From Cirrosporium novae-zelandiae (taxonomy: Eukaryota), in contig JAPETS010000009.1 in NCBI GenBank assembly GCA_026023565.1, positions 558,001 through 622,000 of the forward strand: a DNA stretch of 64,000 bases, given 5' to 3'. The position numbers and the translations under genes are program-made. The number at the start of each line of letters is the position of its first letter. The stretch's first letter is position 1. This document shows, piece after piece, positions 1 to 64,000 of the stretch. The notes beneath the pieces are model-generated. The model was given only the letters and a program-made list of their open reading frames with translations, did not search any database and had not been told where the DNA came from.

Positions 1-1730
1 CTTAGAATTTCTTTGATGGCCCGTAAGGCCACAAGTCGCGCAGTAGCAAAGGAGAAAAATTCGTCAGTATCGGCATCCTCTTTCATACTCACAGAATCTG
101 CGATAGCTTTAGCGGTGGCAGAAGGGTTTTCAACCGCATCTGTTGCTGTAGGAACTGGTGATGATGGAGAGGGCTTTAGTCGGACAAGAATAGCTTGTAT
201 CATATCTGAAATCTGTTCAGAATAGTAGACATGCGTGGCTAGATCTCCAACACACTGCTGCAGGCGTAAAAGTAAATCATGGCGGGCTTGGGATGGACGT
301 GTTCCGTTTGTCTTCTCAGTAGTTGCCGTTACTGGTCGTGGCTCCAAAGCATTTTTAGTATCATTAAAAGGATCGACGCTATTAGATTGCTGGTGGTGAG
401 GATAAATTTGGCTCCCGTTCCCACCGAGTCGTAGGAGTAGTAAAATATGTTGTATTAAGCCAAGAAGGATATCCATTACGCTGAGACCGATGAGATTGAT
501 CGGAGAGCTTAAGAGCCAACTTATGATGGAAGCTAGTATGAGCTGCCCTTCCAAGTTCTGTTCCACGGCTGGACTGCTCACGAGCGTCTCCATCGCAGTC
601 ACAACAATAATGAAACGATCTTGTACAGGGGTCCATCTTGCCACCATCTCGACCAAAGTTGTTACCCACGTTCCCAATCTTATAGAGTCTGTTGTTGTTG
701 CTGTCTGGGGACGGGAAGCATCGTTTTTGGCGGCAATGAATTTTAGCAATTCGGTCGTGGCCATCCTTATTCGACCTCGAGCATTGACCGATACAATCTG
801 TTTTAAGCATTGCAAAGCTAATGCCCCAACTTCTTCCTCGGCAAGCTTATCCGCATCAGCCGTGGTCCCCGCAGCAGCTGCAGGACCGGTACCAGGTTGA
901 GGGATGTCAACTGTTTGAACTGTTGCAATACTCGATCGATGCCGTATAGTTTCTCTTTCATTCTTCTCTAGGAGTTGCGTGCGATCCTGTAGAAGTAGTA
1001 GGTATTCCTCGCTCTCCGAATAAAGGTTTTGCAATATAACTGGCATAATGATGCTCAAATGTCTGACCCCATCAGCACCAAATGATTCGGTTGATGTGAT
1101 GCTCTTAATCGCCCTTAACCCGGTATTCCGCCATCGTATAGCCATGGGGGTACTAATCGATTCCTTCATCTGCATTGGAGATTCACGGCCCGAAAATGCT
1201 GCATAGTTCTTAAGTATCTCTTCGTATAACCGTGCATATTCTTGGTCGGCGGACAACCTTTCGACATCATGGTGTTCACAGAAGGTCTCAAAGGTAGGTA
1301 TCGTTTCCTCTGCTAGTGTAATATCTTGGGACTGTAGGACTTGACCAAGGATTCGTAGGAGATAAGGAGCGTATAGAGGGAGATCGCGCGGGGATTTCTC
1401 GATGAGAGCTTTGAGGATCTGTAATGTTACTTGGACATTTCTTTGGCCAAAAGTAGCAATTAGTTTGAGGATCGCCTGATAAGGTCTGCCACGATTGTAA
1501 GAAATTTAATCATACCCGGTCCTCCCTCTCCAGATGTCCCTAGCTGTCCTCTTTTCGAGAAACGCGCCTACTTTCTGGACCTTGCTGCGTCGCGTGCTCG
1601 CGTAGTAGAGCAAATAGCTAAGCTCGCTCGAATTGGGTTTGACTTCAACTGCATTCTTTTGAAATCTTGGATAGCATTTCAAGATTAGGACCTGATGCTT
1701 CGGTCGGCATGATGACCGAATTGCGTTCAT
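1..1730 (-). CDS. EFR3: Plasma-membrane PI4-kinase scaffold EFR3 (5' part; gene runs off the window start)
   Basis: Exon 1 (1730-1516) reads MNAIRSSCRPKHQVLILKCYP...KPNSSELSYLLYYASTRRSKVQKVGAFLEKR, the characteristic fungal Efr3 N-terminus. Intron 1515-1441 (GTATGA...CTAAT...AAG). Exon 2 continues NVQVTLQILKALIEKSPRDLPLYA toward the window edge. Confidence 0.88.
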
Positions 1731-2742
1731 TGCACCGGTCTTGTAGGGATACCAGGGGGTCTGGGTTGTCGAGAAGAATTTGGTAAGCTATAGGTAAGGT
1801 ACTAGGTACTCCTATCATGGGGAGAGACAATAATTCCGGCAATTAGACATCTTCATCTATGCATGTTTGGGGGGCTGTTTGCGCTAAAGTTCATTGTTTG
1901 TAGAAGCTTTATAAGAATCCAAGGCAGTTGCTTTGAGGTTGACATCTGCGCGCGGGAAGGATTCGCTTGCGCTTCGAAGTCGTGGCCTGTCGTAAGATTG
2001 GGAAAATTGGCCTGAGGGTAAAACCCGTTGTTCGCTACTTGGAGCAATCAACATCTTGCTTGGTTCTATATTTTCTGCAATGAAAATACAAGCAGGCAGA
2101 AAGTTCGGGATGGTCATCTGCTAAGAACACAAGTTCTTGCCTCGAACACATCCAAACCACGGGAAGAGGTGTCAGCGGGTACAGCTGCGCATAGCCAATA
2201 CCAGACCAGGGCCACCATGTATACATCCAGTCTCAACCAGTTTGAAACCGCTGCTACTCTCTGTGTCCATACACCCTAACGTCATTGCTAGATAACTAGA
2301 TAGAAACTTATTATTTTTATTATATCCAGTCGGGCAAAGGATATGTCGAATACCAGCGACTATATAGTGCTGGAGGAGATGGACATACAACTACAGCGTA
2401 CAAGCTCAATAATAATGTTGGCAACGAGATACAGATTTGATGCCACTGCTTCTATCGAATTTTTCATAGTTAGAAGTCAGATCTAAAAATTCGTACCGCC
2501 TTCATCACCGTCATGTATCAACATAGGAAAATTTTCATCATTGCGTGTCCCATGTCATTAAGACCCATAGCACATGCAAAGAATGCCCACAAAAGAAATA
2601 GCCCCGGTGGTAGAAAACATAAAACCCTGGGTATGAAAGGTGATCGAGATGCCTGGTAAAACATATCTAAATCGGAGTACCAGTACGCAAGATCATCATC
2701 CATAAACACATTCCACTTTTAGTTCTCCAATCTTCCAGTAAT

Positions 2743-4683
<1,941 letters not shown>

Positions 4684-5839
4684 TTTAAGAGTTTTGTTTG
4701 ATGTTGATTAGAGAAAGTTGAAATGTTCGATATTTCGAAATTTGCTCAGATTCTACGGCTCAGAATGCGTAGAGGTACTAAGTAGAGTTATTAGTTCAGG
4801 TATTTATGTGAAGAGGGATGGGCATGGGGGAGAAGGACATACTGAAGCGGACGAAGAGGAAATTTCGAGTTGTGGGAGAGAGTGTGGGCTATTTAAGAGG
4901 GTTGTAAGAGAACCGAAGGGCAAATTCAACTTTGGAAACCCACTGGCGCTTCGACCAAGACTTTTTACATACTAACAAAGCGAACCAATCACGGTCCTTG
5001 AATTTCAGCCCCACCATATCAAAATTCATTGACGCACCAGTTAACCCTCCAAGTAATCACAAGGATGGAGACGTAGGATTTTTGCTTGTTGGTCTGTTGG
5101 CCTGTTGACCTGCTGGCTTACCAGCTTACCTTTTGCTATCTGGGCCGAGGGGTCTATCACCAGCAAATCATTGCTCTCGGTCGCCCTTCCATTGCCCTTC
5201 GAGTCACCACGCATCGAGGGGTACGAGCAGTTTGGGCATGATTGTTATTGCTACACCAAGAAATTTACTCTTAATTTTTTTTGCTACAAATCTCCGTCAG
5301 TACTTATTACTCATAGTTAGTTCCAAGTAAAAAAATAATCTCTTTAATAGTAATGTAAAATCCAAGTCATCTTCCCACCTTCCCCAGCCCATATTAACTG
5401 CTAGGATTGTCTCAGTGAGTCAACCATAGATATAGAGTCTGATTGCCACATTCATACCCGACTATTTGCTACCCCTGATGCAGTTTCTCTCCACTGTTTC
5501 CTTGACCATAGAATTATCGGTCCACGGATCAGGCTCACTCTCCCCACCTGTCTATTCATCCTAATGCCAATCCAAAATTTTCAGGTCGGGAGAGTCAGAA
5601 CCGCAAGTTGTAGCAGGCTTTGTACTAACTCAATATAATATATCAAGCCACAAAAACAAATACTGCTTTTAGAGTCATACCAGCCCTCAAGGTTTGGTCA
5701 GTAATTTTGTGGACCCCAAAATCTATCCTTGGCTTCAAATCCATCAATCGTCAGTCTTGCCATATCCAATTTAGTTGTTATAATTCTTGTTCCTTGTTCA
5801 TTCTTAAATGGGAGTATATTGTCCGAATGCAATCTTTGA

Positions 5840-6350
5840 TCAATTCTCTCTCCAGTCCTTTCCACATTTGCAGCACTGCTTTCGGCATAAGCTTGGGCTA
5901 TTAATTGCACAAGGATTACATACCTTGTAGAAGGTCGTCATAGGCTCATCTGCACTCCGAATCTGAATTTGGTAGAAAAATGCTCGGTCCCCATCACACT
6001 CATCGTCTGCACATTGAGCTATTCAAACCATCAGCTAATACCAACTCTCTCGTGGGCTTCAATTATTGCTAGGAATATACCGGCTGCTTCGTCTGCATTC
6101 TTCCATTGATCTTCTCCTCCTATGACATCGTCTTTCTCCTTACGCGTCAGATAGGTTCGTTCGTAATAACTTTTCTCAAGGACAAATTGGTAAGGACAGG
6201 TACGACATTCAAGTCGATTCTGACCAAAAGGATGTTCGTTGGAGCTGGGTGAGCGGGAAACAGTGAGGGTATCACTGCAAGCGGGACAAACTGAATGATA
6301 GTTAGGAATAGCTTTTGGGGTAGAAATAAAAACTACTTACATAGTAACAT
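5840..6350 (-). CDS. RPC11: RNA polymerase III subunit C11 (Rpc10/Rpc11), 4 exons; not in the ORF track
   Basis: Spliced translation MLLFCPACSDTL...LECRTCPYQF...QCADDECDGDRAFFYQIQIRSADEPMTTFYK|CCKCGKDWREN*. Two zinc ribbons and the TFIIS-like RSADEP motif. Canonical GT-AG introns. Confidence 0.93.
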
Positions 6351-6781
6351 CTTGAACTCTTGTTGTCTAAGTAGCAAGGAAAAGTTCAACGGTTCTACGT
6401 AGGAATATTTGAAGCTCTAGGAGGGGGTGGGGTGGGGGGGGTTCCTAGAGAATTGTCAGAAATTCAGGGCACAGCTGGAACATAACTGGCTAGAACGTCC
6501 ACCGCCTTTGAAACGCCGCGATTTTGCGACGGTTGAGGAACGCGAATCTGGAGTAAGGTAGCAAGGCATCCTACAAACCAAATCATGATCCTTAATTAAC
6601 ATTCGCTCCCTTTCTAAATCCCCATTTTATTCAAATCACCTGCGAACCCCTTCACCTAAGGTTGAATATAATCACCAGCATCTTGACAACTTAAGACCAG
6701 GAGTTCGATCGAGGTCCACTCCAATCATCGGAACCTCATTACATTAACCGACCCCCCAGACGACTCCAACAATTAGGCAAG

Positions 6782-7521
6782 ATGGGTGACGAGGTTAGAA
6801 ACTACATCTATCTTGTCTCTAATATTAGGTCGAAGCTGATTAAACCACCAATAGGGAGCTACCCCTCGAGAACTCCTTCTTGAAGCCTGCCGCCGCAATA
6901 ATACTGAACTTCTTACTGAAATCATTTCAAGCATTACCGATACTGAGAAAATGGCTCTTTTATTGAATGACGCAAAGGATGGGGTTGGCAATCACGCACT
7001 TCACGTTGCTGCAACCTACGGAAGCTGTAAGCTCCCAGTATATCCCACGACCATATCCAAAAAGGTGGAAGAATCTTGATTATTAATTTGCGAAAGAGCA
7101 GACGAAGTTATAGACTTGCTTCTGGACCAAGAAGGTCTTGAGGTTGACCCTATAGACCGATTGGAGGGTGATACACCACTGCATAAAGCGGTTCGTTTTA
7201 TCAATAGCCAAGACACTGAGCACTGGGAAGGCACAAAGGCATTGGTGGAGTTGCTGGTAGACGCGGGAGCAGATCCAAGGTAGCCTAGCGTTAGCATGAC
7301 CTCAACTCGAGGCGTCTTTTGTGCACTCATCTAGAATCAGACTGATTGGGAATAGGGTCCGCAATCGTGCTCATCTTACACCTCGGGATCTTGTCGACCC
7401 TAGAAACACTGAACTACGAAAGTTCCTACAACATGCAGAGTATGCCATGGTTATTGGGGATGATGTGGTTAACTATGATGAAGACGATGGACCAGCAGGA
7501 AGCGCTAGCGACAGCGAATAG
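6782..7521 (+). CDS. Small ankyrin-repeat protein, 4 exons
   Basis: Spliced MGDE|GATPRELLLEACRRNN...GNHALHVAATYGS|...EGDTPLHKAV...LLVDAGADPR|VRNRAHLTP...SASDSE*. Contains ankyrin TPLH and GADP motifs. Confidence 0.85.
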
Positions 7522-8010
7522 ATCTTACGAGGCTACGACTGCTCAGTTGACAGCATACATTGTCACGGCTAATGAGATATTCCCAAAGAACTTGCATGGG
7601 TGAAGGCGCATTTGTTCGTGTGAGCGTGCACATATAGATCTATGGGTGGTGAGCTTGTAGGTTATGATGTTAGATATGCCTTCAAGATTATCCTGCCAAA
7701 CACATGTTTGGAGTAGGAAAGTGTACACTCTACGACGGAATTGATTTCGAACTGCCTACACCTTGAAGGTTTTATAAATACATTTTTGAGACGAGCCCTA
7801 AAGAAAAGAGAAAGACTATCCCAGACAAACTAGAAAGTTAGCATGTTAGAGCTGCCTTGTCAGTCAAAAAGATGGACACGATGCCACAACTCTGAATGGT
7901 CAGCGAATGATGTGACAAGACCAACAACATCCAGACTTGTAATTGCAAAACAAGATCATTACCGGGATCGATTCGGAAACATCGAGCGTCGCTAGGGTTT
8001 CCTGGGAGTT

Positions 8011-10302
8011 TCAAGCCCCAGGAGGGGGTGGGGGAGGGGGCTGATCGCTCGGTGGCTATAGAAGGTTAGTTCGGAAATATGAATAGCTTCAGGGTTAGGT
8101 AGAGCTTACAGGAGGTGGAGGACCATCACCAGGAGGGGGTGGGGGTGGAGGATTTCCTGCAGGTGGGGCCCCATAATTCTGGAATAATGCACCAAGTCCC
8201 GGCGGAGCGCCAATGCCTGGAGTTGGACCACCCATTCCAGGAGGAGCAGCCATTTGGTCCCCATAGCCACCACCAGGGTATCCACCGTACCCATAAGGTT
8301 GCTGTTGGCCGCCGGGGGGCGGGGCCGGTTGTTGCCACGGGGCTGCGCCACCGGGAGCTGCAGGATAACCATTCTCTGGCTTACTATATCCATAATTGTC
8401 ACCACCGTTCCGACCTCCACTAGCCCAAGGAGGTGCCGAGTCACTACTGCGATAATCGTCACGAGGGCGGTCATGATTACCGCGTTGTTGCCAGGGAGCT
8501 GCTTCACCAGTAGGGCCTCGTTGCCAGGGCTTTAAATCACGATCACCGCCACCATAATGATCGCCGTTGTAGCCACCAGGCCCAGCTTCAATCCGATGAG
8601 GAGCCTCTCCATTAGCAACAGGTGCGCCGCCTGAAAGCTCTTGCATAAGTGACTAGCAAAATGTTAGCGAAACTAATTCAAGGTGAACTAAGTGATAAGT
8701 TATGCTTACTTCATATTCACGATCGACAACATCCCCAGAACCAATTGCCCGGCCAGGTGGAGCACGGCCACTAAAGCCACTAGGTCCATTTCGCCAGTCC
8801 TGTCCTCTTTGCCTATCAGGGCAATCCCTGGCCATGTGTCCAGCATTACCACAGACTCGGCAAATGATATTAGCAGTGAAGTTTCGTGCTTCGGGACAAT
8901 CATATTTTCGATGTCCAATTTGACCACCTAGGCAATATTAGTTTTCGAAAGCCATTTCTCGTTGAGTTATCTTATAACTTACAGTTCTGACAAGCTTGGT
9001 TTTCGTCATCACGTAGAGTACCATTGAGTGCGGCAAGCTCTCGGAGTTGATTACGCTTTAATTCATTCTGGCCTTCGGGGATCGAAGCAGCCTGACACAG
9101 TATTAGCACATTAATCGCATCTCTAGTTTCAGAGGATCTGATATCACATACCGTCTCAATAACATTATGAATCAACTTCTTCGCCTTATTAACTTTCTCC
9201 TCGGTATCTGCCATAATCAAACAATGAAGGTCCTCTTCCTGGTTGCTGGTGTGAGCGGCATCAGAACGTCCTTTTCCTTCTTTCACGGAGCCTTTCCCAC
9301 GAATGGCAATCTTAGCTCCAGAATCTGCTTCCATCTTTTTCAGTGTGTTGCCTCGAGGCCCGATAAGTAGTCCAACTTTAGTAAGAAGAAGAAGCTAAGT
9401 GTCAGTCCAGTTTCATCATAGTTAAGTATTTGCGCATAGAATGGTTCAAGGGTTAGTGGGAGGGTTAGTGGCTAAGACATGCTGCATCCTCCGAAGAATG
9501 CCACACGCATTGCCGTAAGGAAATGGAAAACAAAAGCAAATGAACAGGAAGGTAGTTAGAGGGTTAGTTATCATACTGAAGTTAATCTCTGGATAATCGT
9601 TAACCGGCACGTAGACCTTTTCCTGTGTCTTAGTCGGACGTCTGTAGTCAGATGGTGGATGATAATTGGGAATAATTTTCATAGCCTTTTCGATGAGTTT
9701 ATGTCGTTCATCTTCAAGGCGCTTGCGGTAACGGTATTCTCGAGTATTAACACGCCGACCCATGTTATCATATTGTGGTGGAGGAGAAGGGGATCTATGA
9801 GAAGAGTTAGTATCGATATCTGTAACCACGAAATGAACGAAGCCTACCTATCGCCATCTGCTGGAACGACATCGTTAATTCTGAGTTTCTGGCTAATTTC
9901 TTCGATTCGCAAGTGAAGAGTATAAGCTTCAAGCTGCTCGTTTGTCATATTCGCAACGATCATTGTTGGCAACCCCATAAGACCAGCGGCCTTGTTCTCT
10001 TGAGCATCACCCCATCGATTTCTCTTCTTTCGCCTCTTGACTCCATCGGCAGGTGGATCAGCTGTCATAATGTCAGGTAAACTGGTAAAAGAAATCGAAC
10101 CCACAAGCTTCAACGTACCTCGAACTGGACTCCGCCCCCGTTTGTAGCCTGTCTCCTTCAGACCATCAGAGGGTGCTGAAGGATTGTATCCTCCATCATC
10201 GGGAGGAGGGGGCGGAATATCATCAGGAGCACCTCCAAATCTTCGACGCGTCCCTAAAGGAACATTATTTGAGCCTGTAATACCTTGGTTACGCCAAGCC
10301 AT
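8011..10302 (-). CDS. MSL5: Branchpoint-bridging protein (splicing factor SF1/BBP), multi-exon
   Basis: Contains [10 protein letters not shown] (ULM), [10 protein letters not shown], the KH-QUA2 domain ([15 protein letters not shown]...[14 protein letters not shown]), two CCHC zinc knuckles and a Pro-rich tail ending in TGA at 8013-8011. An alternative in-frame ATG lies at 10308. Confidence 0.96.
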
Positions 10303-11293
10303 TTTCATTGATAGATCGTACTGAGATGAATGATTAACGCGTTGATTAGAGAAGAGTGTGAAGTTAGCAAGATGTTAAGAAGGTAGAGGAACTTTAAAGT
10401 TATTCGGTTTTGACCAAGGAAATTTACCACGTGACCTACAGTACTGTATCACCGTGCTACCCTTACTAGACTAGTACATTATTTTCGCAAGGATCCCTCC
10501 CCGATTCCAAGCTAGACCCCAATCCCGACGAGAATTACACATCGAAGAGGCCACTTATCCTATGCCAGTCTCCAAGTGCTATTGAGACCCTTTTTCACAA
10601 ACAGTTACATTTGAATGTATGCACTACATAAATAACAAACTCAACAGGAATTTTATCAACAATACCTCCTTCAAGAATTTACTAAGGTATTTATTACAGT
10701 AATAGGCAAGCCTCATGAGAGTAAAATTGACAACAAATCTATAGAACATTCTAATGAAGACTAATATACAACGATCAAGATCTATTCAATGTCCAAGGCT
10801 CTGCACAATCAGTACTAAGGATAGGAAATTTTCCCATGAAACGAGCTGCTAGACTACATCAGTCGAATTTTCCCACTGAAAGGGGTTTGCTTCCCCTCAT
10901 TTTCACCAACCAGTCACTAAGACCGTATGCGCCAGGACCGACGTTATTTGGGTATGGACCTGTTATGATGTGAATCGAGGGGACTCCATTATTCATACAA
11001 ACTAGCCATAGCAGTGTATGTATAGCTGATCCACCTTCAACCCCTCCATATCATCATATCTTGTCTCTATTAGCCGTGGAGTTCGACTAGATCTTTAATG
11101 AAGTAGGAGTAAAAAATGCTTTTCAGTGATGCTCCCAGGAACATCACCCAATCCAATCTTAGGCTTACAAGGCTCCTTTTTAGAAACCGAATATGGCCAC
11201 TAGAAAATCTTCGAGGACAGTTGTTCCTTAGAGTATACCCATCTTTCAAGGTATGTCTAACTCATTGGGAGCTAAATAGGATTTCCTGTAGGT

Positions 11294-13405
11294 CTATACC
11301 AGAACGTATAGAGAACACATCTATAGATATATTAGCGAGGTTATGCAAGATAGCAGGTTGAAAGAGGCATACCATAGAGAGACCAAGGATCATAGAGATC
11401 CAGAAAAATACATTCTGCGATTCATGTTAGCACATTTCATCAAAACTAGAGATGCTAATTAAGAACCATACATTAAGCAATTTATGGCCTCTCATAAACT
11501 TCGATCTTTGAAAGGCAACGTAAGGGAATTGGAACATCATTGCAAAGAAGCCATAGCCTCTCAATTTCTTCGTTATACATCCCATGACTAACTCATGGGC
11601 CAACGAGCTGATCAAGAATGTAATCACGGTAGCTAGAGTGCGTGAAACTTTCGGTCGAGATGCCAAAAAGACATGACGTCTGAGGAAATGGTGTACAGGA
11701 ATATTCCATTCCCGAGAAAATTCGAGCCTAGAAATTTGTTAGTGAAAAATCACAAGGGAGACCGCAAAACCTGCAATGGTCGCAATAAGATAGCTAAGTC
11801 GATCCAAGGGCAACGGATGATATGTAAATTGCAAAATGAGCAGTAGCATGCTCGAGAGACCTTCGGTAAAACTAGCCGAGATCTTGAACTACAAAAACAT
11901 GTGTTTCTCGTGGCTGAAGAAGTGTCCAAGCAAAATTACCATCACGTTGGAGCCTGGCCTGTTGCAGATATTGAGATCAAGCAGCAGAATGCTTACCAGT
12001 CAGATGAATTCCACCAGTCCGAGTAAAAATGCCGATCGGCAAATCTAGTCAATTCGGCAAATGCCCCCAAAACATACTCAAAAATAACCAAGAACACGAG
12101 AAGGAAAGAGACCATGAAGGGAAATAGAAGCAAGCTAATCGTTTCTGCAACGACAAGACTTCCCTCGGAGATACTTTGTCCGCCCTGTAACCTGAATTCG
12201 GAATCGCGGAGTACAGGAACAATAAATTCTTCGCTAACAATGGTGAGGAGGAAAATGCAACCAAATATTGCAAGGACTTTCCAGAAGACCTCTAACCATC
12301 GAATCCGTGGCACTCTCGGATACTCTAGTTCGTAGCAGAGTGTTGGACACAAAACAAAATCCAAGTAGTTGAGCATAGTAAGGTTTTGTGGATACGATAC
12401 TCTCCCAAGCGTTGAAGTAAGCTCAAAAGCAAGATCGCTTCGTAGCTCCCCGACCGTCTCTTTATGTTCTGGGCCCGTGGTTGGTTGATCATTTGAGTCT
12501 GTATCGCCCTGTGTACTATAAGAATCGGGATACTTAACAGCAGCTTCAGTGGACGCTGTTTCAGGATGATCTAATTCTCGCAGCCTGCGTTCTGTAACGC
12601 TAAGATGTCCATTATAGAACGAATAAGAATGCAACTTCATAAGAAAGACCAATGTATGAAGCGTCATGAAAACATGAGCAGTCCATGCCCATTGTAGCAG
12701 AAATGGCCATCTATAATCATTAGCAGAATAAAAGGTGAAGTTTGGGAGGCCATCCATACATGATCCATAGACTGAACCACGCAATTTCAAAAGTAGTATG
12801 GATGATCATACCCTCCTGATCCCAACGCAACCAACCATTGCTCCTCCTGAATGTTCGCTGTAACGGGAGACTGATTGCCGTAGAGGCTACCATAGCGAAG
12901 TCACTTACAGCTAATGTCACCAAGTTTTCGGCGAGAAGATTCCAAACTGTAACACGCAAGGGATGCCCCGTGTCCTTGATATTTCGGAGCATAGTAGTCA
13001 TCACCATGATCGCTAGAGCAATCCAAAACAGAACAAAAAAGCCGCGGAAATTTGAGTAATTACTCTCTGGATCAAAATGAGATACCCGCGCTTCATAGCT
13101 TATTGTAGGAAATAACCGTTTTCTATGCTCAGCGCGAAGCTGCTTTCTTGCAGATGCAATTGACCGCGATGAAGGGGGTGCATCCGGAGGGAGAGGGGTG
13201 GAGCGACCACTATCAATATGTGAGAAAAACATACAGGAAACTGACAGCTTCACATAGTATACCTGGAGACCATGGAGGCCAACTCGGCGTCAGAAATATA
13301 ACTGCCATCGTCGCTTGCAGCTTTATGGGCACCTGGCCTCAGGGGACGTGGGCGTAAAAGATTGTCTGTCTGCATATCGATGGGAAATCTCGCTGAAGTT
13401 GACAT
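11294..13405 (-). CDS. ARE2: Sterol O-acyltransferase (MBOAT family, Are1/Are2-like), multi-exon
   Basis: Motifs FRGFFVLFW, MKLHSY, PTLCYELEYPR, AELTRFADRHFYSDWWNS, EWNIPVHHFLRRHV and the catalytic His in SSLAHEL. Last exon MCSLYVLV*. The start codon at 13405 is inferred. Confidence 0.92.
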
Positions 13406-14023
13406 TCTGATTTCAAGTTTGTTGTAATAGTTGGAGGAGTGTAAGTTATATTAAGCAAGACGATGCGACCAGGCGCAGGCAGTGGTTTACGCATCCAAGC
13501 TAGATAGGACTGGATTTCTTTAGAAAGTATCTAATGAAAGACCAATGCCACCCTTATAGAAGTTATAACGGGTCTCAGAGGACTTATCCATAACGAGAAT
13601 GAAGGATCTAATTATAATTAATTAAGGGATCTTGAATCTACCAAGTACCTAACGCGTCCTTGTCCTGACTCCTAACAACGTCACAGATAACAAATTAGTC
13701 TAAAGCATGCCCCCTTGACCTTGGGAGCCCGGGAGCCTTAGAAGCTTCTCCAGCCTTATGAAGTACGCCAAGACAACCCGGTACCCGTACTCGTATTAAG
13801 AATAATACGGGTTGCTGTACTATCCAGTTCCGTCAAATGGCATCTCACAAAAAGGGAAATACTTAGAATTATGGTCAGTTAGAGGTTAGAGGATCCCCAG
13901 AATCAACGTTTATGCCAATCGAACTTCATCACCATTGCTCTCTAATCTTCAACCTCCTAACTATTATCTGTTGCCTTCGACGCTGCCATCAAAAAGCAAG
14001 CCCTTGCTGGGGTCCTTGAGACC

Positions 14024-16762
14024 ATGAGCTCGTGTCCGTTATCCAAGAACATCCTGAAAGCTGGCCTTTGCTGATTCAACCCATAGTGAAACAGTTCATT
14101 CGGAATGTTCGAGCTGCAAAGACCATTGCGGATGAGAGGGCGGTGGTACAAAAGGAGAGCGCAGCAATTCGAGCTAGCTTCAGAGAGGAGAGCGGAGATT
14201 CGAACATAAGGTCCGAAAAGCCAACCATTCTTCAACTGATGTTATATGAGCTGAAGAAAATCTAGACGAAATAATGTAGCAAAACTGCTCTATCTTTTCA
14301 CTCTCGGAGAGCGGACACATTTTGGACAGATAGAATGCCTGAAGCTTCTAGCTTCTCACCGTTTCGCAGACAAACGATTAGGCTACCTCGGGACTATGCT
14401 TCTGTTGGATGAGAACCAGGAAGTACTTACGCTTGTGACAAACTCCCTGAAGAAGTATGATTGTACCAATTGTGTCATGGATGTGGATGCTAACTAATTC
14501 TTGTCTCGTAGCGACCTGAATCATTCAAACCAATATGTCGTCGGCTTAGCCCTCTGCACTCTGGGAAACATAGCTTCTGTGGAAATGGCTCGAGACCTAT
14601 TCCCGGAAATCGAAGGTCTAATATCAACCGCAAACCCTTATATTCGACGGAAAGCTGCTATTTGTGCAATGAAGATTTGCCGAAAGGTACCAGATCTACA
14701 AGAACACTTTCTCGACAAGGCAAAATTACTGCTATCAGATCGTAACCATGGAGTTTTGTTATGTGGTTTGACCTTGGTAATAGATCTTTGTGAAGCAGAT
14801 GAGGCCGAAGATGGGGAATTGGGCATTGTGGACATGTTCCGTCCTCTGACGCCTGGTCTAGTCAAGGTGCTGAAGGGTCTTACAACTTCTGGTTATGCAC
14901 CAGAACATGATGTTGCAGGCATAACAGATCCATTTCTCCAGGTTAAAATTCTAAGATTACTGAGAGTCTTGGGAAGAGGAGATGTACGAACGAGCGAGTT
15001 GATTAATGATATCTTGGCGCAAGTAGCCACCAATACAGATTCTTCGAAAAATGTCGGTAACTCGATACTTTACGAAGCTGTCCTTACCATCCTTGATATC
15101 GAAGCAGATTCGGGTCTCCGGGTACTTGGCGTTAATATCCTTGGAAAATTTTTGTCCAACAAAGATAACAATATTCGATATGTTGCTCTGAACACCTTGA
15201 TAAAGGTTGTGGCTGTCGAGCCAAACGCGGTCCAGAGACATCGAAATACAATTTTGGAATGTCTAAGGGATCCGGATATCAGTATTCGCCGACGAGCTCT
15301 CGATCTCAGTTTTACTTTAATTAACGAAGGAAATGTACGCGTACTTATCCGGGAGTTGCTCGCCTTCCTGGAAGTAGCAGACAATGAATTCAAGCCAGCC
15401 ATGACAACCCAGATTGGAATTGCGGCAGATCGGTTTGCTCCAAACAAGCGCTGGCACATCGATACTATGCTACGGGTACTCAAGCTTGCTGGAAACTATG
15501 TCAAAGAACAAATCCTATCATCATTCGTCCGTCTTATTGCTACAACTCCAGAGCTTCAAACATACTCGGTTCAAAAACTCTATGCAAGCCTCAGGGATGA
15601 CATCACCCAGGAAGCCTTGACTCTTGCTGGAACTTGGGTTATAGGGGAGTATGGAGATGCATTACTTCGAGGTGGCCATTATGAGGAAGAAGAATTGGTC
15701 AAGGAAGTCAAAGAGGGTGACATTGTGGATCTTTTTTTCCAGATATTAAATAGCAGCTACGGCACGCCTGTTGTGACGGAATACATCATCACGGCGGCCA
15801 TGAAACTGACGACGAGGATAAACGATCCAACGCAGATAGATCGAATTAGGCGGTTAATGGGCGGTCGAGGTGCCGATCTAAGTGTTGAAATCCAGCAGCG
15901 AGCAGTTGAGTATGGAAATCTATTCAGTTACGATCAAATTAGGAAAGGTGTTTTGGAGAAGATGCCGCCACCTGAGATACAAGAGGAGCAGAGGGTGTTT
16001 GGAGAGTCAACAAACAAGCGACACTCCAAAGTGCTTCCCCAAAAGCCTAGGAAGCCAGCCAAACAGAGTGAGCAGGACATGCTACTTGATCTTATGGGTG
16101 GTTCTGAAGTACCTACTGCAGACCTGAGCAGCACACTCAAAGACACACAAAACAACGCAGATTTATTAGCCGACATTCTAGGCGGTGGTAATTCTGTGAC
16201 CTCTCCACCTCCACAAACGACATCACCTCCTCAATCGAACGTGAACTCGATTATGGATCTTTTTGGTTCGAACGGAGCATCTTCGCCAGCTCCACAACAG
16301 CAATCTTCCAATCTTCTTTCCTCCCTATCGGAACCTGGCCAACAATCGCCTCCTCCGGTCCAGGCACATACGGCCTATAACAAGAATTCTCTTGTCCTCA
16401 CGCTCCAAGTACACCGCAATGGTGGTACTGCTCAAGTGCTGGCGAAATTCAAGAACACGGGGGATTTCGAAAAGTTCTCGTCTGTTGGGTTACAAGCAGC
16501 TGTTCCAAAAAGCCAAAAATTGCAGCTCCAGGCAATCAACAAAAGCGAATTGGACGGAGGTGAGGAGGCCAGTCAAGGGATGAAGATTGTGGGCGTAAAC
16601 GGCGTAAGTATCATCTCCCATTATCTTGCTCCAGAATCATATAAATCTAATTTCCATCTCAAACAGACACTGCCACCGAAATTAAGACTGAGGTTGCGGA
16701 TAAGCTATGCAAAGGATGGGGGAGCACCAGTGATGGAGCAAGTAGATTGGTCGGAGCCCTGA
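14024..16762 (+). CDS. APL4: AP-1 adaptor complex gamma subunit (gamma-adaptin)
   Basis: Spliced N-terminus [32 protein letters not shown], then the adaptin trunk ([21 protein letters not shown]), a hinge with LLDL motifs and a GAE ear ([12 protein letters not shown]...LRLRLRISY). Confidence 0.96.
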
Positions 16763-19126
16763 TGTTAGAAATTGGGGGGAGGGGGGGGGTGCTGCAATAA
16801 CAAAAGACCCTGAGGGAGATTAAAAATGGACTTATTATCATTCTTGATTCCTATATCACCTTAGTTTATTCTTTTCTTCTCCCTCGAAAAAAAAGAAAAT
16901 ACCATTTGCTGGCGCTACGGGGCAGCTCTCACCCGCCATATTGCAGGAAAACTACCATTTGATGCATTGGCATAAAGCGACGGCAACAACAGCAGCAACA
17001 ACGTAAGCCAAAGACCGTGGTTTTCTGTACACACGTGAGTTTGCCCCTACTACCTATTCAATATACCTTACACATGCAACCCAACCCAACCCAACACATG
17101 ACAAGGGTGCCTACCTAGAAGAAGAAGGCCGTACCGGCGAGCGAGCAAGGACTCAAGGACCCAAGAAGGAACCATTTCAGTCAGAGAGAGACAAAAACCA
17201 AGCAAAGCACCCCCGAAATGTAAACAAAGTAAGTATAACCAAATGTAGTAATTAATCAACAGAACAGACCCTTCCCTTCCTTTTTCCCTTCCCCACATCC
17301 CACCCACACCCAACAAACGAAAAAAAGCTTTAAAACTTTAAAAATTACAGTTCCATTGCTTTGCTTTGCTTTGCTTTGCTTAGACATATCTATAACGATA
17401 TCCAATATATATTCGCCCCCCCCCCCCATCCCCGAATTCTGAACCCCATTTCCCATTTTCCCATATCCCATAAAACCCTAATCTATCCCCGAATTCCGAA
17501 AATCCCTCTTCCTCCTCCCCCAGCTTTCCTTAATTTCTCTATCATTTTTTTTTCACAAATACAAATACAAATACAAAACAAAACAAAACAAAAACTACAG
17601 GACAGAACGGGGGGGCGACGTTCTAGTTAGCATATGTACATTCGTTTATGAAAAAAAAAAAAGATTTGTCATTTTTTCTTATTATTTGCCCCCCCCTGAA
17701 AGGCTTATTTATATTAAGGCTTATCATCCCCTTTTTTACAGTTTACTTCTTTTTTTAGTCATTCGGTCCCTTCCCTCCGCAACACATGTAACACGTTCTT
17801 AGATAAATAAATATCATTTCTAAAGGGGGAGGGGGGGCCTTCTTTCTTTCTTTTTTGGGGTATTGGTTATTGATTATTGGATATCGTACTTTTATTTGTT
17901 TATAAAGAGGGTAGTTAAGATGGGAATTGGGAATGAGGGCTTTTGGATTCTTTGATGGGATGGATTGGATTAGATTGGATGGGCATGGACATAGATGGGC
18001 ATGGGATTGCGAGGACGAGGACATGGAGTGATCACGGTCACTCTTGGAGTTTGGTTTTTGATTTTGGTTTGTTGATGAGAGAGAAAGAGTAGATGGGGGG
18101 AAGAAAGTGAGAGAGAGAAAGTGGGAGGGAGAGAAAGAGAGTCGGAGAGTCAGAGTCAGGGAAAGAAGAGTCCAACAACAACCCCGGCCTCTTCTCTCTC
18201 CCAAAGTTTCCTCACGGACCACTCGTCCTGAAAGCTCATACCCTAATCCCCATCATACCATCCCATAGCAACCAATACCACCGGAGTCACTCACAAGTAC
18301 CATCATTTCCATTTCCATGATCCATAACCCATAACCTATAACTCATAGACCGAAGGAAAAAAAGGTTTTTATAAAATCTCGGGGTTTAAATGAGACCTGT
18401 TACTTTTTTCTTGAGTCAGTTATAGCTTAGTTAGATGGTTGGTGATTGGGTTAGCGGAGGAGATGCAGCTTTCAAAGTATCTTTCTCTTCTTCTTTTCAT
18501 GCGTTTGTTTATACAACAGCAGGTAGCAATGGCGATTTGGACCGTGATAAACATAATTGAGTTTGGAATTCAACTTTGCCAGTCTCAAATCTGAGTTGAA
18601 CTCCGAATTTGACAGTTGCCAGTCCAGTTGAGTTTAGAATTCGAACCTTTTGCCAGTCCGGCTAGTCTATATATTCCTCTCTCCCATACCTCTCTTCTCT
18701 CACACTATTCACATTTTCCATTTCACATCCATTTCTATTTCATCCATCAAATTCAGCAGCCTCAGGACATATATTCATCCATCACATCAACACGGGCCTT
18801 CCTTCTTCTATCCAATACTAGATTCCCCTCCCTCGCAATAAGAAGTTGTTCCCTCTCAGAGGTTTTGAAAACGTCCTCGTTTATTATTTTTTTGGATCCC
18901 TGCCGTTGAAGGTGGTTTAGCCCAGACATTCCTGACCCAGGACGCCTAGCTCTCGAAGTCGAAGGTAGTAAGATCGACAAGTTGTACACCCTCCGGGGCC
19001 TGCTGCTGACAGCTAGCTAGCCTTATATCCTCGACAGAGCTTAGAAAAGCTTGTCATCATTGCCCTTGCTTCCCAGTCGGAACCCAATCCTCCTTCCATC
19101 TCCCTCTCTCAAAAAAAAACGAAACC

Positions 19127-19438
19127 ATGGCCCGCAAGTCCGTACCCAAATCCAATCCTCGCAAATCCACAACACTTGCTCTCAAGGTGAAAAAACCCTT
19201 AGTCAAGAAATGCAAAACTAAAAAAGCTGCAAACAATAGGGCTACTGGTGTTGTTGTTGCTGGGGAAGCCAATATCCTCGGCGTGGAGGAAGCCAATATC
19301 CTCAGCCTGGAGGAAGAGGCGGCAATGACTCTGTTGGCTCAGCGGGATGAAGCGATGGCGGCTGTGAGGAAACTCGGGGAGGAGATGGACGAGTATGGAG
19401 ATGGGGATACGGTCGTTGATAATGACGAAGAGAAGTGA
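19127..19438 (+). CDS. Orphan 103-aa ORF with a Lys-rich N-terminus and acidic C-terminus
   Basis: Good ATG context (aaaccATGG) and a CT-rich upstream region with TATATA near 18668. No family recognised. Confidence 0.4.
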   Translation: MARKSVPKSNPRKSTTLALKVKKPLVKKCKTKKAANNRATGVVVAGEANILGVEEANILSLEEEAAMTLLAQRDEAMAAVRKLGEEMDEYGDGDTVVDNDEEK

Positions 19439-22400
19439 TGGGTAGAAGGAACAAGATCGTCAATAATCGTGTTGATGGGGTTTCTTACTGTTACTCGAGC
19501 TCTTGGTGACTAGTATATGAAAGGATCTGGTTACTGGTCATCCTTATACTACCGAGACAAGTCATTCAACCAGACATGGATGAATTCTTGACCTTTGCAT
19601 GGGGAGCAATCGATATGAGAATTTATTCTTTTCGGTGATGAGTAAGTACATTCACCCCCTCCCCCTTGGACTTGTCATAAGAAAAACTAACAGCTGTAAT
19701 ATAGACAAATCGGGGAAGGTTACCCTTGTGTCTGGGTGTATATTTTCGGTCGTCGGGCGTAGAGTATCTTTCTCTCTTGTTAAAGCCTCGACAGTTGATG
19801 TCGAATGCAAACTTGACCTCATGATGAGTTTGGTGTCATAACTGCCATAGTAACTAGGAGGGCAAGGAAGAGGGAAGGAGGAGGGAAAAAAGGGGAAGAA
19901 GGAAGGAAATTTATTCAAAACGACCAAGCTAGAAAGTTGATGAGATATGTTTGGGGGGGAGGGGGGTTGTAGATAGAGAGGGCTTACCCGACAAGGAAAA
20001 GAAAAAAACTGGACTAGCTTCTGGTATCTTTTCTAGAGAGAAGAGGAGGAGAGGAGGAGAGGAGGAGAGGAAGAGAAGGGGGGTTTTCTTATAAGATATG
20101 ACATTACCTGGATCAAATAAAGAGGTAGTGTATATATATACATGAAAAATCTTATTTTGCTCCACCACCACCGAAAAAGAGTATCCATTACATTTTTAAA
20201 ATAAAAAAATGAAAATATTGATTAGGAAAAAAAGGGGGGGTAGTTTCTTTCTGGTTGGTTGGTGATTTTGGTTTATTATTTAGATATTATTAGGAATGAT
20301 GTTGGAACTTGGAAGAATCGGGGATGTATGGTTTTTTAGCATGGGAGATGGGAGATGGGGTTGAATATGGTGGATACTGCAGATAGAATTGATTGGGATG
20401 GGATTGATTTGGATGATTGGGATAGGATAGATGATTAAGGAGGGGAGTGTTAGTTTTTGAATGGATGAATATAAAAAAAAGGGAGGATTAGTGTTAACTT
20501 GCTCATATAATATATAATTCACCTTCACCTGTCCTCTGGACTCAATGGGGATAAGATAAAGGTATGTTAATTACAATAATAATAACAACAATAGAAATGA
20601 CAAGACAAAGACGTACTGTATGAAAGTTAAGGTAGGAAGTTGAAATTGAATTATCTCGGGTCTAGGTCGAGGTGAGAAAGGGAGAAAGAAGCAAGGGTGA
20701 GAAAGCGTGCTATACTGTACAGTACATACTCGAGTACTGTACTATATACATCGGAGTTTGGATGGGAGCACCCCATAGGTTTAATCTCTCTTGTTAGATA
20801 TTGTTAGATACTGTGGTAGATATATATCTGGATTCTGGATTGGATTATATGGATTGAGCCGGCCAATTTAAATTGAGGAAGATTGAAGAAAGAAGGGATA
20901 CTAAAGAATGAAAACGGAAAATGAAAAGCTGAAAGCTGGACCCTACCCTAACCCTTGATCTTTATGAATTATGAATGGAATGGATGGAGGGGGGTTATGG
21001 ATTAAACCATGTGAAGACCAGGATACCACAGTAGGGAATCGGAAGGTTTCGGGTTTGATGTGACAGATAAATCAGTGTGATAGATAGCAGTGAAGGGAAG
21101 GTCATGTTTATTATTTTTATTTTTATTTGAGAAGTCCTGGGAAGTCCTGGGTGGAGTGGAGTGTGTAACTCCACATGGAATTGAAGAAGAGAAGAGAAGA
21201 GAAGAGGATGACACTCGTGGGTGACACGATGGGATACGAGGGGCATGGGATTGAAGAGGGAGGTGACATGATAGATACGATGGACATGATGGGATATAGA
21301 TAGTACATAGTACATACGGATTTTCAAGGTAGGTCTCGGGGGGTGGTGGGAAAGTTGTAACGAGGTTCTCCCCTTCAATCTATTCTAGGGAGTCTAGGAA
21401 GGGAGAGAGAGGCCTTGGAACAAAAGTCAGGTAATGATTTAATAGAAAATAATCTAGATCTAATGTTATTATTATTTTTTTGAGTATATTTTAGAAGACT
21501 GCTGGAAAAAAATGCATTATATTCGTCATCTCGTTCTTTTTTTTAAAAAAAAAGAAATCATGAATTTTGCCATTGTGAATTCTCATCTCATTTCGTAAAA
21601 TGTTAAAATGTAAATGAACAATAATGGAACCGCGGTCAAAAAAGACGATGAATTTAATCATCACCTTTCCTTCCCTAGTGGTTCCTTTCCATCATCATCC
21701 AATTCATAAAACCCTTCCGTCCCTTAATTTCCCTATTCCCATTCCCCCATTCCAATCCATCCATCCATTCGCAAACCCATGCCCAGAAAATGCTCAGAAA
21801 TGACAGACCCGGAGACATGCAATCGCGCGAATAGATGTTTGTGAAGGAAAAAAGAGAAAGAAAGAAAAAAACGAAAAGGTTCAAAAAGGATGCGGGAAAA
21901 TGCAATAGCAGTTAGGCAAGCGATAGCGATAAGTAGATACCACAAAACTTTAGCCTCTCCATATGATGATGATTCCCCATTTACTCCCTCTCTGAAGTAG
22001 AAAGGAAAAAGATCACAAAAGGAGATGCAATTAACATGACAATAGCCACAAAATCACCATCCGCCTGCCTATATCATCATGAACGTCCCGAAGAGCTGGG
22101 GCTGCCCAGATTGGGGAATTATATATTCTGTCGTTTGATTTGATGCTTCACTGGAGCTGAGAAATAGGAACCCGAGTCCAAAGTTAGAAGAAATATGGGG
22201 TAAAAAAAGCTCCAGATAATCATAATATGTATGGTAATTTGAAGAAATCGGAGAAAAAAGAAAAAAAAACATGCCAGAAATACAATCCAAGACTTTCTCA
22301 GAAGCGAAAAAAAGGATTTCTTCTCCTTTATCGATTCAGTCAGCTCGACCCAATCTCTGTATCACATTCCATTGGTCAATGAAATCAACACATTCAAATC

Positions 22401-22670
22401 AGGGAGGCTGTATCGAGAAGGAAAAAGAAGATTTCGGTGACCCATAGTAATTTCCATTCCATTATTCCATGCCCCGATATGCATCCGATATCCGTTATCC
22501 ATTCAAGTAAAGCGCTTCTTGGCGCAGAAAATTAATACAGTTGTATGTTGGCTTGGTGTTTGATAAGCACATTCATATCCAGCGTTAATTAAGACGAGTT
22601 GGTATGATAGCCATGTCTTTCACAATAACACACTAGATCAACAAACCCTCAAACAAAAAGTTATCTGCGT

Positions 22671-24560
22671 TTAGTATACCCTACTACTACTCTGATGAAG
22701 TGTCTCTGGCTTTAGATGCACATATGCTGCCTGAGTTCTTCTCTCAAGCGGCTCGCTTCCTCGCCTAAGTGAAGTATATTGCACATCCTCTGGCCGAATC
22801 ACAGGTGCATACCTAACTTTGTACGCCGGTGGACTTCCAAATATCTCACCGCGCGCAGACTGGCCACGGGACAAGGGAGGAGGGTTAGGCCTTGATGTGC
22901 TTGAGGGGGGTATGCGTTCAGAGTGTTGGCGGGGTAGAGGTGGGATAGGTGGGATATCGAGGTTGCGATCGGGGAAAGCGGATTGATAGCGCGAGGGGTC
23001 GGGAGCATAGGAATTGCTTCGTGTGGGCTTAGAGCTACTGCGTACTGAGACGGAAGGCCTTTCGAAACTTCGATGGCTTTCGCGTTCTCGTTCACGATGA
23101 GGAGAGGGCGATTCCATGCGGATATTGTGACGAGGTGGAGGAAGGTCTTCGACGACGATTTTGTTACGATAGTCTTCGCCGTCGACGACCTTGTATCTGG
23201 TGGATTTGTGTGGTTTTGTGGTGGTGTAATGTACATCGGGAGATGTAGGCGATGAGTAACCAGAATCGTGGTTCCCCGTCGAGGTCTTTAGTTTAGACGT
23301 CTTAGACGAGGGCTCTGTGCTACGGCGAGACGACGTCATCCCAGCTAAAGGCGTCGTTTCCGAGCGGCGGAGGCCAGGCATTTCAGCCCGGGAGGATTTG
23401 GATGGGCGTTCGTAGTCGGTATTGGAACGGAGGGGAGGCACTGGGGGTGCATCCTTGGGAGGGGATCGTCTCGACTCATATGGATCGACGGAGCGATGGC
23501 GGTCTTTGGACGAGCGCGACTTGCTGGATTCGCGAACAAACATCCCCCGTCCAGAAGAGCGCGGTTCGACATGGCGGGAGATCTTGTCAATGTATGCAAG
23601 ACTAGCTTTCGAGAAGGGATCGCGCTCCACAGGACCACCTTTAGTGCGGGACTGGGCGATGTAATCTGCGGCAGTCGTGTGCTTTTCCCTCCAGTCGTCT
23701 TCGTAACGGTCTTCACGACTTCGTCTTGATTCTCTCGACTCTCTTGGTTCCCTCGTTTCCTTTCTTCGGCTACCACTACTGTACTCGTCTTCATATCTAT
23801 CTCTCTTTCTGTCGTCATATTTCTCCTTTCTTTTTGACGAAGAATCGTCATAGCGACCTCGGTGATGCCTATGATCGTCAAAGATATCACCCTCTTCGGA
23901 GTCTGATTCAGCGAATACTGCACGGGTCGAGTATTTATCTGTCGCTTCTCTTCTCCTTTCCTTATCTCTTGTTTTTCGTCGGTCATAGTGACCGGATCTT
24001 TCGGATTCCCGACTTTGGACCTTTGTGGATCTGTAGCGATCACTTTCCACCGGTCTTGATTGTTTTTTCTCCTCCGGAACAGCCCGTTTTGTCCTCAGAG
24101 GAGGTTCTTCATAATCATATGCTCTCCTAGGCCTGGGTTCTTCGAAAAGCCTCGAGTTACTATCGTCACTGTCGAAAAACCTTGCAGGTGGCACGCGCTC
24201 CTCGTAGACCTGACCATTATTCCTGACCTCGAAAGCCGTAGTAGATGAGCCATAACCACCCATGTTCCTTGCAGTACTCGCAGCCTCTCGTTGCATTTTC
24301 TCCTTCCTTAGTTCTGCCAGCCGAAGCTTATTTTCATAATGGGTTCGCTTCTTCTCATCGCTCAAAATCTCGTAGGCTTCTTGGACTCGTGTGAATTCAT
24401 CGCTCTTTCTTCGTAATAGCGTTTCGTCTGTGATACCAGCGAGCTTGTCAGGATGGCACTTGAGGACAAGCTTTCGATAGGATCTCTTGATCTCATCTTG
24501 AGTAGCGTCCTTGGGGACACCAAGAGCTTTGTAGGGATCGGGAGGGATGGGTGATTCCAT
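22671..24560 (-). CDS. J-domain (DnaJ) protein with a long Arg/Ser/Asp-rich disordered tail
   Basis: Intronless 629-aa ORF. N-terminal J domain DPYKALGV...[12 protein letters not shown]...EAYEILSD with the HPD motif. Confidence 0.9.
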
Positions 24561-27500
24561 ATTGGCGGCGTTAGGTGAACAAGGAAAAGGACGAGCTTGA
24601 AGTGAGCTCGTGTAGAGGAGACAAAGTCGATGGAGGGAGCATCAATAAATGGATATCATAAAGAGCATTAAGTTGGAAGTGAAGATAGCTTGGTTGTGGC
24701 AAGCTATGAATGATTGTTGCTGGTTTGGCTCAGATAGATGACGATTGTAATGTTTACAATAAGTTGGGGAGGACTGGAAATGGATTAAGATGATGCCGCG
24801 TAGGTCCACGGGATTGTGTTTGGCTGCCCTTTGGCTGCTTCGTTGTCCAAAGTGGAATCGGACGAGTCGGTTGTAATCAGGGCTGCAGTGTTGTGTCTGG
24901 TGCAGCGCTGCACCGATGCACTTCACTAAAGTACCGGAAGGTTTCGGTGGACTGGTGATAGATTGGGGGGGGGGGGGTGTATGATGGTAGTTAGAATGCG
25001 GATGGATGGATTCGCTAATGTCCGACGGGCTTCTTTTTTTACTCTTTTTTCACTCTAAAAGGCTCGAAAGTAAAGTGAAGGTAATTAGATAATTAGTTAA
25101 AACTAATTTTCCAACTTCGAAGTTTTGGCGAAACCGAGGGGGGGAAAATCAAAAATGACTGGGGCGGCGTGGATCTGCCGTAATGGAAGGCAATAATTGA
25201 TTGATTTCTTTAAAAAAAAGGCAAAGGGCTTGTTTTTTTTTTTTAAAGAAAGGGTACTTTTCGTACTTTCGTAGATCAGTCAGCTCCTGTAAGCTCTTAG
25301 CTTTACTCTGTTCTCTAAGCTGATTGTATACTCAAAGTGTAGTGCTACGCGGCATTGAGCCACACCGTCGCACTGTGACTGTCCCTGAGTACCTGTGTAC
25401 TTACAAGATTTTTTTAATCGATTCGACCGAGAAATCCACGGCCAAGAATGTCAGCCCACCCCCAACTGCTAGCAACAAGGACGCCTCAAGTGGCAACTAA
25501 GAGGCAATGGAAGTAGTCCAAGGCAATAGACGCAATACCTGTTCAAGGTTGGAGAGTATTTGTTGATATAATGCTGAAAGTAGGCGTGGTTTCGTCGTTT
25601 CGCAGCAACAATCAATTAGGCCCAGTATTCGCTATCAATCATCAATTGTCAATTGTCAATCAATCATCAATCCGTGCCTAGTTGCCCTATTCCACCCCCC
25701 AGAGCGGTGAAAGACTGTCAAAAGGACACCAACAGCAAGCCTTCAGCCAAAGCTTGAATCTAAAACGCCGTTTCTTGGATAGTCTTGCGGTCAAAAAAAC
25801 CTTGGGTCGAGCCACGAGACGGCAATGTCGCAATGAGGCCAGTGAAGACGGGGATGACAGGATATCCCTGCTTCAAATCTGTTTTAAGATCTGGATCAAG
25901 TTTTGATTCTCTTTTTTTGGCTGTCTAAGTTTAAAGTATTTGGAGAAGATGGTTTTGTGCTTCAGGAACAAGGATAACCAAAGCACCTCATGGCACTTAT
26001 GGCACTCAAACGGAGACGACGGAGACCAAGACCACGGGCACCAAAGTCACCACTTTCCTTAATTAAGTCTGTCACGCCGATGGTTAATCCTTGCGCAAGG
26101 AACCCGAAGGTAAGATATGGCATACACCGTATACCAGAGAGCGGTCGGCGCGGTTTATGCGTTTATGCTTACTGGAAGCAAAAAAAGAGGAATAAAATGG
26201 GTAATGGCAGATGGTAGATGGTAGATGGTAGAAGAGGCTGGAGAAGCTGTTGATATTATCATTTTATGGGAAAGGCATGAGAAAGGTCATGACCATGAGG
26301 CATAAAAGGCAACGAGCGAAAGGAGGGCAGAAGACCTTTCCAACAGAGACAATAATGCCAATACCAATGCCAATACCAATGCGAATGCGAATGCGGCTTC
26401 TGTAATACTTTCTACTAAAAAGGAGTACTTTATACATTCGTTCACTAATTATTTTCTATTCTCCTATCATTTACTATCATTCTATCACCATGGGACGATA
26501 ATTACTCATAATTTGTACCAGGTAACCTTCAGCCAGCCTTGCTCCTGCTCATCGATCTGTTTGTTATCCATCCTTGCTTTTTCTTTTCGTTTTTTTTTTC
26601 AACTACTGCTGTACATAAAGAATGATGACCATCCATAATCCCAACATATCCCAAGGGTATGGCTCCTCAGCCCATCATACTCGAGTAGGCGTTCGATGGA
26701 AAGGATTAGAGGGAGAAAGAGGGAGGGAGAGCGGAGGAGGGCGTTTGATGTGCACAGAAATACCATCCAAACGGTACATTACATTCTGATGTTCTGATGT
26801 CCCTGGTGTTCTGGTGTTCTAATGTTCCCATCTCATGTGCATCGATTTGCCCTGAGTAGGCTTTGTCGTCTGATCGACCTTTTATTGGAGATCATACTTT
26901 CACTGGACCTGAATTTTCTCCCTCACATGGCCTTAATTATCCTTTATAAGGTTGAAACTGTTTTTGTATCAAAAACCTATCTCCATTATTATTCTTGTTA
27001 TGAGTGGTCATTGGGACATTTCGATGGAATTACTTGTAACTACCTGTTAACTATAGCAATGATACGATACCATAATAAGTAGTTGGATAAAGCTAGCAAT
27101 GAGATCCAGATCCATGAGACCACGACATCTCGGAAAAAGTGCCTTGGTAAAAGGTCCCAAGGACGGCCCGTCACTGGTGGCCCTTTGGGGATCCTGGATC
27201 CTTGTCAGTTAATTCCTTTTAGTTCTCACAAATCGAGTCTTTACTGTTGTTTTGGATGGTTCAATGATTACTGGCCAGAATAAAAAAAAACACGGGCAAC
27301 ACAAGACAACACAGGCAACACAGGCAACATACAGGTAACATTACCAGCACATAACCAGCACACACCATTTGGTGCCCCCCTCGGGGGGGGGGGGGTGGAT
27401 GTGGAGCAACGAATCGACGTCAAGAAGTGCTTGCGGCGGCGTTAACTAAAGCCATCTACGGCTATCCAAAAGTATCTAAAAGCCTACCACCCCCAGGACC

Positions 27501-29206
27501 CCCAAGTTGCCCGCCCCCCCCCCCAAAGTTCAAAGTGCCCCATCAAACTCTACACCAAAGAAAGCACATGGCCTCTCCCGCAAAGAGCATAACTGAGAAC
27601 ATCTCCTGTTCTCCTTGCGCTCTTCACCCCCCCCCACAACCCCCCTTCCCTTCCCTTCCCTTCCCTCCCCCAATCATCCATTTCTTACAATTCAATCTAG
27701 TTTTTTTAACAAACCAAAAAAAGAACCTTTTCACATCTACCTGCATGCGCACACTATACATCTCTTAATACATAGTCTACATGTAGTTATGTACACTCTG
27801 TTAATCTTTCTTTTCCTTCCAGACGTCTTCCCCTGTCCTTCTCTTGCCTTTGCCGGCGGTTACAGCTGCGGCCACCAAACGTAACTCTCTCTCCCCAATC
27901 AGTTCCCCTGCCCCCTTCTCTTTTCCCAAATCATGCATGCATCCACCCTTCCTGTCACCTCTCAAATGAGAAACGTGGGGTCCTTCCGGTAGGAAGTAAC
28001 CCCATCCTATCCCATGACTTCCCCCCCAACTTCGCAGTCCGGCGCGTAGATGCAAGCCTATGGTAATTGAGAGATGATAAGTATGATTACGATTATCATG
28101 ATTATGTACGCTGAGCACGCTAAGCACACTGCATCGCGGACCCGGAAGACCCTCGTCATCTCTTGTATCACATTATAGAGTTGAAGTTTTCATCATTTCA
28201 CACAGGAAATAATCAACTGGTTCAATTTTAGAAAAGAAAAGAAAAGGGATCGCAGTAACTCCAGGCGTCAAATTTATCTCAAGACAAGGTTGATACCCAC
28301 AAAATATAAATTACCTTTTCTACTATTCTCACACGACCTGTGCATCAGAAAGCAACCCATACAACTCCGCAATCTTTATCATGTTTAACATAAATGGATC
28401 TCTTTAACTTTCCGGACCATGTGCCAGATAAAAGAATCCTTAAAAAAAATTCAATGTTGATAAATAACATGGTTGATGATATTTAACGACCCTGAATTTA
28501 GTTTCCTTGAGAGTCCTGCTACCAGCTACCACGGGCACCTTATTATGCTCATCAATGCTTGTGTCGTCATCCTTCAAAGATTTTCTTATCTATTTTGTAA
28601 CATTCAAGTTTGTGCAACTCTATATCACAAATTATATGGGCTCGATCCCACCAACGTAGATATTTCATGGTATGGGCAGGCTTCTGGCAGAATACATAAA
28701 AGGACCTGCCTGGGTAATGATTTCATGTTAGACAAGATTCATGTACAATGCCGTCACCTTCTTTCACCGAGTCTCGGAATTCAAACAATTATCGAAGTTG
28801 ACTGGAATGCCCCAGGTTTCGGTTTCTGATCTTAACTTGCCAGTTCAACTTTCATGAACCAAACACTTTTCCCCAATCACTTGAAAATGCCAGAACCAGT
28901 AAACCCAGGCACTGGTGCTTCTGAGATCATCAACCGATCCACCTGCTTTGACCAATAGCATACCCACGCGTGTTGACCGACCGAAGAACTGCAATAAAAT
29001 GGCAAGCCTCCCATACAAGTTCTTCCACATAGAGCAAAAATCCACGCGTTGTCAACCAAACTAGTCGTCCGACATTGCTTTGGTTTCTATATAGTCATCG
29101 GGAGATCTCCATTGACTTGTATTTTGTCTGTCACGCCCAAATTGCTTTGTCATTGCCCAGAAGTTGCATCCATCGCAAGTAATTATTGACTTGACGGGCT
29201 CGTAGA

Positions 29207-30525
29207 TCAAGGCCTCTCCACATCTGGATCTGTTTTATCGCTCTCCCACACAGGAAGATCAATATCGACAACTATGGGTTTATTGAATTTTCTTCCACCT
29301 CTGGTTTGATGAGGCCAACTTGAGGCCATTATCGCTGCGTTGACAACACAAGTTTCTTGTCTTCCCTTTCGGTCTGACAATGCTTCAAGATCGACAAGTT
29401 CGGTTAAAGAAATTCCACCAATTCCCCTAGAGGCAAATCGAATCGATGGGTGAGCATGGCCATGAGAAAAGATGTATGGGTATCTCTGATGGTCAGAGGA
29501 ATTTTTGCCAGTGGATTGCACTTTCACTGTTGAGGCAGACGAAGATGATGAGATAATTGGGTTGTGATCCCGGTGAGAGCTTTTAGTGCCCTCTGCAACG
29601 CTCCAAGCATCAAAAATCGACTTGCGGAGAGTGGTTGGTAAAAAGTTGATTGTATCTGGCGGACTAATTCGGTCTCCAATTGAACGGTCATTTGCAAGTG
29701 GCTTCCCTCCCTTAGCCGTTAAGTCAATCTTACATTGCTTCAACGTCCCGGCAGAAGGGTCCTCCCAAACATCGATGACTTCCTCCTTATACTTAACATG
29801 GGTCGAATTAAGATCCCACCGCACCCGCTGCATTCCTCGACCTTCATGGACATGGCCGCAGATAGATAGGCTAGGACGAACTCTCCATAATGCTTGTCTT
29901 AAAGCGGTACATCCAGCCGCCCCCCGATCCTTTGATTCGTCGCAATGATACATTGGTGGGGTGTGTGTAATTACAATGTCAGTGTCCAAGGGGATCTTGT
30001 CCCAGAGTTCGGGGGCATTATCTGGAAGATATCCAAATGCCCATAAGCCTCGTGCGGGGGAGTAAGGCGAACCAAAGGCTTTGAATGTTGTTTGAGGCCC
30101 GTTTGGATCTTGCAGGCGGATGGTAGCAGATTCATGATTTAGGTAGATAATGGTCTCCGACTCAAGAAAGAGCCTGCGACATTCCTCGGCGTTCTGGGGG
30201 TTTTGATTGTGAAAGTAGAGCCCATAATCATCATAAAAATGTTTATCGAGGGTAATATCGTGATTGCCTGTAAAATTCTGAGACAATTGTAGTAGAGTTC
30301 ATTAAAGATATAGATACCTGCGACCACAATCTTGACTTCAAAATCCGCCTTTTCAATCCATTCTAGAGATTTTACCAACTCAGAAAGGCTGCCTTGGTTT
30401 GAAAGATCTCCAGCATGAATCAACACATCCCCTTTGGGCAACTTGAAGGCACCGTCTAATGGGGAGGCTTTATGAGTGTCCGAAATGCAAACAAATCGAG
30501 TCTTTCGTAACTTTGTAGATGCCAT
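29207..30525 (-). CDS. Calcineurin-like metallophosphoesterase (MPPED-like), 2 exons
   Basis: Motifs CISDTH, DVLIHAGDL, VAG|NHD (intron 30317-30268), ITHTPP and CGHVHEG. Confidence 0.9.
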
Positions 30526-30795
30526 TGTATAAATATTAGTATATATCTTCCGTAAATGATAAGATCTCTAAGTCAAGTGAATACTTGAGTAAGGATTGAA
30601 ATTTCAAGTGTTTACCAATGAGACAATAGATCGTTCCTTCCGTTTGATGAGCTTTTCTTAGGCACTAAGACCAGTTGACGCTATAAAAACCTATGATAGC
30701 GATTCCAAACTATATACTAATTAAAACATTGATAATTGTCAGTGATGCTGCTATCATACCTGTAAATTATTTCTAACCAATATGACACTACTCTG

Positions 30796-31830
30796 TTATG
30801 CTCCATAGTTCCATTCCTTCGCCTGCTCCTTTCCTTTGTACCATTTGACCAGCCCATTCTCGAGACTATCAACAAGTTCATCATCAACCGAATCATCTCG
30901 GAAGTTAATTCCATCCGTCTTCCATCGAAAATATTCTTCAGCTCTAGAGCCATGCTTAGACCTTACCACACCAATTCCAATATCATAGATTGGGATCTTC
31001 CGTTCATCTTTTGAAAAGAAGATAGTAGCGCCACAAGTATTGCAAAAGTCACGATATACCCCGTTAGAACTTTCGTACCGCCGTAAAGTACCCATGTCAA
31101 CCTCCAAAGGCTTCCCATCGATCCAGAATAAATCAGTCTTGTGCACATAGACCCAAGTCGCGAATTCAAATCCCGAAGTTAGTCTACATGAATTGCAGAC
31201 GTCTATGGCTCCTGGATATTTTGTTCTAAAATCACGTCGCCAACGGAGCCGTTCAGCATCTCCATTAGTAGCATCCCCAGGTCGGACAATGTAGAAATGA
31301 ACCCCCCCACAATGACACTTTGCTTCGAGCTTTTCCTCCTGATCTTCACTTGAAACATTGATTTCTGCGAAAGCCTTGAAGCCCTTCTCTGTCAACTCAT
31401 CCGAGGACCTGCCTTGCTTCAGACATTTAATCTTCTTTCCACCTATTTCTGACATCCAAACACTAATCCCTCCATCTTTTGTGTCGTCTATCCACATCAA
31501 TGTTCGCTCCAACAGTCCCTGTGTCTTGTCCAGTACTCCGGTTGCAAATGCCCACCCATCTTCTTCAAAAAGGCATACATGACATCCGCACATTGGACAA
31601 AAGTATCTTGTCATTTGTTCGGATGATGCATAGGCTGTTAGGCTAGAGACATCAGGACGAACCGAGGGAATCCTTGCATACAATGCAGCCAGCAAGCCGG
31701 ATGTTTGTCGACAAGAATCGCAACTGCAAATACCTGATCTCAAGGGAAATACTGATCTTGGTAGTTCATAGGTAGCTGAAAAGCGCTTGCAATGGCATTG
31801 CGCGTTGAGAGTAATTGTGTCTGAAGACAT
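30796..31830 (-). CDS. Tandem GFA/CENP-V (Mss4-like, DUF636) zinc protein
   Basis: Two repeats of the pattern CHC...(C/D)xCxSC...R.FC..CG in an intronless 344-aa ORF. Confidence 0.85.
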   Translation of the reverse strand: MSSDTITLNAQCHCKRFSATYELPRSVFPLRSGICSCDSCRQTSGLLAALYARIPSVRPDVSSLTAYASSEQMTRYFCPMCGCHVCLFEEDGWAFATGVLDKTQGLLERTLMWIDDTKDGGISVWMSEIGGKKIKCLKQGRSSDELTEKGFKAFAEINVSSEDQEEKLEAKCHCGGVHFYIVRPGDATNGDAERLRWRRDFRTKYPGAIDVCNSCRLTSGFEFATWVYVHKTDLFWIDGKPLEVDMGTLRRYESSNGVYRDFCNTCGATIFFSKDERKIPIYDIGIGVVRSKHGSRAEEYFRWKTDGINFRDDSVDDELVDSLENGLVKWYKGKEQAKEWNYGA

Positions 31831-32375
31831 TGTAACTGATGGTATAAATGAGAAGTTGGCGTTGCAATTGAATTGAAGATTGACAAAGTACTATATATAA
31901 AAAATAGAAAGCCGAGGCGATGATTAATGCTCAAAATATCGAGTCCTAAAAAGGCAAGTCCATCCTACTTCAGCCAGCCTTCTCTTCAGCCGACAAAAGC
32001 CCAATTCACGATAGATAGTTAGATACCTAGGTAGCTATTCTGCATAATTTCAGTTGCACAGTGTCACTAAATCTAGAAGGAGAATGTTAAATATCGTATA
32101 ATTAATGACTTGATAACAAAAGTGGCATGGAGACGCATGGATGGATGTGACCACACGAGATCTGTAAATGTAGCCGAATGAATTGCCTACAAAAATGCAT
32201 TTCCACATCATTAGAGCCTTGCCATCTACAAATATACCCAGACTCGTTTTGTGTTTTGTCTGAAGTCCTTCACAACATTTCAACGGCAAAGGTGGTTATT
32301 GTTTGGAATCTATCTTAATCGAAGTTTCATCTGTTTGAACACCCGCCAACATGCTCTAGGTGCGTAGATGCGAGA

Positions 32376-32545
32376 AAGGGCTAAATAGCAATGGCCCAGT
32401 ATTATATTTACCAAGGGCTAAGGGCTATGCTTAGAAATAGATTCAATAAGTCATTGTGTGGGATGTTTCAATCTTATCTTCAAGTTTGAGACTGATAAGG
32501 AATGCCTACAGTTGAGTGCCTTATTAGGGCTGTTTGCAATCACGT
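32376..32545 (+). promoter_or_regulatory. Ribosomal-protein promoter motifs: four (T/A)AGGGCT Tbf1-like sites and a TCACGT Cbf1-like half site
   Basis: AAGGGCTA at 32376, 32413 and 32420, TTAGGGCT at 32524 and TCACGT at 32540, all upstream of RPL16. Tbf1/Cbf1 control of ribosomal protein genes is established in Candida albicans; the assignment here is inferred. Confidence 0.5.
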
Positions 32546-32725
32546 ATTACACCAAGTTGGTTAGACCCCACTGAAATCTAACCGACCGACTAAGACGCTT
32601 TTCCAGGCGATTTTCAAGAGACGATTATTACGACAACGACAACAGGCAACTCATCTTTGCTTAACCGGGGCAAAGTTTCAGAGGAAGCTCGAAAAACACA
32701 GAAGTGGTTGCTGTAGCAGGACAAG

Positions 32726-33681
32726 ATGTCCTCATTCGATCCCGTCGTATGTTTCCCAAAATCCTCCGTCTATCTCGATATCGCGACTTAATGATATTCC
32801 TAAGTTTACGAAGAAAGCAAAGCTAACATCATGGATTCCCAGGTCATCATTGATGGCAAAGGTCATCTGCTCGGCCGCCTGGCCAGCATTGTCGCCAAAC
32901 AGCTCCTCAATGGTCAGAAGATAGTGGTAGTCCGCTGCGAAGCACTCAACATTTCCGGCGAATTCTTCCGCGCCAAACGTACGTTCATACACCTAGTATC
33001 CAAAGTTGCTGTTCTTCTAGGCACCAGAAAGGCCGAGATTGAGGAGAAGAAAGTAACTGACGGGCTTATCGAATAGTCAAGTACCATGCCTACCTCCGAA
33101 AGGCCACTCGATACAACCCCACTCGTGGAGGTATGTTAATTCTTCAGTGGATATCATATCCACAACTTCAGTGGAAGCGCGACTCTGATGGGAAATCTAG
33201 GCCCCTTCCATTTCCGCGCCCCCTCTCGCATTTTCTACAAGGCCGTCCGCGGTATGATCCCACACAAGACCGCCCGCGGTGCTGCAGCTATGGAGCGTCT
33301 CAAGGTCTTCGAGGGTGTCCCAGCACCATATGACAAGAAGAAGCGCATGGTTGTTCCCCAAGCTCTCAGAGTCTTGAGATTGAAGCCCGGCCGCAAGTAC
33401 TGTACAGTTGGTAGACTGAGTCACGAAGTTGGCTGGAAATACCAAGATGTTGTTGAAAGGTTCGTATCTGCAGATTCCACCCTACAAGCTCAAGAATCTT
33501 GGGCAGTACTGTAGATTATTGTGTACTGATATCTTTATCTAGGCTTGAGGAGAGGAGAAAGGTTAAGAGTCAAGCTTACTACGAACGCAAGAAGGCTGCT
33601 CGGAGACAGCTACTGGAAGCACAAAAGAACGCTAAGGTTGATGAGAAGACAAAGGATCAATTGGCACAATACGGTTACTAG
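32726..33681 (+). CDS. RPL16: 60S ribosomal protein L16 (uL13), 5 exons
   Basis: [40 protein letters not shown]...[24 protein letters not shown]...LAQYGY*. Confidence 0.98.
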
Positions 33682-34384
33682 GTGGCTTTTATCGGTTATG
33701 ATCGTAGACGAACGGGGATGTGACGGTACGGGGCTACGACGAGGGAGACATAGAATGCTCTACTTAAGTTCGCAGAGTCGAATTTTCGGAGGCGGTGCGT
33801 AATCCTTAACGAGGCGACACATACGGATTGTATTGAGCTGGTTGAGGGCGACGGGTCTGTGACTCTAGGTTTCGAGCTATTGGGCCTTACATATCCATAT
33901 GTTCCAAAAATCAAGCATTCAAAATGATGACCTACTGCTCTCAAATCGTGATAGGGATGATTGAAGTTTCTAATTTGTGGACTTCTTTACACTTCATGGA
34001 CGTTGAGAGCTGTCTAAGTATGCAGTATACATTAATTTGGTAATGCGTCCTGAATTACCATATTCCATGGTAGTGAAGTCTCCAGTTGCACACAGTTCCC
34101 AAAATTAAGTAGTCTTCCCTGTTGTCGATCATTGAAGTTTATTCACCCGAGGCCTTCGCTAACTACCCCACGACTTACTCCGCAGTGGCTAGCTGGTACG
34201 ACTGTTATTGCTTTTGAGTTCCCTTGCTTTTGGTTGAACTGGTGATAGAGGTACTATTTCTAGTTTCTTAACTAAAGATTGACACTGTACTATTATCTTG
34301 ACACCTTTAGTAATTCTTTCTTTCTACATAGATTTACATTTTATTGACTGGCTAACAATTTTAAATTTACCATATCTGATCACA

Positions 34385-36371
34385 ATGCCCGAAGCTCGTA
34401 GTCGACTGTCCCAGATCGTTTCGCACTTCCTGCCTTCTACTCACTCTGAAGTTGCTGCAGATGTACCCACCACCGAGTTCAAGCACCGTTGTCACATCCA
34501 TACCTTGTCCCCAACCTTCTTTCTCCCTCGAGCTGCAGCTATCGAACCAGAGGTATAGAGTATCCCGAGGTGCGCTCATAGGCTGGAGGTGCTAATTTAT
34601 GATATTGATTGACGCTATAGGCAGAGGCAATTTACCATATCACCACCAATGGCAGGACACTTCGCCGTTCGTATCAGGAGGCCGCCGATCGAGCAAGGGG
34701 TTTTGCATACTTTCTGAGGAAACATAAGTATAAGAGGGTGGGAATTCTTTGTCCGAATACACCAACATTCCTAGAGTCTATTTTTGGGATTGCAGCCGCT
34801 GGTGCTGTTAATATTTGTATGTTTCATGAGGACTGTCTGAATACTTTTTCTGGCTGACTTAACATTCCGCCTAGCGGTTAATTATCGTCTCAAACCTGAA
34901 GACATTTCCTACATCCTAGCTCATTCCGATGTTGAGGTTATAATTGTTGACGCCGAATTTGAACACCTTCTTGATAACTTTCGCAAAGAGCGCCCTCAAA
35001 TCCATATAATTATCGATACCGATACCGATGCGACCGAAGGGGAGCTTAGCGGACCGTTTGACGAGGCGGTTTTGGAAGGATTGGGGTTCGATATCACACA
35101 GGGCCATCAAGGTTGGGATGGGCTGGAGGCGCAAGCGCCCGACGAAGACGGCGTTATCGCTATAGCTTACACTAGCGGAACCACCGCAAGACCAAAAGGG
35201 GTCGAATATACCCATCGTGGTGGATACCTCGCGGCTTTAGGAAATGTAATCGAATCGGGTCTCAACACCCATACTGGGCGGTGCAAGTATCTCTGGACTC
35301 TACCAATGTTCCATGCCATGGGTAGGCATCACTTTGCACGACAATCCCTCCAAGTATGCTTACCAATATCTCTATAGGTTGGACGTTTCCATGGGCTGTT
35401 GCAGCAGTTCGAGGAACCCACGTCTGTCTAAGAAAGATGGAATACCCCCTGATCTGGCAATTACTTAAAGAGGAGAAGGTTACACATTTCAATGCTGCAC
35501 CTACAGTAAACACTCTGCTCTGTGCATCGAAAGAGGCTGTCCGTCTTTCGCATGAAGTGAGGGTTACAGTTGCCGCGAGTCCACCTACTCCACACCTATT
35601 CCAACAGATGACAGCGCTGAATCTTCTTCCCGTCCATGTGTATGGCCTGACCGAAACATATGGACCAATAACCAAGGGATACCATATGCCGGAATGGGAA
35701 CGTATACCCAAAGAAGAAAAATACAAAAAGATGGCTAGACAAGGACATGGATTCATCACCAGCTTGCCTATCCGTGTGATTAAGACTGATGTCCCGGAAG
35801 GCGTGATAACTGACGTGAAGAAAGACGGGAAGGAAATTGGGGAAATTGTATGTCTGGGTAATATCTGTACAAAAGGATATCATAAAGATATAGAGGCCAC
35901 CAAGAAGCTGTTTGCCGGAGGAGTCTTGCATACTGGCGATCTTGCAGTGTGGCATGCAGATGGTGCTGCACAAATACTGGATAGGGCGAAAGACATCATT
36001 ATCAGTGGTAGGTACATACCTTGTCGTCTACGAATTGTTGCTGACCCCGATCCACAGGTGGAGAAAACATCTCCTCTGTTGCTCTCGAGGCAATGCTGGC
36101 AACGCATCCGGATATTTTGGAAGCTGGAGTAGTTGCTGTTGCAGACTCTCATTGGGGGGAAAGGCCAAAAGCCTTTATCACCGTGCAGGAAGGGAAAGAG
36201 CTTCAGGGCGAAGATGTCATTAAGTGGGCGAAGCATGCAAGCGGGATAAGTAAGTTTATGGTCCCGAGAGAGATTGAGGTAGTTAAAGAGTTACCCAAGA
36301 CCAGTACAGGTAAGGTGAAGAAAAACGTGTTGCGGGAATGGGCCAAGGGAGCGGATAGATCGTCTGTATGA
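34385..36371 (+). CDS. AMP-dependent acyl-CoA synthetase/ligase, probably peroxisomal (PTS2), multi-exon
   Basis: Motifs AYTSGTTARPKGV, TLPMFH, YGLTETYG, LHTGDL, DRAKDIIISG|GEN and LPKTSTGKV. The N-terminal RLSQIVSHF fits the PTS2 consensus. Confidence 0.93.
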
Positions 36372-37354
36372 TAGCCACCGAGTCATTGTAGATCTTCTCA
36401 AGTCTGTTCAATATATCTTGATGCAGTTTATAGCAGAACGCGCGGCCGAAGCAAATAAAGGGTCTCGAAGGCTTGCATATACCGTAGTACAAGGTACGTC
36501 GTGACCTGCGATCTCAACCTGCAATAGCAAATTCTCCGTGTGGCAATGGGAAAAGGAGGCCTCGGTGGTCTCACCTGTCCGTGCCGTCCCAGATATGGGG
36601 TAAGTAGAATAACTGTCCGTACCATTGAGGACCTCCGGAAGGATAGAGTTTTCATGCAATTGTCCAATCGACCGCCTGGCTTAGCAGCAAAAAGGTTGTT
36701 TATAGCGAGGGAGTAAGATGTGCGGCCCCCACGGCCCGCATACTTTCTGTATGTTGGGATTTTTGGTATATTCGTATAATTAAGAGAGGGAGATAAGCAT
36801 TTAACAGCCACAACCAATCTACAACGGGCAAAAAGGTTAATAAGAAAGGGCAAGGATCCTCCATAGGCCGACATCTCTCTCAGCTCTGACGAAAATTCTG
36901 GTTGTTGTTGTTGGTGGTGATGGTGATTGTGTTCGTAAGCTGTAGAAAGGAGGCTACGTCAAGGCAAACAAAACAAACCGAATACTTTATTTCTTAACCT
37001 GAGTAATTCCACCCCCCTCGTGATCCCAGAACACATTTGATATTAATTAGACTAACCTACTTGCTGTTTCGTACATGACCTATCCACTTACTTACTTCAC
37101 TTATTTACCTATCCAAGTACGTCGTCCATATCAACTCGACTTCCTTCTCAGTCCTGTTCCTGCTATTTATTTTTTACCTTTGCGCAACTGCGTTTTTTCT
37201 AACATTCTTGAAGCGGCACCCTGAATTCCCCGACACCTATTCATCCACCCCCCGACCTGCACAGCCCTTCCAGCCTAAGGCCTCATCAACAACATCTTCA
37301 GTACAGCCTCTGTAACCAAAAAATAAGACGCTGTTGCTGTAAGACGCCTTCAAA

Positions 37355-39357
37355 ATGGTGCGGGCACGACCCTCCTTTCGGATTCCAAGCGAAGAGCCGC
37401 CTACCGATTCTTCCACCGCCAGCTCCCCAGAACCAACCGCCGACGATGATGGCGACTTTTTCATGAGCCAGGCCAATGACTCCCAGTCTTCATTGACGGG
37501 CTATACACTAAGAGAGATGACTATGACATCGGAGGAGGAAAAACGCAACCGCCCACCCATGGATCGATTACCACCTGAACTTCTGATGAATATCTTTGCC
37601 AAATTATCTTCCCCAGCTGATCTCAACTCATGTATACGGGTGTGTCAGAAATGGGCTATTAACTGCATCGAGGTGCTGTGGCATCGACCAATGTGTAATA
37701 ACTGGGAGAACTTACAGGTCGTGGTCAAATCTATTAACAAGAAGAATTCCTTTTTTGCCTATTATGACTTGGTCAAACGCCTAAACCTATCCGGACTCTG
37801 CAAGGAAGTGAATGATGGGACTGTGGGAACATTTACCAGCTGCAAGAAGGTGGAAAGATTGACTCTGACGAACTGCGTCTCCCTGACCGACGCTTCTGTT
37901 TCCGCTCTTATTGAAAATAACCGACATCTGCAGGCCTTGGATGTGTCTGGTTTGAGGGCCTTGACAGACCACACTATGCTGATTGTGGCACAATATTGTT
38001 CACGGCTCCAAGGACTTAATGTTACAGACTGTTCGAAAATCACAGATAGATCTATCATCCGACTTGGGGAAAGCTGTAGACAGATAAAACGGGTAAGTCA
38101 TAAATATTGCTAAGGTGTATACTTGTCCTAACTTGTTTTGGTAGCTTAAATTGAACGGGTGCCTTGAATTGACAGATGATTCGGTTCTCTGCCTTGCTGA
38201 AAACTGCCCATCGATACTCGAAATAGACCTTCATGGTTGTAGTAATGTTACAGATCAGTCTGTCACAGCTTTGATGTCTAACCTACGACAGCTTCGGGAG
38301 CTACGCCTGGGACAATGTACAAAGCTTAGCGACCATGCATTCTTAGACCTTCCATTAGGCAAAACTTTCGAAAGTCTTCGCATTTTGGACTTGACTGCTT
38401 GCGATGGAGTTGGAGACAATGCAGTAAGAAAAATAGTGACCTCTGCTCCTCGGCTTCGGAACCTAGTTCTTGCAAAGTGCAAAAACATTACAGACCATGC
38501 TGTCCATGCTATCACGAAACTGGGAAAGAATTTACACTATATACACCTGGGACACTGTGCCAGCATTACGGACGATGCAGTTATTCAATTAATCAAGCTT
38601 TGCAACCGGATTAGGTACATCGACCTCGCCTGCTGTATTCGCCTTACTGATGAAAGCGTGAAACGACTTGCAACATTACCGAAGTTGAGACGCATTGGTT
38701 TAGTAAAATGCACAAATATTACTGATCAAAGTATATTAGCTCTAGCAGAACCTAGACCGAGTCCAAATGGACAAAGCACTGTTCAAAGTTGCTTGGAGAG
38801 AGTCCACTTGAGCTATTGTGTGCTCTTGACAGTTAAGGTATACTACTGTCGGAAATCAAGTACTGGAACCTGGCTAATTATGTTCTAGGGTATTCACCAG
38901 CTTTTGAATTCTTGCCCTCGACTAAATCATCTTAGCGTGACGGGAGTGCAAGCCTTCCTTCGGGAAGACTTGACCGCATTCTGTCGCGAAGCACCACCTG
39001 GTATGTTATGCATTGAGAATTTCGTAAAATTCAACTGACTTTGCATTAGAATTCAATGCGCACCAGCGTGAGATGTTTTGTGTTTTCTCCGGTGACGGTG
39101 TGAGCCGCCTCCGGAAATTTCTAAATGAAGAAGACTACGGAAACCATACCATGTACGATGATGGAGAGGAAGAACCAGATGAACAACCAGTAGCCGGTAT
39201 GACGATTATGGGAACTGCGGGCCTTAATGACGGGGAGAGTATAGACGGGGAGAGCATTGATGGCGGACACGATAACGAACAGAACAATGATCTTGGTCCT
39301 GAATTTGAACATACCATACAAAATATCGTGGAACATCACATACAGGACCATACTTGA
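37355..39357 (+). CDS. GRR1: SCF F-box/LRR protein Grr1 (GrrA), multi-exon
   Basis: F-box RLPPELLMNIFAKL...WHRP, followed by YYDLVKRLNLS, cysteine-containing LRRs, LERVHLSYC, FCREAPP|EFNAHQREMFCVFSG and an acidic tail. Confidence 0.95.
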
Positions 39358-41239
39358 AGGAAAGGCTTTGTGAAACATCTTCAGTCTGCTGAAAGGTAAA
39401 AATGCCGACATCGAACCTTTTTCTCGGTACCAACAAATCCATCTGCTGGTGTTCAAGAAGTAGCTCAATACTCAGCTTTACCTCGTGTGATCTGGAGTCT
39501 CGTTTCTTCTAAGCTTGACTTGAATTAACGAGGATCGGCATTTCCCTATGATATCTAGCGATCGATTCCAAGATTCGTTAAACTTTCTAACTATACTTAC
39601 AACACAATCCTGTACGTTTGTAGTGGAGTGAGCCACGCATGAGCGTTGCTGTTATGATACCATATTTTTGTTTTCAAGGCATTAGCACTTTCGGAGGAAC
39701 ACAAATCTCTCTTCTCTAGAATTGTTTATCGTGGGTAGTGCTTAAGGGGCCCAATACGTGTTGATGACATACGGCTGGCTGTCTCTTTTCCTTTTGTTTT
39801 TTTCTCTCTCTTCTGAGAACAAATGGTTAGGATGTGCTGGCGAGCACTGGGGAGGGGTTCTTAAGGCATGGAATGGAATAGGACAGGGACGGGACAGGGT
39901 GGAAAGGGAAACTAGAACCTACAAAATACCATATTCAAAGGTGTGTGGCAGACAAGTCAAAAGGGAGGTATGGCCCTTCATGACGGGATTAGCAGGCAAG
40001 CAAACAAAGCAAGCAAAGCATGGTTTTTTTTAATCACTTTCCGTATTTCGTTTTTTTTAACTATTATTCTCCCCTTGTATCTGTATGCACCTTTGTTCAT
40101 AATTCAGATGTCTTGGGTCTTGGGTTGAAAGGGATGATGGGAGCAAATGTAGGAGTATTACTATTACCTCTTTTGTTAGGGAGGTGGGATGGGGTTGTTT
40201 GAATTAACTTTTTTTTTGTTTATTGGTAGTAAGTTTTTAAGTTGTTTTAACTCTCTTTTGGTATATTTTTTTATTTTATTTTATTATTATTATATTATGT
40301 TGAAGCTTAAGGCTAAGGCTAAGGGTGGTGAAGTGGATATTAAATATCACAATATCACAATATTCAATATCAATATCAATATCAAGGGGGGCTGTTATGG
40401 TGTGGTGGTGTAGCTAGGGTTATATATATATCCCTAATATCCATGCTAATAGCCTAACACTAGGTTTCTGTATCTACTCAAGTAATTAGCAGATATCCCA
40501 CGTTCCTGTTGGCTTGCCTTTTAACAGAGAGGTTTTTGGGTTTCCCCATGTCCATTTCTCATTTCTAATTCTAATTTTAATGGAACGGACGTAATACAGT
40601 GTAATGCAGTGGGGATGGGGGGTCTTCAAAGGTTACTATATCTAACTACCTAGGTACTTAGATAGTTTGTTTCTTGAGATGGAAGGGATTATTGTTATTT
40701 ACCTATTAGTTATGCTTGGTTGGTTGATTGGTTGATTGGTTGGGTATTTGAAATTTGAATTTCATTAGACTGATTGAGTGAGTGAGTGAGAAAGGTGTTG
40801 TGGTAATAATAGCGATAATAATACCATAAATGAAGAAGGAAGGAAAAAGATAATTTTTTTTTTAGATATGGGCTTTCTATTTTGTGACTGTCCTGTTTTA
40901 TCCTGTGCTTGTCTTATCTTGTCCTGTCCTATCTCATCCAATGCCTTTGGACTTGTGGGTATATTTTCATTTTCACTTCCATCATAATCATAATCGTCAT
41001 GCCCTATATATGCATGTGTCCACCCTATTCACATAAAGTAACCTAAAATCCTAAAACCCGTAAACGCCTTTCCATCCCATCTCATAATCCATATCATTCC
41101 CTCGATGGTGTGTCATGTTTTTAATCATCAGAGGTATCGTTGTTGCCGTCGTTATTGTGATCGTTTATGTGACATTCATCCTCATCATTCGTAGCTATTT
41201 ATAGCTTGTCTTTGTTAGTATACAAAGTGACAGTGCGGT

Positions 41240-43365
41240 TTAAAAGAATTCGCACTCCTCATCGTCTTCTTCTGGGATGGTAGCGATCCCGAAGCTAGTA
41301 ATGGTGGTGATAGTGGTTTCGGGAGAGAAATTAGGAAAGTAATCTGGATTGTCTAGGGAGCGAGTTCTGGGGAGGTATGGGATATCCTCGTCGTCATCGG
41401 AAGAGTAGTTTTCGAAAGGAGAGTGTATATCGCTAGCATCTTCGTTGTGGTCGCCGTAGTTGGACTCACTGCCTTGGACATAGGTATTATTGTCGAAATA
41501 CTGACTCCGGTCGAAATAACAACTTTCCCCGTCATTTTCTTCATCACTATCGATGTAGAATCCATCTTTGTCGTATCTGCCACTTGGCATATCAAAGATC
41601 ATGGACGTGCGATCTCCAGAAAGAGTTGTGTTGTCGCTAATGGAATCACCGTGTTCGTGTTCCCATTGCATGTAACCTAAGTATCCTGGCTCAAACTCGA
41701 TGTTGCCCTCTGCCTGTCGTATATGTTCCTCATCCTCAAACCTCCTTATTATCTGCTTTTGTCTGTGGCATATTTCAAAGTAGCGATCTTCATTGCGTAC
41801 TTTTCCGTGTTCAGTTTGCTCTCTTATATATTCAAACTGTGCTTCCCGTTGTCGTCGTTCCAGCTTGCTCATGGCTTGGTGAAGGGCAGCAATGTGAGCC
41901 TCTGTGAGAAGGATTTGTTTGATCACCTGCTTTGCTTGGATTCCTTGCGTAGCAATGTTGGCCTCTTCGTTCATTGTTAGGTTTGCAAGAGTGAGCGCGT
42001 GGTTTTCCTCTCGGCGGGCTTCAAATTGCGAGGCGGTCTCGGAGATGGAGTCATCGTTCCCTTTCTCGCGACCAACTCGGTTCAAAAGGTGCAACAGGCG
42101 TAGTTGGTATGGGATGTCTTCGTTCATCGTTTGGTCAGTCATGTTGGAGAGGATTGAGACCCGATCTGGCAAAAGCGAAAGCGAGGAACGGCGACGGCAG
42201 CGAGATTGGGGACGTGACAACGAGTCGGGAGAGTATAGCGAAGACTCCCGGTTTATGACTAGCTGTTGTGCCTGCGAGGGAGAACAAAGAGGTGACGGAA
42301 CAGCCGAGATGACCGAAAAATCTGACATAGCATTCATGCGGATTATATCCGTATGAGTCAATGTGCTTGCTATTTCAAAGGAGGTCGTGTTGTCTTGACA
42401 CCCACTCACTAGAGTAGGTGTCGTTGGCCGGATGCTCCAGTCACTCTCGTTACTCCCTACAGGACTTACACTCCTTACACTCCTTAGGCAACTGAGCGCT
42501 GGGGATCCTGGTGGTACGCCCTCCACGGCTGGTACCGGTGGTAGCCTAGGCTGACCATACCGTTCCGGCCCTGGTTGGGGTGTACCAGCCAAAGGACAAG
42601 TAGGACGTTGAGGTGCAAACGCCCAGCGCTCAATCACACTCACGGGGTTAACGTGAGTGGATTGATTGCTAGTCGATGCAGAACTCCTCATCTGCTCGTC
42701 ACCCCGACGACCTGAACTTGAGGAGTGTGACGAGGATGGAAATCCCAGAGAGAAATTTTCTCTTCGCTGCTGTAAAGAGAGGTTGGTAAGCTTGGATTCA
42801 CTTCAGAAGGTGGTGCATAAGATGAGTGAGATAAAAAAAAGTGAGGAGAGATGCTCACCCCCAAATACAGATAACGTGAACAAACTATTCATAGTAGCGA
42901 TATATAAAGTCTTTCAAAAGGATATATAAAGAAATCTCATGAGGTTAGGAAGAGGTGGGTTAGGTTGGTGGATGAAAGAAAGAGAAAATATGAAGGAATA
43001 AATTTCAGGTTCCTTTTAAAACGTTTGTAGGGTTTTGGCAGCACTAGTGCAGGGTTTGTAGTCCCGCCGAGGCAAAAACTGTCGAGAATACTCGAGCGGA
43101 AGAATTCCCGGTCCAGAAGACAAGTTACATGCCTTAAAGTTGGAAGCTGAGCTCAACCACTATTAGGGTAGCTAGTATAGAGGGCAAGTAGATAATACCA
43201 ACACTTGTACATTGACACAAGAAGAAGCAGATATAAACATGAACAGTCTCTTACCTTGTCCTTCTTGAATATACCCTTCACTTTTCCAAAAAAACTTGGC
43301 TTCCTCTTGATACTTTGATTATTGTCTTTTCCGTTTCTAGACGAAGAATCTTGTTGACTATCCAT
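41240..43365 (-). CDS. Orphan protein with a Ser/Pro-rich N-terminus, central predicted coiled coil and acidic C-terminus; 5' exon structure uncertain
   Basis: 483-aa open frame 42691-41240 that stays open upstream to a CAG acceptor near 42770. A plausible first exon MDSQQDSSSR...GIFKKDK|GTAAGA lies at 43365-43255. Confidence 0.6.
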
Positions 43366-45904
43366 TATAAACCAATATTTGACGACGACAAATCTTGTAA
43401 TAGTGTTGAACAAGACTAGCGTGTAGGCACTTGAGTATAGATCTTTCAGAAGTCTTTGTAAGTTTATATCGGGGATAGTTTATCGGAGTTTCATGAGCGA
43501 ACAGTATGAAAGTAAATGATACTACCTGTCTGATGGTCGGAGGAGTGGGGTTTAAAGCTGGAATACACTGGCAATAGGCGGTAGTCATGAACAGAATCTT
43601 CCAAAGAGAGCTTCCGAGAATCCGATACGGTGTTTGTAGTGTATTGTATCGTGCTTCAACAAGCGATCTAACGACAAAGGAATAAGAAGCGATGATATAA
43701 GCGGAGCTCTCCTTTGTGCAAGGATGTGACACTTGGGTTGGAGAATTCAAGGGATGAAGGTTAGGGTAGCTTTGTGATTTCAATAAAGTTTTGGATGACC
43801 TAGTCACAGAGAAGCTTTCTAGTAGTTCAAGCAGTGACCATGGTCAGATCAATAGTGCCGACTATTCGAATCAAATCCTCAGTCAGCTGGATACCGTAAG
43901 AGATCGAGGTCAATGTTACATCAAAGATACAATTGTTTAAAGCTTTTCAAGTTAGTAACAATAGTATTCTTGCCATCTGAGGTGTGATTAGGTGAAGAGA
44001 GGATAGAGGAAGTCAGGTAATGAGTTGTAATGATCACTTGAAGTAAAGAAGGGATAAATCATTATAGAAGCTAAGGTTGTCTGTCGGAAGATTGCACCTG
44101 GATGTTTCCAAAGCTATTTTTACTGCTGAAAAAACAAGTCTTCTGGGTGTTTTTGACAGGTAATAATTTGCAAGTGAGAAGGTTGTTAATGGTTAGGATT
44201 TTATGACGGACTAAGAGGGTGTTTGTGGGGGACAAAGAAGAAAATAATGCCCGAGTGTTATGAATAAGGATATTTAGCTTATGGAAAATGATTAGTGGTT
44301 TTGGTGTCTAGCCTGACTTGAGCTCCTTGATTAGCCATACAAAGTGTTGATCGAAGCTCGAAATTGGCCGAATTCAACGAGGTGAACAAGAGGCCCACAA
44401 CTAAGCGGAAAGATTTGATCGTGACAACGAGATTCCCACCATTGCAAAATCATGCACGTCGAGCGATGAAGGCCAAAGCACTAGAACAAAAAGGAGACGT
44501 TCGTTTCTGAATATTGACCTGGGTTCATGTGGCAAAGCATCTACAACGAGGTAGAGAGGAGAGCCACGAGTATCAAGGAACAGAGAATCCTTTCGAATAC
44601 ACCATGGTGTCCGTCCCTAATAATCGAGGAACGAAGAAGACCACAAAGCCATAATCTCCTTCTTTGTTCCTCTAACATCAATTGATTTGAAGACAGCGTC
44701 AAAACATCTCCAAGCCAGTTCCACTTAGCGGAATGGCACGACCCATTATACACAGGAGATTTTCAGTAACACTGTTATAGGATAGTAATAACAGTGAAAG
44801 GGAAGTTTTCATTCATCCCAAGATGGGCATGCATCCACCTAAATAGCTAGTTGCTAACTTAAAACAGATAAAATTATTGAAGATGGCTATATTTCTTACT
44901 GGCCCTGGAATACAAGCCCCCGCATCTCCACGGAGCCAATAAATAATCCGTTGTCAACTGGGAATTCAACAAATTAACGACCCCTAGGAGTACCTTAAGG
45001 ATCGCGATACCTCAATCAATGATACTGAGATAGCATTGATTCAGAGTTGCTAAATATCAAAATCAGGCGTTAGAAGGGTAGCAGATACCGGGCATGGAAT
45101 CGATGAAGACAAGTAGAAATACAAATTCTATCCTGAATCAAGTGGACAGACATGATACATCAGTCAGTAGTACCGGGGCGAAAAGCCCAAGAATTTACAG
45201 CAAAAGAAATGTCAAGGGATGAACAGAATGATTATAACTTTCAAGTATACTGAAAGGGCTTGATACAGCAGTTTATACTGAGGATATTGACAAGATTGTA
45301 AAGGGAAATTGATGGTCGTTTGAATAAACGTTAAACGCTCGCCAAGACACTTCCGGCATTGAGCTGTCAAAATCCGATACCGACCACGTCATGACTTAGC
45401 ATGGTAGGGATTGCCCTACGACGCCATTATCAAAGTTCGCCGACTACATCTAGAATGGTAGGGAGGGCTGAGAAAGCTACAAGATTCCTCTCTAGAATTA
45501 TGTTATAATTAGGTATCGCTTTCGATATTTAACCGTATATTAATACATATCAAGACACTGAAGACTATCTGAAATAGAACCTAAGCATGGCTAAGGACCA
45601 AAAGCTGAGTGGCAAACATTTGAATTCTAGTGGTGCGTTACAACTGTAGATGAGTATAATTCATCAAAAACTATTATATCTTATACTGATCGAGGGGAAG
45701 ACTAGGGGCTTCTGAAATCATGAAAGTGTACATTAGCTATGCATTAGCTATGTGGTACTATGAGAAGAACCTCCGAATATAACAATACAAGCCATACGAT
45801 GCGAAGTAGTAACATCCTGAACTTATTACTACTAGGCGAGCAAAACAGTACGCCATGAAAGAACAATTTCAAAGGCCTCCAGAGGCATCAAGCGCCAGCT
45901 CTAA

Positions 45905-48900
45905 TCAAACCATAAACACCTTGCTACCCTCTACTAATCCAGCACTCAACTTGGTGGCCGTAGCCCAAACTGGTAGATTGTGTCGCACCTCTTCTAACGC
46001 AGGGATTGCACCCTGCTTATTCTGATCACTCCACAGACAGGTTAATTTGCCATTAATACCACCTCCCTCTTTCCATTTCACATTGACCTTCCAGGTTTTC
46101 TCCCAAGTACGACTCCAAAGCTGTATCTGCTCAATGCCTCGATCAGATGCTAAACTTGACCCACCATCCACTTTGAATTCTGATATGGGTGAATCGAAAT
46201 TAATTCTACAAGCCCGAGTGTTACGTCCGTAGAACTCAATAAGTGCTTCGTTACGGTCTTCAACACGAGAAACGTTGTATGAAAGCCAATTATGATAAGT
46301 TGACTCTGGTGGCAGTATATCCTGGTCGAGGCCACATTTGGGTGGGAGACCTTTCCAAGCACATTGGTAAAGTCCAACCTTACCGCGCGTAGATTCCAAA
46401 CAATTGATGGGTTTCTCGAAGGCACTTGGAATACTCTCGGTTGCTTCCCGCAGGAGAGGACTGTTAATTCCAGTCAAGATGACTTCGTTGATGCCGCTAT
46501 CTAGATCCACCGTTTGCATAAAAAACAGCTTCAGGCGATGATTCTGTGAGAATGGGAACGCAGATAAATTGTAAATGGAAGTTCCTATGAGTACTAGAAG
46601 GAGGAAAAGTGGAATGTGATAAGTATATCGATGAAGAAATGGCGCAAGTGGCGCCAGCATCAATGCTGACAAGACTGCAGTGAGCAAGTATACTGTTAGA
46701 ACAGAGTTACCATCAGCACCCGTTTGATGCATTGCTGAAGTCACAAGGAGGCCGACTTGACTAAGAAGTATGACCGCAATGGGGGCGACCAGGATAAACT
46801 GCAGTAGCCAAGTCCATTTTGGTATTCCGAAGCTCCAGCTTTGTTCGTTCCCAAAAACTTCCTTGGTTGAATAAGCACCTTCAACTTCGTCAGTCGAGTC
46901 TTCAGTGCGAGTGACGTAATTGGCAAAAGTTGTTCGTTGAAGTAGAGAAGTTGTTTCGTCAGCTTCCTCTTCGGTATCTTCATTGTTTGTCGCAGAAGGC
47001 CCGGAAGGGCTATCGTCACCATTTATGACAGAGCGACTGGCTGGTCGAGAGGTTCCTCGGTTTGAAACAACTAGTAAATACTCTGATTTCGATGGAAGAA
47101 AGAACAGTTCCGAGAGAGAGATCACGAATGCCAAGAACACGGCAGCAAAATAGAACACTATGAAATATCCTCCAGCAATGTTCTTGTTGTTCTCATAGAC
47201 TGTGACATTGACAAGCAGAATCCACATGAAAAGGTAGAGCCAGAAGAATGAGTATGCACGGTGCAATGCAGATGGTCTGATGAAATCAGCTGACCTAGAA
47301 ATAAGCCAGGCCACAAAAAGCCATGCAGTAAACATCATAGCCCAAACAGAATATTCACTGCTGTGAACAATGTATGGGTTGACCTTTGTGATTAGATATG
47401 CCAAGCCAATATTTACCGCAGTGGCGATGACTATAATCAATGGATATCGGAAGAACCCTCGCATGCTTTGCAAAGTTGAGTTGCTTGTAAACATGTAAGC
47501 CTTGTCTGCCCGAACAAGGAATATAGCCATAGTGAATAGAATGAATGGAGTGGCAACTGGCGAGTACGAACTAGGTTAGCTTAAGATATTTAACATGGAT
47601 GTATAAACAGCTGATAAAACTTGAGGCAGAATCAACTCGTCTTGCTGAAACCCTCTGGGAATATCAGGGGATAATTAAAAGGATGACAGAACACTTACCT
47701 AAAAGAGTGACCGAGATAGCGAACATAGTGTGTAGTCGGAAAATCACAAATGCACTTCCGAATAAATCGAACCAAACTCCGTCAGTACCTTTGCCACTAT
47801 TAATTTTGCCTTTCGTGGCACCGCTGCCTTCAAATCTGGAGCTGGAATCCGATGTCATGCCTCTAGTTACAGCTATAGATGCTGAAAGCATATGCCAGAG
47901 ACTATCCATGCTCGCATGTCGGATGTCATCTTCGTCTGTGTGATATCTAGCTCTAGGCTCCATGAACGCCACGTCAAGCCCTCGCATACCAAGTTGATCA
48001 TAAAAGACAGCGTAATCTGTTTGGCTACGAAGCAAGCCCCGTTTAAAGCCATCTGCTGTAAGAACACTGGCAAATGGGTATCTTGCTTTTTGGTAGAACT
48101 TGGTAACTTCTGTATCTGTGCTTCGGAACAACAGAGCCCTCCCTCCAGCTCCGGCCCCTTCTAAATTGAGGAATGTATGAGGAAATTTCGACATTGGATG
48201 CTGCGGGAAGACTTTGGCCCCATATAATCCATCCTCTTCCCCGTTGTTAAGTAGGATAACCAAGCCTTTCTTAGGCTGATTCCCGGGAGTTGTGAAGTAT
48301 TTAAGAAGCTGTAGAACAGTAATAACACCCATACCGTCATCAGTGGTTCCATAGCCAGTGGATACGCTGTCGAAATGGGCATTGACAAGTACACCACCTT
48401 TGCCTTTTGGCTCGCCATTCTTCTCCTCCCACCAAGTACTTTGATCGTCTTCTGTTCCTCTGATATAGACAATTATATTTAGACTCTCGAAGTAATGGCT
48501 AATGGCGGGTACCGTGGACCGGCCATCTGTTCCTTGCGAACCATCTTGAGAAAAGGTAGTGTTCGTCTCAATATCATTGAATAGAAACACAACGGGAGTA
48601 TTATCACCGTTAGATGTATATTGGGTGACGAGACTATTTGCATCTGGTAAAGCACGCGACACATTGTTGTCCTGTAAAATTGATTCTACCCTCCCCAGAA
48701 GCCAGTTTCGAATGTTGTCATTTTCCGGGCTATTAAATGGATGGAAAGCTTTGCTGAGAGTTTGAAGGTCACTCCATGCCTCTATTAAATCAATCCCATT
48801 GGGCGAATTCTTTGGTGTAGAGGGTAGAACGTTATGAACCACGAGAACAATGATCAAGAGGGCAATATAGATGATGGATGTTATAAAGGTGACTGGCAAT

Positions 48901-48938
48901 GGAGTAAATCCAATTGGATTACGGGTCTTCAAACCCAT
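45905..48938 (-). CDS. PFF1: Vacuolar membrane M28 zinc metalloprotease (Pff1/FXNA-like), 2 exons
   Basis: [13 protein letters not shown]-terminus. M28 ligand motifs [27 protein letters not shown] and YHT. Intron 47698-47557, then a multi-TM region and a C-terminal GLVEG. Confidence 0.92.
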
Positions 48939-49273
48939 TGGCGCCGCCTCTCCCAAAGCAATCGGGTCAGGCACTGACTGACTGCACTGCTCTGCTGGAC
49001 AAAGTAGAGGAGGAGCTCGCTAATCGTACTAATCAGCCACGTTCATTATCGGACTGTTGACAGTGTGGTCTGTTTGTAAGTGAAAAATACTTAAAGTGAT
49101 GCCCAAGGGGTAAAATTATTAGAATTTACTTGGTATTCTTGGGTTCTTGAGGGTCCCTTCAGGTTGATTGTTGTTGTGAGGCTGGATTGTCTTTGGGTCT
49201 TTCCTTGCAACACAAAGTTCTTTGTCGACTGACGTACCCGTACCAGAACTGCCATGTTTTTCGCCGACACAAA

Positions 49274-50485
49274 ATGTTGTCGCAAGCCTACTACAAAGGT
49301 CAAGCCTCACCAGAAACCTCCAATCTGGCTTCTGCGGCAGTTGACAATTTACGCGCAACCTTTGAATCCGTCCACTCCACTCTTGGATCATCCATCTTTG
49401 AATATTTGAAGCCTGTCGAAGAAGGTGTACAACAGATTTACGCCCACCTACCAGCATCCACCAAAGATACCATCTCGAACTTGGCACATCTCATTTCAAC
49501 CTCCCCCGAGTACTTATCCGTTCTTGTGCTTACTGTTCTTACTGCATTATTAGTGATGAGTCGCTGGGGTTTTCCTAAATGGGGGGGGAGATATTCTCCC
49601 TTTAATTCATCAGGCCCTCCACAAGTCCAGGACAGCGACTTTAGCTATGTTGCACCAGAAGACCTCGAACCTTCTCATGTCGCTTATGATCAATACTATG
49701 GCCCTCGAAATGCTACTCGTTCCGACGACAGCCTTGCCCCCGACATCCTGATTTTAAAACATCGAGGAGTCACCTACCCACTGCATTTTCCTGCATATAC
49801 AATAGGTGATGGCACCCTTACCATCGGCAAACTTCGAGATCGTGCTGCAAAAGCCACAGGAACAGATGATCCAAAGCGAATCAAACTGCTCTACAAAGGC
49901 CGCATACTAAAGGAGGATGATTTACCAGCAAAAGACGAGGGCTTAAAACAACAGTCTGAGCTCATGGCTGTGATACATGAGCCATTGAATTTCGGTGGTG
50001 CGGATGAAGACTCTGGCAGCGGTGATGAAGATGCCAGTGCATCAGCTGGGCCAGATGGAACTACAACACGCAAAAAGAGGAAGAATCACCGCTCCAAGAA
50101 GAAGAACAAAAAGAAGGGAGACGAAAGCCCCCAGAATCTTACACCTCCGATAGATACTTTACCTTCTTCTACAGGGACCTCTCGACCTACTACACCAGCC
50201 CTAGCAAATACACCTCTTGAAAAACTCCAAGGCCTTTCTTCAGCATTCCACACAAAATATGTACCGCTATGTGTTCAATTCATGAACAACCCTCCAGCAG
50301 ATCGAAAGACTCGAGATTTCGAATATAAGAAGCTCAGCGAGACGATCCTGGCCCAGATTTTACTGAAGGTGGATGCCGTGGAAACGGAGGGGGATGACGA
50401 CGCTAGGCAACAAAGGCGAGCACTCGTTAAGGAGGCACAGGCAATGTTAAATAAACTGGACGAAGTGATCAAGCAGGAGGAATAG
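49274..50485 (+). CDS. UBL + BAG domain Hsp70 co-chaperone with an N-terminal hydrophobic segment
   Basis: UBL segment (RIKLLYKGRILK) and BAG segment (LSETILAQILLKVDAVETEGDDDARQQRRALVKEAQAMLNKLD). Hydrophobic stretch VLVLTVLTALLVM. The start could be 49274 or the later Met of MSRWG. Confidence 0.88.
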   Translation: MLSQAYYKGQASPETSNLASAAVDNLRATFESVHSTLGSSIFEYLKPVEEGVQQIYAHLPASTKDTISNLAHLISTSPEYLSVLVLTVLTALLVMSRWGFPKWGGRYSPFNSSGPPQVQDSDFSYVAPEDLEPSHVAYDQYYGPRNATRSDDSLAPDILILKHRGVTYPLHFPAYTIGDGTLTIGKLRDRAAKATGTDDPKRIKLLYKGRILKEDDLPAKDEGLKQQSELMAVIHEPLNFGGADEDSGSGDEDASASAGPDGTTTRKKRKNHRSKKKNKKKGDESPQNLTPPIDTLPSSTGTSRPTTPALANTPLEKLQGLSSAFHTKYVPLCVQFMNNPPADRKTRDFEYKKLSETILAQILLKVDAVETEGDDDARQQRRALVKEAQAMLNKLDEVIKQEE

Positions 50486-51759
50486 AGAGGGTATCAGTGC
50501 ATTTTCCGGCAGGCATATTGTAACAGGGACATGGCTTCTTTTTCTTTCTGGGCAACCGGGATTTAGGCGAGACTCGATGACCCAAGTTCACTCTGGATGA
50601 TGATGATGATGAGGATGGCACGGATGGATAACCTAGTCTGGCACGTGGACGAAGAATTTCAGATTATGAAATTTTGGTTAATAAGGGAAGGTATGCATTT
50701 AGATTTGATTGGGAGTCGGAGTAGCATTTAGAGGGGAATCAATGCGAAAGACTCATGATGACACTGTTTTCTCTCCATCAAATGGATGAGTTGTTCTTGG
50801 AAAGTTTGAAATATACAAGGTGGAAGACTGGGATGGGCAGATAGGAGGATCTCGATCCCGAATGTAAGAGTATTTTGTACAAGTAATATGCTTGCACGAA
50901 TCCCAAGCAACGTTTCAACAATATCAAAACGGTGTTATTATTATTTATCAAACTAGCTTTTTTGTTAATAAGGGCTTGTAAGGAAATAAATACAAGGAGG
51001 GGTAAACCAGAATAAAAAAATACTTTATCCCTCGAGATGGCTGGTTAGATTTCAACTAGAAATGGTTAAGCACCAGAGATAGAAGACCAATTAGGAGTAG
51101 ACGATCTCCGACGCCAGTGAACCTCCTCAGTCCCTTTGCGACAACCACCAACCAATATTGGGTACACACGACTTCACAGACCTCACAAACCTCACAAGAC
51201 TTCATAGACTTCACATTTTTACAATACTTTTCGTACCTTCTCCACCAATTTCGCATATACCAGTACTTTCCTCTTCTTATCAATTTTACATAATTCCCGT
51301 CCCACCCCCCCCCCCCGAACCCTCCCCCCCAAGTTCTCACTCTTTCAACGCTTAAACTCTACCCTTTCGTCTTGACGTTTCAATTCATTCGCCAAAACCA
51401 AATAGGAGCTTCCGAAACTTGACGACTTGTGACTCCATAATTATAAGCCTTCGTTACACCGACTCATACTTCGACACGGATCATTCAAATATTCCAATTA
51501 AGAATTCTTTCAAAAGGAATTGCAAAATTTGCTGTTCTCTGTAGTCGCAGTTCTTTGCTACCCTATATCTCTGTGTTTGGAAATCACTCATCGTATCAAC
51601 CCCGCAAGGAATAACTTCGGATCCTTTAGACAAACATAGGTGCACCTGGAGGGTGCAGCAAAGTCCGATATGCAGATTCGGTCTCGGTAGTTTGTGGCAA
51701 TCGGTCTGGATTCACAATAGATCACAGACCCTAAACGCGCCTGTGGGGCTGGGATCAAC

Positions 51760-53692
51760 ATGACTTCCATCTCTTCTTCCAGAGATACTTTACCTATTAC
51801 GATTGACGACCAGGGTCTTTGGGATTATGCTGTGCCGCTTCACAATAATGAGGTATGCGTGTGGCCGAATTGGCTTTTTCCGGAACACTCTTTTCTTTAG
51901 GCCCGACACCTATACTTGACTTCATATAAACAATACGCTAACATTCTTGATTTTGCAGCAAACTAATTCCCCAACTTACTCAATGGAAGATCTTTCAGAA
52001 CCATACTCACTCTCGGAACAAAAACATGCTAACCGGCAACCTTTATCCACACAAGTCAATAACACCTCACTGAAACGCAAAACCTCAGGCCGCGGATATT
52101 CGCAATCGTCTTTCAGTAACTCGGAGTTGCAAAACATGAGGAAGTCAGGAACCGTGTTGGACTCAAATCGTGTGTCATCACACCAAAGAGGAGGTCAGGC
52201 TAGAAAAAATAGCAAAGGTGAAATAGTTGGTTCTAAGGATAGTTATGGGCATGGTTCACTACGTGGCGCATACCCTGGTCAGGTCGCGGCTGATGAAGAC
52301 ATTGATGATTCGGATTGGATTCACCGTGACAAGTTGGCAAGAATAGAAAATGCAGAGTTACAACAAGCCGGATTACAATTCCCTTATCAATTTGGGACGC
52401 GAAGTCATTCCAGCAGCATCTCAAGTGCGGGAGTTCAAGTTCGGAGTCGGAGCAGAGAGCAGTCTAATCACGTCAGAGATGCGTCGGAGCAAAGCAGTAA
52501 TTCCAGCACTCAAATCCCTGGTAGGAGTCGAAGCAGAGAGCAATACAGCCATGGTGGAGATGCCACAGAGCAACAGGACCCACGTCATTATATGAGGGAG
52601 GAGAAAAGACAACGGCTTACATCGCCAGTCCCAGATGAAGAACTTGAACAAGGGATTGATCCACAAGATGAAGGTAGTCCAGCCAACTATGATCCCAGAA
52701 CGCCCGAAGAAATAGCCGCGGATCCTTATGGGACGGTTACAGCACATTCATCCCCAAATAACCAGCATGGCCTCAGAACTAGTTCCTCTAGACTGCCACT
52801 TCCAAAAGTAAGCCCAGTACCTATCCCGCAAGAACGCTTAGCACGAAATGTGCCTCTCCCTCGAAAAAGGACACCGAGTGGAACAGTGGCAGATGAAAAT
52901 GGCCTGGCCTACAATAAAACACGAAGTAGAAGCCAGAGTGTGAATAGTCAACTCTTGCTAGATACAGACGTAGCTAATGGCTACTCAATTTCCCAGAACC
53001 GTCCGAACCAGAAAACGCCCTCACAGAATTCTCCTGTCAAATCCAAATTACCCGGTAAAACCACTCCAGGGTCCAACGGGAGGAAAACTTCGACTCCAGC
53101 CTCTAACTCAAGGAATGCCTCTACTCATCGTCCTCGAACTGCTTCTGGGCAGAAGGGTTTGGGTAGTCAACGGCCAACTACGAGGGGTGGCGAACGACCA
53201 CCTACGGCTGCTAAGACTAATAACAAGCCAGAGGGCGACCCTCCATGGCTTGCAACAATGTTTAAACCTGATCCTCGACTACCTCCCGACCAACAAATGC
53301 TCCCAACACATGCCAAACGCCTTCAACAAGAACAGTGGGAAAAGGAAGGGAAACCTGGTGCTGTTTATGATAGACAATTCACGCCCATCGCCATTGCTGA
53401 CGAAAACGGGCTTCATCCAGTTCATCCAAGTAATCCTTCACCTGAAATAAAGTCAGAGGAAGAAGAGAAATCAACCTGGCCACTCAAGGATGGTGCCAAG
53501 ACGTCACCTACAAACGGGCGGCCAGGAACAAGTGGAGGCTATAGTACAATGCCTAAAGTGCAGAAGTCGCCGCAAATTGGGTCAGCTTCTAGCCCAAAAC
53601 CTATCCAGTCGTCTCTCCCGCCCGCTGTTAGAATTCCGGAACCTCCAGAGGAGCTGGATCAGAAGAAAGGTGGATGCTGTATCGTGATGTGA
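51760..53692 (+). CDS. teaR: Cell-end marker TeaR/Mod5-like prenylated TeaA receptor, 2 exons
   Basis: Conserved blocks WDYAVP, DSDWIHRDKLARIE and PEGDPPWLATMFKPDPRLPPDQQMLPTHAKRLQQEQWEKEG. C-terminal CAAX box GGCCIVM. Confidence 0.85.
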
Positions 53693-54530
53693 AACCATCT
53701 TTAGCTTTAACAACGTTTTGATACCCCTTGGAGTGACATGGTGTTTATTTCATGCCTCCATGGCCTTACTGATTGTGTAACCAATCCACTATACCTTTTT
53801 TGCTAAATACTTTCAAACGCTTAAGCGGGAAGTTCTGGACCTTTCTTTCCAATAGAGAATGGTCGGTTTTTCCAATTCCCGTCTTGTCCCCGGTTCTATC
53901 TCCGGTTATTAATTCATTTCCTTTGTTTTGCTAAGGTGTGTGGAGGCTTTCCTTTTCTTTGGGAGACATACTCCATTAGATACCTTTATGAGTCCATGAC
54001 CAGCACTGTCGGAATTTCCTTTTAGTTTTTTTCGTTTTTTCTCTCTTTTTCGTCTTCGAAACCAGGGTGATGGAGGTGATGGGGGTTAGCTTCATCTTCA
54101 GGACATTCAAATCACTATGCTATGTACGTGCTTGATGGCGAACTCACGGTGGCGGTAGTACTTAGTAGTCATTCGATAGGGTGCCTAAAGCATTTTAATA
54201 TATCTGCTGATGCCGATGCAGACTTCGGCCTCAGTCACAAATGAATCATAAATTAACACCGCATTCGGGACTGGTAGACCATCCTGTGATCTTGTGTAAT
54301 TACCCAGCCGAAATAAAAAACGGTTGGTGAGAGGTTCATAAATTTTGCCGGCATTTTGAAAGGCGGTGTAAATTACAGAGTGTAGGCAATTACGCAGTAA
54401 TTTACTTTGGTGTTTTGGTACCACAATCCTAGGTCCTTAACCTCATTTTAATCAATTGGTTAATATAACATAATAGACATCCCTCTAACCAATTTATACC
54501 ATCAATCGATATTCTTCTTTATCCCTACTT

Positions 54531-55191
54531 ATGGCACCCTCAATCTTGGACCAGATAGATGGTTCGTATCCTTCCAGCCAACCTCATAGTAGAAGACATT
54601 ACTAAATCGAGTTCCCTCTGATATAGAAACTCTCAAAGATACCATCCAGGTCTTCTACGAAATCCAAGTGGCCACACATGGCTACCTCGGCCCGGATACC
54701 CAAAAGGCCCTCGTCCGCAAAATGTATATTCATCCATCCTCCTCCAATCTCCCTCCCTACCCTCCAATCCCCTTTAGCATCCCGAAAGCTAAACAAGCTA
54801 ACATCTCTCCCCTCACAAATATAGCATCGAGCTAAACGACTGCCTCGCTCGTCTCTCCCGCTACTCTAGAACCCTCTCTCCTACATCTCCTACCCTTCCA
54901 CCCGAAATCCTCCAATACGTCGACAAAGGTCGAAACCCAGATATCTACGCTAGAGAGTTTGTGGAGCTAGTACAGAAGGGAAATCGATTTATGAAAGGGA
55001 AAAGTGAGGCGTTTGGACGATTTGCGGATAGGCTTTCTGAGAAGATAGTTGAGCTTGATGGGTTTACGGAGGGGGAGGTTAGGCGTGTGTGGAGTAAGGA
55101 TGGGAAGTTAGGGAGTGGGCCATCTGTGGTGGAGAGTGGGGGGGTGCTGAATGATGATGATGGAATTAAACGGGCGAAGGTGGAGAAATGA
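54531..55191 (+). CDS. NUT2: Mediator subunit Med10 (Nut2), 3 exons
   Basis: Spliced MAPSILDQID|ETLKDTIQVFYEIQ...|...LPPEILQYVDKGRNPDIYAREFVELVQKGNRFMKGKSEAF, the Med10 signature. Confidence 0.9.
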
Positions 55192-56259
55192 AGGAAGAGT
55201 GGTGTGAGAATCTGATTTTTGACGACTGAAATCGACCTTGCCAAATGAAATTCTGGAAGAGGGCCCCTCCAACTTGCTTAAACGAATTCGGTTGTCCTGG
55301 CAGGAAGGAAATATCTTCTTTGGCGAATATGAATCAGCACCAAGGAAGAAAGAAAGAAAGGAAGGAAGGAAGAGAGAACGAAATATCCATTTCTTCTACT
55401 ATCCAGGACACATCCATACCATGACTCCACCAGCGATACCTTGTATCAACCGTCTTCGCTAATAGTTATGCTGATATACCTCCTTCTCTTTCCAGGTATA
55501 AATGACCAAGGCTCCCGGCTTATTCATTCCGAAATGAACAGCTGGCCGCTGCTTAGAGATGGAGATGGAGATTTTGTTTGCAATACAACATGGACAACAC
55601 TAACACCTTTAGCTACAAAACTAAACGCAGGATGATTGAGCTGAAGTTGAATACTTATCTACGACTGCTCTCGTCAACATGCCTCAAGAAGCAGCAGCAG
55701 AGGCTGAGAAAGCACAAATCCTAGCTTCAACTTCAAATTTCAATCGATAAAGCGCAATCGATCTTGTTATTGATACTGATACTACCTGTGAGTTTTTGTT
55801 TTTGCTTTATCTCAAGGGGTAGAGCATTGGTTCTGGACGTCAAAGTAGAGAATATAACGCATGAATAATGAATATTAGTTTGATAAGACGTTCCTAGGAG
55901 TCTATCTGTTATTTGAATTTTATTATCAAAATAATTTTTGGGACCATATTATTGTATGATACAACCCCTCAATCCTATTAAATGTAAAGGATGCCACGTG
56001 GATGTCTATAATGTGGAGCCACTCTCATCATAGTGGGATACTTTTTGATTTCGGTCAACAGCAGAAAATCGAAGTTGCATGACGTGAAATATATCGATAC
56101 CGTAATTTACATTTACTCGTATCTCGATGATGACATAATATTATCTTCATCTCCATCTAAAGCTCAATCTACCACCTTAGCCACCCACGATTTACTGCAA
56201 CCACGTCGGGATCCTAAACTCCTCTCCTTCTCCCATAGTTTGGTACTGAACTTAGCAGA

Positions 56260-57357
56260 ATGTCTTTAAAAATGACCTTCCAACCCACCCGCTTTGCAAC
56301 GGCCCGTCTCCTTTCCCAGCACCTCCGACCAGCAACGCGCCGAACCTTCACTACAACTCCGACCCCCTTCAGATCATACAACCACCATTCCGCCGGTCTC
56401 GCCTCCCAAAAAGCCTACTACAAGCGCCGTGCCGCCTATGCCGCGGTTGGCGCCATCGCCTCGGTAATCGCAACAGTAATTGCCGTAAAGCAAGCTCCGA
56501 TCGAGAAGCTCGATGCGCCGCCCAGAAAATCCGGGGACCCGTTTCGCGGAGGTAACCCTATAATCGAAGGGGGGGGGATACAGATGGTGGATGGCGAGGG
56601 GACGGATTTTGTTGAAACGGGATCCAGCGCGGTGCCGTTTTTCCCTAAAACGGTGACGCTGCCGAGCAAGAGCTCGCCGATTGCGACGGAGGAGTACCAA
56701 TTGCTCGGTCTGGGCATCCGAAAGGTTTCTTGGCTGTCCATCCCGGTTTACGTCGTGGGCATCTACATCCCGAAATCCGACATTGCGACCCTGCAGGCCT
56801 GTCTTGTCCGCCAGGTGAACCCCGCCGCCACGGCACTTGTTCCCAACGAGCAGGACGAGCTACGCTCTTCACTCTTGAATCCAGTGACGGGTCCAGCCAT
56901 ATGGGAAGCTCTTCTCAAGGATACCGGCATCAGACTCGCCATCAGAGTCGCACCGGTCCGGAATACAGATTTCCCACATCTCAGAGATGGCTGGACGCGA
57001 GCGATCGTTCGCCGCGTGCAACGAGCCAGGACCGACGAGGGCCCCGCGGCAGAATATCTCGATGAAAAGTTCGGGAAGAGCATGGTTGAGTTCAGACAGT
57101 TTTGGGGTGGTGGCTCCGTCAAGAAGGGGACGCCGATTTACATGACGAGGGACCGTCAGGGAGTGCTAGAGGCGTTGACGGTGGATGCGAATGGCCAGTT
57201 GGAGAAGAGAGGGGAGGTTGAGGATGAACGGCTGAGCAGGATACTATGCCTTTCCTACCTGGGTGGGTTTAAGGTCAATTCCGAGGAGGTTTGTCAGAAT
57301 ATAGTCAATGAAGTCGTGGGCTTCACTGGGAGACCTGTTGGCGCCATTCCCATCTAG
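56260..57357 (+). CDS. AIM18: Mitochondrial chalcone-isomerase-like protein (Aim18/Aim46 family)
   Basis: Arg/Thr-rich presequence and a TM helix, then YQLLGLGIRKVSWLSIPVYVVGIY and PVRNTDFPHLRDGW. Start may be 56272. Confidence 0.8.
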   Translation: MSLKMTFQPTRFATARLLSQHLRPATRRTFTTTPTPFRSYNHHSAGLASQKAYYKRRAAYAAVGAIASVIATVIAVKQAPIEKLDAPPRKSGDPFRGGNPIIEGGGIQMVDGEGTDFVETGSSAVPFFPKTVTLPSKSSPIATEEYQLLGLGIRKVSWLSIPVYVVGIYIPKSDIATLQACLVRQVNPAATALVPNEQDELRSSLLNPVTGPAIWEALLKDTGIRLAIRVAPVRNTDFPHLRDGWTRAIVRRVQRARTDEGPAAEYLDEKFGKSMVEFRQFWGGGSVKKGTPIYMTRDRQGVLEALTVDANGQLEKRGEVEDERLSRILCLSYLGGFKVNSEEVCQNIVNEVVGFTGRPVGAIPI

Positions 57358-57701
57358 ATTGGATTGGTTTAAAATGCTTCTTTTTTTTTGTTTTCACATC
57401 ATTCTTCACATTTGCTTTGAGGAAAGCGACTGTATGTATATCCAACATTACCGCCCTAAAAAAAACGGCTTCTGTGTATATATATACCTAGTTGAAGAGT
57501 CACAAATAAAGGCTCCAGCCGGGAAAAAAAAGTTAAATGCAGAATAAACCGATTTCATTTCATATCGTATATATTCTACATTCCCAAGGACTTTAAAGCC
57601 CGATCCTAATCGCCAGGCCATCCCAATCAACAACCAACCAACCATCAGGAACCCTTTCTGCTCCCAACGCTATCCCAACAACAACAATAACAACAACATC
57701 T

Positions 57702-58186
57702 CTAAAGAGCCCCAGCAGTCTTCAACAAAGTAGGCAACTCCGATTTCTTCGCCTGCAGATCCGAATTCCCACCAATATGTTTCTGAGAAATGAAGATATT
57801 GGGTACGGTACGTTGGTGAGTTATTTCCTCAAGGGCATCTTGGAGTGCGGCTCCATCGTCTATATATGTAAAAAAGAGTTTGATATTAGCAATCATCATC
57901 ATCATTTCAAATAATAAATGGCATTATTAGAAGGGTGAATGGAATAATCACAACAACATACCAACAGTATCCAACTCAATCGTATAAAATTTAGCTCCCA
58001 ACTCACTCAAGAGGGATTTCGATGCCTTGCAGTAAGGGCAATAAGATTTCGAGAACACCGCTATCCAAAACGTTAGTTCTTCTTCTTCTTCATCCCATAT
58101 CTATCCATCTGCAACAACACGCAAACACACTTACCGACGGAATTCTCATCAATGATATTTTGAACCTTGGTTTTGGCGGCAGACAT
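57702..58186 (-). CDS. GRX1: Dithiol glutaredoxin, 3 exons
   Basis: [32 protein letters not shown]...|[35 protein letters not shown]. Has CPYC, TVP and GG motifs. Confidence 0.93.
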
Positions 58187-59492
58187 GATTGCGGGATTGG
58201 TGGTGCTCGAGGAGCCGAATAGCCGGAGGAGGAAAGCTATGATGGGCAAGTGGGGTGGGGTGGGTTTTGCTATCGAGAGTCTTGCTTGATAGCTTATGGA
58301 TGGATGGATTGATGGATAGCAAGCTGTATGTGTGTATGTGTGTTTGTATGTGTTGTATGTTGAAGTAATAATCAGAAAACTAAGGTAAGGTCCAAAAGGG
58401 CGAACTTGAGGGGCTTATTTAAACAGATTAGATCTATCGATTATGGGACCGAGGGGAGGGGTGGTCCAGAACCCCCCAAGGATGTGTAACGGAATCCCGA
58501 GGGGTTGTGGTGTGCGTGTGTATGTAAGCGGGTCGGGTCGCCGAGGTCCCTAACAAAGAAACTTATGAACGGCGAGTATATATCTATTGATTATTTACCT
58601 AGGTATAGTCTATAGACCTATGGACCTCCTTCGAGATGTACTAAGTTGAGGTAAGCAGTAAGAAAAGGCCTTCGGCGAGAAGTACTGATAACTAAACAAT
58701 GGTTAATTTTTTTTTTATGATTTACAGCTCTTAGTCTATTTTGCTTTTTCCGGAACTACTTGTGGTAACTAAGTTATAGATATTATGGAATCAATTAGTT
58801 TTCCATCTATCTGGGCGTGCTTTACTTTGTCATCATTATCATACTATACTACATAGCATGACGCGTGTTGTAGTAGCTGAGTTTTATTTACATGCTTCCG
58901 TCCGGGATTTATTCTAGATATAGTCTATGTCAAAACTTGTGTGTGTTGAAAAAGATTCTATATCAATATCTACCTAGGTATCTATAGAGTATATATCTCC
59001 CTCTCTCCCTCTCTCCATTATTATCGGTAATGATATCGCCATACAAGGCATAAGGTTGGACCTAACCCCCCCACTTCTAAGTAAGTAAGTAAATAAAAAC
59101 TATGGGATAGACTAAGTTACTTGTGCTCCTTACTTATTCTCTTTTATAGAGCTGGCTGCTGCTACTGTATAGTGGCTTGGGTTTTGAGGCTTGTTGGAGT
59201 AATAGTTTGAGATGGTTGTTAGTTGCATGAATGCAAGGGCGGTGGTTCGTTTTGAAAGTAAGAGAAGTCAGAATTTGATATAAGCCGTGGCTGTGATGAT
59301 TATCAATTTTGTTTTTCATAAAAACTACCCAAATATAATTTCAAACCACAAATGTGATCGAAGTAGATGTACATGTACAATATTAAATAAATGCTTTAGT
59401 AACTCTTCCAATACAACCATTTCACTCTAGACTAGGTCGGGGAGGCCATGTATAGCCCAGTCTGGTGCCTTTACTGTCACTGGTCTCTACTC

Positions 59493-60843
59493 TTATTTTT
59501 CAACCGGTTGGCATTCTACACCATCGTACACATAAGTCAGCAAACTATTACCCTTCAAGTAGAACATCCAAAGACTGACAGTCAGAATATAGAGACAACT
59601 TACTCAGATTATCCAGCACATTAAAGTCCTCTACAAACTTCCTAAGCCGCTCTCCCCCCAGCTTCGCCTTCGGAGCCTTCCATGCTCCCTTCTTATCATT
59701 CATGTGCTTCTCCTCTAACAACGTCTCCTCCCAATCCAACCCGTCTTCTCCCGCCTTGCTCCCTGCATTTACCCGAATTGTGAATTCTGTGCGCTGGTGT
59801 AGTATGATCAGACCTACTCGGAAATGGCCAGGAGCGGCGTAAGAATAACGGAGTTTTGAACTGGTGGCGGCGGCAGCAGGTTTAGATTGGAGTCCGAATT
59901 CATAAGTGTTTTTCTTGGGGATGAAGGAGGAGGTTAAGGCCCATTGATCAGATTTCTTGAGTTTGTAGGGAGCGACGTGGTTGATGCCGCGGGTGCTAGA
60001 TTTGATGGTGTTATTGAGAAGGATAAGCTTGGGGATCTGGCTATTTGGTTCCTTTTCAACCTTAGCTTTAGCTTTAGTGGTTGGTTTTTCGGTCGTTGAA
60101 GCCTCGGGTTTCGTAGTTAGGCGTCCAATGAGGGATTTGGGGGAGAAGTACGCTGTGGGAGTGATATCACCCTCGAGAGAGATGCGGACATACAAGTTGT
60201 GGATGTCATTGTACATTAGAGTCAGACTGATCTCGCACGCGGGCTCACCATCGAGGGTGCCGAATTTGACATGATCGAAGTAGGCCCGTATATCTTGGTT
60301 GATATTTTTAGCCATGGTACCTCTTTCGCCTACAGTCAGTTCCTTCTTCTTGCCATCCTTAGTACCGCCTTTATCTCCCCCCCTCTTTGCTTCTACTGTC
60401 ATTGCTGCTGACTTCCTGGGGGTCGTATGAACAGGAATATGATCGGGGTCAGGTGGTGCTGCCTGCAAAGCACGGTCAGCAAGAGTCAAGACATCCCTAG
60501 TCCGCCCTTTATCTGAAATGAGCACAAACACTGAGTCATGGAAGTCTGGAAATAGAGGAAGTCTCGTAGTAACACGCATATCAAGATATTCATTTATCGA
60601 TTGCTCGATGTGTTGCGTGAGCAACTTATCAAGCGGTATCAGCTGGGCATCGGGGGTTTCAGGCGTTGTGAGAATCCAACCCTCTAGGTTTACATGATAA
60701 TCGCTTGACTTTTCACTTTTCCTGGGGGTCTTGAGCTTTGCACTGGGGGCCGCTGCTACCTTGGTTTTCTTTGCAACAGATTGAGCTGCTGTTGGAGTTC
60801 CTGGCCGCTTCGTTCCGGCTGCTACTTTCTTTGGCCAAGCCAT
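59493..60843 (-). CDS. Orphan basic protein (about 420 aa) with a Lys/Ala/Pro-rich N-terminus
   Basis: Long open frame (track 59548-60963) with a likely ATG at 60843 (MAWPKKVAAGTKRPG...). A probable terminal intron (GTAAGT...GCTGAC...TAG, ending 59516) leads to KCQPVEK*. No family recognised. Confidence 0.65.
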
Positions 60844-61450
60844 TATTGGATTTTCAGGTTGAAGGGGTGGGGGGGAAATCCACATGTGATGAACAGTGGT
60901 GTATCTTAATGAAACTAAATTTGCTGGAAGCTGATGATTTGCGGCGAGAAATGACTTATTCACAAATGAAATTGCTAGATAAAAGAGATAGCTCCATGGA
61001 AGAGGTAGAATATATTTAAATGGTTATTGTTGGCTCTCTGGGCCATTCGTGTAATCCTTTCTTTGATGTGGATGGTGTAGAGGGGGTTGCCTATTCCGGG
61101 GCTTAGGGCTTTGTTCACCATTGTTCAGACCATGACTCTCAAGATGGAAAATTGTTTTCAGCTATTGCTAGTAGATGGTATTCCAATCATGAAATGATAG
61201 GAGAACTAATATAAAAATCAAGAGAAATCAACAAGCTATCGTTATTGGAATTATGGATAAGACTCGAGTGGACTTATGCCTATTGGCTAACATATTCTTG
61301 AAAACAACTTGGATATAGAATAGCAATCCTGTATATTTGTTTGTAACATTGTGCATTGAGTGATGGATAATGTTTTTTGCGTTAAGTTGAGAATACATCC
61401 AGTGTTCATATAAAGAAGGGTGACTGATGAGTTTAAAATATTTCGATGGA

Positions 61451-61594
61451 GATGCAAAAGATACAAAAGGTGCAAAAAGTACAAAAGGTGCAAAAGGTGC
61501 AAAAGGTGCAAAAGGTGCAAAAGGTGCAAAAGGTGCAAAAGGTGCAAAAGGTGCAAAAGGTGCAAAAGGTGCAAAAGGTGCAAAAGGCGCAAAT
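61451..61594. repeat. 9-bp minisatellite (GGTGCAAAA)n, 16 units, with 11 consecutive perfect units at 61487-61585
   Basis: Counted directly. Degenerate units GATGCAAAA, GATACAAAA and AGTACAAAA at the left end and GGCGCAAAT at the right end. Confidence 0.98.
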
Positions 61595-61894
61595 TGTTTC
61601 CGCCACCAACCATCAACGCGATACTTTAATGAAATAACCACTTTGGAAAACCATCTTTCTTAACATTGTGTATATGGAAAGTCGAGTTAGATCAAAAATC
61701 AATTAGCATTTTCATTTATAGCACAGAAGAAGACGTCCAGTGATTTAAAAGCGATGGTGAATGTAAGCCGTTGCTGCCTGGCTAGCTAAGAGCTTCGCCA
61801 TGACACGATGAAAGCACATTTCCTTACAAGTAAACGTTGATTTATTTTATTTTTAAGATTCTTCGCCTTATATACTCTCATTACAGTTCTCGTT

Positions 61895-63096
61895 ATGTCT
61901 GGACCAGATATCATCCTTCAGCGCGCTCTGTTGGCGCAGTCTGATATCTCGCCCTCCTTTCTCACCCAAACCCAAGTTCATGGTGATGAATCGGGTCTCT
62001 TTTCCCATATTGGCTTCGGACGCTGTGGTCATGTCTTCGCAATAGGCGGCACATGTGTAGTCGCCAAAGTAGCAATTGACAAGGATGACCTCGAGCTCTG
62101 GGACGACGCTCGAATGCATCAAAAGATCTGGGAAAGCTTCCAAACGCACGCCGGCCTAAACCACGTTATCCAAATCCCCAAATCCCCAAACCCCATGACT
62201 GTAAAAGACCCGACGACGCAACGTGGTGGGCAGACAACCTTGTCTACTTCCCCCCCAAACCAAAAACCCCCACCAACAGAGGCGTCCTCATCTCCGAGCG
62301 CATCCTCCCAATGCCTAAGCTGGTGCGCGGCGCTCTCGTCGATAAGTACTGCCCCCTCCCACAGCGCCAGGCAGCGAAAACCAATCCCATGAATGATCCC
62401 TGCGTCATCAGTCTCTACCTAGGCGAGCGACGCGGCCAACGCCCTTATATGAACTTCGGCCTGCGTAATTTCCCCCTCTACCTCGACTAGATGCTTGACC
62501 TGGGCCTCGAAGTCTCCGTCTTCGCCGCCACCATCGGTCATTCACTGGCAATTATGCATCTGGCAGCCCGGGTCGACGCCCGCGACATCGAATTCGTTCT
62601 CGGTCGCGCCCCATCTTACACCCACTACCAGCTCCCCAGCTATGCGGAACTAACAAGCATACCGGAGCCCAAGCCCGACAACCACGACCACGACCACGAC
62701 AACATCGAACCCGAATTCAAAAACAGACTTATCCGCGTATGGATGCTAGATTTCAACGAATGCCTCCCCATCGAACTGAACGAAGACGGCGTCGACGCAG
62801 CCGTGGAGGCCATTTTTCTAAACGATGCTTACTATCCACGGCCACCATCACCATCACCGCTACAAAAACCCAACATACCCGCACTCACACCCACAACCGA
62901 AACAACAATAGACAAACAAAACGAAACAGTCTGGCCCGCCTTCCGCGACTCCTACCTCCGAACCGCAAAACTCATCACAGCAGGATGGGATACCAAAGAT
63001 TTAGATCTAGATATAAATTCAGATATAGATTTCCCACAACGCTTCATCGATAAACTAGTCGCTCGAGCTATCTCGGAACATCCGGGGTGGAAGTAA
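61895..63096 (+). pseudogene. DUF3669-like (kinase-like) gene disrupted by an 8-bp duplication frameshift and a premature TAG
   Basis: Reconstructed frame: IGFGRCGHVF...ISERILPMPKLVRGALVDKYCP...LYLGERR...FGLRNFPLYLD*MLDLGL...LAIMHLAARVDARDIEFVLG...WMLDFNEC...NDAYYPRP. AAATCCCC is duplicated at 62172-62187 and TAG sits at 62488-62490. Confidence 0.78.
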
Positions 63097-64000
63097 AACC
63101 TAGGACCTAAGATTGAGAGAACTAGGGGAAAAAAACAAAATTCGTGTCTATTGATCCTCCCCCCTAGAAGGCTATTTGCTTATTCTACGGCTCCCTAGGG
63201 GGGTAAATAGTAATAGCAATAGTAATAATATATATATTATTATTCGAGCCGTGTGGTATGGTAAGGTTAAGTACTTAGACTCAGGTTCTGGGGACCATTT
63301 GTTAATCACATCATATTTCAAAAAAAATCTTAAATTTCCATCCATCTATCCCCATCCATATATCTATCCCCCCCTTCCCAAACCAAGATATATATTTTTT
63401 TTTAAAAAAAAACCATTAATTCATTTATTTCACTACTTAAGGGGCGTCCCTTATCCTTATCTTCCTCCTCCTCTTCCTTCTTTTCATGTCTATAACCGCA
63501 CACACACATACATACACACATATATACATACACACGTATAACTACAAACATCCATCCAAACACATCCACACACATTATCCCTTTCCATTCTCGTCTCTCT
63601 CGAACCAGCTTCCCGCTCTCTCGACTACTTTCGATTCGATTGAGCCATCAATCATCGTCTCCATATTCTTATTCTTTCCTCTAAAGGAAGAACCTAAATC
63701 CGTTTCTCTTCATTTCCGGAACAAAAAGGGGAAAAAGAAGGGAAAAAAAAAGGTGGTAATAGTACTTTGTATATACACAATATGCCCATCTATTCAACCA
63801 ATCGTGTCGTGCTTATCTTTCGCACATTCCACCCTGTCCATATGTCCATGGAGCCAAACTAAACATCTCTGATCCTCCCCCCTCCAATTGCAGGACCCCT
63901 CGCCCTCTCGATTTCTGTCTCTACCATTTCGATACCGGAAAGACTGGGGTATTTCTTGCTGAAAGCGCTCTCCCAATCGTCGGCGGTGCCAGCGCCAAAC

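Follow-up and report, generated by a model that had tools for sequence, protein, structure and literature searches.

A conserved intron rich in branch-site motifs in the SF1/BBP gene of filamentous ascomycetes: a candidate for autoregulation by decoy branch sites

Introduction

In yeast, the ribosomal protein genes RPL30, RPL22 and RPS14 are autoregulated through the inhibition of splicing. The same mode of control is described for RPL7B and for RPL18B/RPL28/RPS22B in the accessible text of two further reports (PMC12311795, PMC13232506). Among filamentous fungi, the srp2 gene of Neurospora crassa, an SRSF5 orthologue, has a long intron whose retention leads to decay by NMD (Lareau and Brenner 2015, PMC4379411); according to the available part of that report, loss of NMD stabilises the RNA that keeps this intron, which has itself resisted the pressure toward short introns. 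A poison exon of Smndc1/SPF30 is conserved across kingdoms, with the fungal data judged by its authors as too thin to decide on (PMC11357089, accessible sections). SF1 and Quaking compete for ACUAA branch sites (PMC13004596, accessible sections). That paper makes no use of "autoregul-", "its own" or "decoy", and in PMC4379411 the terms SF1, BBP and branch point are absent. Finally, the available text of PMC13322074 reports that yeast Bbp-Mud2 is physically linked to the nuclear exosome, and that Thp3-Csn12 links unspliced RNA marked by Bbp-Mud2 to the exosome.

Here we describe an intron in the gene for the branchpoint-bridging protein (SF1/BBP) of Cirrosporium novae-zelandiae. The gene lies in a stretch of 64,000 nucleotides (GenBank assembly GCA_026023565.1, contig JAPETS010000009.1, positions 558,001 to 622,000 of the forward strand), the whole of which we call the window. 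BBP/SF1 is the factor that first contacts the branch point, and the amount of it present affects the choice of introns and of branch sites. The KH-QUA2 domains of yeast BBP and of human SF1 are specific for UACUAAC, as Berglund in 1997 and Liu in 2001 reportedly established. This specificity of BBP/SF1 is also given in the accessible text of PMC13004596 and PMC13322074. In the openly accessible literature searched, we found no description of self-regulation of SF1/BBP or of an intron of this kind.

Results

The window holds an SF1/BBP gene with one exceptional intron

The gene model runs on the minus strand from an ATG at 10308 to a stop codon at 8013-8011, with a spliced frame that stays open over 586 codons (Table 1). 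Its seven introns, all GT..AG, measure 57, 53, 201, 60, 55, 57 and 54 nt. Exons 3 and 4 show 100% identity with a 584-aa protein (P0002) annotated in a Cirrosporium novae-zelandiae assembly. Domain and homology matches were made exon by exon. Pfam places SF1-HH (PF16275) on exon 2 (E 5.7e-13) and exon 3 (E 5e-25), KH-I_KHDC4-BBP (PF22675) on exon 4 (E 3e-20) and zf-CCHC (PF00098) on exon 6, after the KH domain (E 5.5e-11). Structural matches of the KH domain in exon 4 are the KH-QUA2 domains of yeast BBP (4WAL, E 1.5e-21) and of human SF1 (1K1G, E 4e-19). By its SF1-HH, BBP-type KH and CCHC domains the gene is an SF1/BBP orthologue, and we infer from domain identity only that its protein would bind UACUAAC.

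Intron 3 stands apart from the others, with its 201 nt compared with 53-60 nt for the remaining six. It interrupts the Ile codon directly before GLLIGPRG of the KH domain, and it carries four sense copies of CTAAC together with the likely branch site CTGAC. A sequence-only reading of the window, which drew attention to this intron, had called it unusually long, had taken ACTGAC as its likely true branch point, and had stated that retention would bring a stop at 9446 (here TGA, 9448-9446) and a protein without the RNA-binding loop. The coordinates given there are all correct, and ACTGAC is the orthologue of the usable site conserved among the relatives discussed below. Beyond what was listed there, the intron has the motif TACTAAAG at its acceptor, a YAG at 9397-9395, a hairpin at 9514-9470 and a weak AAG acceptor.

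In each of the other six introns the 3'-most CTRAY is found 10-12 nt from the 3' end, and the last intron of the gene has an additional CTRAY upstream. Within the 64-kb window CTAAC occurs 107 times on both strands, that is 0.167 per 200 nt per strand, and intron 3 is the sole place where at least four copies fall within 200 nt. The mid-intron ACTAAC pair is a 12-nt tandem duplication. This duplication accounts for two of the four copies and is the one point in favor of chance or of a neutral repeat expansion without function; the window taken alone is therefore weak evidence, and the comparison with relatives settles the matter.

Table 1 Features of the SF1/BBP gene and its third intron (window positions)
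Feature	Positions	Strand	Remarks
SF1/BBP (branchpoint-bridging protein) gene	8011..10308	-	8 exons, ATG to stop codon
Exon 3	9577..9794	-	End of SF1-HH domain, ...YPEINF plus first base of Ile codon
Intron 3	9376..9576	-	201 nt, GT..AG, phase 1; candidate regulatory intron
Donor GTATGA, non-consensus (A at +6)	9571..9576	-	Intron 3
Putative donor-proximal decoy array	9555..9568	-	ACTAAC 9568-9563, TCTAAC 9560-9555
Pyrimidine-rich spacer	9515..9554	-	Intron 3
Central hairpin (predicted)	9470..9514	-	Best 56-nt window: MFE -20.5, z -4.2
Putative mid-intron decoys, at 3' foot of hairpin	9452..9469	-	ACTAAC 9469-9464 and 9457-9452
First in-frame stop (TGA) on retention of intron 3	9446..9448	-	Frame read through the intron
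TACTTAAC, degenerate branch-like motif	9421..9428	-	Not conserved in the alignment of relatives' introns
ACTGAC, likely used branch site	9401..9406	-	Branch A 26 nt from acceptor
ACTTAG with YAG (9397-9395) 7 nt past branch A	9395..9400	-	Not the acceptor
Short pyrimidine tract	9384..9394	-	Intron 3
TACTAAAG, branch-site-like motif fused to weak AAG acceptor	9376..9383	-	End of intron 3
Exon 4	9152..9375	-	KH core (GLLIGPRG...), PF22675

The CTAAC cluster is conserved in number, orientation and placement

The comparison set consisted of 80 related metagenome loci, 75 of them usable. An intron at the same codon as intron 3 of the window is present in 72 of the 75, and in 70 of these 72 it is 137-264 nt long. 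The 61 distinct copies of intron 3 hold 4.64 CTAAC on average (none in two introns, 2 in two, 3 in three, 4 in 16, 5 in 22 and 6 in 16), and the five introns with merely 2-3 copies include L062 and L002 with 2. Introns 2, 4 and 5 of the same genes have means of 0.39, 0.67 and 0.55, where the background is formed by neighbouring introns of the same gene in relatives; a first-order Markov model predicts 0.47 for intron 3.

Orientation is just as uniform, with 287 sense CTAAC against 0 GTTAG in the 11,346 nt of intron 3 copies, which argues for a signal at the level of RNA. The locus DNA, 305 kb in all, contains 60 clusters with at least four CTAAC per 200 nt; 59 of them are located within intron 3, and the remaining one overlaps the intron start. 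Mean column identity outside the motifs is 31% in the alignment of intron 3 copies (A1). Columns that are invariant or nearly so belong to the donor, the first two CTAAC copies, the mid CTAAC, the block ACTAAC-AC-..AG and the A that precedes the acceptor. The number, orientation and placement of the CTAAC cluster are conserved while the remaining intron has diverged. The enrichment among orthologues, which the sequence-only reading had named as a check, is thus clear, and the lack of conservation that it had named as speaking against its idea did not occur.

Such conservation across lineages, in introns with 31% identity, refutes chance or neutral expansion, whose probability we regard as practically nil. 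An element acting at the level of DNA was also considered. CTAACCCT is identical to the C-strand of the TTAGGG telomere repeat, so that the array could be an intragenic target of telomere-repeat or Myb-type factors, and 68 copies of it are spread over 45 of the 60 introns. The orientation is strictly sense, as noted above, and we rejected the candidate on this strand bias. Moreover, the hexamer CCCTAA is present in 10 of the 60 introns only, the conserved core is CTAAC followed by varied pyrimidines, and one of the copies is the branch site itself. A telomere-like element is for these reasons extremely improbable.

The proteins nearest to the loci that carry a name come from Dothideomycetes, Eurotiomycetes, Leotiomycetes, Sordariomycetes and Lichinomycetes, and for the window there is a match to a Xylobotryomycetes assembly. 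Read-through tails that agree with a CTAAC array are annotated in Aspergillus, Xylariales, Trichoderma, Periconia and Polycauliona (Lecanoromycetes). The nearest named relatives cover at least seven classes of Leotiomyceta; in a Pezizomycete-like locus intron 3 is absent. To judge from these loci, the BBP gene of most filamentous ascomycetes holds a long, presumably weakly spliced intron that is rich in the motif of BBP itself.

At this codon, two loci of the set, L016 and L029, have an ordinary short intron that contains 0 CTAAC. Their exon 2-3 sequence has 81-86% identity to all of the 120 matches listed, which come from several classes.

Poor splice sites and unusable branch motifs are conserved at both ends

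The donor of intron 3 follows the pattern GTAYGA. Of 60 distinct introns, 51 have A at position +6 and none has T, compared with T in 34/43, 37/48 and 15/20 of the control introns. The first CTAAC begins at intron base 10 in 52 of the 60 introns, at least two copies lie within the first 60 nt in 54 of them, and neighbouring copies are spaced by 7-9 nt in 73 of 88 pairs. The region that holds this array (intron nt 7-60) has a pyrimidine fraction of 0.72 and a G fraction of 0.083 over the 60 introns. Were these upstream copies to serve as branch points, the branch A would fall near positions 13, 21 and 29 of the intron. Among 96 control introns, none has its branch A less than 25 nt from the 5' end (median 41); the donor-proximal copies are therefore unusable as branch points, in agreement with the earlier view that they are ill-placed for this function.

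The orthologous usable branch site is a CTAAC preceded by A in 56 of 57 introns, 26 of which have the full TACTAAC, and the donor-proximal copies are preceded by A in 31 of 148 cases. Site quality is thus graded, with the usable branch site closer to the full motif than the donor-proximal copies are. In the window the usable site is the weaker CTGAC, whereas three of the decoys are ACTAAC; this arrangement fits repression, and the grading of affinity is not universal.

The distance from branch A to the 3' splice site is 20-28 nt, compared with a median of 11 nt and a minimum of 8 nt in the 96 control introns. The first AG, a conserved YAG, is found 6-7 nt past the branch A in 57 of 60 introns, and in the spliced transcript contig L004 the acceptor used is the distal AG, not this proximal YAG. 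The acceptor is AAG in 44, CAG in 16 and TAG in 0 of the 60 introns, with AAG in 1/43, 2/48 and 1/20 of the controls. CTAA is present within the last 9 nt in 39 of 60 introns as against 0 of 111 control introns. The weak splice sites of intron 3 are conserved.

Two other devices were considered and set aside. The proximal YAG does not qualify as a uniform poison acceptor, as its use would give 37 frameshifts, 8 stops and 12 in-frame insertions (n=57). Pairing of the donor-proximal GCUAA with a UUAGC past the branch site, inspected by eye, comes to at most 5 pairs and shows no compensation in introns with a changed 5' element (TTG vs TAA). A stwintron, in which an inner intron would interrupt a splice signal of the outer one, was also looked for among the invariant or nearly invariant columns of A1, where no conserved internal GT is present and the internal YAG is conserved.

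This anatomy bears on what might read the array. Intron 3 might sense U2 snRNP or general spliceosome capacity, with CUAAC as decoy pairing for U2 snRNA or for SF3b-bound U2, and BBP production would then depend on how much of the next pathway factor, or of the whole spliceosome, is available. The U2 pairing site likewise has CUAAC as its core, and the usable site is followed by a conserved AC(U/C)U that could lengthen the U2 duplex. The weak donor, the weak acceptor and the long branch-acceptor distance would render the intron sensitive to a shortage of any splicing factor, and in fission yeast branch-distant acceptors require extra factors (PMC9508853, accessible text). However, the donor-proximal array conserves just the five bases CUAAC, and the two preceding bases vary (the A at -1 having the low frequency given above). 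As the bases needed for a six-pair U2 helix vary, a protein that reads UAAC fits better than base pairing. The array, moreover, sits in the BBP gene itself, with none elsewhere in 305 kb of flanking fungal DNA. We regard a U2 sensor as unlikely.

The array might instead be a splicing enhancer, in which CUAAC recruits BBP-Mud2 and, via Prp40, the U1 snRNP, so that feedback would be positive or absent. An intron of 140-260 nt is an outlier in intron-definition fungi and may need help. The bridge from BBP to U1 in the commitment complex is established (PMC13322074, available text), and the central hairpin could shorten the effective distance in the manner of the zipper stem of yeast RPL7B (PMC12311795, available text). 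An enhancer leaves unexplained, however, why the donor, the acceptor and the branch-acceptor distance are poor in every lineage, when shortening of the intron, as in its neighbours, would be simpler. It also leaves unexplained the branch-like motif at the acceptor AG (39/60) and the ready assembly of an intron-retaining form from RNA. These points make an enhancer quite improbable.

A hairpin lies between the donor and the branch site

Folding of whole introns is mildly unusual (mean z -1.0, with 14 of 59 introns below -2), and a best-window test was used in place of this weak test. In 45 of 59 introns the best 56-nt window, found at a matching relative position, has z < -2, a result attained by 79 of 1475 shuffles. 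In 41 of 59 introns the 3' end of the hairpin falls close to a CTAAC (-3 to +10 nt). In the hairpin clade of the window, compensatory change is seen at 11 of 19 pairs, a level that 0 of 500 shuffles attain; the alignment behind this test was fitted to the model. The covariance model of this clade, R1, matches 9461-9533 of the window and gives weak matches at the right place in L053 and L001. A single hairpin model for all clades was rejected, as R1 is strong in its own clade only (14), with 2 weak matches, among 63 sources. In the folding models, a stable and conserved hairpin is present in intron 3 between donor and branch site, a candidate structural splicing element (zipper stem or regulatory hairpin). 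Rfam gave one sub-threshold match on 9300-9650, on the other strand (14.9 bits vs a gathering score of 32, E 0.79), and on the whole window no family at its gathering score.

Transcript-like contigs from relatives keep intron 3

When retained, each of the 59 distinct introns tested leads to a stop, which falls within the intron in 57 and a short way downstream in the other 2. Among the relatives, the transcript contig L004, from the organism of L009 and with blocks of 100% identity to it, is fully spliced and removes exactly positions 2805-2998 of L009. L030 is 99.6% identical to L055, with the upstream introns gone and intron 3 kept. In four further contigs (L005, L017, L027 and L007) intron 3 is the sole intron, and their nearest relatives have introns 2 and 4. 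Sixteen ORFs (jgi, lgn and ena contigs) have exons 1-3 fused before the frame enters intron 3, five begin in the 3' part of intron 3 and continue through fused exons 4-8, and four are fully spliced. Retention of intron 3 only, in transcript-like contigs, is thus seen in relatives. Contigs with intron 3 kept may stem from nuclear precursors in which this intron is slow to splice, and not from a regulated isoform; L005, L017, L027, L007 and the 21 ORFs with fused exons may also be genomes that lost the other introns.

Public protein models bear the same mark. The correct intron-3 junction is absent in 58 of 176 models with the exon-3 end motif, which argues that BBP is mis-annotated in many genomes. 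Among the 118 with the canonical junction, 18 deviate past exon 4, about 13 of these resembling read-through of intron 4. A set of 36 database proteins of 243-313 aa has the form of exons 1-3 plus read-through. Truncated annotated proteins are weak evidence, as gene finders may fail on odd splice sites.

These short proteins raise the matter of whether the product of the retained-intron mRNA counts. Retention would yield a fragment made up of about 205 N-terminal residues and a tail, predicted to have the U2AF/Mud2-binding motif and the helix-hairpin domain without the KH domain, and hence a possible RNA-blind competitor for Mud2/U2AF. The stop is always ahead of the KH core and leaves exons 1-3 intact, exactly the form that the 36 database proteins share. 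The tail, however, ranges from 6 to 76 residues and is not conserved past its first 8 or so residues, which are the CTAAC array in translation. Four further exon junctions also follow the stop at more than 1 kb, an arrangement typical of a decay substrate. A functional fragment is on this evidence very improbable.

Discussion

Given the conserved anatomy, we consider it probable that intron 3 mediates negative autoregulation of BBP by decoy branch sites. The intron would be the sensor through which BBP, probably as the BBP-Mud2/U2AF heterodimer, limits its own synthesis. Poor splicing would be built in by the GTAYGA donor and by a weak AAG/CAG acceptor whose distance to the branch A, 20-28 nt, is roughly double that usual in these genes. 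Next to a single good branch site, as a rule (U)ACUAAC, the intron would offer CUAAC copies at unusable places: an array that starts 10 nt in, one or two copies where the hairpin has its foot, and often one at the acceptor AG. With free BBP scarce, the productive site alone would be filled, intron 3 would be spliced and full-length BBP made. With BBP in excess, the mostly sub-optimal decoys would become occupied, and they may then occlude or misdirect U1 at the donor and the factors of the 3' splice site, or lead to dead-end cross-intron complexes. Intron 3 would be kept, an early stop would fall ahead of the RNA-binding KH core, and the retained RNA would be lost through NMD, or through nuclear retention and exosome decay of RNA marked by Bbp-Mud2.

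BBP as the reader, the negative sign of the feedback and the decay route are what we infer here; by sequence alone, BBP and U2 snRNA look alike as readers of CUAAC, and so do repression and activation as its outcome. The autoregulation proposed in the sequence-only reading is partly supported by the comparison. That proposal put all of the action at the donor, whereas the conserved anatomy suggests a role for the 3' end that is equally strong; U2 entry or export may be the blocked step as well.

A more elaborate form of autoregulation in crown Pezizomycotina can be imagined, as a rheostat of three layers. Decoys of graded affinity at both ends, organised by the hairpin, would let BBP-Mud2 gauge its own free concentration. 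The YAG inside the minimal branch-acceptor distance and the branch-like motif fused to the real acceptor would form a second-step checkpoint. The retained-intron mRNA would yield the RNA-blind fragment that binds U2AF/Mud2. We hold this combination to be decidedly unlikely; were it true, a two-layer feedback would set the stringency of branch-site choice transcriptome-wide.

The candidate cis-element, splice-signal decoys in the factor's own gene, is readable straight from sequence, and the clade over which it is conserved takes in most filamentous ascomycetes, among them model species and major pathogens of plants and humans. In practical terms, the odd intron 3 misleads gene finders. If decoy-based autoregulation is confirmed, a core splicing signal has been reused as a regulatory decoy, and intron-definition fungi build regulated retention from donor, branch site and acceptor alone.

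The known systems, as the available text of their sources describes them, share some traits with this intron and differ in others. Like srp2, the BBP gene is a fungal splicing-factor gene in which one unusually long intron, when retained, leads to a stop. The srp2 intron, in contrast, is not notably conserved among Aspergillus, and no cis-element is named for it in the accessible text (PMC4379411). The BBP intron concerns the core branch-point binder and has an explicit cis-element in the arrays of the factor's own motif. To our knowledge, the MSL5 gene of budding yeast is without such an intron. With Smndc1/SPF30 the BBP gene would share an ancient, conserved self-limiting splicing event in a spliceosome-associated factor, a cassette exon there and a retained intron with putative decoy signals here.

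Surveillance by Bbp-Mud2 would provide a route by which RNA coated with BBP is held and destroyed in the nucleus without NMD. Bbp-Mud2 reportedly takes part in the nuclear retention of pre-mRNA (Rutz and Seraphin 2000). This surveillance is, in the sources available, a general pathway of budding yeast, and its self-regulatory use in the BBP gene is suggested here by analogy. The competition of SF1 and Quaking, in the text at hand, involves the same motif and the same STAR/KH-QUA2 family, and the occupancy of ACUAA(C) decides splicing there, as it would in the BBP intron; it differs in that two proteins meet at real branch sites of animal genes. The yeast ribosomal protein genes, by the accessible accounts, come close in mechanism, as the protein binds its own intron near a splice signal and blocks spliceosome assembly, with conserved hairpins. 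Their elements are structured mimics of rRNA sites read by proteins that are not splicing factors, whereas the BBP intron presents a linear repeat of a splice signal with a putative reader from the splicing machinery itself.

The BBP gene and its third intron

The gene that carries the intron is an SF1/BBP (branchpoint-bridging protein) orthologue. The exon model contains introns of 57, 53, 201, 60, 55, 57 and 54 nt, all seven GT..AG, and the spliced frame is open for 586 codons. Scanned exon by exon against Pfam, exons 2 and 3 carry the SF1 helix-hairpin domain, exon 4 the BBP-type KH domain and exon 6 a CCHC knuckle. For exon 4, two solved KH-QUA2 structures give matches: yeast BBP (4WAL, E 1.5e-21) and human SF1 (1K1G, E 4e-19). 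An annotated 584-aa protein from an assembly of Cirrosporium novae-zelandiae, a member of the class Xylobotryomycetes by taxonomy look-up, shares 100% identity with exons 3 and 4. The KH-QUA2 domain of BBP reads UACUAAC, an established specificity stated in the abstract of PMC13004596 and in passages of PMC13322074.

Features of the BBP gene and its surroundings (window coordinates)
Feature	Position	Strand	Basis or remark
SF1/BBP orthologue gene	8011-10308	-	exon model, domain matches
Intron 3	9576-9376	-	splits Ile codon ahead of GLLIGPRG
First stop in retained intron 3 frame, TGA	9448-9446	-	reading-frame translation
Gene upstream of BBP	11427-12805	-	long open frames with ...FYSDWWNS...
Gene converging on BBP	6855-7521	+	ankyrin-like frames by eye (...GNHALHVAATYG..., ...GDTPLHKAVRF...)
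Three CTAAC in 200 nt	4114-4268	-	one of two such places besides intron 3
Three CTAAC in 200 nt	7669-7849	-	second such place; overlaps BBP 3' UTR
GTAATG ... CTGAC ... CTAAC-ATG-CTAAC-TTTCTAG	7829-7961	-	~50-185 nt past BBP stop

The motifs and coordinates that the sequence-only reading assigned to intron 3 all proved correct when re-checked, and the early stop that it expected on retention is found in the retained frame. CTAAC occurs in the window at 0.167 per 200 nt per strand, and intron 3 is the sole place in the 64 kb where at least four copies fall within 200 nt. As a tandem duplication accounts for two of its four copies, the window by itself is insufficient for the claim.

We read FYSDWWNS in the upstream frames as FYxDWWN, the motif of ACAT/DGAT1-family membrane-bound O-acyltransferases. 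The segment past the BBP stop looks like a 133-nt intron carrying two further CTAAC; if spliced, such a 3' UTR intron would itself tag the mRNA for decay. In L004/L009, from a Pleosporales-like relative and the sole transcript/genome pair, no 3' UTR intron is removed.

A CTAAC array conserved in relatives

Relatives were drawn from the best 80 of 413 metagenome contig matches to exon 4, and exons 2-6 were placed on these loci by tblastn. In 75 of the 80 loci the exon 3 end and the exon 4 start are present in the right order; an intron sits at exactly the intron 3 position in 72 of the 75, always with GT..AG (72/72), and measures 137-264 nt in 70 of the 72. The remaining two, in L016 (97 nt) and L029 (52 nt), are short introns of the usual kind. 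The check suggested by the sequence-only reading, motif enrichment in the orthologous intron against other introns, came out positive: 61 distinct copies of intron 3 average 4.64 CTAAC (none in 2, two in 2, three in 3, four in 16, five in 22 and six in 16), compared with 0.39, 0.67 and 0.55 in introns 2, 4 and 5 of the same genes, which are ~50-54 nt long, and with 0.47 expected under a first-order Markov model built from the long introns. That the array arose by chance is scarcely credible.

The array is strictly in the sense orientation, with 287 CTAAC against 0 GTTAG in 11,346 nt of intron 3 sequence. Across 305 kb of locus DNA there are 60 clusters of at least four CTAAC per 200 nt, 59 of them inside intron 3 and one overlapping its start. 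A role as a DNA element we regard as highly improbable. Aligned with MAFFT, 60 distinct introns show a mean column identity of 31%; invariant or nearly so are the columns of the donor, of the first two CTAAC and the mid CTAAC, of an ACTAAC-AC-..AG-.T block and of the A before the acceptor.

Common anatomy of intron 3

Sixty distinct long copies share one layout. The donor is GTATGA or GTACGA, and the base at +6 (A 51, G 5, C 4) is never T; control introns have T there in 34/43, 37/48 and 15/20. The first CTAAC begins at intron base 10 in 52/60 (base 9 in 6/60), and 54/60 have two to five copies within the first 60 nt, spaced 7-9 nt in 73 of 88 neighbour pairs. Their surroundings are pyrimidine-rich (0.72) and poor in G (0.083), and an A precedes the motif in just 31 of 148 copies. 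That this array acts as a splicing enhancer is an explanation to which we give little weight.

One or two further CTAAC stand in mid-intron, at the 3' foot of a hairpin. The usable branch site has an A before CTAAC in 56 of 57 and is a full TACTAAC in 26; in the window and in relative L002 it is CTGAC. AC and a YAG come after it, placing the first AG 6-7 nt past the branch A in 57/60, and beyond this proximal YAG lies a pyrimidine run of 13-21 nt. The acceptor is AAG in 44/60, CAG in 16/60 and never TAG; AAG is seldom used by control introns (1/43, 2/48 and 1/20). CTAA falls within the final nine bases of 39/60 introns (CTAACAG 16, CTAAAG 15, CTAAG 6, CTAACAAG 2) and of 0/111 control introns.

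Of the 111 control introns, 96 have a branch-site pattern, CTRAY. In these, at least 25 nt (median 41) separate the branch A from the 5' end, and its distance to the acceptor is 8-23 nt (median 11). By this measure the donor-proximal CTAAC are too near the donor for branch use, the proximal YAG is just under the smallest branch-to-acceptor distance, and the intron 3 acceptor, 20-28 nt from the branch A, is unusually distant. We rejected the proximal YAG as a uniformly unproductive acceptor, since frame outcomes across introns indicate that its use would not always be unproductive.

A central hairpin

Folding of the whole intron is mildly unusual (mean z -1.0). The most stable 56-nt window has a mean MFE of -20 kcal/mol and a mean z of -3.9 against dinucleotide shuffles, each represented by its own most stable window; 45/59 introns give z below -2, and the observed value is attained by only 79 of 1475 shuffles. 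The hairpin occupies intron positions ~55-120, and its 3' end is -3 to +10 nt from a CTAAC in 41/59 introns. Within the window's clade, 5 of 10 pairs show compensatory change by RNAalifold. An alignment fitted to a covariance model has 81.5% of its cells paired (slid controls, 23-58%), and both sides change in 11 of 19 pairs, which 0 of 500 shuffles equal. The model built from this clade does not recover the other clades, so it is a hairpin at that place, and not its sequence, that is conserved. Rfam holds no family at intron 3.

Apparent retention of intron 3 in relatives

Transcript-derived contigs among the related loci were identified from sequence alone. L004 and L009 consist of 100% identical blocks whose gaps are the introns of two genes; at intron 3, L004 lacks L009 2805-2998 to the base, confirming the splice sites predicted there. 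L030 is 99.6% identical to L055 through an unspliced intron 3, its upstream introns gone. In four other contigs (L005, L017, L027 and L007) intron 3 is the only interruption, between two long ORFs of 231-277 and 401-422 codons, and their nearest relatives (72-86% identity) have introns 2 and 4. L046 is spliced throughout. The tally of transcript-like contigs is thus five with intron 3 alone, two fully spliced and none with a different intron in its place. These contigs could be slowly spliced precursors, and some genomes may have lost the other introns. L030 itself (1068 nt) is circularly permuted, probably an assembly artefact from a repeat in the graph: from exon 3 it crosses the retained intron 3 into exon 4, then jumps back upstream to fused exons 2-3 and breaks off, once more, within intron 3.

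Protein lists of the exon searches contain 16 ORFs (jgi, lgn or ena contigs) in which fused exons 1-3 run into intron 3, 5 that begin in its 3' part and continue through fused exons 4-8, and 4 that are full-length and spliced. Among public proteins matching the BBP exons (P0001-P0218), 176 have the exon-3 end motif and 58 of these lack the canonical intron 3 junction: 36 are cut short by read-through (243-313 aa), 11 are of full length but translate part of intron 3 from the donor on, and 11 have other junctions, for instance with its 3' part translated. Public annotation of BBP at intron 3 is often wrong, and the truncated models can be gene-finder failures. Of 118 models with the canonical junction, 18 depart from the usual continuation past exon 4, ~13 of them apparently by intron 4 read-through.

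The early stop extends to relatives: retention leads to one in 59/59 distinct introns, within the intron itself in 57. That the truncated protein from such mRNA is a functional product seems to us very unlikely.

Distribution and origin

The best named protein matches of the loci fall in Dothideomycetes (Plenodomus, Epicoccum, Melanomma, Ascochyta), Eurotiomycetes (Paecilomyces, 87%; Emydomyces), Leotiomycetes (Hyaloscypha, 91-98%), Sordariomycetes (Podospora, Chaetomium, Phialemonium, 92%, Parahypoxylon) and Lichinomycetes (Peltula). This spread is independently supported by annotated proteins from named species in which translation enters intron 3, their tails past ...EINF being the translated donor and CTAAC array. 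Such a tail, of 10 residues, is annotated in three Aspergillus species; S-E-I-A-N-P-L-T-F-L-T occurs in many Xylariales, Microdochium and the lichen fungus Polycauliona (Lecanoromycetes by taxonomy look-up), S-T-E-L-T-P-L-T in Periconia and S-M-I-A-N-P-L-T-L-T-T-N-P in Trichoderma.

L044, a 36-kb contig whose exon 2 is 100% identical to BBP of Tricharina praecox (Pezizomycetes), has introns 2 and 4 and lacks intron 3, exon 3 ending at 2997 and exon 4 starting at 3001. The match classes, the read-through tails and this locus together mark the elaborate intron as a feature of Leotiomyceta; judged from these loci, it is missing from at least one earlier-branching lineage. The plain introns at the same position in L016 (1575-1674) and L029 (1765-1819), with donors GTAAGT and GTAAGC and 0 CTAAC, suggest that the position predates the decoy array.

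A model for feedback and its place in known biology

On the simplest account, intron 3 probably exerts negative feedback on BBP through decoy sites. In its own pre-mRNA, BBP would meet one productive site and several non-productive ones placed to interfere. The tandem array, starting 10 nt from a donor that would pair poorly with U1, offers CUAAC copies each followed by pyrimidines, in effect putative miniature branch sites with tracts for the BBP-Mud2 pair; another copy, often fused to the weak and distant acceptor, could interfere there. Just CUAAC is conserved in the donor-proximal copies, which are mostly sub-optimal, so they would fill only at high BBP. In the retained RNA, four exon junctions would lie beyond an early stop. 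The Bbp-Mud2 coat on it could also serve as a handle for the nuclear exosome, by parallel with yeast, where a passage of PMC13322074 describes such a coat in that role. That the intron is instead a sensor of U2 or of general splicing capacity we consider unlikely, and we favor feedback by BBP itself.

Full-text searches of openly accessible articles gave no account of SF1/BBP self-regulation or of intron 3, and in them "branchpoint-bridging protein" and "intron retention" met only in a cancer review. Intron 3 is real and deeply conserved, an apparently undescribed putative regulatory intron. Self-limiting unproductive splicing is common in splicing-factor genes. Among fungi, N. crassa srp2 has a long intron whose retained form is degraded by NMD (PMC4379411), and yeast ribosomal proteins inhibit the splicing of their own introns (PMC12311795, PMC13232506).
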